From: Schizochytrium sp. TIO01
Taxonomy: Eukaryota; Protista; Bigyra: Labyrinthulomycetes
Reading direction: 5' to 3'
NCBI GenBank assembly: GCA_004764695.1
Contig: SMSO01000004.1
Span: forward strand, 62,001 to 126,000
DNA length: 64,000 bases
The translations under genes and the position numbers were made by a program. This document shows, in pieces, positions 1 to 64,000 of the stretch. The notes under the pieces are model-generated. The model was not told the origin of the DNA, ran no database searches, and saw nothing but the letters and a program-made list of their open reading frames with translations. Position 1 is the stretch's first letter. The number at the start of each line of letters is the position of its first letter.

Positions 1-138
1 TCTGGCTCTGGTGGCTCCGGCGCCGCCGCTGGTGGTGCCGCCGCCGCTGCTGCCGAGGAGGAGGAAGAGGAAGAAGAGGAGGTCGACGTCGGTGGTGGCG
101 ACCTCTTCGGCGGTGGTGGTGGTGGCGATGGCTACTAA
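1..138 (+). CDS. 60S acidic ribosomal stalk P protein (P0/P1/P2 family), 3' end only
   Basis: Frame 1 reads SGSGGSGAAAGGAAAAAAEEEEEEEEEVDVGGGDLFGGGGGGDGY-TAA(136-138): Ala/Gly hinge, acidic run and LF motif. The start lies outside the window. Confidence 0.8.
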   Translation, partial: SGSGGSGAAAGGAAAAAAEEEEEEEEEVDVGGGDLFGGGGGGDGY

Positions 139-327
139 ACAGCCCCCCCTTCGTTCCCTATAACCCCTTAAAAAAACCAATTTTTTTTCTTTGCTGATTT
201 CTTGTACAACATTTGTTTACCTTCATACGTACTGGCGTTTCATTCTTTCCGTAGACATGGAATCATCAGACCGGTAGCTGATCGACTGGTAAACCAAAGG
301 CTTTGCTCTAGGAAAGAGTACTTGTCT

Positions 328-616
328 CATAGTAGTGCGAGGTGGAAATACCTCATTTGTTTGGTGCTTTAAATCGTGGCATTACAGCATCAAAGTAGTA
401 TACCTCGTTTGTTTGGTGCTTTAAATAATGGTGTCACAGCATCATAGTAGTGCGAGGTGGAAATACCTCATTTGTTTGGTGCTTTAAATCGTGGCATTAC
501 AGCATCATAGTAGTATACCTCGTTTGTTTGGTGCTTTAAATAATGGTGTCACAGCATCATAGTAGTGCGAGGTGGAAATACCTCATTTGTTTGGTGCTTT
601 AAATCGTGGCGTTACA
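328..616. repeat. Higher-order tandem repeat, 115-bp period (63-bp A + 52-bp B subunits, A-B-A-B-A)
   Basis: catagtagtgcgaggtggaaatacctc... restarts at 328, 443 and 558. A and B share atacctcRtttgtttggtgctttaaat. Confidence 0.95.
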
Positions 617-951
617 AGATTATAGCATTTCTCAATAAAATGTATTGTTCTTTATGAAGAATCTATTCGAGGCGCGACACAATTCAAGGCGTCCAAAATG
701 GTGAACGCGAGTTGTTGTTCTGCAGGGGAAAATAAGCGAAGAGAAAAGCTGATTTGCGGAATCCAAGGTTCCCCCTATGCTAAATTCCCCAAACGTGTTT
801 TTTTAGCACTTTCATAAATTGGCCTTTGCAGGGAACGACAAATTATAAACCATTGGTTGAAATTTAATTGCTTTATGTATATATAACGAAAGTAATGCAG
901 AGATCGTCTGCTGAAATGAGGAGTTAATGAAGACAAATTGGAAACTCACGT

Positions 952-1944
952 TTACAACATCAGCTTCTTGGTACGCTCGATACTCGATGCAGCATCGTTC
1001 ACCAATGTTGAGAGGAGCTCCTCGCAGGAAGGCACGTCTTTAATAAGAGCAGTAACCTGACCCAAACTCCAAACACCCTCGTTGATGTCACCCGTCTCTT
1101 GAAATGCACGCTTGTATGCAGCGCCGCGCACGTAATCACGAATACGATCAAACTCGCCAGGGTGCTCGCGCTCTGTCTCAAGAATCTTCATTGCAGTCTC
1201 GTTCTTGTACACACGCTCAGTATTACGCATGGAACGCATGATAAGCGTCGTGCTCGACTCATCACCCTCCACAATAGCCTTCTTGATGTTCTCGTGAATA
1301 GCAGCTTCCTTGGTTGCCATAAAACGAGATCCCATAGCAATTCCTTGGGCTCCAAGGCTAAGTGCTGCGGCAAGCTGGCTACCAGTACCCATGCCACCAC
1401 AGGCGAGCCAGGGAATGTCAAGGTCTTGCTGAGCCTTTGCAAAAAGAACCCATCCTCCTACATCTGTTTCACCTGGGTGACCGGCTGCCTCGAATCCGTC
1501 AATGGAAACCATGTCCACACCCATGCGCTCGGCGGTCTTTGCATGACGTGTTGAGGTGCACTTGTGGATGATAGTCATATCATTGTCCTTGAAGAGCTTC
1601 ACAAACGGCTCAAGCCCCTTGTAGTGACCAGCAGTCTCCACGACCTTGATGCCCTCTTCTACCACCACATTAGCATACGCATCGTAGTTGGGCGGCTTGA
1701 GCATGGGGAGCAGCGTCATGTTTACGCCGAAAGGTTTGTTGGTGAGTTCTTTGGTTTTGCGGATTTCCTTGCGCAGATCCTCCGGAGAAGTCTGTGTCAA
1801 AGCAGTAATGATGCCAAGCCCTCCTGCATTCGAAACAGCTGCAGCCAACCCGGCATAACCTACATAGTGCATACCACCAAGCATGATGGGGTGCTTCACG
1901 CCTACCTTTTCGGTGAAAAACGTCTTGAAGACCTGTCGTGACAT
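952..1944 (-). CDS. FMN-dependent TIM-barrel oxidoreductase of the nitronate monooxygenase (2-nitropropane dioxygenase) family, PA1024-like NADH:quinone reductase subgroup
   Basis: First ATG at 1944 (MSRQVFKT). Motifs HPIMLGGM, VSNAGGLG, KPFGVN, VETAG, HKCTSTRHA, SIDGFEAAGHPG, MGSRF, MRSMRNTERV. Confidence 0.9.
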   Translation of the reverse strand: MSRQVFKTFFTEKVGVKHPIMLGGMHYVGYAGLAAAVSNAGGLGIITALTQTSPEDLRKEIRKTKELTNKPFGVNMTLLPMLKPPNYDAYANVVVEEGIKVVETAGHYKGLEPFVKLFKDNDMTIIHKCTSTRHAKTAERMGVDMVSIDGFEAAGHPGETDVGGWVLFAKAQQDLDIPWLACGGMGTGSQLAAALSLGAQGIAMGSRFMATKEAAIHENIKKAIVEGDESSTTLIMRSMRNTERVYKNETAMKILETEREHPGEFDRIRDYVRGAAYKRAFQETGDINEGVWSLGQVTALIKDVPSCEELLSTLVNDAASSIERTKKLML

Positions 1945-4288
1945 GGTATTTTTGTGTCTTGTCTTAACCTCCCTAACTATGCCACCGCTTTGCTTGCGCA
2001 GATTTGTCCTGAGCAAGACTGATTACTCTGGCGTGTTCCAGTTCTGGTGTCTCTGCGATCCGCTTGAGTTTTCCCTTTCACGGAAGCTTAGTCTTGCCAA
2101 GCCTGGCTTCCTCTTGAATTGGTTTACAGCAGCCACCTCGCACAAATAAGCTAACACTAGATTTCTGTTTGGGAATTGCAACTTTATCAGCTCGATAGTC
2201 TTCGGCGGCGTATCTTTGCTGTTCCTTTGCATGCTATACATGTAAATGCTAAGCACCAACATAGGTACCACTAACTATGCCACTCTATAAAGCTTGAAAG
2301 AAACGGCATTGCTCACTTTACACATTACAACTTCTTACATTTGCAACTACTTACATGCATCCTCAGAGTACTTACCTCATTACGATACCACGCAGGCTTT
2401 CTTTCCCTCTCCTCTTTCCCGCTTACTTACTTCATAGAGGTAGCTGCTGGAAGGCATGTCAGCCAAGCACTTTCTTTCTTTCGCAGCTGCGCTTTCTGTG
2501 CTTACTCGACTGCCCAATGGTAAATGAAAGTGAAAGTCGAAGAACGGAGAGGAGAGTCAACTAAATTCTTGAACCTTCGAATTTAACATTTCATGTTTTC
2601 TGCAGAGGTGCGCACCAATTACTCTACTACCTATTAACTACCTACTACCTATCGACTAATAGTGGTTATTGGCTGAAAGGGAGGCGAGTGCTGATCATCT
2701 TGCGAGGAGAGGGTTAGGGTCGAATTGGTTGCACAGTATGGCATGCTTTCTTGACTTGGGTTTAGTTTCGTGTGTCTCTATGGCCCATTTGCTAAGACCA
2801 CACGGGCGATGGTGAAATTTCAAGGTGAGGTATTTGCAACTTAGCATATGTTCATAAGGAATTTGACCATGCCTTTATGCATTCATCGAATGAGGCAAGG
2901 TGCCAGAAGTCTCATCGCGGGATAGCAGAGCTTTTGATGAATTCTCCAGGGAAGTCCACCATGACCGTGTTTGTTTTCTAAAACCATATCTACAGGAGGT
3001 CTCACTCCCTGAAGCCTCAGTAGGCTACTACTTAATCAAAACAAAACCATTGCATACTGAGCTGCAACTTTTGCCACCCTCCATGCCCTGCTACTTGAAC
3101 GAAGGAGGTGTTGTTTTCCTTCTTCAAGATGGTTTTCTTGATCATCATCGGCAGGTTTCTGCCTTTGCTATACCCAAGTGAGCTTCTCATCAACCAAGAT
3201 AATAATAAATCGCAAATCGCTTTTCACTACCACAGAAAGTTCGCATGTAAGTGAAATAAAAACACCTCCGGCAGGTTGTAGTATGTGCTATCCAAGCAAT
3301 CATCGCAACCTGAGCGGCAATTCTGTTGCCCACGCAGAAGCCTAAAGTCTGCTCAAAACTCCGAGAGCTCGAGCACATGCTTCTCTTCTTCTCAAGCCGA
3401 GAACAACCATAACACGTGCAAACTCTTCGGGAGATTTCATTCGATAATTTCAGACCAATTCCATTTATAAACGGGAACTTGAGGGGATCAAAGTCACGTG
3501 CTCTAGAGATAACTCTAGAGGGTAAGCAGCAGTAACATTAGATTGATCGTCTTTAAGTTATAGAAGGTATTGGCTTCGGAATCTGGCGTCAAGGTTCCCC
3601 ACTTTGGCATGAGTTTCCAGGCAGGTTTCTTCAAGTTGTGCGCCTTTAACCATGAGAAGCCCAGCAGCAAAGCAACCATTTCAATTTCGAGAGTAGTAGG
3701 CAACAAGGATTCCTATCAACCCCAATTGGCGATAAGCTGCTCTGCAGTTTTGATTGCAATAAAGGAACTCAGTTCTGGTAGTGGCCCTGAAAACTGTGTA
3801 ATAGTTCATAGGCATTCCCTGCCAACGATACTTGCTTGCTTTCTTAGGTAGCGTGCCTTACGACTCTCAGTCCTGCACACCGTTTGGTCCTTGTTGATGC
3901 CTTCGGCCAATCGGCCATCGCCAGATGTTTATGCTCCCAGAGTCTCATGACCTTGGAGGCGACCAAAGCTTGTAGTTTTCAGTTTCTCTCCAAAGATTTT
4001 ATAAGGTAAACTGACTGACCTATAGTGAGTAATGGAGGTGCTTTTAAAGTAGACTAAAAGGTACTGCAACTAGGACAAACAGTTATAACCTACTTACTGT
4101 ATGGAATACACAAGTGCAGGAATAAGAGCCAAACGAAATCTGTCGCTAGGATTGAAGAAAGAAGCCAAGAATTAGAATCAGCGTTTGCCCCTGCAAGCCG
4201 CAATCCTCGAATTGCGAGCAGGCCCGGGAACTTCTCTGTAAAAGCTCTCTGCGTGTTGTACTCAGAGACTGCATATACTCGAGGCGAG

Positions 4289-5630
4289 ATGACGTCTTAT
4301 GGCACCTATGAGCGCGTGGCCGGCGGCTCTGAGCCCGTGGCCTCGTCCTGGAGGCAGGTCCCTCGCTGCGGCTGCAAAGCCTTGAGCGGGTTTGCGGTGC
4401 TTTTGGCAGCGTCGATTGCTTTGGCGGTGTGGAGCTCTCACAGCGGCGGACATCCTGTCGAATACCACGACAGCCCGATTTCGAATGACCGTGTGGATCG
4501 CTGGGACGACAAGCATGCGCATAAATTTCGACCCCGGTTTCCTATTGCGGAAGGGCATCGCAAGGACTGCGAGGACAAGGACTTCACCAAGGACACTCTC
4601 AAAGTGATCAAGGAAACCAACTTTGTTAATGCTATGTTGAACTCCGGATTTGATGCCTCTCTCTTGGACAAGTTTGAGGCAAGCGACATCATTGGATTCC
4701 ATGATGACGACAAGTTCTTTATTGTCTTTGACAACAGCTATCAGATTGGTCTCGTCAGACGTCATGGACTCAACCCTGGAGCGCACCTTGCATCTCCAGA
4801 TGAGAACCTCTTGCTGGACTGGCCTGAAGACTCACCCATGAACCCGGATGGAGACTCTCAATTTGAGGCCATCGCGCACAACCACAGCGCCGACACCTTT
4901 CTCATCTTCGAGGAAACCCACCTTGCAAAGGACAATGTATCGAGGTCCAGAGCACACGAGGTTCATATCTCTGCACAAAACAACATTACTTCTATTCGTA
5001 CCTGCGAGGTGGAGTATGAGTTCTCTTTTGAGAACAAGGGCATTGAGGGCGCCACGGTTGTGGAGATCCGCGGGCGCACCTATGTCCTGGCGCTTTGCGA
5101 AGGTAACTATTGTGAAGGAGGCGAAAAGGGCAGGGAGCCTGGCAATGGCCGTATTCTCCTCTTGGAGCAGTACCTGGTTGAAAATGGTAACAAGTCGTCC
5201 TGCACGTATAATGTTGTGCAGACCATTAAGCTCCCGAAGGAGGTTGACTTTATGGACTATTCTGCAATCACTGTGTATGAGAATCGCAAGGTTGCAATCA
5301 CCAGTCAGGAGAATGCAGCTGTTTGGATTGCTGAACTGGATTTCCCTGACACGGTTGGTCCCAAACCTTCCAAGGAGGACAATGATGACGACGATGACGA
5401 CGATGACAACGATGACGACGAGCCAATGGTTGCTTTTGTGAATGGAAAAATCTACGACTTTCCCCGTAATGATCTCTGTGAGATTGTATACTGCAACATT
5501 GAGGGTGCTTACTTTCTCAAGGAAAACATCCTCATTACCGTCAGTGATGCCATGAAGGGTAAGGGCCCGTCAACCGTACGTCTGCCGCTCTAAGGGTCAA
5601 AGCATTCACGTATTTTACATTCCCGAGTAA
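4289..5630 (+). CDS. Membrane-anchored hypothetical protein (likely beta-propeller ectodomain) with an apparent 1-nt frameshift near 5566-5568
   Basis: ATG at 4289. Hydrophobic segment ALSGFAVLLAASIALAVW, repeated FEAS/FEAI/IEGA/NIEG blade-like motifs, poly-Asp tract. The given frame stops at 5593. The shifted frame continues RQPYVCRSKGQSIHVFYIPE-TAA(5630). Confidence 0.75.
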
Positions 5631-6377
5631 GACCCTATGCCGTATGCCATTACGCGCATTGTCTCGCGTAGACGAACAAAGACCTTTCTTTTTCTTTTCT
5701 TCTTTTTAGCTAATTTTAGTAGATTTCCTTCCCATTTTCTTCTCTGACTAGCCAGCTAGAGTGACCATAGATACCTCAATATGCTTGATTTCAATAAACT
5801 CAAAGAAAAATAGCCTCTCAAATGACAACAAATAATCTTGACCTCTTCAAAGAAATGTTATAAATGAGAATGCGTCATGGAATGTGTAATGTTCCTTTGT
5901 CTTGAATGAACCACATCAAGGCTTAATAATTAACCATAAGAAAATACTTTGCTGCGCTTAGCCTGCTTAGCAGTCCATGCTCGAACACAAGTTACATAGC
6001 ATAGCTGAATATATCAAACTATTGTGAATTTCCACTACAAGGAGCAGGACTTGGCTATCATAATAGTCTCACGCAAACAAAACCGTACCGGTATCTATCT
6101 ATCTACCCTAAATTATAGTACTTGAACAGTATTGGGACATTAATTAACAAAATCCAACAGAACTTGACAAGTTTAGCTTCAAATAAAATCAAACCCCTAT
6201 TATTCTAAGCGCGTCCCGATCCAATTTGACTCAAGAACGACTCGCCAGTGTTTCCGCGCGACCGGTGGGCCTTCTTAACTCCAAGTGGTGGTTGGTGGTT
6301 CATCGTATAAGATCCTCAGAGTATAAATTGTGCGTTGGGTAAGGGCTTCTTTGTCTCTTGAGACACCTTTATTCACT

Positions 6378-7157
6378 ATGGCGCCTCAAAAAGCCACAGC
6401 GACCACACCCCCGTCTCGAGCGGAGGCCCGGAGACTCACGTACGGCATGTGGGTCTACATCTCTATAGGTCTTGCACTGGCTGCGTGTGTGGCATCTTTT
6501 GAAGCCTCGGTTCGAATGTTCACTCCCGAGGAGCTTGCTAGGTATGATGGAAGACAAAAACGCGGCAAGAGGTATCTTGCAATTCTGGGCGAGGTCTATG
6601 ACGTAAGCAAATCTGATGCTTATGGTGACAGTGGCTACGGATATTTCGTTGGCAAAGATGCGTCCCGAGCCTTCTTTACCGGCAAATTCGATGGACCTAC
6701 GCAGGACGATCTTTCTGATCTTGATGACGAAGCCTGCAGGGCCGTTGCGGACTGGCGGGAGTTCTACAGGAACCACAAAGTTTATACTTTCAAAGGGAAG
6801 CTGGTCGGCAGGTACTTTGATCCACTGGGCCAGCCTACGCTCGAGCTCGAGAAGATTGATCAACTGGTGGAGCAAGACAAGGAGAGAGCGCTGCTATCGA
6901 TGGAACTTGAAAAAAAATACCCTGTGTGCAATAGTCACTGGTCAAAGGTCGATGGCAGCCAAGTGTGGTGCACAAACAACATGATTGAGGGTAAGGAGGC
7001 TGTGCGCCTTGTCCCACGCTCCATGTATGACCCGCACAAAGAGGAGCAGCGTTGTGTTTGCGTTGAACTCTCGGAGGCATCCGAGATGGATTCCAAGTTT
7101 AAAAAGTTTGACAACTGTCATGCCAAGGCACAGCGTTGCTCGTTTCTGCCCGCGTAG
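6378..7157 (+). CDS. CYB5D2: Neuferricin-like cytochrome b5 heme/steroid-binding (MAPR) protein
   Basis: N-terminal TM helix, then FTPEELARYDG, YLAILGEVYDVS, YFVGKDASRAFFTG, W..FY..Y...G.L.G.YFD, and a Cys-rich C-terminus (CNSHWS, VWC, VPR, RCVC). Confidence 0.88.
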   Translation: MAPQKATATTPPSRAEARRLTYGMWVYISIGLALAACVASFEASVRMFTPEELARYDGRQKRGKRYLAILGEVYDVSKSDAYGDSGYGYFVGKDASRAFFTGKFDGPTQDDLSDLDDEACRAVADWREFYRNHKVYTFKGKLVGRYFDPLGQPTLELEKIDQLVEQDKERALLSMELEKKYPVCNSHWSKVDGSQVWCTNNMIEGKEAVRLVPRSMYDPHKEEQRCVCVELSEASEMDSKFKKFDNCHAKAQRCSFLPA

Positions 7158-7752
7158 TTACCTTTGCCTTGGGTTTTCAAAATATGTTCTTCTCGACGAT
7201 CAATTGACATAAAGTTGCTCTTTCATAGTCATCAATTAATCAAGCATGCATGCATCGTTCGTTCAAAGGAGAATGATTGGCTCTTCTCAAAAGAAATATG
7301 CGCTCTGCTCGTAAATGTGGAAAAAAAAGAAGAGAAAAAGTTGACTAAGCAACCTCTACTTGAGATTCATGGATATTTCATAACCATATCAAAAGAATAT
7401 GATTAAAAAAATTAAAGCTTCGTTTGCATTTGTTATGTCCTTTATACAAGAAGAATAGGAATATAAAAAGTGCACAAAACTTATGAATATCAACGATTTG
7501 GAATATCAGCTCCAGAGTACTCTGAAACCCTTTACAGAGAGGCATAAGAAGAAGACAGCACAACATTGTCATCAAACAAAGGGGAGGGGGCTTACCTTTG
7601 CCATTTTGATACGAGGATAAAGTCTTGACTTTTTTTCCTTTTAATTAATGAGAAAGTATATGAATGAACGAGAAAAAGAGCATGGTAGTACGATTAAAAA
7701 AATTAGTGAAAAAGTATTGCTTTACGCGCATAGAAATCTTAGTATTACCATA

Positions 7753-10700
7753 CTACATTACTTGTGCCTTGTCTTCTTGAATTTCTGACAGTTTGACAGG
7801 GTCCGCCAGTCCCCACATGGTCAACAAAACATTGACCTTGGACAGATCCGTCGAGTACAAGTGAGCGAACATGGGCTTAGACAACGAGTGAACAGCAATT
7901 TGAGCTAGGATCTCTACGAACGAGCCGTAGGAAAGAGCGCCAATATTACTCTTGCGATTCACGGACGTATACAAATCTCGGATTTCCTTACGAGAGATAA
8001 AGGTCGGTGTCACATCGTAATCCTGTGCCAGCTGAATGATATCAGAAAGTTGCATGGCGTTAGTACCACCGAGTTGCTTGTAAAATTCGTAGACGCGAGA
8101 GAGCACGACGGCATGCTTATCGAAGAGATCAATCATCTGCTTGTTGAGCAGAGGCATGTCTCTTTGTTGCTGTTGCTGTTGCTGTTGTTTTTTTGACTCA
8201 AAAGAATTGTCTAGCTTAATGTTTGTCCGGCCGCTAGGGATAGCTCGTTGAGGGTCGTTCTCACGCCCGGGTGCCATGCTACTAGGGCGACGGCGTTGTG
8301 GACGCAGGTGGGACGTCCCACCACCAGCAGAAGAAGCATCGTCATATCCCCCACCATGAGGACGCGAAGTCTGGCGAGCCTGCTCTACAAGGTGCTCCGA
8401 GTCGGCTTGTACACTTTTGCGAAGGCTTGCCATCTGGCGAACCTTTTCATCCAAAAGTTGCCGCGACTCATCAATTTCTCTGCGGGCCTTGAGTAAATCA
8501 GCTTTTTCTTGTTCAATCTCACGCACACGTTCCTCTAAAGATTCCCTGACAAGCGGGGCCTCGTCCTCATGAGGGGACCACGGCCCATCCATGTAATACT
8601 TGCTCGCAGGGGCACTGCCAGTATAGTTTTGCGAGCTGGGTGGTGGCGGTGCAAATGGGTGGAATGCGCCATTGCCATCATCACCAGCACTGTTAGACAT
8701 CGGGGTCATAGTCTGTTGATCGGCAGACGCAAACATTGGGAAATAGCTTGAAGACGGCACGTAAGATCCTGATGCCGAGGACACTGATGATTGGTATTGG
8801 GGCTGTTGGTACTGTTGTTGTTGATAATGCTGCTGTTGCGGATGTTGTTGAAACTGTGGTTGAAGGTTGTCGATACTATTGCCAAACGATGAACCAGAGA
8901 ACGCCTGATCCACAGGGGTAATGTTCGGCTGCTGCATTTTTTTTGCGCCACTGCTCATTTCGATAGTTCCACTGTTGGCCCCAGTTTGCACATGCGAGCT
9001 CGGTGTTCCGGATGGATCCTTCGTTTCATCGTTCTTTTCGTCATCGTCAGCCATCGCGGGAACAATCGAGCGCTCCGTTTCCGTGCCATTTCCCAAGGCC
9101 AATGTGCGCTGCGAGTTATCCTCAGGGGCACCTGGGAGGCGTAGAAGACCGCTCTCCTTGAGCATTTTGGAAAATGTAATGAAAGGGTTCACGCCATTTT
9201 GCATGGCACTTCCAGAATCACCACGCTCTCGCAATAGTTTGTTGAATTCAGACGCAGTGTATGCGGCAGCAATATCTTCAGCACTAAGTGAGGCAGCAAG
9301 CCCCGGGCGGAACGGGCTGCCCTGGATGTTTCGCCATGGGTCAATTTGGCTACGACCATCGTTAAGCCGCACACGAATCTCTGCGCTAACCTCCTCACCA
9401 TTAACTTGCTTCTGCAAGAGTGCATCGCGGGTCATTTCCACAGTGTAAATAATACGAACAGTCCCATCATCATTCTTTTTTACCTCCTTTAACTGCAGGG
9501 GTGCCTCGAGTTCGATATAAAACTCCTGATCCTCGTCAAGGGCCACAGATTCGTCAAACTCATTACGCGGCACGATAGTAAATTCATTGGTTTGGTCAAT
9601 TACGGCGCATAAGAGCCCGAGGCCGTCGGCTGTGCAGTGGCTAGTCGCCACGGGCGCAGGGAGGATCCGCGGATGAAAGGGAGATCCATAGATATCATAT
9701 CCGTCAAGCATAATTGTAAGCTCGTACTCTCCCAAGCGAGCTGGAACATATTCGCAAGAGAATGTACCGTCCTGATTGTCCGTAACATGCAAGTCATAGT
9801 GCAAATCTTCACTTTCCAAGACCACAGTGGGCATCTTATTGACAAATTCAATGGGGTCACCAAGCTCATCACGTGCTTGGATTGTAAAGTGAGAGGGAAC
9901 GGCAATACGACCCTCATGCAGGCCGCGACCAAAGGCACTCCAATTCTGTGCTTCATCCCAGCGACGGGTAGCCTCCTCGGGGTCAATGTCTCCAGCAACG
10001 CTAGGATCACGTACAGAAGGGTTTGACATGAAGTGGTCTTCCCGAGCTTGTTCAAGAAGAGCAAGCTTCATAACCCACTCACTTGCCTCTTCTGGGGATG
10101 AAGCAGCAAATTCATAGCGACGCATTTGGCGCATGTGGTCACGAGGATCACGCTCAATGAGGTGGAATTCATTTTCCCAGCGAATAGCTGAGTTCTTGTG
10201 TTTGCGCTGCGGAACTGGGTATTCCACGGTAGTATAGCGCAGATTAATTTCACCCTTGAAAGCCCGCCGGTCGTTTGGTTTATAGTAAAAGAGTTTGACG
10301 GTTCTGCGATCCATGCGGAAGTACCTCCTGTTCCAGTTTTTACGAAATTCGCCTCGTTTCCACAGCTCTCCGTCAATCAGACACTCCTCCGGGATCTTGA
10401 ACTTGGGCCTTCCCTTACGTCCAAGCTTCTTCGGACGTCTTGCCTTTTGTTCCTCTTCTCCTTCTCCTTCCTCCCTTGCCCTTTGCAACTCTACAGTTTG
10501 GTTCACCTCCATGTCCATCTCCTCTAGCTGCATTCTCAGTTCGTCAAAGTCCTGGTTAAATTCAAAGTCATCGTAGCCCAAATCCTCTGTTGGGTCCACT
10601 CCATCTTGATACAAATCCGGTCGCGCTGACGCTGTAAACCTTCTCTGTCTGCTTGATGCTTTCTTCCACTCCACAGGAATCGGGTCTTCCTCTTCCTCCT

Positions 10701-11211
10701 CCTCTGCACCATTTGCCTTTCCTCTGCCAGGCCCTCTTCTCGACCCAGGTCTTCCTGAGACACCTCGCACAGAGGCTGGTCTATTCCCAAACGAGCCTCC
10801 GCCTGGGCTTGCGGCACGCCGCAGAGCGCTTTCGTCGAGATACAGACCGCCGCTATTGTGGTGATTGTTGGCACCGTTGAAGGCGTTGCCAGCTTGTGCT
10901 GCGCGGGGTGAGCCATTAGCGGGTCTGGCGGACGCAAATGCACGGGGGTCGCCTGCAGACCTCCTGTTGGCGTTGGTGTTGGAGTTGCCAGCGGAGGCGA
11001 ACTTGGGTGGAAGCTGTTGAGGAGGAGGGCTGCGAGGACTCTGAAATCCTCGTCCGGAGCCGCCCTGGCTACGCGGGGAAGCGCCCTGAAAGGCTTGCTG
11101 GGGTGGAGGAGGCGAGTTTGGACCTTCGCCTCCCCCAAAACCGCCGCCGGAGCCTGCATTGCCATCGCGGCCAGCGCTCTGGCGCTTGAACTTGCCCTTG
11201 AAGAAAGACAT
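7753..11211 (-). CDS. 1152-aa protein: disordered N-terminus, PH domain, two filamin Ig-like repeats, coiled coil, C-terminal EF-hand/p25alpha-like helical domain
   Basis: PH motifs GELWKRGEFRKNWNRRYF, KGEINL, FAASSPEEASEWV. Filamin motifs AFGRGL, FTIQARD, DNQDGTFSCEYVP, IYGSPF, ADGLGL, IQGSPF. Confidence 0.88.
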   Translation of the reverse strand: MSFFKGKFKRQSAGRDGNAGSGGGFGGGEGPNSPPPPQQAFQGASPRSQGGSGRGFQSPRSPPPQQLPPKFASAGNSNTNANRRSAGDPRAFASARPANGSPRAAQAGNAFNGANNHHNSGGLYLDESALRRAASPGGGSFGNRPASVRGVSGRPGSRRGPGRGKANGAEEEEEEDPIPVEWKKASSRQRRFTASARPDLYQDGVDPTEDLGYDDFEFNQDFDELRMQLEEMDMEVNQTVELQRAREEGEGEEEQKARRPKKLGRKGRPKFKIPEECLIDGELWKRGEFRKNWNRRYFRMDRRTVKLFYYKPNDRRAFKGEINLRYTTVEYPVPQRKHKNSAIRWENEFHLIERDPRDHMRQMRRYEFAASSPEEASEWVMKLALLEQAREDHFMSNPSVRDPSVAGDIDPEEATRRWDEAQNWSAFGRGLHEGRIAVPSHFTIQARDELGDPIEFVNKMPTVVLESEDLHYDLHVTDNQDGTFSCEYVPARLGEYELTIMLDGYDIYGSPFHPRILPAPVATSHCTADGLGLLCAVIDQTNEFTIVPRNEFDESVALDEDQEFYIELEAPLQLKEVKKNDDGTVRIIYTVEMTRDALLQKQVNGEEVSAEIRVRLNDGRSQIDPWRNIQGSPFRPGLAASLSAEDIAAAYTASEFNKLLRERGDSGSAMQNGVNPFITFSKMLKESGLLRLPGAPEDNSQRTLALGNGTETERSIVPAMADDDEKNDETKDPSGTPSSHVQTGANSGTIEMSSGAKKMQQPNITPVDQAFSGSSFGNSIDNLQPQFQQHPQQQHYQQQQYQQPQYQSSVSSASGSYVPSSSYFPMFASADQQTMTPMSNSAGDDGNGAFHPFAPPPPSSQNYTGSAPASKYYMDGPWSPHEDEAPLVRESLEERVREIEQEKADLLKARREIDESRQLLDEKVRQMASLRKSVQADSEHLVEQARQTSRPHGGGYDDASSAGGGTSHLRPQRRRPSSMAPGRENDPQRAIPSGRTNIKLDNSFESKKQQQQQQQQRDMPLLNKQMIDLFDKHAVVLSRVYEFYKQLGGTNAMQLSDIIQLAQDYDVTPTFISRKEIRDLYTSVNRKSNIGALSYGSFVEILAQIAVHSLSKPMFAHLYSTDLSKVNVLLTMWGLADPVKLSEIQEDKAQVM

Positions 11212-14200
11212 GGCGATTTCGAAAGTTCAAATATTTAACAAACACAAAGCACGCCGGAAGGAGAAGCGCCGCTGAGTCACTTGCTCAATTTCTTAGGGTT
11301 TAGGCAGACGCCTGTGCGAGAGACCCGCTGGGTCTGGGTCTGCGTGCAGGTTAACTTTTCGCGAGGGCGCTACGCTGGACGGAGAGAATGCAGCACGCGA
11401 CTGTCGGCAGCACGTGAACGATTGAACTCGACTGCAGCGAGTCCACTTCCACCTGCAGAGCGCAGCTGCAGACAGCCTGCTCGACCGTCAGAAACTACCT
11501 CTACTACGCAATAGCGAAGCCGAAGCCGCCGCTGCCGCTCCGCGCGACCGCGCCGCACGCGCTCTACAACTGCGCTTTTGCTGCGCTTTGAAGTAATTTG
11601 ATCTGATTATACATACATTACATAAAACATTCATTACAACTTTCTTAAGAGGTACTAGGTACCACTCCATAGTAATTGTTCACAATTCGCCTTTTGAGTT
11701 TTCTTCCCTTGGCTTCTCGTGCAAAGGCGACGCTGCAAAATGTGTTGATTGTCATTGCTTCTTCACGCTGTCATGCATCTCACTCACTATCGTGCTCCAG
11801 CGACGCTGATGCCGAGGGTCATCTCTAGTTCGACTTGAAGTCTTCTCTTTCCGAAGTTCCTCTTCATTTCTTGTGCACACGAGGCCGGCAAAACCTCCGT
11901 ACCCCCTTTAACTTTGCGCTGCTGCATATAATACGGACTTGATGTGGCGCTGATGGATCTCCATCTTGGTGCTCCTGACTTTCTAATACAAATATAACGA
12001 TTGTCGGCAATTCTTTGCATCGTTAAGATTCGCCGGGATCCGGGCCTCCGTTTCATTCCCCAATAAGCGGAAGGCGTCAACGAATACTTGCCTATGGTCT
12101 TATATATCGCAAACAATAGGACTCAGGTCCATCCATCGTCAACATCATCGGTAATGCTGCAATTCTATAGCCATCGCACAGAGCATCAACGCTTCTTTCC
12201 TCAGGGAAGGAGTCCTCAAGATGCAGGTGCTCGACTGGCATCCTCTCCGAAGCGCTTCTATGCAGAGCGGTGATTTGCAGACGACTCACACTGCAAATTA
12301 ACCGCAACGACGAACCTGAAGGCATTCATTACCAGGAAGACTGGCGGTACACACTCACACCGCGGCAAAGCAACGTGGGTGTATACAAAGAGTCTTTGTT
12401 TGAGAGCGATTATTTGCGCGAATTCGGGAGATAGTCTACTTATAATTTGTATTGCAGAGTACACGTGTTCTGCTATATTTAGATCTATTAAGAGACACAA
12501 ACTTTGCATGTTTTGCAAAATGCCCCCACCCGTGCTCGGCTCTGTTATACAGGCCTTACCAACCTAGTAATACGTATGTAGGCACCTAGGCACCGCATAG
12601 CATGTATATAGAGCAACCTGCGAGTTGATTGGAGGCGCCAATGTAAATCTCGTAGGTAAGATTGATCTCACTGCGCTCAAATTGCACAAGGACTTAAGGA
12701 TAGGTACATAATAATGGAAATGGAATTTGGTGGAGTGGATTTTTGGAAACAAAAGCAGGATATCATGAAATACCTGCACCATGAATCAACAATGTAACCT
12801 GCAGTCCTGGTATGAAGTTTAACCTGGTGGTCAACGAGGGTCAGTGCTTACTAGAGGATGAACATGAGGACAGCGAGGTAGCTGTTGATGACGAACAAAA
12901 GATGGAGTGGAGAGGCTGCCAGCGCAAAGAAATGTAATCACAACTTCTGAAAAAAAAGGTGCTCCTGGGGCTTGAGCTATGAGCTACTCAGTACCTAGGT
13001 GGTAGTTGTAAATGTGGGGGAAAACTGGACAGCGGCTTGAGGAAGGCTTGGGACCTGCCAGTATGTTATACGTTATCATCATCATACGCTGATCAAATTC
13101 ATGGCAGGGGATCTATGCACACATAAGGTCTGCAAAGTTATTGACATCACGGCTCTAACTTGAATCAAGCTATTGATTATTTCATGTAACTGGGAGGTGT
13201 GTGCTTCTTTGTATCTTGGGCGCCTACTACTCGAATGATAACGCACACTCCGCAACCAAAATGTTTCGTCTACGCAGTGAAATGATAGATACATCCGGCT
13301 TATCAGCTCGCAATTGGCAGCGAGTTTTGCTACTCTTTTCTTCACACACACACACAACCCAGAGGCCGCTACGAACAATATTTCAACGTGGCGAATGATT
13401 GTAAAAGGAAACAAGAGTAAAGCTACTCAACTAGCAAACTAGTGAGTTCAGCCTATGGAATGTGCGGAAACTCCATTCAGGCAAGTAAAACGTGCAAGAG
13501 AAAGCTAAGTCCCTCCCAATAAATTGTGCTTTTTTTATACTTTTGCTAGGTGCTCTTTTGAAGCAATCAATTGACAAACTTTAGTATCTACCTAGATTCA
13601 TAGTCTCCAGTTGTCCAATGCAGCTTGCACCACAATTCCTTACCTTAATGCGGAAGACTTGCTATCTTCCCAACGCCGCCATCGATTGCAGAGCCGCTCA
13701 GGAGGTAGAAATAGCCACACCATGTACTAGGTAGTAGGTTCTGTTGCATTTACGAATACTGGTTTTGTAATTCCGCACGTGTAATTCCTCTGTCGTCGCC
13801 GCCGCGGGATTTATCCTGAAAAAGTAAATTCGAAGAGACCCATCCAAAACAACCTTCTCTCATTCGCACGTAGGAAATGAAGTACCCTCAAATTCTATCT
13901 TAAAGCTCTTATCCAGCCGCGTCCAGCTCGCTTGAGTGCCATTTTCAATTCACCCAAAGGCCACTCGAATTGATCATTTTTACAATTCTCTAAAGATGGT
14001 CCCCACCGACTCCCAGAACGTGCCCAGAACCCTTGCTTGCTTCCCCGTATAGTACCCACCTACCCTAAACAATAGGCCCTTGAAGGAAAGGTAAAGAAGC
14101 TGGGCGAAACGCGATGGAGAACGCTCTGCATGATTCTGCGTATTTGTTCTTTTCCGAGGGAAAGAACTATTGGTGGCAAGGAGGGGCGGTGGCTAGGGTA

Positions 14201-14382
14201 GCGCCCAATAAGTGTATCTATAGGAGTATCTTGGCCGTGGTTTCTCTATGGTTGGATAGCGGAGGCGGAGACTCGTGGCGGCGGCAAAGAAGGATCGCGC
14301 GGCAAGCTTGCGCGAGAGCTAGGAAGGCACGCACGCAGCGGGAGGAAGCTAATCTAGCAGCGAAAGCGACGCGGCAGCCATC

Positions 14383-16419
14383 ATGGCGGACGATGAGGCC
14401 GACAAGAATGTGGAGCTCTGGAAGATGAAGAAGCTCATCAAAACACTCACCATGGCAAAGTACGTCCACAATAATTTATAATGTTACTCACCCAACCACT
14501 AGGTCACCAGCTCGCCACTGTGAGCAAGATTGGTTTGGCTTAGTTTCGAAGAACTGGGTAGTCCCCTTTCTCTTGTGGAACTCGCCAGCTAATCAATAGA
14601 CATACCTACCGTTCTGGCTTCTTGAACACGACAATGATTAGGACAACGGGCTTCTTCTTTCACTGCAAACGTAATGAAATAAATGCCAGTTGTGTCCTCT
14701 AACAAACGTCGAGGAGCAAATGTAAACAATTTGCATTACGAGGTAATCTGTAATCTATTGAGCTGAAGAAGACCCTTTTCAAAAAGGTTCTGCATGGCTG
14801 AGACTGAGACTAGAGTTTTGATGCTTAATCTCTGATGCTTGCAAGGGGAAGTTATAGAGAATTATGATTGGAGTTAAGTACAACGAAGAAATGGACCGGA
14901 CCAACTAACGATGCAATCGCTACTGTGGCTTTGACACGTTTGCGCATCCATTATGGTTTGACTTTTTAATGTAACAGGGGTAACGGTACGAGTATGATTT
15001 CTCTCATCATGCCTCCCGGTGAGCAGCTCCCCAAGGTATGTTTTATGATTGCTTTTGTGTTTGGTACTTTGCTAGCTCTGGGCTTCCCGCAAAGAAATCG
15101 AGCTTACTTACGTCTATGACCAAGTATTTCTGATGATGACTAACACTTACACAATTGACCCATTTATGTCCTAATGCTACACAAATACACAGGTGAACAA
15201 GATGCTTACCGATGAGGCCGGTACTGCCACCAACATCAAATCCCGTGTGAACAGGCTCTCTGTGCTCAGTGCAATCACAAGTACCCAGCAGCGCCTCAAG
15301 TTGTATAACAAGTGCCCCCCCAACGGCCTTGTGCTTTTTGTCGGCACCATCCTCACTGATGAGGGCAAGGAAAAGAAGGTCAGTATTGATTTCGAGCCTT
15401 TCAAGCCCATCAACACATCCTTGTACATGTGTGATAACCGCTTCCACACTGAGGCCCTCGAGGAGCTTCTCACGGACGACGACAAGTTTGGTTTCGTCGT
15501 GATGGATGGTAACGGATGTCTCTTCGGTACTCTTTCCGGTAACACTCGTGAGGTGATCACCAAGTTCACCGTCGATCTCCCCAAGAAGCACGGCCGTGGT
15601 GGTCAGTCTGCTCTTCGTTTTGCACGTCTGCGTCTCGAGAAGCGGCACAACTACGTCCGCAAGTGTGCTGAAACTGCTGTGACTTGCTTTATCACTAACG
15701 ACAGGCCCAACGTCAAGGGTATTGTTCTCGCTGGTTCCGCCGAGTTCAAGAACGTCTTGGCCGGTTCTGATCTCTTTGACCCGCGTCTTAAGGCTGTTGT
15801 CATTCAGCTTGTTGATGTTTCCTACGGTGGTGAAAATGGTTTCAACCAGGCAATTGAGCTTGCTCAGGATGCTCTCGCTAACGTTAAGTTCGTCAAGGAG
15901 AAGAAGCTCATCACCAACTTCTTCGACGAAATTGCTCAGGATACCGGTAAGATTTGCTTCGGTATCCAGGAAACTTTCATGGCTCTCGAAATGGGTGCCG
16001 TCGAGACACTCCTTGTGTGGGAGAACCTCGAGCACGAGCGCTTTGAGCTCCTCAACAACCAAACTGGTGAGATCACCTTCAAGACTCTCAGCCCCGAGCA
16101 GGCCCAGGACTCGCGTAACTTCGTCACTGCCGACGGTGTGGATCTCGAGATCAAGGAGCGCATGGCCCTCACTGAGTACCTTGCCACCAACTACCGTAAC
16201 TTCGGTACCACCCTCGAGTTTATCACTGACAAGAGTCAGCAGGGCAGCCAGTTCTGCAAGGGCTTTGGTGGTATTGGTGGTATTCTTCGTTGGCCCGTGC
16301 AGTTCTCTGCTCTTGACCCCAACAACGCTATTGTCGACGATGCCTTCGCAGAGGAGGAGAACGACGATGATGAATTGGACGACCCCAACAGCATCGACTG
16401 GGATGACATTGGATTTTAA
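14383..16419 (+). CDS. ETF1: Eukaryotic peptide chain release factor 1; exons 14383-14459, 14978-15035, 15193-16419
   Basis: GT-AG introns 14460-14977 and 15036-15192, each with a CTAAC branch-like site. The spliced product reads [50 protein letters not shown]. Motifs [27 protein letters not shown]. Confidence 0.97.
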
Positions 16420-17441
16420 ATTCATACCGTGTCACTGTTGTTAGCCATTTGCATTCTTTCCCATCTTGCCATTTCCTACCCCAAAGATACATAAACAAAT
16501 AATAAAGCAAAACAAAGTTCTGCCCTTTACTTACTTTATTTTTTAAAACATTACTTTTTCCTTTACATTTTTTCATCAGTTTGTTATTAGTCCCTTCCTT
16601 GCCAATACAAACCAACCAACCAAATAAACAAGAACAGCAGCTCTCCCCTGCGCTAATAAGTCACCTTGTCCTTTTGTTTTATTGTTCTAACGTTCAAGGC
16701 TTACTTCAAATTTCAACAAAATTTGGGGCTTCTCAGTGGTAGTCTTATATCTTCCTGAAGACACAACAACAACGAAATTTTCTCAACCATATTCTAAGTT
16801 GGGTAAGTAGGCTTTCATTTTGTGGATCTGTGCTGAGACCATCATGTGGCCTAACTTGTCTGGCCTTTTGCCTTTGAGCAAATGGTTCGGTATTATCCTT
16901 GCCTTAGAGGTCTTATCCGATCATTTCGACGAGACAGAGCCGAGAGGCACCATCTTCACTTTATCACTCATTTATCATAACATACTCTTAATCTCTTCTT
17001 TGCATTCCATACAGTCAAGTTTGTTATACTCTTCCTTTTCTATAACAAATTTACTGTAAGGAGAAAAAAGAAGAAAAAGAATATAATTTATTGTATCACC
17101 TTACGTACATTCAATTTGTAAAATGTAAAAGATAATTAGATGATAAATGTATCCGTTGGTAGTAATATGTGTGTACTCATACATAACCTATAAAAAATCG
17201 AAGAACTCACACAAGTTGGCACTAGTATTGAGGTTATGCTTGATTTGGTGCTCTTTCATACCTCTTTATAATAAGCAAGGGGGGCAAGGCGAGGCTTGAA
17301 AGGAAAGCAAAGTGCAGCTGAGGCAACGCAAGTACATTTTGTCACCCGTGGAGCACGGGTCAAGGCACGGGCACGTGCTTTGCGTCTGTGCGAGTGTTCG
17401 CTGATTGTGTCAGGGGAGACGAAAAGCGAGAGTGGTTGAAA

Positions 17442-20400
17442 ATGGAGCTCGACCATGTCTTTGGTCTACGAAGCGACCTGCACGGGAATGTTGTGTACCT
17501 TGATGAGACCACCGTCGCGTATCCTTGTGGCCATGTGGTTGTTCTGTACAATTTGGAGACCAAGTTACAAAGGTTCATTCAAGGCTCGGACTGGTCTGGT
17601 GGAATCTGCGCGGTCGCTACTTCTCCCAATCGCAAGCTCATTGCTGTAGCTGAGCGCACAGCAGAATGCCCTATCGTAAGCATCTACGATGCAGCATCCT
17701 TAAAGAAACGCAAGGTGCTTTCATGTTCAGATATGCGATCAGGGGATCTCGTTAATATTGCCTTCTCGGGTGATAGCAAACAACTTCTGGCACAAGGTCA
17801 CTCCCCAGACTGGTTAGCTATGATTTGGGTTTGGGAGAAGAACAAATGCATTGTGACGAGCAAAACAAGTAATGTTCAAGGGAATGCCATCACATTTACA
17901 GACTTTTGCCCATGGGATTCCAATACTCTTTGTGTCATTGGGGATGGAATCCTCAAGTTCCTACGGGTTCAGGACGGTGCAACACGGGCACTTCCATTTT
18001 CATTTAAACGTGAAATTCAGCAATATATTTGTCACACATGGCTAAAAGAAACGGAGCGTCTCGTCGTCGCAACCGATACAGGCGATTTGCTTTTATTTGA
18101 GAACTTTGAATTCCGGGGCACGCTTGCGTTTGTGCAGCAAGACGACGACAGTCTTGACATGCTTCCAATTGATTCGCTCGCGGCATACAACAAAGGGCTT
18201 GTCTGCGGTGGCGCTCATAATACCTTGCGTATCTTCGAGCAAACTGACGATCCTCATGAATACTACCGACACACTAAGACATTCTCTATTGAAGGCAAGT
18301 CAAGTCGTGTCATTAACCTTGCACTCTCACCAAGTGAGGATAACATTGCTTGTTCACTTGCCAACAACCAAGTGTATGTGCTAGGTTTGTCTAACACAGA
18401 TATTCTAAAAGCTGAGGAGATGAACTTTGAGCTTCTTACCACATCAGTGCATGGACCATTTATTCATGAGGCAGGCATGGCTGCGACAGCAACTGGTGCT
18501 GCAGCAGCAGCAGCTGCTGAAGATGCTGGTTCGGGTTCACAGGTGACGGGGCTTGATGTCTGCATGCGCAAGCCTTACGTTGCTTCATGCGGTATTGATC
18601 GCACTGTGCGCGTGTGGAACTACTTGGAAAAAACTGTGGTTCTTATGAGGGAATTTTCAGAAGTACCCTTATCGCTGTCATTTCACCCATCTGGTTTGCA
18701 TTTGCTTGTAGGCTTCTCGGATAAATTGCGTCTAATGAATTTACTCATGGATGATATCCGAACGTACAAAGAATTTCCAATCAAAGCTTGCAAAGAGTGT
18801 CGGTTTTCTAATGGAGGTCAGTATTTTGCTGCGGCAAATGGCAATGTCGTCCAAGTATTCCAAACATACACCTTTGAATGTATTTTAACACTTCGCGGCC
18901 ATGCCGGGCGCGTTTTGTCTGTAAACTGGACACAAGATGACCGTGTTTTAGTCTCAGCAGGCGCCGATGGAGTGCTTTACAGATGGTGTATTAAGGAGGG
19001 TCGCAAGGACGGCGAGTATGTGTGCAAAGGTAATGTATTGCAAAACACCGTGCCGCGAGATGTTGATGCGAACGTGGCTATATGTACCGCTAGCCCTGAT
19101 GCTAAAATAAAAGAAGTACAGCTTGGCAATGGTAGTATTCTCTTTGAGGCTGCTCCGCCTGAAGGTCTTTCGTTTGAGAGACTTGCCATCTCGAATTCTG
19201 GGCGATCGCTCTTTGCCACAATGATTCCACCTGGTGATGCAAAGTATGGAACGATGGTAATGCTCAGTTTGCCGCTCTCGACAAACCATATTGCTCCGTC
19301 GGCAGGTGCACAAGGTGGTGCTGAAGGTGGCAAGTCTGGTGATGGTGAGCTTGCAGTCTCAGGATCGGCAAGCGTGGTTGCAGGAGATGAGCCTGCATCC
19401 CCATCTGGCGCAGGAGCTTACGGAGCGGCAGCAGCACTGGGTGGCACCGCGGGTGATCGCCCCACGCCAGAATGCCTCTCTTTAGTTCTTGACCAGCTGA
19501 AGCATATTGCAGTTCATGCGGGTCGCATTACACGCGTCTGTGTAAGCCCAGATGATCAATACCTTTTCACATGTGGTGAGGATGGCACTTTGGCCATGTT
19601 TACAGTAAAGGAGGAGCCCGAGGCGGGTCGTGGCGCGCGTAATAATCGAGAAAAGGAGGCCCCGCTTGCATTTGCAGAGGAGATCTTAGTCACCAAGTCA
19701 GATCTTGAAGAGAAGAACAATTTGATGCAAGATTTAAAGAACAAGGTGGATGAGCTTACGCTGCACAACGAGTACCAGCTCAGGTTGAAAGATATGAACT
19801 ACAATGAGCGTATTAAGGAGGTGACCACCAAATTCTCGGAGGAGTTAGACCAAGACCGCGCAAAATATGACAAGCTGAGTACTGAAAAGCAGAGCATGGA
19901 GAACATGTTCAAGGAGCGCCTGGAGAAATTAGAGCAACAACACAGCGACCAACTTGAGACCGTGGAGCGCGCCTATCAAGAGAAGGTCGATGCCGAAATG
20001 CAGCGTTTCGATGCTCTCTCGCAGGAGCGTGAGCAAATGGCCCTCAAGTGGGATGAGGAGAATCAAGTGCTGGTTGAAAGCCACGAAAAGTACGTGAATG
20101 AGGTCACGGATGAGTACGAGAAGAAGCTTGCTCGGGAGCTCAATGAGCGCGAAGAGATTGAAGAGGAGAAGCAACGATTGGTCAAGAGTTTTGAGGACCG
20201 TAAACAGGAAGTAGAGGAAGACGCAGACATGGAGATCGAAGAGCTCAAAGAGAGGTATGAAACGAAGCTCAAGAGCGAGCGCGAAGCAACAATCCGTTTG
20301 AAAGGCGAGAACGGATTAATGAAGAAGAAGTTTCGTACTCTGCAAAACGATATTGAGCAGCAAAAAGATGAGATCAAGAATTTGAGCGAACGTGAGATGG

Positions 20401-21440
20401 ATCTATACGAGCGCATCAAGAGTCTGGAAAAGGATATTCAGGGCCATAAAAAGGAAATCAAGGAGCGCGATGAGACTATTCAAGATAAGGAGAAGCGTAT
20501 CTATGATTTGAAAAAGAAGAACCAGGAGCTGGAAAAGTTTAAATTCGTTCTTGATTACAAGATCAAGGAGTTGAAGCGTCAGATTGAGCCTCGTGAGAAT
20601 GAGATTGCTGATATGAGGCAACAAATCAAGGAGATGGATCTCGAACTCGAGCAATACCAGAAGAGCAATGCCGCACTTGATCTTATGATTGGTGAGCTGC
20701 GTTTGAAGATTGATGGCATGCAAAAGGAGATCGATGAGCAGACCAAGAAGCTCCGAGATGCCAAATCCGCTGCAGAGCAATGCAAAGTGGATTTGCACGA
20801 GGCAATCAATTCTCTCAACGACCCTGTAGCGCTGAAGCAGCGTATTGTGCAAATGTTTAAGACATACGCTCAAGCCCCGGATCGTGAATCCTCAACAACT
20901 TCAGGTGGGACGTCAGGTCCTGATGACGCAGCTGGTGGGGCAGATGGTGGTGCTGGTGGAGAGCAGCAGCAAGAAGCGACAACTCAAGTGCAAAAAGAGT
21001 ATAATCGTCAGCGCGAGTACCTGGAGAAATCTGTGGACTCTCTCAAACGCAAGCTAAACAAGGATATGAAGATGCATCAAAATGATAAGATGCGTCTCTT
21101 GCGAGAATCGGTGGACCTTACGAACGAAATCAATGTATTGCGCCGTGAACTACACGTTCTGGACACAAAACGGCATGCCAAACAACGTTCCTTACTCCTT
21201 TCTGACCACCATAGTTATGCTAGTGGCAACAGCGATGCTGGCATGCCCATGGTGTTATCAACGCCATCATTTGGCTCTAGTAATAACCAAGTGGACTCAC
21301 CTATGGCAGGTTCTCCGTCTGGAGTTTTGCCTCCATCAGGAGAGCGCCAGGTTTCACGTGAGTTGGAGATGCAACGTAAGCAAATCTCACATCTATTGCA
21401 GCAGATTGCAACTTATGAGCAGAATCTTGGCCTCAAGTAG
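17442..21440 (+). CDS. CFAP57: Cilia- and flagella-associated protein 57 (WDR65)
   Basis: ATG at 17442 (MELDHVFGL). WD40 repeats, then a long coiled coil with EEILVTKSDLEEK, LKGENGLMKKKF and EKRIYDLKKKNQELEKFKFVLDYKIKELKRQIEPRE. Confidence 0.95.
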   Translation: MELDHVFGLRSDLHGNVVYLDETTVAYPCGHVVVLYNLETKLQRFIQGSDWSGGICAVATSPNRKLIAVAERTAECPIVSIYDAASLKKRKVLSCSDMRSGDLVNIAFSGDSKQLLAQGHSPDWLAMIWVWEKNKCIVTSKTSNVQGNAITFTDFCPWDSNTLCVIGDGILKFLRVQDGATRALPFSFKREIQQYICHTWLKETERLVVATDTGDLLLFENFEFRGTLAFVQQDDDSLDMLPIDSLAAYNKGLVCGGAHNTLRIFEQTDDPHEYYRHTKTFSIEGKSSRVINLALSPSEDNIACSLANNQVYVLGLSNTDILKAEEMNFELLTTSVHGPFIHEAGMAATATGAAAAAAAEDAGSGSQVTGLDVCMRKPYVASCGIDRTVRVWNYLEKTVVLMREFSEVPLSLSFHPSGLHLLVGFSDKLRLMNLLMDDIRTYKEFPIKACKECRFSNGGQYFAAANGNVVQVFQTYTFECILTLRGHAGRVLSVNWTQDDRVLVSAGADGVLYRWCIKEGRKDGEYVCKGNVLQNTVPRDVDANVAICTASPDAKIKEVQLGNGSILFEAAPPEGLSFERLAISNSGRSLFATMIPPGDAKYGTMVMLSLPLSTNHIAPSAGAQGGAEGGKSGDGELAVSGSASVVAGDEPASPSGAGAYGAAAALGGTAGDRPTPECLSLVLDQLKHIAVHAGRITRVCVSPDDQYLFTCGEDGTLAMFTVKEEPEAGRGARNNREKEAPLAFAEEILVTKSDLEEKNNLMQDLKNKVDELTLHNEYQLRLKDMNYNERIKEVTTKFSEELDQDRAKYDKLSTEKQSMENMFKERLEKLEQQHSDQLETVERAYQEKVDAEMQRFDALSQEREQMALKWDEENQVLVESHEKYVNEVTDEYEKKLARELNEREEIEEEKQRLVKSFEDRKQEVEEDADMEIEELKERYETKLKSEREATIRLKGENGLMKKKFRTLQNDIEQQKDEIKNLSEREMDLYERIKSLEKDIQGHKKEIKERDETIQDKEKRIYDLKKKNQELEKFKFVLDYKIKELKRQIEPRENEIADMRQQIKEMDLELEQYQKSNAALDLMIGELRLKIDGMQKEIDEQTKKLRDAKSAAEQCKVDLHEAINSLNDPVALKQRIVQMFKTYAQAPDRESSTTSGGTSGPDDAAGGADGGAGGEQQQEATTQVQKEYNRQREYLEKSVDSLKRKLNKDMKMHQNDKMRLLRESVDLTNEINVLRRELHVLDTKRHAKQRSLLLSDHHSYASGNSDAGMPMVLSTPSFGSSNNQVDSPMAGSPSGVLPPSGERQVSRELEMQRKQISHLLQQIATYEQNLGLK

Positions 21441-21576
21441 AGAAAGTACTCTTATAAACAATCCCCAAATCATTCCAAGGTCTTCGTTGGCCCAGACACT
21501 AGGCAGGTACGATCGCCATCATCACAAAATGTGCAGTAGATTAAATGAAATTCACCATATATCTTTTGTTAATTTG

Positions 21577-21678
21577 CATTCTATCCTCTTCATCTTATAT
21601 CTTACATTCTATCCTCGTCATCTTATATCTTACATTCTATCCTCTTCATCTTATATCTTACATTCTATCCTCTTCATC
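21577..21678. repeat. 28-bp minisatellite, about 3.6 copies
   Basis: cattctatcctc(t/g)tcatcttatatctta at 21577, 21605 and 21633, with a partial copy at 21661. Confidence 0.92.
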
Positions 21679-24152
21679 AATAACCTGAAGAACAGACGCT
21701 ACCTATCTACAACGAAGGCGAGCATGCGTGTACGGCTCATTTCATCCACCTGTGCACGATGTCACTTCGAACGCCAAGCATCCTCGTGAATGTACTTCAC
21801 CAAGAATCGAAATGGCTGGCGGCGCATTCATTGTGCTCAAAATGAATATTCACTGTTGTTGCTCCCTAAACCTCCTTCCGTTGGAGAGAGGGTCTTTGAT
21901 GGAAATCTCCAGCACTACAATCTAGCCTGCTGCCTTTTCCATCCACAACTAAGAGTCAACACGAAGAGGCTGCGCCAGCGAGTGAAGGAAAGGAGCCTAG
22001 TCTAAAGGCCGCCATTGCAACAGCGCGTACCGCATTCCATTCGGCTCGAGGTCGTTCCAGGCAATCCAGCCACTGATCGACCCAATCCAATCCAATCCAA
22101 TCCAATCCGCTTTGTCATGCCTTGGTCCATGCGGTCATTTCGGCGCGTTTGGCCTCAAATTACGCGTTCCTCGCAGCATTTCACTTCCCGCTGAGCGCTT
22201 GCATCGAGCACTGCGCAAATGAAATGGCCATCAGTGTCCTTCTCAATTATTGTGGTTGTCCACGCGCATTCCAGTTGGTCCCAACGTTCTCCTCCACGTC
22301 GTTTCCAATTTTCACAAAGGAGCCACGCCTTTCTTACACTGGAGCGCATCGCGAATTACTTGCTTGGAGAAGCCAGGGAACTTGGCCGAGGCCGGCGTGG
22401 ACAGGCAGGGAATGCGAAGGCCGCCCCGATCGAGAGCGTCGTGCGTTACGATTCCTCGATGCGGTGAATTAGACCAAACGGCATTACAAAAGAGAGGCGC
22501 ATCCAAGTTCGAAAAAGCACTGTACAAGACTACTATTTGGCGAAGAAGCAGCGCAATGGATCACAAGCTGAAATGTGGAAATGAGATGAATGAAGTAAAG
22601 AAACCAAGAACACCAAAGAAAGCGAAGCAAAGGATACAGTTTTTGGCGGCGGTGAACCTAATAGATATGTAGGTAGGTAGGCACTCCTCATCCATTTGCA
22701 AAGGCTGACCAATCCTGGGCAGTCAGTCGGTGAGCAAAAGAATATGCGAAGAAGACGGAGGCGAGATTTGTCATTTGAGACGGTAATAAGAAGATGGGTT
22801 TTCAGTTGTTTGCGTGTCCTTGTGATCTGTCTGCTATATGATCGATCGATGAGTGAAGAAGCAGATGTTAGCATTTATTTTGGTTATATCTCCCGTGCAA
22901 ATTACTCACTGGTCATTTTACTTTTTTTATACAAGAAAAATAAAACGAGAACGAGTTAAATTAGTTAATTAAATAAATAAATTGAATTGTAGTAAGAACA
23001 ATTCTATCAACCCTCTCGAAAACCTCTTCTCAACTTTACATTAACTAATAATAGTAGTAATCGTAATATTATAAAAATTAAAAATTGAACGAACAGCATT
23101 TCATTTTGTGCTGCGAATTGCGGCACAGAGAACATGATCGGCAATACGATCAGCGCCAAAAGAGACACAGAAGCTTTTAAAGAGCAACAGGGAGCGGATC
23201 TCAGCCTCATATTATTCCACTGTCGTTATGCGTGATCATTGTAAAGTTCGTACGCAGCTTTCAACCCATTGAACCTGCACTAGCTAGTACCTGGTACCAC
23301 ATTTCTCCACGAATAAACTCTGTTCTCCCTACTTTTAAAAAATAAAATAAAATAAAATAAAATAAAAATCCATCACTCGTTCGAAGAAGAGCAAGGTGAG
23401 ATCTTTTATATTTCACTTAAAAATAAAACTAACGGTGAAAAGGAAAAAGAAGCGAATAATGGACGATGGCCGCTTGAACATGAAGATTGTTCATTCATTC
23501 ATTCATTCATGCATGCAGACATAATTTCAGGGCTCAAGAGTTTCGTGAGAGGCGCCGTTCCGACAGTTGCGCTGATCAGTCGAACCCTCTCTGTCTCCAT
23601 CCTCACCACTGTGCTCAATCCATGCGTTCACCTGCCAATCTCTTTGTGGCTTTGCAATGCCAAAAACTTTTCATTCGACCAGCTTTTTCTAAGTTAGTAA
23701 TTTCCAAATAAAAACAAAAAAAATGAATGATATTCTTTCTATTCATGAACTAAAAATATTTTGAAAATTTTAAACCAGAACCATCATTTAATTTAAAGTA
23801 GCGCCGTACTTCCTTGATCGACACGGGATGGAACAGATGAATGAAATCGTGGCAAAAACTGCAGTTCTCCGACATCGATCGTTCATTTCCTGATTGGTTG
23901 GTTGGCCTATCGATCTATCTTTCTCTCTTTTCTTACCTCTCCAGGGCGTAACGCAGCGGCCCTCCTCAGCCTCACAGCACCTCCTGTGGCACCATTCACC
24001 ATCTCATTCATCGCACAAATGCTCCGCGTCGCGGAACACTGAAGGCAATGCACATCCAACCATATCCCTTACTTATTAGCTCTCCTTTCTTCTTTTCTAA
24101 GGACAAAGGTAAACTAAGAAGAACAGAACAGATATTACTACTCGCACTCTTG

Positions 24153-24155
<3 letters not shown>

Positions 24156-24192
<37 letters not shown>
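24156..24192. repeat. Poly-T tract (37 nt)
   Basis: Uninterrupted T run. Confidence 0.95.
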
Positions 24193-24198
<6 letters not shown>

Positions 24199-24859
24199 TT
24201 TGTTTAAATTTAATAAATAAAAATAAAATCAAAAACCTCTTTCCATGTTTAGATTATAAAACAAAAAACAAAAAACTTTTTATGAAAAAGCTTTAGAACT
24301 ATGTATTTATTAAAACATTATTCTCTGCTCTTTAGTATATAATTAAAGCCAAAAAGGTAGAGCATTCTAAATTCAACATAAATATCAATTTAAAACAAAC
24401 GAAAGAAAAAACATAAAGGAGTAATAAAAGTTACGCTATGAAAAGGTCTTTGTTTCCTCTCTAAAAGATTTACCTGCTGCTACTACCAACTAGCTAGCCC
24501 AACTGCCTTTTTCACACTTCAATGGGCTTTCCCGTGCACTGCGTACGAGCCCAGCTCGCGGTCCTCCCATGGTACCACCTGGTACCAAGGGCCTTTCTAG
24601 GAGTGGCTACACATCTACCTATGCCTCTGCCTGTCTGTTTATCTTATCTCTGTTCCTTTTATTTTTTTAATTTTTATTTTTAAATTTTAAATAGATTAAA
24701 AAGGTAAAAAGTCTCCGCCGATCTTCTCGTGCAAAGAGTGCAATGGCAGATCAGCGCAGTTCATAATATCCAATATCTGAAGAAGGAGCATTAGAATCCA
24801 AAATCAGCGATTTTTAATTTTCAAACGCGGAAGCAATAAGAGCCAAAGGATCGGCTGTT

Positions 24860-24967
24860 TGAATGAATGAATGAATGAATGAATGAATGAATGAATGAAT
24901 GAATGAATGAATGAATGAATGAATGAATCAAACAATCAAACAATCAATCAATCAATCAATCAATCAA
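24860..24967. repeat. Compound microsatellite (TGAA)n followed by (CAAA/CAAT)n
   Basis: About 17 TGAA units, then CAAA/CAAT units. Confidence 0.95.
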
Positions 24968-26212
24968 ATAACGGCGCCAAACCCGTTTCTGGGGATGCCG
25001 AAAGCCGATAGCGCTGGCCACCCAGGCTTGCGTGGGACCTGCCATCGCCATGGAGAGAGAGGCCTGCAACGCGAGTCGCGGAGAAGAGCCGTAGATGGAC
25101 GGACCTCCCTGTCCGCCTATTTACGGAGCCAAATTGTCCTCGAGGCTTTCTCGATGCCGGGTATCCGCAATTATTGTCCAATCTGAGCTTGCTTTCGCAG
25201 GCTGACGAGGTTTCGAAGAGGCTTCGAAGAAGGTTTCCAAGAAAAGGTTTCGAAGAAGGAGCTGGCGAGCGAGGCGAAGGCTCCGAAGAGCGCTGCTAAC
25301 TGACTAACTAACTAACCAACCACGAGCTTTCAAAGATGGTATCTTCTATTCGTACCCATCGGTTCCAACTGTTCTCTTCGTGGTATGGTAGCAGTAGACG
25401 CGTAGGTAGCTTCCTCCTTTCTGGTCGCAGCCAAGGGTTTCTGGAACACTGCTTGTTAAAAAACTTCATCTGATAAATGCTGGTGAAAAGAACAGAACGA
25501 ACAATAGCAGGGAGCAAAGGGAATCAGCGCTCATACGGCATAATCCGAACCACGAAGAGAACAGCGATCTTAGCGTGTTCGTTCATATGTGAAAAAAATT
25601 AATAAGTTTTTTTAATAGTTTGATAATAATAATAATGATAATAATAATATAGAACTATGAACAAAGAAGAGTTACACAAGCATGGACATTTACAGGGCGC
25701 AAACATTGAGGTAATCTGTGGTTTCTGCACTTCTTCTTCTTCTTCTTCTTGTTCTTGTCGTTGTTGAAATCCAAGTCGGAATGGTTTTCCTGTTCAGCAT
25801 TCGGGTCTCGAAATTCACGAAGAGCGAATCGGACAGCACCACGTCAAGAGCCCATCCTGCAGCTCACATCGAAACATCAGACTTCTTGCCACCGCAATAA
25901 TAATGCACCATTAACCTTGAATTTGCAAAACGGTTATCATTGCATAAGGCGCATTTCGCACTCTCCAAGCAAGAACCATCGCCATTTGGTATTTCCTCAA
26001 TCAAAATCAAGCCAAATTCGCTCGCTCACTTCGCTCCTGCCTCGCGATGAGACCATCGGCCATGTTCATCGGTCATTATCAAGCAGGCTCGCAGCGTGTT
26101 TTCTCCACCTGTAGAGCTCTGTGACCCGTTCTTCTGCGTGCAAACGGGCGGTTTTGCGACACCTGATTTAGGACACTGCCGTCGCTTTTAGGACGCCGTG
26201 CGAAGGATGTAC

Positions 26213-26420
26213 TCAATCAAATCCAATCAAATTAAATTAAATTAAATTCAATCAAACCAAATCCAAATTCAATCAAATTCAATCAAATCAAATCAAATTC
26301 AATCAAATCAAATCAAATCAAATCGAATGAAATGAAATCAAACCAAATCCAATCCAATCCAATCGAATGAAATGAAATGAAACAAAATAAAATAGAACCA
26401 AATCATACCAAATCAAATCA
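26213..26420. repeat. Degenerate pentanucleotide microsatellite (AATCA/AATCC/AATGA/AATTA)
   Basis: About 200 bp of 5-mer variants. Confidence 0.9.
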
Positions 26421-28299
26421 TTTAAAGACCACTGCTAAAACTGCTATGGCCGCTTAGCATAGCTACCGCGGTCTTCAAATCAGCCGAGTGGAGATAACGG
26501 AATGCGGGATCTTTCAAGAGTAATCCTCCTCAGAGTCTTGCAGCGGTGCGTGACCGCGCCATTCATTGCTGCCTGCGGCCGGGAGCTTCTGGGTGCGTGC
26601 GGATGTGCACGGGCCTGTCCCTCTGCGCTCGCTGAGCCTTCTGCTTCGGCGCTTGCCGATTACAGCAGCCTCAGGTTTCGAAGCCTGAGGATGTAAAACA
26701 GCGCTCTAGAGAAGGTCCGGCGTAGTGCTTGCTAGCTAATGCTACGCAGCATCATGGCTGACTTCGTCCTTTTGGATCAAAACAGTGAATGAAAAGCCAC
26801 CAATTAAATTGAAAAAAAAAAATATAAATAAATAAAACAAAACTTAAAATCACTCAGACGAAGTCTGCGTTCCGTTCCCTCCCACCCTGGTGCTAATCCC
26901 GTCACCGAAAGAAAGAACGCCAGCAGGAACGCCGGATAGGCTGGCGGCTAGCGGCTGCTAGGCCCCTGCTAGCCACCTTCGCCAATCGAGTGAAAGCTTC
27001 TGCATTTCTCATATACCCACATCTGCAGATAAAAGGCCTTTCATCGCTATTGCTGTCGTAACTCTGACTACGCCTGGAAAGCGCAGGGCAGCGCAACGCA
27101 TTGTACTGCTAGCGAATTGCGTAGTTGGCAGGTCGGGGCATAGTAATTCTATGACGTCGCGCGAGAGGCCTTTCGTGGAGGTTTCGTGGAGGCACAGTGG
27201 AAGAAAACCTTGGATGACAGGCTGGCCTCGGGTTGGAGGGGCGTCTTCGACAGATAAGCCCCAGGCCGATCCTTGAAGGGGAGCTCTAGAGTGACGCTCA
27301 CGGCTTGAGCAATTCGAGCGCTCCAGCTGGAGCGAGAACCAGAGGACCAGATCAGGAGTGGAAGCGAGCGGCTGAGCGGGTGCCTGAGCCCTTTCCTTGC
27401 AGTTCCCACAGTACTCCCCTGATGTTCCTGCTCAAGGATATCCTCGGTACTGTCATTCATGGATAGCACCAGCAGCGGTATTGGCGAGATTTAGAGGGGC
27501 ATAAACCACCCACAGTGACGCACCAAGTCTGGAGGCGAACATGGTTCGAATTCACTGCTTAATGAAGCGAGCGTTCCAACCAATACATGTATGTAAAATG
27601 TTTCAGATTTTAAATAAAAATAATATATATTGAAAAAAGAAAAGAAAAAGAAAAAGGAGTTTACACATATGTAATAATAAAGATATAAACCTTTTTAATT
27701 TCTTTCAGTTATTCTGTTCAACTATGGTACTGTGGACTTCAAAGGTATATACGATAAAAAAAATAAAAAAATATAATATATATAGATGTAAACTGAAAAA
27801 CCAAACCAAAAGAACAAACTTAAGAGAAAAAAAAAGAGGAACTACATAAAAAAGGGGGTTCTTCTTTTAGGTGGGTACTATTGGTTCGAAATGGTCCACG
27901 GTATAAAATTTACATACACCTACCTACTGTTTATCCTAGCACACAGAGCGAAACTCGCTTCTTAGCATGGGAAGGGAAACACACAAAGAGCTCAAGGATC
28001 CAAGAAGATCGAGGAGAGCAGGAAGCAGGAAATCTAAAAGAATGCGCGAAGAAAGAGCGAGGAAATCGCCTATTTTCAAGAATCGTTGGCACTCGCTCAC
28101 GCCCGCACGCCCGCACGCCCGTTGCCTAAGCGCTGCTCCCCACGCGGCGAGCAACTAGTTGAACTGGCGCCATCTCAGGCTGCTTCAAGAAAGCCTCGGA
28201 CCGCTCGGTTCGAAAGCATCATCCCTGCAGATCAGCTGCCAAAGCAGCAGCAGTCAATCCTTCCCATGTGTTTGAATTCAAACTCATCTCAGGACACGT

Positions 28300-28370
28300 T
28301 TTTGAATTAGTTTGAATTAGTTTGAATTGGTTTGAATTGGTTTGAATTGGTTTGAATTGGTTGAATTGAG
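28300..28370. repeat. 10-bp tandem repeat TTTGAATT(A/G)G
   Basis: About six consecutive units. Confidence 0.9.
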
Positions 28371-31300
28371 TTAAACTCAAATCCAATCCCTTTCCTTTTG
28401 TTTCTTCTTGGAGATGAGGAGGTACCTTCTCCAAGGCATGCGCTCTTCGAGGAGCAATCCGTCTCCCTCAGGGCAGCCAGGCGAGGCAGGCGGAGCAGAA
28501 CAGACAGCCTCGCGGATCGAAGATCATCGACGACGGTAGCTAGAACGCAAGGACCACGGCAAGACCGCTCCCTCCCTCGTTCGCTTTCTTTTCTCTGTCT
28601 GAGGCTTGACCGTCACGACCGCCACGACCGCCACGACCGCCGCTCGAGGCTGCGCTGGAGGATGACGTCGCCGGCGGCCTCGACTCAGCTGAGCGTGCTT
28701 AGATGAATGCATGCATGCATGCTTCCATGCATTCATTCATCCATCCATCTATCCATCCATCCATGCACGCTTAGATCGATGCGTGTCTCTAGCTCTCCCC
28801 ACGGTTGGCTGCTCAAGTCTTGATCACGCTGGTCTCTCCCTCGAGACGGCGATTGCGGCGGCTGAGCCGGTTCTTCGTCAAATCGTCACCACCGTCATCA
28901 TCGTCATCATCGGGAGCACCATCGTCAACTACTTCAAGATCATCAGTGTATCCTATCCTCGTCAATCTTTCCTTCTTTCTTCACGTGGCTTCAGAGATTT
29001 TGGGGGAAGAACCGTCAATGTTGGAGGTGATTGCCAAAGCTTGAAAACGTCAAGCTGCAATGAGCCTAGTCCAACCCAGGTCTTGGGACTCGTGGTAGAG
29101 CCCATGGTGCAGAAGGTAATGCCACTTGAACTCGGTCGATTGCTGGAGTCCGTCGCCTTGAGCAATCGCCTCTTCGCTTCATCCGCCTCGTGCGCCGGGA
29201 GTCCCATCGACCTACGATCATCATCTCCAAGTTTCGCCGAGTCCAGTCCCAATTCTAGAGCTGGATGATGACAATATCTTCAATCGGTCTCCGCTCAAGC
29301 CATAATTCAATCGATCTCGATCCTCCAAAAACAGGCCTCATTCGTTCCAAGCCCAGCTCCAGAAGCCCGAATTCCAAGCCCAGACTTTGGGACCCTGGTG
29401 GCGGTGCCTCTGCCACGCCACCCCAATAAGCAGACCTTGCTTGACTCGTCGTCGTCGTGGGCCTCGAGCCGATGCCGCTCCTCTCTAAAGAGTTAGAGAG
29501 AGATCTTCCTCGCGCTCTGGCGCCACGGCGCTTCTCGCTCACAGCGGGCAGAACGCCGGCGCTTCGCGAGGGTCCCTGTCCCACATTTCGGGACCGCCTC
29601 GAGGGCCTCGTTCGGCCATACAGTCAGCTCGAGGCGGCCGGAGGCTCAGCGACAGGGCAAACTTGCTTCTTTCTTCTTACAGGCTTTCTTGGCGCGGTCT
29701 CGCTGCCTGCCTGCCTCTCTGCCTCTCTGCCCCTCTGCCTCTTTGCCCCTCTGCGGGAGGGCCCCCTCTGCGATTTCTTTCGTTTCCTCCCGCTGCCCCT
29801 CTGTCTCCACTGCCTCGTAGCGCCTCCTCTGGGCGCCGCCCTTCGCCCCTTCAGCCCTGCCGACCAGCCAACCTGCCGACCAAACAGTCAGCGGCTGTGT
29901 TTCCCTCAGCAGCCCCAGCTGCGGTGAGGGTCAGTGCAAGTGCGAGTGCTCGCTGTGGGAAAGTGAGCCTCCATAAACACACAGAGAGAGAGATAGGCTC
30001 TGCCTGCGATCAGCGAGCGAGGCCTCTTTGATAATTAATGCTCCTCCGCCTTGAACTCAAACCTCACCGCGGCGTGCCTCGAGTGCGAAGCGCTGCTGCT
30101 GGCAGCGGTGCTCCTCAATGTGCACATGCATGCCCGGTCCTCGCCTGCAGGCAGTTTACTCGGTTCTGGCTGAAACGCAGAGCAGACGCGTGTAGAGATG
30201 GGTTGCTGTGCAGGCAAAGCTCATCTCGCAAAGGCTCCTTTTTTTAAAGTTGTCAGGGCGGTATCATTGCTGTTGTTATGATCATGACGACCCAGGAGGA
30301 AAAAAGCGAACCTTACCCAGGTTTAGCTTACGAGCTTTTGCTTTTTGGATCCCTCGAAAACGAGTATCTAGTGTAGTCGTAGTGCCAGCAGGTAGAAAGA
30401 AGGCAAATGCTGTGTCGTCGCCTCTTCTCGCTGTTTGTTGTTGTTTGGTTAGGGGGTTTCTTTGAATTGAGAAGAAAGCAAACGAACCCAACCAAGTTCA
30501 ACTTCAATCAAGGTCTGCAAAGATCAGCGAGCCGCGAGGATGGCCTTGTTTGGGGATATTTGCTGCCTGCCTGCTTCTGAAAGGGCGGCGGCAGTGACGA
30601 TCGTGATAGCGACGACGAGGTATTGAAGAGCGCTCTGTGATCGTGATCAGATTGTTCTAAATCGTTTATTTCGTATTGTTATTATTATTTAAAACCACAT
30701 TTTACATTTTACGAGTGCTATTTTTTTTTTTAAATATAAAATGAAATTTAAGAATTATACATTTTAGTAGATAGAAAACATTCCGTTAAAGTCAAAATGT
30801 TGTTGTTATTATTACTATCGCAATTTTGTTGTTATAGAAAAAAAATCATATAATCGATCTGATTCTTTAAAAAGAGAAAAAGAAAAAAAGAACACCAACC
30901 GCATGTTTTAAAAGAAGAAAAATGAAAATAACTTCTTTGTTGAAAAAAAAAGGGGGAAAAAAGAAAAGAAAAGAAACGTTGAACATAAATTTTTTAAAAA
31001 TAAAAATAAAAACGAAAAGAAAGGGAGAAATGAAAAAAGCGCGAGGTAGTTATAGTAACAATTGTACTTACTTAGGCGGGAAACAGTTAAAATTCGAGCC
31101 CCTCAGTTGTTCCAAGGAACTAACTGAGATGCATAGAGACTGGGGAACTCGTCTCCCAGCTCTACTCTTTTAGCATAGAAGTGCTTACCTACCAACTACT
31201 GGAGGACTCCACATCGGAAGCTCGTGCCATTCTTCTTTCTTTTTCTCCCAACCTCATAAAAAGCAGCAATCTCCAGCTTAATAAACTTAGTTCGTGCTTC

Positions 31301-32454
31301 GAAAATCAAAGAAAGACGAAAATAGATGTATAGCAGGCAAGCTCTTGAAAGAAGGCCGTCTTAAATGAAAGCTTACACTGTACTAGTTGCGCCTACTTGC
31401 GCCTAAAAGAAAAAAGAAAAAAAGTCCTCCTCGTCATCGCCTCTCTCATCGCACTGAAGAAAGATTGCGCATGACATGTATGGCGCCGCAAACCAAAAAG
31501 AGCGAAGCCGACCGAAGAGATGAATCACAATCGGGCTATAATAAACAAATAAACAAACAAATAAATACATACATAAACATTCGGGTTTCCGCCGGGCAGC
31601 CAGCCAGCTATGTCCTGAAGTATTTCATCGGAATTCATTCGACTCCACTCCGGTTTCAAGTCGAGCGAGCCGCCGTGCCTCCAGTAAAAAGGCGGTAGGT
31701 ACGAGCTCACAGAGCACTCGAACTCCATTCAAACTCCCTTCAAGGCCATCCAATCCTTCTGAACCCCTTTCTCATTTAGCGGACAACGCAACACATACTT
31801 CGCCAGGAGCCGGTCAGTGCACACCCTTGGCAGCACCGCGTTCATCTGTCCCGTACATACATTGTGCGCATAGGACGATGGGAATTCATTCCTGTAGCGG
31901 CGCACCAAGGAAGAGAGAGGGACCGGCAACGGCCTTTTCGAGCTCGCTCTTGGCCGGCTTGAGGGACCGTTTCTGCCGTGCATCGGGCCCTCCTGGGGCA
32001 GCGATTGGCAGCCAAGCCGGCGGTTTCTTACGCCCTCAACACGGTCTCTTCGCTTGCCGTTGGCTTCTTCACTCTCCAGCTGCCGTCACGAGACGCCGCA
32101 TTGGCTTCAGTTCTCCCTTTCTTCGACGCCTCGCGCCGACTTTCTTTCAAAGGCACTTCGAATGAGTCGCGCACGGTGCGCTGCCGCTCGCAGTTTTTCT
32201 TGGATAGCGAGGATCCATTAAAGTGCGAGGGTTGGATTCGAGCTCTCTCTGTCTCTGTCTCTGTCTCTGCCTCTGCCTCTGTTGAGCGAGCTCGCTGGCT
32301 GGAAAGGCAGCAAGTTGGTTGAACGAAGCGGCGCTTACCTCGACTGATGAGTTGCATGCATATAGCTGCGATCTCCGGGCCCACCCACTCTCGCTTCAAG
32401 CTGCGCAGCGGCCGGCGTGGATCCCGGTGGACCCGAGTCGGTTCTCCGATCTAG

Positions 32455-32493
32455 AGTCAAGTCAAGTCAAGTCAAGTCAAGTCAAGTCAAGTC
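32455..32493. repeat. (AGTCA)n microsatellite
   Basis: About seven perfect units. Confidence 0.9.
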
Positions 32494-33255
32494 GATTCTC
32501 GAGAGCTTTATGCTTCGACTCGACTTTCTACCCTGCTTTTTGTATTTAATTTTTAAAAACCGACGACTGTTCAAAAAAGCTCAAAAGCTTCAAATGATTT
32601 CTTGGCTTCTTGTTGAAAGCTGCAGGTAAGACTTCTCAGAAATCACCACCACACGTAAGATGGATGAACTTCACTCACCGAAGTGGGCAGAAAAGGGTTC
32701 AAGAGCACTCCCAGATTGACGGCCGATTGACTGGTCCACAGAAGCGGCCTCTACCTATCCTACTGAAAGGGGCTCGCAGCTGGTTCTAAGCTTGGGCGGC
32801 GGCCAGGCAGCCAGTCCAAGTCTCGTGAATACCACCACATCAGGTTCGAATTTGGGTTCCGGTCTCTGTTCGATTCAAGTTCGGGCGCCCGACGCCTCCG
32901 CCTCTAGAATCTCGTGAACGAGTACACACCCCTACACGCGCACACCTTCATCTGCTTGAGGTTAGTCTCGTATTTCGATCTATAGCAAGGCTCAGGATAT
33001 GGTGGGCCTTTGAGAGCCAAGACTGCCAACTTGCCAAGCCAAAAGGCGCCTTGCCTTGCAGGTCGAGCTGGGGTCCAACCGCGCGTCGACCAAGCAGTCA
33101 GCCAGCTGTGTTGATTAACAAATACTACTTGTCTAGGGCCACGTTGGACGTTTGGCTGTCTGGCGATTTGGCGATTTGGTTGGCGGTTTGGCGGTTTGGC
33201 GGTTTGTGTTTTGCGATGGGTGAGTCTTTCAATCAGTCGAGCAGTGAATCAGTCG

Positions 33256-33286
<31 letters not shown>

Positions 33287-36200
33287 CAAAAAGCCATCCA
33301 GCGGTGCAGGAACCCAAGAAACCAGGGCCACTTCGACGGATCGCCGATCGCATTCTGAGCTTTCGGACCGCCTCGCGAGATGGCCTCATGCACGGCTGGC
33401 TGGTTGGCTGCCTCGCTCTCAGTCGAGCGGCTCAGAAGCCTGACTGCGTACGATCCCCTCGTCTCGCCAAATCCTGGCAATCTCGCAGCGCTGCTCCGGC
33501 TCCCTCGCCGCCTGCTCACCCCTGTGTGCCAGGAATAAGGGCGGGGGGGGCTGCATGGATTCTCCCCCCACGCTCTTTCTCAATGAAGTTGCGAGAAGAG
33601 AAAGGCTTCGTGAGCCTTTCAAGGTTGAAATGAAAGCAAAGGGGAAACAATGATAGGCTCTGGTCAAAGGCAGACCGACGAAGTGGAGAACAGAGGGAAT
33701 GGAACAGAACGAACGTGTGTGGTTTCTTGTCGGGTTTCGAGCGTGAGAAAAGGGCTCAAATTGAGATCCTGGCTGCTTTGTCTGTGCAGGAGAACGGCAC
33801 TGAGAAGCTCGGGAAAGCGCCCGCCTTCGCTTACGGAGGTGGGGTGCGGTAGAGCGACTTGCTGGGGCCGAAGAAGCCTCAGGAGGCGGTGGCCATACTC
33901 AGTTCTGGAACACCCAGCAAGATCAGAAAATTGGCCTTGCTTCAAGTTATTCTTCGCTGTGAAGGCCATCGCTAGGAGTAGAGTAGGTAGGTACTATGTA
34001 GGTACTACTGCTGTAAATGGCACAGATACATACATAGATAGTTAGTTAGTTAGGTAGGTAGTTGGTTAGGCAGATCCAAGTATCCTTAATCTCGCCAGTT
34101 GGATCCGAGCCGCCGCTTCTTTCAAACTCGAGCTTGAAGAATTCGAGTACAGGCACAAGGCGCAAAACTTTCTTTCTTTCTGTTCTGCAAGCTGGACTCT
34201 CTTTATCCTCGCTCTCCTCCTTCTTCAGGCATGCAGGCAGACGCGCCGCTTCTGACACGTCAACATCCTCGGCGCAGAGCGTCGGTGGAGATACAGACAG
34301 ATCAGATTGACAAACTTGAAGAAAGGACCTCTGTTTTGAAACTCATGATGGCATTCTCATTTCTTTTTCCGAGTTATTATTATTATTCTTATCAATATGA
34401 TTTATAATTTTAAAAAATAATAGTATTAGTAATAAAAGTTTATATGATAAAAGAGTACGAGAAACAAAAAGATGGGAAAAAGATGGAATATTATGCTTTC
34501 GTCTCACTGGTACACTTGGTGTGCTAAGTGAGTCTGTAATTCATTCATTCATTCATATTTCATTCATTTATGGAGGCAAACCAACCAATTGAAAGCGCTG
34601 CACAGCCCGTGACGCGCGAACGGGGCTACAAACGCTCGCGAATCGCAAGTGCGGCTTAGCTCACGCGCCTCGACCAGCCAGCCAGCCAGCCAACCATTTG
34701 GGCCGCGGCCATGAGTTTCTGCAGTGCAAAGTACAGAGTACCCCAGACTCGCTATATATGAAAAAGGGGAAAAAGAAGCCGCGGACTTTCTTGTTTCTCG
34801 ATCCTGCATCATTTCTTTTTTCTTTTTTCTTTCTTTTCTTTTCAGTAAAGATAAAATATAATATTTCCTTTGAGTAGAAAGGTTCTTATTCTGTTATTGT
34901 ACGTAAAAACATAAAACAGAGGCATAAGACTTTTGAAGTATGAACTATATATACATTTATATGAAAACAGTCTGGGAAGACTCTAAACTCGGAAACAACG
35001 GCGGAAGGACAGCGGCGCTTTTTTGCGAACGTTGTTTTTACCTGAGCTTGTTTTCTGCAAGTCCCCCTTTCACGTCGATGTCTACTGCCATCTACGTACC
35101 TTCTTTTTCTCCAGGTTGAGGAGGTTGCTATGGATCGATGGGCGCAAAGGAGGACGAATTTAAGTATTCTGATCAACGTTTTGCAACAACAGGACACCGA
35201 CTACAATCCACAATGACAACATCAACAGCAACAGCAGCAACAAACAACAAAGGCAACAAAACCAAACAACCAGAAAAGCACGAGTACAGTATTCGAGTTC
35301 GAACTGACTTTTTGCGAGCTCACCGGCGAGAAACGAGGGATTTCGGAAAATGAAAGCGTCACAAAAGACTTCGACGAGGTGCTCAGCAGCGCCTCGAGCG
35401 TCAAGCCGATAGGGACTTTCAGCCCCTTCTTCGCTTCCAGCAACAGCAACAACGTCTCTTCACAGCCCAGGTCGTCGCGGTTGGTTTCCACTTTCACAGT
35501 CAGCACCTGTTCCTCTCCGCCAAGTCCTCCGTTGAAGTCATCCCTTCATCCATTCCACGGCATTGCCTTCCGCGATGCCGCTCTTCATCATTTCCATCGC
35601 GCATTCGCATTCGGAAAGAGCGTAATCCCCAGAAGAAGAAGAAAACACGAATCCATCCCTAAAAGACGGCAGCGCCAGCCAGATGCGAGCGACGTTCGCG
35701 CTCTGCCTCGAGACCCTCGGAGCACTTGCTTGCGAGCTGTCCCGTGCACGGACGCCGCGAGCTCGACGTCGTCGATGCTCTCCATCCAGCCCGAAGCTAA
35801 CTCAACTGCTTTCTTCAATTCGGGATCTTGCTTGCCCTCTCCAAAGTCGCCGGGGCCTCTTGCCATCTGTCCCCCCCTTCCCTTTTCCATGATGTGGTTT
35901 CCTCATTTGTGATGTATGTAAGTAACATGGCTGTAGCTATCTATCCATCTATCCATCTATCCATCTATCTATCTATGCATGTATCTACCAGGTAGCTACG
36001 CTGCTGTAAGAAGTGGTTGGAAATTCAAAATTTGAGTGCTCCGCGGCGTCTCACGATGATTATCTGTTCAACTACGCAGAGATTTGAATTCAAAGTCGAA
36101 CTTGGAGGACAACAATGGCTGGCGCCGCTTTCTTGAACCTCAGGGCTTTTTCTGCAGCGCCGCGACGCCACGCCCTGCTTCTGTCTGCCCGCTCGCGGTG

Positions 36201-39200
36201 GATGCACGCACCCATCGGCCTGCACGGGGAGGGAGTGAGTGAGTGAGTGGGCTGTCGCGAAGAGGAAGAGCAGCAGCCACGGGACTCGCTTCTGAAAACC
36301 AGGAGCTCGAGGGCGAATTTCTAAATCAATGAACCGATGAACCTACGAGAATAGATGAATCGATGAATGCGCGGGAGAGCTATTGTCAATAGTTTGCAGG
36401 TTGGCCAATTCCCTCCATCGCCTCGTACGCCTCGCAGTGCCGTCACGAGCTCGAGACCCCTCTTCTCGCCTGGACATATTCCACGTGCGTCGCGGCGCTC
36501 GAACCAGCTGATCGATCTAGGAAGACAGCAGACTCCCAGTCCTGGCGATGTGCAAGGCCACGCGAAGGTTCTCCTCGCGTGCGTGCGTGCGTGCGTGCTC
36601 AGGAAAGCAACCGAAGCCGCTCTCATTCGGATTTGTCAAATGATCGATCGATTCTTTGTCGGTTTCCTTCGAGGTGTTTTTGAATTACTGGGTCATTCAT
36701 TCATTGCTTCGTTCCTTCGTTCCTTCGTACGCAGTCTCGGCAGACAGAGCTCCGACGATAAATTTATTTCTGGCTGTCCGTCTTTCGCTCGCTGTCGCCT
36801 TCTTTGGGCTCGAACCTCGCGACTCACAGGTTCTCCAGAAACCCGTTGAACTCCATTGAGCTAGCTAGCTAGCTGCAAACAGTTTGCATGTCAAATTCCG
36901 CCTCTGCGCACAGATTTCGAGCCCAATTTGAACTCGAAGATCGACCTCTGCTCGAGAGCGTAAGCTTCCAAGGCAGGAAGGCTTCCACGTAAAGGAGATC
37001 AGAACACCACTTGAACTGAGTGCAAAGAAAAAGCGGCCACGGAGAAGAAGATGAAGAAGAAGAAGAAGAGGTTTAGTTTGGCAATTCATTCTGCACCATT
37101 CCAATCTTTCAAAAAGAGAGCAATGGTTTTAATCTTAAAAGAGTCACAAAATCATGAAATGGGGTGATAAATTAGTAAATGAATTAATAAAGCGCTCAAA
37201 TGCCATCATCGACTCCTTTATTTAAAAAAAAAAGGTAAAGAAGAAGAAGAAGACTCGAAGCCGAGCAGAGAAGACGAAGAAGAAGACGTCGAAACCACGT
37301 GTAAAAAGCAGAAGCAGACAATCAATCGCCTCTCGCGTCTCCCGCTCCATCCATCCGAGTTTTCTCCCTCTCTTTCCCTGGGCGTCGACGGAGCGAGAGG
37401 AGCCGCGTATTGCATCGCCGAACAACACCTCCAAAGCTGCGTAAGAAGCTGCAGCTTCGGCTACTTCCTCTCTCCTGCGCGCCACCCGCCTCCCCACTGG
37501 CACTACAGAGACACTTTGCCACAGGCGGGTGCTCATTCAGCGCTCTTTTGACGGCCTGGTGCGCTGAACTGTTGACCGCTTTTTCGGCCTCTGTTCCTGC
37601 CGCCTCGTACGTATCTTCTCTATGGCCCGTTCTTTCTGGCGGTGCCACGCAGCCCGGTATCACGCACACAACACGCCGGGCCTTCTGAGACAGGGTATGG
37701 CCTATACGTCTTCGCAGCAGACCGCGGGTATGTAACGGAGACAGCGCTCGCGAGTCCACTTGTGCATACATAGGTTTCGTATGATATGTTTAGCTAGACG
37801 GCAGTAGGCATGTGTTACCAAAGCCGGCAGGGATTTGAATTCTCGATTTTATATCCCATATTTTCAATTATTATTAGTAGTATTGTTTAATTTGTAAAGA
37901 CAAACTCGAAAAAGCCTTTTCCGCTGCTTCATCTCTGCTGCGAAACTTTGAGGGCCCGCGCAGGAAGCCTCGAGACAGGCACGGGCCACGGGGTTGTTCT
38001 GTTCTATCTGCCTGTCTGCCTATCTTCCTCGAGGGCGGATGCTCGAACAATTCGTTTGCAAACTGGCCTGCTACTTTTGAAACGAGATACTTAAGCAGCC
38101 AATCAACTGCCTTCAAAATCGAGTACCTGAAGTTTAAGACTTTACTTTTAGCAGTCCACTGCAATCGATTTCTACGGCTGGAAGGAAGGGACATCTTTCC
38201 TGCTTCCCTCTGACTCCCGCTGTTCGCTTTTGCTTGATGGTTCGTTTTTAGACGTTGTTCCAAACTAAAATGTTCAATATCCCCCCCCTTCCCGTTATTA
38301 TTAATATTATTTACTATGATCTCTTGTTATTTTATTTTAAAAAAAAAAAAAAGTAAAAAAAATGATCAAGTAATTAAGGAGGAGGAGGAGGAGGAGGAGA
38401 AAAACGTTTGTTGTGCTCATCTCTTTGAGCAGCGAGACTCAACGAAAGCGCAGAAAGCGCATCTTTGAGCGGCCTCCTCGTCATTCATTTTAGTTTCTCT
38501 CTGTGAAAGTCACGCTCGCAAAGAGATCCACCCCAATGGCTTAAGGGGTGAAAGCCGCAACCTCGTTAAACTACCACAGTGCCCATCCCATCTGTGTTCT
38601 TCCTCAATTACAAAAGTAAATGTTTGTTGTATCTCAGCCCTCTTTTTCATTGAACGCCACTATGAATAAAGATATTGTCGCCTTTTTTGTTTGTTTTTAT
38701 CTCTAAAGGTAGAAATCTATTTATTTATTTATCTCAAATAAAACATCATGCTTAAGGGAAAAAAAAATCTACCAAAATGTAAAACTTGAAATGCAGAATT
38801 CCAAGTGGTTCGGGTTTACCAGAAAGGCGGAGAACAATGTCCGTTAATGGCGAAAGGACGCTGAGTGATAGTCCAACATATTCACTGTTTGCTTCTCTGA
38901 GCGGCTGTTTTCGGCTCCTATGAAACGCCCTGCGCCGCTCCCGCTTGGATCGAGCGTGACGTTCGAATTTTGTTTTCCGCGCAAGGACGACGAATTCTTA
39001 TCTTATCATTCCTTTTTAAAGCGGAGAGAGAGAGAATTTTACCCCTTTTTCCTCGTTCTCACCACTCGTTTATCTACAGTTGGCAGGGTGGGCAAAAAAG
39101 AACAAAAAACCTTATCTTGGAGGCGCCTTCTGTTTAGTTTCTTCGCTGTTTCTTTAGCGTATTTAGCGCCTCACAGCGAGGGCACTCCTCTTAACGCCAC

Positions 39201-39570
39201 TGCGAGTGAAGGCATCCAGTGGAGGACGGTCTGTGGGTCATGGAAACTCCTTGCAGGGAAGGGCCACGCTCGTGAGTGAGGGGCCCAAATGCAACTTCTT
39301 CGATTTTGAAAATTTCTACTTTGAGTTTTTTTTTTTTTTTTTTCCTCTAAGATTAAAAAGTAATTTGAAAAAGGAGATCGAAGAGAAATAGAATCTTTCA
39401 CTCGTTCAATCGGTCTGTTCTGTTCTCCCTCGTTTTTCCGACATTTCGCTAGTTTTGAAATCTTGTCACAGGGAAAAAGGGGCGTCACGGCCAATCTGTG
39501 GCAGCGAGAGACTCAAGCGAGTTAGTTAGTATCGAAGTATAGGCTAACTTTTGCAAGAGTTAGTGGGGCA

Positions 39571-39609
39571 GTTGGTCAGTCAGTTAGTCAGTTAGTTAGT
39601 TAGTTAAGC

Positions 39610-39643
<34 letters not shown>

Positions 39644-39645
39644 CA
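39571..39645. repeat. Compound microsatellite (GTCA/GTTA)n then (GCAA)n
   Basis: Read directly from the sequence. Confidence 0.85.
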
Positions 39646-40280
39646 AGTAAGGAAGAAATAAAGAGAGAAATAAAGCTGGAAATGAAGCGGGAAATAAAGC
39701 GGGAAACGAAAAAACAACGAAAAAAAGAAACAAAGACAGAAAGAAGAAGCCTATCTCGACGGCTCCTCCTACACTCGCCGCATAAAGTCCTTAGCGAGCG
39801 TGGAGAAGCTGAGGCAGAGATTGTCAAAGCATCAGAGGTTTCTATTGGGTGCACCATTAAGTAAGAGGACTCTTTCGTTCCTTTAACTGGCCATCGTTAA
39901 ACCTTAGAATGCTTCAAAAGCTTCTATACATTTTATGCCTTTCTTAAAATAATAGTAAAAAGCTTTGCTTTTTTTTAAATATTAAAAAAAAAATGTTTCC
40001 TTTCCAGTTGTTATCTTTTCTCTGTTGAAAACAAAATATTTATTATAAATGTGCTTGTAAAGTGGTAGCATTTTAAAAGTATACTTATTTTGTCTCGAAC
40101 AAAGGTGACCTACCTTTCGCAAGAAAACAGCGCAGATAAAAGAATCAGTTGTCACTGAAAAGGGAGACAGGAAGAAAGCGAAGAAAGCGAACCATTCGCA
40201 ATTGACGATCGGCCGCTCCGCTGTTCGGGCCTCTCCGCGCGAGGCGCCATATTCTGCGCGCTCACCGATCAACCACGCCA

Positions 40281-40422
40281 TCAGTCAGACAGTCAGACAG
40301 TCAGTCAGTCAATCAGTCAATCAGTCAGCCAGTCAGCCAGTCAGCCAGTCAGCCAGTTATTCAGGCAGTTAGTTATTCAGGCAGTCGGTAAGTCAGTAGT
40401 CAGACAGTCAGACAGTCAGTCA
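40281..40422. repeat. Degenerate (CAGT/CAGA/CAGC)n microsatellite
   Basis: Read directly from the sequence. Confidence 0.85.
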
Positions 40423-42037
40423 AACAAAGATAACGCTGGTGTCCACTTAAGCCTCCGATCGCTCCGCTGACCTCGGCCTCTAAATTTGATGCTTGATTTG
40501 CTTGTTTTCGATCCTTTTCTTGATTTGATTTCCTTTCCTTTGCTTTGCTCTATTCTCCGGCGCGAAGAAGGGAGAAGTCAAGATTGAATTTTTGAGTTTT
40601 AGTGTATCGAGCAAATGATTCGTTCTCTATTTCTTTCGTTCTTTGCGTTTGTTTTCTTTTAGAAGAAGAAGAAGAAGAAGAAGGCATTTTCAAGGGTAAT
40701 CAACGGCGAGCTTTCGAGCCACGCCATGAACGAAATTCGCGCGGAAGCAGGACTCTTCTCTCCCTCATACTCCGCTTCGTCCCACCAGCCCAGCCAGTCA
40801 GGTTTGCGAAACGGATCGAGACCTTGGAAGGCTTGATAGCGCTTGCTGGCGAGGAGCTCGAAAACACAGGCTATTTTTGGCTAGCCACGCTCCCTGACCC
40901 TGTGTCGCTTTGCGTATTATGCAAATTCGCACACACACATAATTAATACACGTCTATTCTGTGGACGGACACACGCCCTTCGCTTGAATCCCGGGCTGCC
41001 TCGCGCTGCGCTGCTCCCGATCGTTTTCTCGCATCCGAGTATCTCTCGCCGCGCGACGACTCCGTGCTCAGGAGTTGGCTGGACGTGCCCAGACTCAACG
41101 GCCAGCTCCAGCAGCTCGTGCAAGCTGCCTTACTCGACAACAATGGCACCAGCCAGGCTCCCAAGAACGAGGTCAGTAACTGACTCCCAAGAAGCACGTC
41201 AATACCTTGGACCTGGACCAAATATGTTTGAGCGTGAGCGTGAGCGTGAGCGTGGGCTTGCTGGCTTACTGGCTTGCTTGCTTGCTTGCTCGATGGTCTC
41301 AAGAGTGAAGAGATTCCGAACAAAAGGCAGCATTTCGAGGACATTTGCGCTCAGATCGATTCCGTGGCGCTGGCACGCGTGTACCCACCCACGACTCTTC
41401 CCTCCCAAGAGCTAGTTAGCTGCAGTGCAGTGCAGCGCAGTAGTGCAGTGCAGCTTTCTCCAACTCCAAATTGCGATCAGGCGTGAGATTCAACCTCAGA
41501 TCCTCAGCCCGTCTCCGCCCGCAAGCAAGCAATGCACATATGCCTCAGTCGGTCCTCCAGCTAGGCTGGCCTTCTCCGCGGCCTCGACGCCCTCGGGGTC
41601 GCCGCTCTTGCACGCCGTAAGGACCGCACAGCGAGAGCGAGCTGGTTGGCCAGCCAGAGTGGTGGTCCCAGCCTGCTGCTGCTGCTGCTGCTGCTGCTGG
41701 CTGGCGGCAGCGGCGCGAGGCGACCGCGCTTTGGAAGCTGGCTGGCGGCTGAGACCGGCAGAAGCGGAGCGGCGGCCAGGCAGGCAGCCAGCGGCAGAGA
41801 TCGCTCTGCGGTGTGCTCGCAGGTAGGTCCTTCCTTCGCGATCCATCTCGCCTGCCTCGGCTGGTTCCTCCTCGCCATCGCGCTTCGTTCCCTTCTGCCT
41901 CATGACATGATGATGATTCAGGTATGTATGCATGTGCCTTCGAAGAGAGAGTGCATTGTCTGTGCTTGGTTCTCCTTCGCCTTGTTTTCTTTCCCCTGTT
42001 TTGGTAGCAAGGCGCCTAATAGGTAGGTATCTCGTCA

Positions 42038-42180
42038 TTTCAAACTCAAACTGGAATTCAAATTCGAACTCAAATTTGAATTCAAATTCAAACTCAAATC
42101 CGAATTCAAATTCAAACTCAAATCCGAATTTGAAATTCAAATCCAAATTTGAAATTCAAATTCGAATTTGAATTTCAAAC
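42038..42180. repeat. Degenerate hexamer repeat (TTCAAA/CTCAAA/TTTGAA/TCCGAA)
   Basis: About 23 six-base units. This repeat produces the spurious FEFEFEF/SNSNSN ORFs. Confidence 0.9.
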
Positions 42181-45100
42181 TAGAGCGAATTGAGTGACTT
42201 AGAATTGGAGTTGGACCTGGAATTTGAAAGTCGGGATGAACACAGCTTTGCAGTGCAGTTCCCTAATACCCTATATATTTCTCTTCTCTTCTCTTCGGGA
42301 TGGGCGTTGATTTTGGCTGCATTTGGTTTGGTTTGGTTTGGTTTGAGTGACTCAGCAGACTTGATTTGTTCCAAGTACGGGGAGGATGAAGTGTAGGCTG
42401 TTCGTGCTTACGGCTGCTGCTTTTGGTGGCAGTAGGCGAACCGAGTGCTGTTTCGGTGTTGGAGCGCGAGGGTTGGTCTGTTCGATTGTTTGAGTGGTTC
42501 GTGATTTTCCCTTGCCGGGTCTTATGAGGCTTGTCTGTCTCTCTTTACTTTTTACTTTTTTCTTTCGTCTGCCGAGATTACAAAAGTTTGATCAGAAGAA
42601 TAAGGACTTTAAGTTCAAAAGTTTTAGTGTTTGTACTTCTTTTATTTACTTTTACTTTTTTACTTATTTAAATGAAACATTTCAATTTAATATTTTAATC
42701 ATAAAACCATGTTCTTCTCGTGATCAGAAGAATGTGAAAAAGAAAACTTATGAGAACGTGTCATTATTCACTTTAAAAACCCATCTTTCAATACAAATAA
42801 ACAGATGTAATTTCCCCTCAAAATAGTGGCTCGAGATAGACAAAGCCAATACCTGCGCAAATAAATAAATATCTGGGCCCAATAAGGGCGAAAAGGCCGG
42901 GAAACAAAATTGCATGTCACCCATCCGTAGCGTATCGAAATAGGACAAAACGCCATGGCAGTCTTGAGTTTTTCTCTCCTCTTTTTACTTACTGCGAATA
43001 CTTTTTATGTAAAATGTCAACGAAGAGGAAATGTAAACCATTCCTTTATTTAGAAAACGTTGCTAAACTATAAAGGGCATTTTTACGTTTGGTCACTGCT
43101 TCTGTTGGAAACGTAAACACAGACCAAAAGAACAGACGTTCGAATGGCACATTTCATTTACACAATCTGCTCCGCATCGCTCGCTTCTCTCCTTTCTGGG
43201 CGGCGCTTTGGAGAAAGGCGACCTTTTCCTTCGCTTTCATCCTCAGCTTTTGCTCGTTTGCTTTCCTGATTCAAAGCGAGACATCGCTCGCTCACTGACT
43301 GCCTGTGCCGCTGCAGTGGTCCTCCTCTTGAACCCTTAGTAGTAACGCCCTCTTGGATTGAATTGAATGAAACCCCTCCTCTCGAACACCATCGAAAGCG
43401 AGAGCTTTAGTGGCGAGAACAAAAGAACAACGCGCCCTTGATGCTCAAGCAGCAGCAGCAGCAGCAGGAAACAGGCGGCTGAAAGGGACGGCGGCGATTC
43501 CCATATCCAGGCAGAAAGTAAGCAAGCACTTGCGAATAAATTTGCAAGCAAAAGCGGCGTCGAGGGAAACCAAGGACATGAAAGAGCAGCGGCGATGCTC
43601 GTGCTAGCGAGTTAGTTGACTGTAGTAGCTAAAGAGCTACGGTGAGGAGCGCAGTCTCGCGTAATCTTGTTCTCTTCTGCGCTGTCCTTCCTCTTTCTGA
43701 CAGAAGTCCTCCACTTATCTATTTATTTGGTTTCCAATTTTAAAATTGAACAGGAGAAGAAGAAGAAGAAGAGACTCACAGAGAAAGAAAGAAAGAAAGA
43801 AAGGTTTTGATGTCGCAAAGGTTGATGAAAAACCAACCATTGAAGGATAATAGCAACCTGCTCGAAAGCATAGCGGTCATCCCTCCCGAGGCCACGTCTG
43901 CAGTAGAAACACAGAACTAAAGGGCAAAGCTCCGCTCTAAACACCTAGGTTGCCCTTGCTCAAATCATCAATCTAAAAATAAAACTAAATACTTAAAAAT
44001 AACAAAGCAATAAAATAAGCTCTTTTGGTTAACAACAACCAAAAAAAAGAAAAGAAAAGAAAAAAAAGAGGCACCGACCAGTAAATAAACAAGAGTTTTT
44101 TTTATCCTCCTCTTGTTTATCCAGGTAGGTTTTGAATTAAAAAAACAAAATCACGATTTTGATAAAATTGAAATAACATTCAAATTTTGAAAGAAGTAGC
44201 CGACAGCTAGAGGAAACTGTACCATGCGCCTAAGCCCTTTCAGTCGATGGTCGATTCAAATTACATAGGCTCAAAGAGAGAAAGGCTTTTGGCGTCCATC
44301 TGCGCCGCAGAGGGCGCCAGCAGAACTGGAGCTAGCTCGCGCAGCTCTGCCGGCGAGCGTGCGACACCTGCCTGAGCTGCGAGCGAGCGACGCCGCAGCC
44401 GGCTGAGGAGCGCAGGCCGCGGAGACAGCCGCAACCGGCGAGGTCCCGGCGCGGGGCCGAGGCACGGCAACCTTCGTCGACGTCTCGACTTGACTCGACT
44501 CGTGTCAACTAGATCCGTACATCCATCCATCCATCCATCCATCCAGTGCTCAACCCGGACCACCAGAACAGCACGGGGCACGACACCGCGAGCCGTAGGA
44601 GACGTGCACGAGAGGGCTCAGGAGGATCGCGGACGGCTGCGAGCGAAGAAGCTAGCAACGCACAAGGCGGCCGCCCAGAGGATCGCGGGTCGAGCAACGC
44701 TGCTCAGGCGTGGTTCGCAATTCAAAACAACTCGTGGGCGACGAGATTTTAAAAAAGCAACGCAAAGAAAAAACTTTTTGGTCAATTTAGAGAAAAGGAG
44801 AAAAGCTCTTTTTTCCTCTTCTTTTCATTCATTATCTTTTTTGTTTTGTTGTTTGTGTTGAAGAAGGCACTAAGTTTTCCCCTTTCTTTCGTGTCTTTTT
44901 GGAGTCGCGAGCCCTCTCCATTTCCTATTTCCTCGTTGGCTTCTTCTGCCCGAGGCAAGAAAGACTCTGCCTCTGCGCGCGGTGACAAGCAAGGCGCGGC
45001 CGCCCTTTGATTCTTCTACAAGACCGTCGCAGAAGGAGGGCGAAAGGAGATTTTGACCTCCCGGTGGCCTGGTCTGGCTGGATTTGACTGTTTGGGTGAT

Positions 45101-48100
45101 TGATTCATCAATTTGATTTAGGTCGATCTGCAACCAGCATCTGGAGCAGATTCGCGACAAAAGCGGCAACTACGAGCGTGTGCTCAGACCTCAGACGCAG
45201 TCTAATAAGATTAATTACAAGAATCTACGAGGCGAGCGAGTGGGCGAGCGAGTGAGCGAACAGGCGTGCGTCCGCACATTAACTAGATTGGTCGGTGTTC
45301 CTGCGAGGATACCATCTAGCAATTAAGCTTCTTCTGCGAAGCGCCTCTACTCCTTTTTTGTTTTTGTCTCCTGCACGACGCTTGGATAAAAGCCAAAGGA
45401 CATCAAGGTGCCATTTCGCAGCGGCGGCAGCAGCAATAACAACGACTCGTTCCTCACCTCAACTCGCAAGGAATCGCGGGGTTGGCAAATCGATCAACCA
45501 GTGAAACTTACTTTGTCGGTTGGTCTGAGTGGCCAATCACTGTAAATCCTGGTCTACGTCGTCACGTTTCCTCATCTCCTACCTCCCGTACTCATTCCCT
45601 TCGATCTTCCGCTACGCCACACGACCAATCGATCAGGATCCGTGGCAAGTTCGCTCACTCGCTCGCCGTCAACGAAAACGAAGCAAAAAGTTCCACTCAC
45701 ACGCGCAAGGCCGTTCCATCTTCTGTGTGGGCAAATTTCTGTGTGGGTGTGCGTGCGCACGAGAAACGAAGTAGGAAAAGGAAGTGGAACACGAACATTC
45801 GCGCGGCACCCCGGCCATAAACGAATTCGCGTTTGCTGATTTTCAAGGTCGCGGTTGTTACTATCTGTGGATTCTGGTCTGATCGCGAGAAAACAACTCG
45901 CTTACTTGCTCTCTTTCTGCACACGTCTCGCCTGCCCTGCTTGCTCGCTTGTTTGCTTGAGCCGCACTGCTTGTTTCTTCCTCTGATCATCATCATCGCC
46001 ATTACTACTTGCTGGCCTAGCTTTGTTGCCTCAATCCCGACTCGCTGAGTCCTGATCCGTCACATTCGCTCGCACACTCTCTTTTCTTGCGCCGCGGTTG
46101 ATCAATCGAGTTCCTTATTGTCTCGTCTCATTCACTCAAGAGGGCGCGTCTTAGTCCCAAGTTTGTGCACCTTGGTGGTCGTGCGCTACCCTGGCGAAAT
46201 ATTAAGGTGCGCACCGGCACGAAGGCTCCCCTCCCCGGAAACACACTCCAGTAGTGGAGCCAAAAGTAGTCTCTGCCTTGTGCAAGCACAAGCTTTGATC
46301 AGCTTTCGGTGTCCTCAACCATCGAAAGATTTGGTCTGGCGGGGTGAGTCAGTGTCTGCGAGCAAAGAACTTGGTTGCTTGCTGCTTGTTTGTCCGAGCT
46401 TGTCTCGCAGCCGAGGAGTTTTGCTTTTAACCTCTTCTTGTTGCAGTAGCGCACGCCTCGAAAACGGTGTCAAACGAGCGAGGGAGAGCCAAGCGTGCGT
46501 GCGCCCATCCTCGTCTCGTCTCATCTCATCTCATCGAAGTTGATACCGTGCATTGCAAACTATTCATCTGTTGCTCCAGCTGACCTGAGGTAAGATCGAT
46601 CATCTTGCGCGAGCAAAGGTTCACCCAAACTAGCGCAGCGCACGCAGATCGCAAGTCAGAACAAGAAGCCAACACCAAAGACCAAATCTTTTGCTTCCAC
46701 TTGCTCACCTGAGAGAAGGAAGCACGAGACCAGAAAAAGAGCGTTCTCGCGCAAGGACTGCTCCAAGACAGCCAGCCGGATCTCGCTGTAGCACACGCAG
46801 GAAGACAGTCGGTCGCTCGGCCAGTCGATCGGTCGATTGCTAGCGAGTCAGCCGATTGCCGCCCCAAACGCAAGCGTGGTAGTTGTGCACTCTCGACGAC
46901 TGACCTGAGTTGAATTGAATTGCACAGCACCAGCACCAGCACCAGCAGCACATTTTGGGAAAGCGAGCTAGCTGTTCAGGTGAAGAACGCCGAACGGAGC
47001 GCACAAGTGAGTGAGCGAGTGAGTGAGTGGTAAGGGATTGGATTTCTGCGAGCGAGTCGCCATCTTGGTTTGTGCAATCATCGTTGGCTATTCTCAAGCT
47101 CAGAGACGCACCTATCCCGCTCGACCTTGTGGTCCTGATCGTCAGGGTGGTGTGCTCACTTGGTCGCTATTTTCCTGTGCTGTGCTCATACTTCTTCAAG
47201 CCAAAGAGACTGCGGACTGAGTGAGTGAGTACTGTAGGTGGCGAATTGTTGCACTCCAGCAACTGCTACTTGCACATCCATCTTCGTCGTACAAGGGATT
47301 GGGCGGAGGAGCGAGTGGGTGGCCACTGCTGCCTCTTTCATCCTCCTCATTCTTCAGGCAATCGGTCGCACAGAGGAAACCGAGCAGACCAAAGCAATAT
47401 CCATCATCAACAGAGGAGGGCAAAACAAGGCAAAGCAGGAGCCAACGAGAGAAAGAAGAGATATAAGGAAAGGAGGAAAGAAAAGAGAGCCAACTTACGA
47501 CTCTCTCTCTCTCTCTCTCTTTTTATTTCTTTTCTTTTCTTTTCTCTCTTTTGGTTTCCTTTTTTTCTACTTTCCTTTTTTCTCTTTTCTTTTAGTTCGC
47601 TTTTCTTTTAGTTCGCCTTTTTCACTTTAATTTTTCTTCTTTTAACAAAAAAGAAAGAAAGAAAAGAAAAAGAAAGAAACAAAGAATAAGTGAACCAAAA
47701 GAGAAAAGAACTAAAGTGGAGCGGAACATTGAGCGGAGTTAGTTACCCACCAACTCAAAGCCAAGCCAAGCCAAACAAACAGACAGACAAATAACAGAAC
47801 GTCAGGAAACACGTCTTTTTCCTGTGGTGCTCTCTTTCGCTGCTGCCTGCTGTTTTGTTTGGTGCTCTCTCAGTCTGATCTGCTGACTGGCCGCATCTCT
47901 TCTTCCTCCTCCAGTTTCGCATATCCTGTTCCTCCCTCCCCATCCGCAGTAAGTAAAAGTATCTGCGGCGGTCACGAGACAGACAGGTTTTTTCTTTTCT
48001 TTTCTTTTCCTTTTCTCCACCCTCCTCTTCTCCCTCTCTGTGTGTCTCTCTCTCTCTTCGGATTGACTCTTTTCTTTTAGTTCGCTCCGTTCTTCTTCAC

Positions 48101-48706
48101 CGGAGCAAGCAGGAAGAAGCAAAAAGCAAGCAAGCCAAAAGCAGCAGTCTGAAAGGGGTGGAGAATCCAAGTTCGCTCGCTTTCCATCTCCTGTGTTCCA
48201 AACCCCATTTTCTCCCCTGCGCCGTTGAAAGTTTCGTTTAGTTCGTTCTCCTTTTCCACTTTACCGTCGAAGGCGATCGAAGAGAGAGAAGAAAGGATCA
48301 TTTCAATCTCTTTCTTTTCTTTTCTTTTCTTTTCTTTGTTTTTTTTCTTTCTTTTTTTTTCTTTCTTTCTTAAAAGAACCTCCCTCCCTTTGAGAGAGAA
48401 CAGGAAGAAAGCAGAGAAACAGGGGATAGCGCGAGCCACAGCGAGTCAGCAAATCTCGCCAGCAAGAGACCGCCTCCACGAGGTCGCCGTTTCCCTAGCG
48501 AAGAAGAAGAGGCCTGCGTGCGTGCGTGCGTGTCTGCTGTAGCAAGCAGGCAGGCAGCAAGCAAGCAAGCAATCTTGCAAGCAAAAGGAGCTTCGAAGCA
48601 GCCGTGCCCCTTCCAGGCCACGTCCCTTAAGAGCGAAAGGAAGGCAGGCAGGCAGTCAGGCAAAGCTGAGGTTGTTGGTGTTCTTTTTTAATTTGCTATT
48701 TCTTTC

Positions 48707-51007
48707 ATGAGACGAAGGCGCGATAGAATGTTTGTGGAAGATGGGAAACACAAGGACCTGATCCTCGTTCGCCGTGAGAGCGGCGGCCGAACCTCAGCAG
48801 ACCCGCAAACAAACAACATGGGCTGGCCGCTGCTGTCTGCGCATGACCCCTTACACGGGCCATACCATGAGGAAAACCCAGCCAACTCCCGCGCCACGGC
48901 ATCGCATGTGGCCACAAGTCGCATAAAATTGCGGCGTCATGGGTCTTCATCTTTTCACCTCGGGTTTCTCATTGACGACGGACTCTTGGACGGGCCGGCT
49001 GACATTGCAGAAATTGGCGGCGAGGCTACCCCGCCACCCGCAACGAGCAGTATACATGGAGGAGATCATCACATGATGGACGGCGGCGAGGAGATTGGCT
49101 TCTTCTACCACGCCCCACCCTCATCACAATCGGGGATCCCACCGCAACATTACGTTGACACACAAGGAACAAATCAACATGGAGCGTCAGATCGGATGTC
49201 ACACCAACACCTTGCCAGCAGCGGCGGCGCTAGTAACAATATCAACGATGACATGTCCCACCACCACCATCCTCACCATCTTCAACGCAACGATGACCAT
49301 CGCCACCATGTCTCTCAGCTCCGCGCGCCACGATTACGAACATACCTTTCGGCGCAAGGGCTCACCTTTGGACAATTTCCGCCAAAATCACAATCGCCAA
49401 TGATGATGCAAGACCACCAACACCACCATCATCAAGAGCAACATTTACAACACCACACAGGGCACTTTTACGAAGATCACACCTCGCAGCACCGGCAGCA
49501 AAATGTTCACTCCGCATCTCAAAGCGGAAAGAATGCCCAGCTGCTCCAGCACCACCAGCAACCGCTAGACCATACGCATGACTATTCACGTCCGTTGCAG
49601 TCGCTGGCATCTGTTGAAATGGACCGCCGCATTGAACAACAACACCCTCGGCCACCCATTGACCATTCCGCGCATGAACATACCCGACACTTGGACTCCT
49701 CCGTAATGCAACACGTCAAAAATGAACATACTCCGCATTCCCTGGAAGCTCAACGCGGCCCCGCAAGCTTGCGAAGCACCACGAGCCCAAGCAACATGAA
49801 CAACAATAACAATGCCAGCAGCAATGATAGCATCAGACAACCATCCCCGCGCATCGCGGCGCGGAACCAGTCACATGAATTGTCGGGTGCGTCTACCACG
49901 ACTAGCTCTGATATTGTAGCTACCACTGCAACCTCTCATGGTGCCGATGTTCCGGCACCCCCTACCTCTCGACTTGCCAGCCTTGAAGCCAGCAGCGACG
50001 GCCCGCGTAGAACATCAAGTAAAAGATCTCGTTATGACTATGACGCAGCTTCAGAGCCGCCTGGATCTCCAGAAAGCGCTCGGTCTGCACCAAACGGGAA
50101 TAGTAGCAAAAAGCGCCGTCGCCGTTGGCTTAACTTTGAGGACGAACTGCTTCGTGACAATGTGCAGTCCTTCCTCGATTCTCACAAGCCTGCTGATGAA
50201 AATAGCAAAGTCAAGATCCCATGGAATAAGATTGCACAACTTATTCCTAATCGCAACGCAAAGCAATGCCGCGATCGTTGGCAAGCTATGCGTAACCCCA
50301 ATAATAAGCGTGAGTGGACCATGGAGGATGATCTGTGCTTACTGCGGCTTCAAAAACGTTTTAGCAACCGCTGGGTGCGGATTGCGGCTGCATTTCCGGA
50401 TCGCAACGATAACATGGTTAAGTCACGCTTCCGCGTTCTGAGCAAGCTCAACATTACACCTGAACACATTGCCGCACAAATTGATCGTTGCAACGCAACA
50501 AAGCAAGCTCGGCGCTCATCGTCTACTGCTGCAGATGCGCACTACTATCATCCAAGTCAAGTGCAGCAGCAGCAGCAGCAGCAACAATCATATCAGCAAG
50601 CACTCCACCCTTCAGTATCATCTATGCCACCCCCTGTGCCTCACTCCCACTCCGCAAGTTCATCAATTTCGTCAAGTTCGTCTTCCTCCCCAACATGGAC
50701 ATCGCCTCCTGCTGTTGCAAATGCTACCAACGTGTCAGTTACAGAAATGTCGCCGGCCTCGCGCCCTCCCATTGTTGAACATAGGACAGGAGCTAGTGCG
50801 AGAAATGCGCCATCCCATCATCATTCTCAACAGCAGCAGCAACATAGCCACCATCATAATGGTCACCCCGTTGAAAAGGGGGCCATGAGACCTCCCATGC
50901 TGCCATCGCAACAACATCAACAAGGCCATCAACGAACACAGCAGCAGCAACAACAACCACCCCGCGAGACAGATCTCGCAGAGTGGTGTTCCATTCTCTT
51001 AGATTGA
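48707..51007 (+). CDS. MYB transcription factor with two Myb/SANT repeats (R2R3-like) and His/Gln-rich low-complexity flanks; start codon uncertain
   Basis: KKRRRRW..FEDELL...PWNKIAQLIPNRNAKQCRDRW, then WTMEDDLCLL....FSNRWVRIAAAFPDRNDNMVKSRF. Alternative ATGs at 48728 and 48818. Confidence 0.92.
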   Translation: MRRRRDRMFVEDGKHKDLILVRRESGGRTSADPQTNNMGWPLLSAHDPLHGPYHEENPANSRATASHVATSRIKLRRHGSSSFHLGFLIDDGLLDGPADIAEIGGEATPPPATSSIHGGDHHMMDGGEEIGFFYHAPPSSQSGIPPQHYVDTQGTNQHGASDRMSHQHLASSGGASNNINDDMSHHHHPHHLQRNDDHRHHVSQLRAPRLRTYLSAQGLTFGQFPPKSQSPMMMQDHQHHHHQEQHLQHHTGHFYEDHTSQHRQQNVHSASQSGKNAQLLQHHQQPLDHTHDYSRPLQSLASVEMDRRIEQQHPRPPIDHSAHEHTRHLDSSVMQHVKNEHTPHSLEAQRGPASLRSTTSPSNMNNNNNASSNDSIRQPSPRIAARNQSHELSGASTTTSSDIVATTATSHGADVPAPPTSRLASLEASSDGPRRTSSKRSRYDYDAASEPPGSPESARSAPNGNSSKKRRRRWLNFEDELLRDNVQSFLDSHKPADENSKVKIPWNKIAQLIPNRNAKQCRDRWQAMRNPNNKREWTMEDDLCLLRLQKRFSNRWVRIAAAFPDRNDNMVKSRFRVLSKLNITPEHIAAQIDRCNATKQARRSSSTAADAHYYHPSQVQQQQQQQQSYQQALHPSVSSMPPPVPHSHSASSSISSSSSSSPTWTSPPAVANATNVSVTEMSPASRPPIVEHRTGASARNAPSHHHSQQQQQHSHHHNGHPVEKGAMRPPMLPSQQHQQGHQRTQQQQQQPPRETDLAEWCSILLD

Positions 51008-51309
51008 CTCGCAGTCAATTTCTACTTTTGCATCATTATAGTGAACTCGATTACCTTCAAATTCAAGGAAAATGCCTCTATTCTACCTTTTCTTCTTCTC
51101 CTTCTTCTTCTCTGCATTCACCAATCCTTTACATTTTTGATATCCCAACAGAATCTTTTAAAACACAAAACAAACAAAGCGAATTTTTCAAGCAAACGAG
51201 TCGTTCGACATGATCTGATATTTTTATAGAAACGTCAAGGAATTATTTCTCCAAAACATTGTTGCATTTAACAAGGAAGTAGATCTCTACACGTAGTTTT
51301 AAAGGAATA

Positions 51310-52450
51310 CAACCTTTGCGCATATGCAGCATGATAAGGCGAGGTGAATACAAATCTGATGTTCAGTGACAACAACCTTGATGTATATGAAGCATGACAA
51401 GGCACGGTGGATGTAAATCTGATGTTCACTTTGCAGTGACCACAAGTCATCTTTAAGAATTTCTTTTTTCAAACATTATAATGTATTAGCAAGTATCTAT
51501 TTACCTGTTTGCCAGTGGTTTGAAAAGATATTGATCTGTGCACATAGAGATATAACTCCACAGATGTACCACTTCCTCTCGAAAAAAAATCCATGAACAT
51601 TTTCAGCCCGTTACCAAGGATCTCAAAATCTACAAGTGGTTCATGATGAGTGTACCCTTAGCATGTGTGAAGGCAAGAAAAGGCAATCTGCAATATGAAT
51701 CGAATGTTCAAGTTAAAGTGGCCACAAGCTTTCTCCAAGAACTTCAATCTTTGGAATCTTGCAGTCTATCAACAATTACCTAGGAACCTATCTGCCAGTG
51801 GTTTTAAAAAAAACTACTTTTCAAGTGAAGACTATGTGCGGCGCACGCCGATATCTGGTTTCAACCCCATAGAGATGTCAAGTTTTATCCCAGAATTCCT
51901 TGCTCTTTTTCTTTTTTACATTTTTAGTATGTCAGGAAGCATCTACATATCTACAAATCGTTTACAACTTTCAGATATGCGCAAGGCAAGACAAGGTAAG
52001 CTGTGATTTCAACTCCACAGAGGCATCAAATTCTCACCAAGAATTCCTCTTTTTGGATTGTACTCCTACCCAGGCACCTATCTGCAAGTGGTTCGAAAGA
52101 AATTAGCTTTGTACAACGGGTGCGACTCGCAACAAATTTGTCTTAAACTCCGTAAACAAGTCACATACTAAACACAGAAAGGATTTTATACAAATTCTCT
52201 TTGCCAAGATATTCCTTTTTGTCCACAAGTATCTATCCACAAGCACTAGGTAGACACCTAGCAAATGACTTCAGATCAAAATGAGGCATATGACAAAATT
52301 CGATATCACTGTATCGTGTCGTCAAGTTCCCTCAGAACTCTTCTCTAACTCAAATACTGTGTGTCTACAGATGGTTCCATTGTCCAGACGTATGTGGTTT
52401 GGCAAGACGCATGACAAGATCTGACTCGTCTTACACTTACAGTGCTCTCT
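51310..52450. repeat. Highly degenerate tandem repeat with ~280-310 bp period
   Basis: gc(c/a)agtggtt..aaa at 51511, 51794 and 52084. aag(g)ca(t/a)ga(c/a)aagg at 51390, 51670 and 51983. A 63-bp local duplication at 51329/51392. Confidence 0.55.
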
Positions 52451-55400
52451 CAAGAATCACTTGCAAATGTTTCTGCCTATCATGTAATCTAGCAGCGAGT
52501 ACGAATTGGTATGAGTTGGACCAAAGCAACGCAAACATTGTATGAACAGCCATTCATCGTTTTGCGAAGCTTTTAAACAGACGACATAAACTCAAGTACA
52601 TGATACAAGACTAATAATAACATGGGGAGGTTACTATTTGCAGCCAAGAGAATCACAAGGGCAAGGTACGTCCAACTAGAGAGTATATAACCTACGTGAA
52701 GACATCACCAAAAGAATTTGGAGATATGTCTTGAAGCAAGTCAAATAATGAAGGACCAAGAAGGCTCAGTTCATATGAGCAAAAAAATCAAGCGTAGGGA
52801 GGAGGGATACTTCCATGGGAAAGCAGTAGCCCGCCAAGTGAATAAATATAAACAAGCAACCGGAAATGGGCTCCCAGATCCAGCCAAGCATTAAAAGACG
52901 TCCTGAAACCTTGCAGAGAGTAGCCTGGCAGTAGATACAAAAGAACACATCACAATGATAAAGAAGCTTGCTACGATAGTTTTCCTTTCGACATCGATGG
53001 CATGTTCATGTGTATCTACTCCCCGGGTACAAGTGCTTAGATTAATTCTCTGCCGTGGGCACGTAGCATTGATGCTGTCTGTTTTTCGATAATTAAGAGT
53101 TGGCAACCAGTTAGTCAAAACTATTCCTATCAATCATTTTGTACTCACACCCTTTCATTCTTCCGTTGCTCACAAGAGCCTGGTCAAGTGGATATTATCC
53201 TATAAGATGCCACAAGACTAATTATTTGGTCTTCAAATTGAATATAGCAAGCATGACGCCACTTAACCTGTTCAGGCCAAGCACAATTCGCGCACAACTT
53301 GCAACTCTTTTGCTCTCCGACCTGACTGTCCGAAGCCGTGGGTATCAGCTTAGCCAGTGAGCTTGACAAATAGGAGAGCGTATACGACCAAATAAATAAA
53401 GAGAGAGAAACCCCTTCCCCAACGGCGCCTTTCAAGCCAAGTTACTTCATGTTTGCTCCTCATCTCAGAGAGGCAGCATCTTCACTCGACTCAAGGTCCC
53501 GCTCCTCACAAAAACCCAACCCCCACCTTTGCTTGGCTGCTTCAAGAGCAAGCTGACAATTGCACGTACCTCGGCCCCAAGTTGCCTTTGGTTTGTTCCA
53601 GCGCAAACAGTTGCGAGTTTGCTTGAGCGGATTTGCATCGCTGCGCTTCAAGTAAGTCCATCGCCACGTATTCTGTCCTGTGGATCTTTGGCCCTCCAAG
53701 TGCTTCACAGCCATCCACTTAGATCTTAGCAGATCGTCTAAGGACTGCAAAAGAAGGGTTTCAAAGTTATTGGACCGCGTGAAGACAGACGGGGGGGGTT
53801 CTCCTCTCCACAAGAACAGGTGTTATCCACACGCACTCCCTGGAGTTGACACTACGTCAGTGATACTGATCGTAGCAAAAGCTATGGAATGCTAACACTG
53901 TTGAAGGTACGCTCGACAGTGAAGGACGACTTAGGATGAAGCTGGTGGGGGAAGTGGGATATTCAACGGGGGCTTGGAATAGAGAATTGCAACAGCGAAA
54001 TTACTTTAAATTAAAATAGGTGGGGCTTGTTTGTGAATGTACCGGGTTATTGACGTTTCCCGTAGTTATGATTGTATTTAAGCCGCTCGCACAATTCTTG
54101 ATGTATCATTAATATTATAGTTTCAGTCAGCCGTAGCAAGACTTTAAAGAGTAGCTACAGTTTTTAGTTTTGAGCAAAATCAATAGCATAATATAGCAAA
54201 CTGCCTGCATTTCAGGTAATCAGAAGCTTTATAAGATTGACCAACAAACATGTTTTGTCTTCTCTTTCAGGCTGAGAAAACTGCGTTCTATTCTCCTACT
54301 TCGCACAGAAAATAAATGGTCAACTTTGGCGCTCACAAAAACTCTCAATCACATGAATTGTTTTAGTCATGTACACATTTGGTGCCGGCTTCAAGAAAAG
54401 TTCGTCCATCAAGAGCTCTAGCAAAATGCAAAATGACTAAGGGTAAGATATTTTTTTTAATCTACATGACACGATTGGATCTTTGAATCTTTACAAAGGT
54501 TGAGTACGTCACTTATACTCGCGTACGCAATAGAACAAAACATGGCAACCGCGACGGCGACCTTGCATTTTTCTTGTAAAAAGCTGAAAATGAGGCATCT
54601 TGCGGCTTCTATATCTAGAGGTTTCCGGACCCAGATCGCGCATCTGTGACAAAATTTAGGGTTTATATAGTTGCTATTACTTTACTAAGAGAATTGAACT
54701 TGGGGAATTTGGCTGGATGAGTAAAAGCTTACTGATAGACATTCTTAGGTTTTAAATTAAAATCTATGTATGGTCAAGAACCTCGTGCACGGACCTCCGG
54801 TAACAGTAAAACTGGAATGAGGGTTGTGCTTTAATATAAGCTTATACCCAAACACAAAGGGAAATAGGAGATACTTACTACACTTTCCATTTATTTTTCA
54901 CATGGTCTTTTTGATAAAACGTTCGAGCAAAACTTTCTTATTCTTGTGTTGCCTATAAAAATAAAAAAGAAGTTAAACAAAGCAATCAAAAGCACAGAAA
55001 AACTGAAAGCAAATTGCCCCGAGCTCTCTGGATTCCTTTGATGACGACATCCTTCTTCGTGGAAAGGTCAAGCAGAAGAGCAGTTAGTATCGATTCAATT
55101 TGAGGTTCGCAAACCAATAGCACTTTCAATGATGACCGCGATACTAAGATAGAAGATGACCTTGAGCAGCTTCTCTTGAAAGTTAGGAAAACAACACGTC
55201 AAAACCAACAGCGAAAACTTACTAGCCCCTGAAATTCGACACAGACGATACATAGATGCGAACTCCTTCATTCTGAAAAGCCCCCGCTTTCCCTAAATAT
55301 CTGCGGTTGTCTCGCTTACTGACTCCAAATTCACGGGGCCTTTCAATGGGGTCATGGAAATAACAAAGTGGGGACACAGAGCGCCTTGAAGAAGTCATTC

Positions 55401-56774
55401 GACGCTGCCAGCACAAAACGTGGCGTGTAGTATCAGCAACGTCGGCATCCTCTCCTCTCCCCAAGCATGCTGAGCGATCCAAACCCTCAAGCCTCAGCAC
55501 CCGGTCTCCATCACGACCATCTATCAACACAGAGTCCACATGCCAAATTTGCTGCCTAAGCTACTACCAAACGAAGGCAAGAACCGCTCGTCAAAGAGGA
55601 CCATAAGGGGTCACACGAGTTTTCCATAAGCCGCACTTTGTGCCAGCCGCGAGAACTTTCAATCTCTCACGTGTATCCAATATCTGACCTCCTCAATGAA
55701 ACTCTGAGCGATGGAACTCCGCTTCATATCTAGCCCACCCCTTGCGGACGCCGATACTTCGCGTCGCGTCGGAACTGCAGAGCAGTGCCTGCCTGGCCAG
55801 GTACGTCAGCGTATGCCTTTGGTTGTTTGTTATTTGTGTTCTCCGACGCCATGAGAGTCGTGAAGATGTCTTTCCTTTTTCTTTAGAAGCAGAATCCAAA
55901 ACGAAAGAACCAATAGATAGGCGACTTTCCTTCAGCCCCCTCGATGACCGCATCGAGGCAGCCGCGTTCGAAAGCGCATGTTGGCGAGGCTTGGACTGAT
56001 CGCAGCCTCCTAAACCCACGCTCGCTTGAATGAATAAACGTCCATTCTGAAGTCTCACGAATTATCATGGAGCCCCATCTTAAGAACGTTCCGTTCTTCT
56101 TCGCGCTTCAGTTCTCATCCATATTTTTCTGTTTTGCAAAAATCGTTGCATCGTCATTGGCCATGAAAGGCAAACAAACCGATACGCCACGGACTCCGTG
56201 GCATACGTTCTCGATGATACGCTGGACCAGCTTGGACCGGTCTTCTCCGGAGCTCGAGGGAGAGCTCAGCGAGGAGGTGGCTCCTCACGGAAAGCGGGTT
56301 CTGGTTTTGTGCCCGGATTTGTAACAACTGAGATGGAGAAAACAAAAACCGGAAAAATCGTCCCATCTGTTCGCTATGTGAGTCTTAGTCGCTGTGAAAG
56401 AGGACGTAAAATGCTCATCGATTGATTGTTATTATTTCTTTATTTCGATCAACGTTGTTTGTTTGTTTGTTTGTACTTACTTACTTATTGGAAAAGGCGG
56501 AACTAAGTTGGAAAACGAAGATCTTCAGAACTGATTGAGCATCGATCGTGAATTCGAAGGATCCATCGCGACGGCAGCAAAACCCGAATCGGACAAGGCT
56601 CTAGAGGTGAGGAGAGGCGAGGTGAGGTAAGGCAGTACCGCGTAGAGAGAGAGAGCGAAGGAAGGCTTTTTTATAGGTCCGCTGGGACATTGGCACTGGC
56701 ATCGGCAGCGAGCAGGGTTGGGTTCGTGAAGAAAACTTGGAGTTCTTTGGGTTAACTTGACAAAGGGAACCAAG

Positions 56775-58184
56775 ATGAAGAGCTTTGTTCGCAACAACGC
56801 GCAGAACCTTCTGCGCGCACAGAAACCATCATCGTTTGCAGCGCGCTGGAATCCGGCGGGAGTAGAGAGCGCTCGCAATTTTGGGTGGAACGCACAGGAA
56901 GAGCGCGAAGCTCAGGAAGATCTCCAACAGCGTATCGAGTCTGAAGATCCATCGGCGCAGCGTACAAGCCTTAACCTCAAGGTTCGCCACCAGACCGGTG
57001 CACTTGAGAATGTGCTTCGCCTGTTTTGGAAGTACGATCTCAACCTCACCCGCATTGAGTCACGGCCTTCTATGTTCGACAGGAACCGCTTCGAGATTGA
57101 CATTGACTTCGAAGGTCCCGCAGATCAGCCTGGAGTGAAATCTATCATGTCCAAGCTCGAATCCTCCTGCGAAGATGTACGTTTGAGCGACCCTGTGATT
57201 GTGCCTTGGTTCCCAATGCACATCAGCGACCTTGACTCCTTTTCACAGAAAACCCTGGACGCAGGAGCTGAACTCGAGTCTGATCACCCAGGTTTCTCTG
57301 ATAAAGTGTACCGCCAGCGTCGTGAAATGATTGTCGCCAACGCTGGAAGCTACCGCTATGGTCAGGAAATCCCTCGCGTGGAGTACAGCGAAGACGAAAT
57401 CAAGACCTGGGGTGCAGTCTACCGCCGTCTTAAAGAAAACTTTCCCAAGCATGCTTGCCAGGAATATATTGACGTTATTGCCAAGCTTGAGAAGGAGGTT
57501 GGCTTTGGCGAAGACAACATTCCACAACAGCAGGACGTCTCGGAGTTCCTCAAGCGCTCAACTGGATTCCAGCTGCGCCCCGTCGCTGGTCTTCTGTCTG
57601 CTCGTGACTTTCTGAATGCATTAGCCTTCAAGACCTTTTTCTCGACGCAATACATTCGTCACCACTCCATGCCGCTCTACACCCCGGAGCCCGATGTTGT
57701 GCACGAGCTCATGGGCCATGCTCCTTTGCTTGCCAACCCTGACTTTGCTGAGCTTAGCCAAACCTATGGTATCGCTTCCCTTGGAGCAAGCGACCGTGAC
57801 ATTGAGCGCCTTGCGACCTGCTACTGGTTTACTATCGAGTTCGGCCTTTACCGCAGCGGTGAAGAGGTCAAGGCGTACGGTGCTGGTCTTTTGTCCTCCT
57901 TTGGTGAGCTTGAGTATTCATGTGGCCCAAAAGAAGCCGGGGAAGCCAAGCCTGAGCTTCTTCCCTGGGACCCTGCGGTCGCAGCTGAGACCGAATACCC
58001 CATCACTACGTACCAGCCCAAGTACTTTGTTGCAGAGTCTCTCCAGGATGCCACTGACAAACTCAAGGACTTTGGAGAGCGCCAGATTGTACGCCCCTTC
58101 CGTGTTTCCTACCTCCCCGAAGAGCAGCGAGTGCAGTGTGACCGTAATGTTGCTCGCGTGCGCTACAACCCGGATGCTGAGTAA
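56775..58184 (+). CDS. PAH: Phenylalanine-4-hydroxylase (biopterin-dependent aromatic amino acid hydroxylase with ACT domain)
   Basis: ACT motifs GALENVL and NLTRIESRPS. Catalytic motifs VPWFP, DHPGFSD, RPVAGLLSARDFL, STQYIRH, YTPEPDVVHELMGH (Fe ligands), YWFTIEFG, AYGAGLLSSFGEL, YQPKYFV. Confidence 0.95.
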   Translation: MKSFVRNNAQNLLRAQKPSSFAARWNPAGVESARNFGWNAQEEREAQEDLQQRIESEDPSAQRTSLNLKVRHQTGALENVLRLFWKYDLNLTRIESRPSMFDRNRFEIDIDFEGPADQPGVKSIMSKLESSCEDVRLSDPVIVPWFPMHISDLDSFSQKTLDAGAELESDHPGFSDKVYRQRREMIVANAGSYRYGQEIPRVEYSEDEIKTWGAVYRRLKENFPKHACQEYIDVIAKLEKEVGFGEDNIPQQQDVSEFLKRSTGFQLRPVAGLLSARDFLNALAFKTFFSTQYIRHHSMPLYTPEPDVVHELMGHAPLLANPDFAELSQTYGIASLGASDRDIERLATCYWFTIEFGLYRSGEEVKAYGAGLLSSFGELEYSCGPKEAGEAKPELLPWDPAVAAETEYPITTYQPKYFVAESLQDATDKLKDFGERQIVRPFRVSYLPEEQRVQCDRNVARVRYNPDAE

Positions 58185-59515
58185 TTTAACCCATTTGTAG
58201 CAGTTTATTATGCATATCTGTTGTACGGTTACCTTCATCCCCTGGAGTACTCCCTTCCTCATGTTAGCAAGAGTATGTCTAGTTTGACCTTCATTTATCC
58301 TGTTTTAACCATTCTTTATATTTTTCTCTCCCAAGCTTACAATACATCCTTCCATTCGTTTGACAGGATTTAATGTACAGAAAAAGTATGCGTCATCGAA
58401 TTATTGAGCGCCTCTATTGTGGTGTAAGAGACATTCCGTTTTTTTATTGGACTTGGCGGCTTTCCCAAAACTTTGCTCGCCCTTCTCTGAAGCGAAGTCT
58501 TGGAGTTTGTAATACCGGGGGGGGGGGAGAGAGAGAGCTGCCTGGGAATTTGAGAGTCATGAATTCGTCCAGGAAGATGTTTGATATTTTCCATTCAACC
58601 CTTCACGGCCGGATACAAATGACAAGAAGTTTTAACTATACGGCGAGCTGCCTAAAACTTCAAAAGGTTGCTTATGGAGGACTCCAGGCACAACCGAAGT
58701 GTCAAAAGTATCTTTGTATAACAAGAATTAATTCATATGATTTGCAAAATTTGTTTCTTTCGGTAATGGTTTCTTAGTGGCCCAAATCAGGAGAGCTCAC
58801 GAGATTAAAAGATTCGTCAGAGCTGAGACGAACTCAAATTGATGTGTTTTTTTATTTCTTTTTCTTTTTTTTCAGATACTGAAGAACGGTTCTCCCCACC
58901 TTGTCTGTAAAACCCCTGCGAGTCTCTTACACAGCATTCGTCCGCTATAAAGCCAACGTAATTCTTGTCAGGGTGGGATAGTACAGTCTAGCCAGCTTTT
59001 GTTTTAATTTTGTTTTGCAATAAGTAAGCATCAGGGTAATGACTCAGGAAGTAGTTGCTGGTTGGTCACATCATAACCGTCTTGGTTATTTTCGCTTGGT
59101 TTCAAGGTCGTTTCCTAACATAGGGCAGTCGCACTCAAATAAAAACTCAAGCAAATAGTAATGACCTGGAGAACGAAGCACATCCATCAAAATGGTTCGA
59201 AATACCCCAAAAAACGTGCACGAAAGAACCGACCAACAACACCACCCCGGAAGCCTAGCAACCCGAACTCTATCCCGATATCAACCATCATCCTCAATGC
59301 CCTAGATCTGCACGATTATTATTCATCTCAATCCCAAAGCACATTTATTGTCTCAAGATGTCCCAAATATGATCGGCATCAATAGGAACTTCGTATAATT
59401 TGATCTCCTCAAACGTGCCCTAAGTAAACTCAATTCGAATTTACAGTAGAGCTTGCATCTCGATAAAGATCAGTTCAGAAGGGCTTAGAGATTTCTGGTA
59501 TAAATTTGAAGAGGT

Positions 59516-59836
59516 TTATGCACTGGCACGAGTCTTGGCTGCGACGGCCTTGACCTCCTTCTCAATCTCAAGAGATCTGTTGGTGTCGAGTCCGATCTGC
59601 TTCTGGATGCGCTCCATGTTGGAGCGGACGCTCATGAGCGCCTCGTCGCGGGACTTCTCCACGAGCACATCGCCTACAAGGCGGTAGCACTGGCGCTCTC
59701 CGTTGAGGCTGTCAAGAACCTCGGCGGCCACGATGTGCTCGCGCTCCTCGGCCTCCAGCTGCGCCACGCGATTCCGGAGCATTTGCGCCTCGTTGGCAAG
59801 CTTCTCAAACTCTGCGCGAACTGCGTTGGGGTCCAT
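59516..59836 (-). CDS. PFDN2: Prefoldin subunit 2 (beta-type prefoldin)
   Basis: 106 aa. Coiled coil - LEAEEREH..V...L..ERQCYRLVGDVLVEK - coiled coil. Confidence 0.85.
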   Translation of the reverse strand: MDPNAVRAEFEKLANEAQMLRNRVAQLEAEEREHIVAAEVLDSLNGERQCYRLVGDVLVEKSRDEALMSVRSNMERIQKQIGLDTNRSLEIEKEVKAVAAKTRASA

Positions 59837-61068
59837 CTTCTCAGGTTCTTCTCAAATGTCGTAACCTCAAACTTTCCCAGGTCAACTCGATCTTCGTCGC
59901 GGTTTTGGAGCCCAAATCCTCGCAACTGAAGCGTTGTTGATTTCTCGTTTATCCTGTATTTTGTACTCATTGATTCATAGGCACAGATCAAGGAACAAAA
60001 CCACCTCTATTCTTCATTTACTCTCCTATAGCCTACTTTATGGCCATTCTATACTCCACTTTCCGCTCCTTTAGACCCACTTACGAGTGTTTCCACAAAG
60101 AGAACTATTCCGCCACAAGTGAAAAGCTGTTGAGAGGGGGTCCCACGGTTTACACTATATAGACCCTAGCGACGCTTTAGACGTTGCGGGCTTCGGAGAC
60201 CTTCTTTGATGGTGTGACTTTTTGCCTAAATTGTCTGACGTGCGCATTCTTAGCGCTCTCTATGAAACAACCTCTAACAATATATGAGGGGGGTGTCTTA
60301 AACGTAAACATCTGTTTAAATTTTGTTTGAACCAGATGGTAGTAGTAATATCTACTTTACTATAAGTGTCAAAAGAACAGGGTGATGTACTCTGTAACTT
60401 AAGGCGAGCGTTGACGGAAGCATACGGTATAATAAACTCTGTAGTACACCCCTTTCAAAAAAAAATATGTTTCGTTCTTTGAACATAATATGTACAACTT
60501 ACTCATCTAGGGCATTGAAGAAGTCTATTGAGGAGTATATAAATACTTAATGCTATTTTCTGCAAAACATAGTGGTGTTTAAGTCATATAGTACACTATT
60601 CTACGTTTAGTCGACACGTTTAAGCTTTATAAAAGAACAGTTATTGCAGCTCCAAACTTCAGCTTCATAGACAAGTACACATGGATAGTCACGGATCATA
60701 GGGCATCGTATACAATTTATAAAGATTAGTATATGTTTTACACCGTCACTTTGAACCATCATAAATGAGATAATTAATTAATACAAGATATACATTATTA
60801 TGGATGATTAAGATTCGATAAACTGAACTTGTAGCTAGAGTTAAAACCAAAATATTGAGTCGAATTAAAGCACCAAAAGAAACTTTTTACCGCGGCTGTT
60901 CCACTGGTGTTCTTGAACAGCTATACTATTAGTTATGGACAATGTTCTACTTATACATACTGTTCCTCTTTAGCGCTTCAATATTACTTACGAACTTTGT
61001 TCTACTCGTGCATGCTCTTCCTATTGAACTTTATACTACTATTTATTTACTTTTAAAATTAAGACGTG

Positions 61069-61303
61069 TTATTGATACTGTTCTTCTCAAACTATATGTT
61101 ATTACTTTACAGATTAATCTTATTGCTAATTTCAAACTTTAAGCTTTACCTAATGCTATTCTCAGTGTTTTTCATTGGGGGTTTATTGATACTGTTCTTC
61201 TCAAACTTTATGCTTAACCTTATCTTAGCGTTTTTCTTAGTGTTATTAATACTGTTCTTCATTGAGTGTTTATTGATATTGTTCTTCTCAAACTTTATGC
61301 TCA
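61069..61303. repeat. Irregularly spaced ~30-bp direct repeats in an AT-rich tract
   Basis: ttattgataYtgttcttctcaaactWtatg at 61069, 61183 and 61270, with a partial copy at 61243. Confidence 0.85.
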
Positions 61304-61445
61304 CGGACTGGGAGGATCTAGAACGACAATAACATCTTCTGCTGTGATGATCTCCTTGTCAGGGGTCAAGGTAAATTTTCAGTAATAATAATCAATTGCA
61401 AAAACAAAAATAAAACTTATTAATCAAATAATAATCATTTGCCTC

Positions 61446-63476
61446 TCATTTGCTCGGGAAGCGCCGGAGCGAGTCCCGAATTCGCTTACGCTTCGCGACT
61501 CTCCGGAGAAGCTTGTCTAAATATTCCACTTCCTCCCTTTTCCTCTCAGGTGTTGCGTCATCACCAGAGCATCCACGCCCAAAGTCGACCAGATGCGCCC
61601 TCTTCGCGAGGGGATCGATAGCAATATTTCGCCAAGCAATATCTCCGTGCAAGACGTTAGCCGCGTGCACTTGCTGAAGAGACTCGCGGATAGCGACAGG
61701 AAACCAATCATAATTAGCAATTGCCAGGTCTCGCGATGCAGTCTTCCCAGAATCTGACGTAGCAATGATCTCACGCTCACAAAAAGTGCCGCCGTAAATC
61801 AAAAACGGAACGTAGAGACCCTGTAGCTGTCGAAGAGGTCCATTGTACAGTTCCACCTCCTTCAAAAAGTTCTGCTTCTCAAACTCGCAAAATTCAAGGG
61901 GCCTATCCTTATTCGTTGGCGCGAAAGTTTTCACATAAATACCCCACGCGTCAGGGTGGTTACCAAAACCTGGAATTCGACATACTCCGTTGCCCACGTT
62001 CTTATATTCCTTGGACCACGGGAGAGGCATACTAAAGTTCTTTTCTTCGAGGGGAAGATGATCCATGATTGCAGAGCGTAGAGATTCAAGATCCTCCGCT
62101 TCCCTGGCGCCGTTGCGTGGAAGCGTTGATCGCATGCGGGCGAAGAATTCGACAGCATTGTCACCAAGGATAAGAAGCATCGTGCTAGGATTTGCTCCAA
62201 ATATTCTATCTCTTCCAAACTTTTCTGCGCAATAAGCAACGAATGCCTTTTCAAGTTGCTCATTCTCATCCGGGTAAAAGTTGCGAGAGTCAGGGTCCTT
62301 GAAGACCTTGTAGATTAATGAGGCATATGCTTTTAAAGTACCAGTGTAAGAATCCGTCCCAGTTTCCAAGGCGGAAAATGGCTGGGTTACCCATATATTA
62401 CCCTTGTTGTCGCGCTTCACAAAATAACTGAATTCGAACGAGGAGAGAACCCCATATTTCAACCCATTGAAAACCATGTAGGTGAAGAGTTGCTTCAAAG
62501 ACTCCCGAAAGCTTTCCCGAAGTAGGGCCGTACTTGGCTTAGCCATTTGTTTGCGGGAATCTGCTTGGGTTGTATCCGCGCCTACGATTTGGTGAGGCAT
62601 CTTGCCCTCTATGACGAAAAGAGGCTCCCCGGGCTCAGTGCGTATTTCTGAGTCCGCCTCAACGATAATATCATAAAGCGAGCCTATTCCATTGTTTCGT
62701 TCAAGCCTACAGGAGATGGGTGGATACTCTGCGATGACAGGATGCAGTAACATGAGAGGGAATATGACAACTCGTTGGAGTGCTTGTTTTGCTTCCGGTT
62801 CGTTGGATTTGATGTTTAACGAGACTTGCGTGGTTGAAAAGATGTCCGTACTAATGCGTTGCCTACTCATGACAGACTGTCCCAGACTTTCAACGACTTC
62901 TTCATCAAAGTCGGCCAATGACCACTCCGAAAAAGTTATATATTCTAAGGCCCAAACGGAACCTCTCCGGGCCGTGGAACCAGGTGCTCTCCCCTTAAAT
63001 ATTGACTCCAGACGCCGCAGCTTAAGAGCCTCAGAGAGTCTTATTTGTCCTTGCCGGAGTTGCTCCTCGGCTTGCCGGGCTCGCTCGCGCACTTGCCGGA
63101 GTTGCTCCTCGGCTTGCCGGGCTCGCTCGCGCACTTGCCGGAGTTGCTCCTCGGCTTGCCGGGCTTGCTCCTCGGCTTGCCGGGCTTGCTCCTCGGCTTG
63201 CCGGGCTTGCTCCTCGGCTTGCCGGGCTTGCTCCTCGGCTTGCCGGGCTTGCTCCTCGGCTTGCCGGAGTCGCTCGCGCGCCGCTAAACGAACATCCAGC
63301 GCTTTTCGCGTTATTCTTTTAAGGGCCTTTTTTCGTGAATCCAGATAGTCTAGGACACCGTCATCCAAATCATCAAAGATTTTATTATATTCGATGCGCC
63401 CAAGACCCGAGTCTGTCATCTGGCATAGCGCGTCAACAGTCAAAACATGATCATCGTCGGGGTCGGATTCGGACAT
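61446..63476 (-). CDS. Coiled-coil + PD-(D/E)xK restriction-endonuclease-like domain + protein kinase fusion (Crinkler/CR-effector-like architecture)
   Basis: First ATG at 63476 (MSESD). Nuclease motifs SNE..., YDII, FVIEGK, QLFTYM...LKYGVLSSFEFSYFVKR. Kinase motifs IYVK, FLKEVELY, LQGLYVP, HGDIAWRNI, LVDFG. Confidence 0.85.
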   Translation of the reverse strand: MSESDPDDDHVLTVDALCQMTDSGLGRIEYNKIFDDLDDGVLDYLDSRKKALKRITRKALDVRLAARERLRQAEEQARQAEEQARQAEEQARQAEEQARQAEEQARQAEEQLRQVRERARQAEEQLRQVRERARQAEEQLRQGQIRLSEALKLRRLESIFKGRAPGSTARRGSVWALEYITFSEWSLADFDEEVVESLGQSVMSRQRISTDIFSTTQVSLNIKSNEPEAKQALQRVVIFPLMLLHPVIAEYPPISCRLERNNGIGSLYDIIVEADSEIRTEPGEPLFVIEGKMPHQIVGADTTQADSRKQMAKPSTALLRESFRESLKQLFTYMVFNGLKYGVLSSFEFSYFVKRDNKGNIWVTQPFSALETGTDSYTGTLKAYASLIYKVFKDPDSRNFYPDENEQLEKAFVAYCAEKFGRDRIFGANPSTMLLILGDNAVEFFARMRSTLPRNGAREAEDLESLRSAIMDHLPLEEKNFSMPLPWSKEYKNVGNGVCRIPGFGNHPDAWGIYVKTFAPTNKDRPLEFCEFEKQNFLKEVELYNGPLRQLQGLYVPFLIYGGTFCEREIIATSDSGKTASRDLAIANYDWFPVAIRESLQQVHAANVLHGDIAWRNIAIDPLAKRAHLVDFGRGCSGDDATPERKREEVEYLDKLLRRVAKRKRIRDSLRRFPSK
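63051..63266 (-). repeat. Coding 21-bp tandem repeat (10 heptads: RQAEEQA x5, then RQAEEQL/RQVRERA alternation)
   Basis: cttgccgggcttgctcctcgg units are identical at the DNA level. Confidence 0.97.
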
Positions 63477-63573
63477 GGTTGCTCGGACGAGGCAAGGAGA
63501 GGCCACGGCTTACGCCTTCGCTTGCTTGCTTGTTTGCTTGTTTGCTTGCTTACACACGTCCAAGAGGGAATAA

Positions 63574-63649
63574 AGGGAATCAATCGTTTGGGAATACAGG
63601 GAATCAATCGTTTGGGAATACAGGGAATCAATCGTTTGGGAATACAGGG
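63574..63649. repeat. 24-bp perfect tandem repeat x3 in a divergent intergenic region
   Basis: agggaatcaatcgtttgggaatac at 63574, 63598 and 63622. Confidence 0.95.
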
Positions 63650-63736
63650 CGTACATTTTTGTCACCAGGGATTGACGAGAACAAACAAACAATTGGGTAT
63701 TTTATTTTGTTTGAAGGAACAAAACCAAAACCAAAA

Positions 63737-64000
63737 ATGGAGACAATCGGCGGTTATAAGATACTCACGCAGCGGCAGCGGGAGGAACAACGTGCTGCTG
63801 GTGCACACGTCATAGCACCTTTCATCGTCGATGAGGGAGTGTATGTATGATGAGTTTGTTATCTTGAAAGACCTCACGCACGAAGAGAGGAAAGGAAAAC
63901 TGGAAGAAGTGATAGCACAGAACGAAGGAGGTCTCTATCACTTGTCTGAAATGTTTTTCTGTGGCATTCTTTGGAATGACTTCGCGCTCTCTTCGCTAGT
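63737..64000 (+). pseudogene. 5' part of an unknown gene interrupted by a 4-bp duplication; runs off the window
   Basis: AAAATGG start, METIGGYKIL...DEGVY, then GTATGTAT (63841-63848) gives TGA TGA. Removing one GTAT restores DEFVILKDLTHEERKGKLEEVIAQNEGGLYHLSEMFFCGILWNDFALSSL, open to the window end. Confidence 0.55.

What the first reader, a model, noticed from the sequence alone, without database searches (positions are those of the whole stretch)
61446..63476. Nuclease-kinase fusion with a coiled-coil stalk: candidate Crinkler-type toxin/defence effector
Seen: an intronless 676-aa ORF with a short N-terminal header, 10 heptads, a domain with E..D..ExK plus QxxxY and YGVLS (about 62300-62800), and a compact kinase with Lys, alphaC Glu, HGD..N and DFG intact (about 61470-62010). 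Established: REase + kinase pairing is a typical C-terminal architecture of Crinkler/RHS-type (CR) eukaryotic effectors, which are linked to mobile elements. Inference: there is no signal peptide or LxLFLAK header, so it may act inside the cell (antiviral or abortive defence, or a selfish toxin) in a probably non-pathogenic marine protist, with the coiled coil driving oligomeric activation.
Basis: partly seen in the sequence, partly recalled or inferred. Interest (0 to 1): 0.8.

Follow-up and report, generated by a model that had tools for sequence, protein, structure and literature searches.

The report
Spok-like nuclease-kinase gene in a protist
This gene, likely from a marine protist, encodes a long repeat helix, a predicted DNA-cutting domain and a kinase in one protein, the layout of fungal Spok spore-killer genes, and it likely works as a poison carrying its own antidote, an arrangement our searches found tested only in fungal genes.

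Summary
The 676-aa ORF (61446-63476, minus strand) has a 21-bp heptad repeat, a domain that models as a PD-(D/E)xK restriction-nuclease fold (BpuSI Z 12.3; V. vulnificus HsdR Z 8.6) with intact D269/E290/K292 and QxxxY, and a short Rio/Bud32/Kdo-type kinase with catalytic residues intact. It belongs to the known eukaryotic REase+kinase class (Crinkler-type C-termini) but has no Crinkler header; only 7 of 102 relatives scanned carry one. Among relatives, nuclease-dead/kinase-intact proteins recur (9 of 88 scored) while nuclease-intact/kinase-dead ones are absent or single (0 of 88; 1 of 91 and 1 of 101 under other scorings), as expected if the kinase is the antidote. Against selfish spread: the gene looks single-copy and near-invariant in five DNA-like runs, lacks Spok's cysteine cluster, and in CRN8 the kinase is not an antidote. 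Heptad number differs between alleles, so the long stalk is probably dispensable. Verdict: new member of a known class, likely a self-neutralising nuclease toxin (about 45%); its role is untested.

The parts
61446..63476 (-). Single-frame ORF, 676 aa (P0001): header, repeat helix, REase domain, helical linker, kinase
63363..63476 (-). N-terminal header, residues 1-38, acidic, poorly modelled; no signal peptide, no Crinkler Ubl match
   Evidence: pLDDT about 45-52
63054..63362 (-). Long helix, residues 39-141; holds a basic patch RKKALKR (48-54) and the heptad repeat
63050..63267 (-). 21-bp tandem repeat, 10.4 copies; allele P0002 lacks 56 residues (8 heptads); run X12 shows a 21-letter gap in the piece that ends in the repeat; the 87%-like copy in X19 skips 168 bases
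62292..62843 (-). PD-(D/E)xK restriction-nuclease-fold domain, residues 212-395, with E226, D269, E290-x-K292, Q329xxxY333, YGVLS
   Evidence: BpuSI 3s1s Z 12.3, rmsd 3.3, 150 aligned; DrdV Z 9.6; HsdR 3h1t Z 8.6
62037..62291 (-). Helical linker, residues 396-480; no Spok-type cysteine cluster
61464..62036 (-). Compact eukaryotic-like kinase, residues 481-671: K516, E540, HGD612, N617, DFG631; one helix after DFG
   Evidence: Rio2 Z 12.7-12.8, PRPK Z 12.4, PINK1 Z 12.9; weak Kdo and Bud32 profile hits below cut-off
61476..61505 (-). C-terminal basic cluster RRVAKRKRIR, candidate nuclear localisation signal (inferred); RKR-I/V-R also ends P0144 and P0009
60271..61315 (.). Downstream non-coding repeat present at many places in the genome (boundaries approximate); link to the gene not shown
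63717..64000 (.). Upstream multi-copy repeat, running to the window end; link to the gene not shown

Best explanation
The gene encodes a nuclease-fold domain and a kinase with all catalytic residues intact, and it likely works as a one-protein toxin-antidote in which the nuclease would damage DNA and the kinase would hold it in check, as in fungal Spok proteins. Shown here: the domain order, both folds (as predicted models), intact catalytic motifs, no secretion signal, and variable repeat length. Inferred: (1) nuclear entry through the basic clusters; (2) DNA damage by the REase domain, by analogy with Spok1; (3) restraint by the kinase, through self-phosphorylation or phosphorylation of the target, so that cells that keep making the protein are safe; (4) killing when protection lapses, for example in a daughter cell that received protein but not the gene, or when host expression is shut off. 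The repeat helix would be an optional oligomerisation or specificity arm. In this lineage the gene now looks fixed, so any drive would be silent between carriers.
For: Architecture: SPOK3 has a variable-length N-terminal coiled-coil repeat, a PD-(D/E)xK domain with QxxxY whose best HHpred hit was V. vulnificus HsdR, and a kinase that may be closer to eukaryotic-like kinases (PMC6660238). P0001 has the same order, a variable repeat, a structural match to that same HsdR (3h1t, Z 8.6, rmsd 2.8, 117 aligned) and a Rio/Bud32/Kdo-type kinase. Atlas look-alikes (one source): SPOK2_N clusters at 0.95 for residues 150-676; for the nuclease part alone SPOK2_N was the only named family, 4 of 30 hits at 0.93. 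Function in Spok: nuclease Lys needed for killing, kinase Asp for resistance; kinase-dead Spok1 damages DNA in yeast and E. coli (PMC9972908). Loss pattern among relatives, three scorings of overlapping sets (both intact / nuclease-dead only / both dead / kinase-dead only): 75/9/4/0 of 88 scored, with 33 gapped and 18 one-domain rows of 139 dropped, Fisher p 3e-4; 72/11/7/1 of 91, with 18 of 109 dropped; 83/12/5/1 of 101, with 20 unaligned and 18 one-domain rows dropped. Control pair Y333/H604 is symmetric, 7 versus 6 of 118. Six of 7 proteins lacking the kinase catalytic Asp also lack an intact ExK; the seventh (P0026) is a record that starts just before the ExK strand. The dead forms are scattered on a 106-row quick tree, e.g. 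P0014 beside intact P0012 (support 100). The 517-residue nuclease+kinase model has pTM 0.83, consistent with the two domains packing together.
Against: No direct alignment with a SPOK sequence was possible, and the Spok cysteine-cluster pattern is in 0 of 148 proteins held, P0001 included. CRN8 of Phytophthora, a kinase-bearing Crinkler described as REase+kinase, kills plant cells with its kinase intact, and loss of its phosphorylated serines removes killing (PMC3426532), so 'kinase = antidote' is not universal. The relatives were found mostly by kinase similarity, which biases against kinase-dead rows; among 18 scored rows found by the nuclease half the split is only 15/2/1/0. Correcting the minimal test for two scored residues against one gives p 0.039. 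Relatives are not independent, and joint decay of dead genes also links the two losses. The gene looks single-copy and differs by only 0.5-3.8 letters per kb in five runs, against 2.2-6.2 for neighbours in the three runs compared. That is unlike the mobile, patchy Spoks. Four of six Fusarium Spok homologues had no effect in yeast (PMC12693581), so intact motifs do not guarantee toxicity.
Confidence: 0.45

Rival explanations
1. Inducible defence nuclease: the kinase (with the helix as an oligomer arm) switches the nuclease on during virus infection or stress, destroying invading DNA or killing the infected cell.
For: Thraustochytrids carry persistent large DNA viruses (listings; passages). A fixed single-copy gene with intact active sites fits a maintained host function. 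In CRN8, phosphorylated serines are needed for killing. The review of CR proteins says the kinase would regulate REase activity and that some header types may target invasive DNA inside the cell (PMC5289972). The top viral fold hits are two Pandoravirus DUF5898 proteins aligned over most of the model (E 8e-6 and 6e-5, TMq 0.41 and 0.34), placing similar modules in virus-host conflict.
Against: If the kinase were only an activator, kinase-dead/nuclease-intact forms would be harmless and should be about as common as the reverse; they are 0-1 against 9-12. No sensor domain is evident. PADLOC hits are only generic kinase and coiled-coil matches. No induction data were available.
Confidence: 0.2
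2. Domesticated or weakened descendant: a non-toxic nuclear enzyme (DNA or RNA processing) or a fading relic of a toxin family, kept without a conflict role.
For: Single-copy appearance and low variation among strains; 20 of 24 listed runs from 12 studies hold it (holders are selected as such); no adjacent transposase; four of six intact-looking Fusarium Spoks were inert in yeast.
Against: No close conserved counterpart: the next clusters are 42%, 37% and 46% (fragment) identical, and three Hondaea fermentalgiana homologues are 29-32% identical and in three different catalytic states, which suggests birth and death (no housekeeping control was measured). All catalytic residues are intact.
Confidence: 0.22
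3. Exported effector in the CRN8 sense: delivered into prey, competitors or hosts, where the nuclease kills.
For: Homologous over both domains to Crinkler-headed proteins of soil fungi (P0020, E 5.6e-12; Pfam PF20147 in P0020, P0021, P0028). CR headers include unrelated helical types. A basic C-terminal cluster fits nuclear targeting.
Against: No Crinkler match, LxLFLAK motif or hydrophobic signal. Only 7 of 102 relatives have the header, and none of the six proteins in its own tree group does. There is no family expansion of close copies.
Confidence: 0.08

Closest known systems
Spok spore-killer / toxin-antidote proteins of Podospora and Fusarium (PMC6660238, PMC9972908, PMC12693581; Pfam SPOK2_N PF27653)
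   Same: Order of parts: variable-length N-terminal heptad repeat, PD-(D/E)xK domain with QxxxY resembling V. vulnificus HsdR, linker, eukaryotic-like kinase; no secretion signal; catalytic D-to-K spacing 23 residues here, 21 in SPOK3.
   Different: Non-fungal host (inferred thraustochytrid); no cysteine cluster; no separate folded domain between repeat and nuclease like SPOK domain 1 (a short helix and strand only in the model); looks single-copy and fixed rather than mobile and patchy; killing and resistance untested; direct sequence homology to SPOK not tested.
CR (Crinkler/RHS-type) REase+kinase proteins of Zhang et al. 2016 (paper not held; known here from PMC5289972, PMC12693581, PMC11342252)
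   Same: REase domain followed by a kinase, said to make up about one-sixth of CR C-termini and to occur in free-living eukaryotes; sequence homology to Crinkler-headed Mortierellaceae proteins over both domains.
   Different: No Ubl/LxLFLAK header; a repeat helix stands in its place; which REase and kinase clade it belongs to could not be assigned.
Phytophthora infestans CRN8 (PMC3426532)
   Same: Kinase-bearing CR protein with an annotated REase domain, nuclear, dimeric, autophosphorylating.
   Different: CRN8 is a translocated RD-kinase effector that kills with the kinase intact; P0001 has HGD (non-RD), no header and no known target organism.
Type I/IIG restriction enzyme nuclease domains (BpuSI, DrdV, HsdR of EcoR124I and V. 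vulnificus)
   Same: Fold of residues 212-395 and the D..ExK..QxxxY motif set.
   Different: No methyltransferase, helicase or specificity domain; fused to a kinase in a eukaryote.

Membership tests
PD-(D/E)xK nuclease superfamily | Restriction-endonuclease core fold | tested here: met
   Model residues 212-395 match BpuSI Z 12.3, DrdV Z 9.6, HsdR 3h1t Z 8.6, EcoR124I HsdR Z 7.2; BpuSI also
PD-(D/E)xK nuclease superfamily | Catalytic D ... E-x-K conserved | tested here: met
   D269, E290, K292 present; kept in 90, 88, 89 of 109 rows
PD-(D/E)xK nuclease superfamily | Nuclease activity | not testable with these tools
   Needs an assay
CR REase+kinase proteins | REase domain directly followed by a kinase domain | tested here: met
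CR REase+kinase proteins | Homology to Crinkler-headed REase+kinase proteins over both domains | tested here: met
   P0020 found by phmmer with two stretches, E 5.6e-12; Crinkler PF20147 above cut-off in P0020, P0021, P0028
CR REase+kinase proteins | Assignment to a named CR-REase / CR-kinase clade | not testable with these tools
   Zhang 2016 and its supplements not held
Crinkler (CRN) translocated effectors, narrow sense | Ubl-like header with LxLFLAK (PF20147) | tested here: not met
   No match at E <= 1 or E <= 0.001; residues 39-141 model as one helix
Crinkler (CRN) translocated effectors, narrow sense | Delivery into a host cell | not testable with these tools
   No hydrophobic signal; no localisation data
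Spok family | N-terminal variable-length coiled-coil repeat | tested here: met
   Heptad repeat with length variants; dimer formation itself not tested
Spok family | PD-(D/E)xK domain with QxxxY, then an ELK-type kinase | tested here: met
   against PMC6660238 section 17
Spok family | Cysteine cluster C-x3-C-x13-C-x5-H before the kinase | tested here: not met
   A relaxed pattern matched 0 of 148 proteins including P0001
Spok family | SPOK domain 1 (SPOK2_N, PF27653) and direct sequence homology to SPOK proteins | tested here: inconclusive
   No tool returned a named SPOK sequence; only Atlas feature similarity to SPOK2_N-bearing clusters; no such family appeared in the Pfam scans, whose copy may predate it
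Spok family | Mobile or patchy locus, several close copies | tested here: inconclusive
   Single-copy appearance in X1, X2, X3, X7, X12; an 87%-like second copy in X19 only; runs without the gene cannot be seen by this search
Spok family | Killing by the nuclease and resistance by the kinase | not testable with these tools
   Only indirect support from the loss pattern

The most novel reading that the evidence does not exclude
A Spok-type single-gene killer exists outside fungi. In this stramenopile the nuclease kills sister cells or zoospores that inherit the protein without the gene while the kinase protects carriers. The lopsided loss of catalytic residues across fungal and protist relatives means that kinase-as-antidote is the general, ancestral logic of the whole eukaryotic REase+kinase class, with secreted Crinklers such as CRN8 the derived exception.
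Probability: 0.25. Interest if true: 0.8.

Novelty: new member of a known kind. Interest (0 to 1): 0.48.

Why it matters
How Spok kinases confer resistance is still unresolved (PMC12693581), and every functional test of the kill/protect split that our searches returned used fungal genes. A distant, intronless, cysteine-cluster-free relative from a culturable protist allows a simple test of whether the split is a general property of REase+kinase proteins, using published yeast assays. If it is, many anonymous 'protein kinase domain' genes in fungi and protists would be candidate toxin-antidote loci, and nuclease-dead/kinase-intact copies would be candidate suppressors. If not, this is one more member of a family described in 2016.

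Tried and rejected
No genome is held for this window, so paralogue count and synteny in its own assembly could not be read; only near copies (80-85% or more) could be seen through laid runs. Viral contigs: 7 pattern matches, none a relative. Metagenome contigs: 7 loci of 561 candidates, all short kinase-only matches, not used. Word-based protein searches gave 3, 5 and 2 hits; one search was meant to build a nuclease-selected set free of kinase bias and failed. No RNA holder listed as such. Runs X9, X15 and X19 cover the gene and the neighbouring prefoldin-like gene but not most of the DNA between, which is only a weak hint of transcription. The homodimer prediction for residues 1-175 never ran because the queue was full, so oligomerisation is open. 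Sequence search of the nuclease part against the PDB: 0 hits at E <= 10. Foldseek on the N-terminal model: none at E <= 0.001, best rows mitoribosomal proteins and BpuSI. The flanking repeats show no long reading frame, no Rfam match in 56000-64000 and no terminal inverted repeats; they do not form the long tandem units described for subtelomeric LORE-TEARS. A selective sweep was considered after X1 showed 1 difference in 1882 bases, but X2 is no lower than its neighbours (3.2 versus 2.2 per kb): rejected. Horizontal origin from composition: GC3 0.50 lies within the range of eight neighbouring genes, 0.49-0.78: no signal. A weak tblastn hit at 41302-41490 (E 0.08) was treated as noise. PADLOC and NCBIfam gave only generic kinase and coiled-coil matches, NCBIfam all below cut-off. 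The careful tree did not finish; the quick tree was used. Paper searches (listings read) returned nothing on such a protein in thraustochytrids, but Zhang 2016 and its supplements were not available and may list them.
Full report
Observation. The ORF at 61446-63476 on the minus strand is real and 676 aa long. A 21-bp tandem repeat of 10.4 copies at 63050-63267 encodes heptads at residues 70-146 whose a and d positions are mostly Ala. Pfam gives only weak kinase and coiled-coil matches. There is no hydrophobic signal, and there are two basic clusters, at 48-54 and 658-667.

Setting. The window's genes are eukaryotic; I read the two nearest as a phenylalanine hydroxylase and a prefoldin subunit from recalled motifs, not from a call. 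The closest named homologues are from Hondaea fermentalgiana, and most DNA-like runs that hold the gene have 63-66 million letters of contigs. I infer a thraustochytrid, probably Aurantiochytrium; this is inference. No genome was held.

Folds. A model of residues 160-676 from 109 sequences has mean pLDDT 84 and pTM 0.83. A model of residues 1-405 from 77 sequences shows a poorly modelled 38-residue header, one helix from 39 to 141, and a compact domain. That domain matches restriction-enzyme nuclease domains: BpuSI Z 12.3 (rmsd 3.3, 150 aligned), DrdV Z 9.6, V. vulnificus HsdR Z 8.6, EcoR124I HsdR Z 7.2; two mitoribosomal proteins score Z 10.2 and 9.4, and their restriction-like fold is recalled. 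The kinase matches PINK1, Rio2, Rio1 and PRPK/Bud32 at Z 12-13 (tied) and has a single helix after DFG; weak profile hits are to Kdo kinase and Bud32.

Family. phmmer over 1.84 billion representatives found 139 proteins at E <= 0.001, 17 at 1e-10 and 5 at 1e-30. After the 99% allele P0002 come proteins at 42%, 37%, 46% (fragment) and 33%, clusters that include protist transcriptome records, then three Hondaea proteins at 29-32%. More distant ones include Mortierellaceae and Glomeromycota proteins. Of 102 sequences scanned (chosen from about 148 held; fragments, near-duplicates and some others left out to fit the limit), 7 carry the Crinkler header. Of 40 with at least 120 residues before the nuclease, 9 score as coiled-coil-like on a crude score, against 5 of 200 shuffles. 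So this is the known REase+kinase class, said to be about one-sixth of CR C-termini and present in free-living eukaryotes (PMC5289972, passages), and a helical N-terminus without a header is not unusual in it. Zhang et al. 2016 itself could not be read. The two best viral fold hits are Pandoravirus DUF5898 proteins aligned over most of the model.

The Spok parallel. The Atlas placed SPOK2_N-bearing clusters at 0.95. For the nuclease part alone, SPOK2_N was the only named family, in 4 of 30 hits; the two calls are one source. SPOK3 is described with a variable N-terminal coiled-coil repeat, a PD-(D/E)xK domain with QxxxY most like V. vulnificus HsdR, a cysteine cluster and a possibly ELK-type kinase (PMC6660238, section 17 read whole; passages). 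Its nuclease Lys is needed for killing and its kinase Asp for resistance. Kinase-dead Spok1 damages DNA in E. coli and yeast (PMC9972908, passages). Spoks also act in vegetative cells and stabilise dispensable chromosomes (10.64898/2026.10.04.756499, passages), and PMC12693581 (passages and section 17) links the architecture to Zhang 2016. P0001 shares the order of parts and the repeat variation: P0002 lacks 56 residues and has five substitutions, X12 has a 21-letter gap, and an 87%-like copy in X19 skips 168 bases. An assembly collapse of the repeat in P0002 is not excluded. The cysteine cluster is missing (0 of 148) and no SPOK sequence was available for direct alignment, so I file it as working like Spok, not as a Spok.

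Test of 'kinase = antidote'. If the kinase restrains the nuclease, genes can lose the nuclease alone or both, but not the kinase alone. Counts (both intact / nuclease-dead only / both dead / kinase-dead only): 72/11/7/1 of 91 scored from the 109-row MAFFT alignment; 75/9/4/0 of 88 after profile realignment, with 33 gapped and 18 one-domain rows of 139 dropped (Fisher p 3e-4); 83/12/5/1 of 101 with a minimal definition. The query is counted among the intact. A control pair of conserved columns was symmetric, 7 versus 6 of 118. The one exception, P0026, begins just before the ExK strand and lacks the first nuclease helix. On a quick tree of 106 rows the dead forms fall in separate places, and Hondaea alone has intact, nuclease-dead and doubly dead copies. 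Caveats are real: hits were mostly found by the kinase; only 18 scored rows came by the nuclease half (15/2/1/0); the minimal test corrected for residue number gives p 0.039; relatives are not independent; and a search meant to remove the bias failed. CRN8 is a counter-example, killing with its kinase intact (PMC3426532, passages). I weigh this as moderate support.

Population picture. Twenty of 24 listed runs, from 12 studies, hold at least 0.80 of the gene's sampled words; they are listed because they hold it, so absences cannot be seen. In X1, X2, X3, X7 and X12 the gene is covered by one or two contig pieces at depth close to neighbouring single pieces (49 vs 56; 375 vs 310-335; 19 vs 16-21; 31 vs 27; 7 vs 8), consistent with a single copy (the tool warns that depth is not a copy number). 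Differences are 0.5-3.8 per kb, against 2.2-6.2 for neighbours in the three runs compared. The gene is flanked on both sides by non-coding multi-copy repeats, but no element ends or transposase were found. The second copy in X19 is absent from DNA-like run X3 with the same organism label, so it may be a strain-specific paralogue or carry-over from a related species.

Mechanism and odds. Best reading (0.45): a self-restrained nuclear nuclease toxin, now fixed. Thraustochytrids cleave multinucleate cells into zoospores (recalled), which would give the shared cytoplasm a Spok-like killer needs; a sexual cycle is reported for Labyrinthula (10.1101/2023.06.15.545109, passages) but not shown for this organism. 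Rivals: a domesticated or inert descendant (0.22), a kinase-activated antiviral nuclease (0.20; persistent mirusviruses are reported in this group, PMC12606086, listing only), and an exported effector (0.08). The first and the antiviral readings can merge if infection removes kinase protection. Oligomerisation by the helix is untested because the complex job never ran.

Verdict. Real feature; new member of a known class; the Spok-like reading and the loss asymmetry are what add interest. Searches showed no paper on such a protein in thraustochytrids, but the unseen Zhang 2016 supplements may include them. PMC11342252 (passages) and PMC9758233 (one passage) were consulted for context only.

Noticed in passing
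window 60271-61315: Non-coding AT-rich repeat present at many genomic places (depth up to tens of times the neighbours in five DNA-like runs; many contigs share a difference at 60271, a likely boundary), with three internal 25-bp direct repeats (0 expected by chance). No long reading frame, Rfam match or terminal inverted repeat.
   Followed up: partly
window 63566-63649: 24-bp tandem repeat, 3.5 copies, 97% alike, 90 bases upstream of the start codon.
   Followed up: no
window 63717-64000: Second multi-copy repeat upstream of the gene; other copies differ at about 30 of 200 letters and continue into unrelated DNA.
   Followed up: partly
window 61645-62343 and 63303-63513 (run X19): A second copy about 87% alike with the repeat 168 bases shorter; not seen in DNA-like run X3 with the same organism label.
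   Followed up: partly
proteins P0011, P0012, P0014 (Hondaea fermentalgiana): Three divergent homologues in one species in three catalytic states: nuclease-dead, intact, and doubly dead.
   Followed up: yes
fold search of model md92607b21e52: Pandoravirus DUF5898 proteins A0A2U7UEV6 and A0A811BR09 align over most of the nuclease+kinase model, suggesting that DUF5898 proteins share the two-domain layout.
   Followed up: no
protein P0016: A 1577-aa model labelled Durusdinium trenchii joins a Dam-like domain, a TM2 domain and this nuclease+kinase module; it may be a fused gene model or a contaminant.
   Followed up: no
protein P0033: Holds a REase and kinase followed by a second REase domain.
   Followed up: no
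window 62384-62424: A 41-base stretch around the YGVLS-adjacent strand is matched, with 5 differences, by an unrelated high-depth contig in X9 and X15; probably chance.
   Followed up: no
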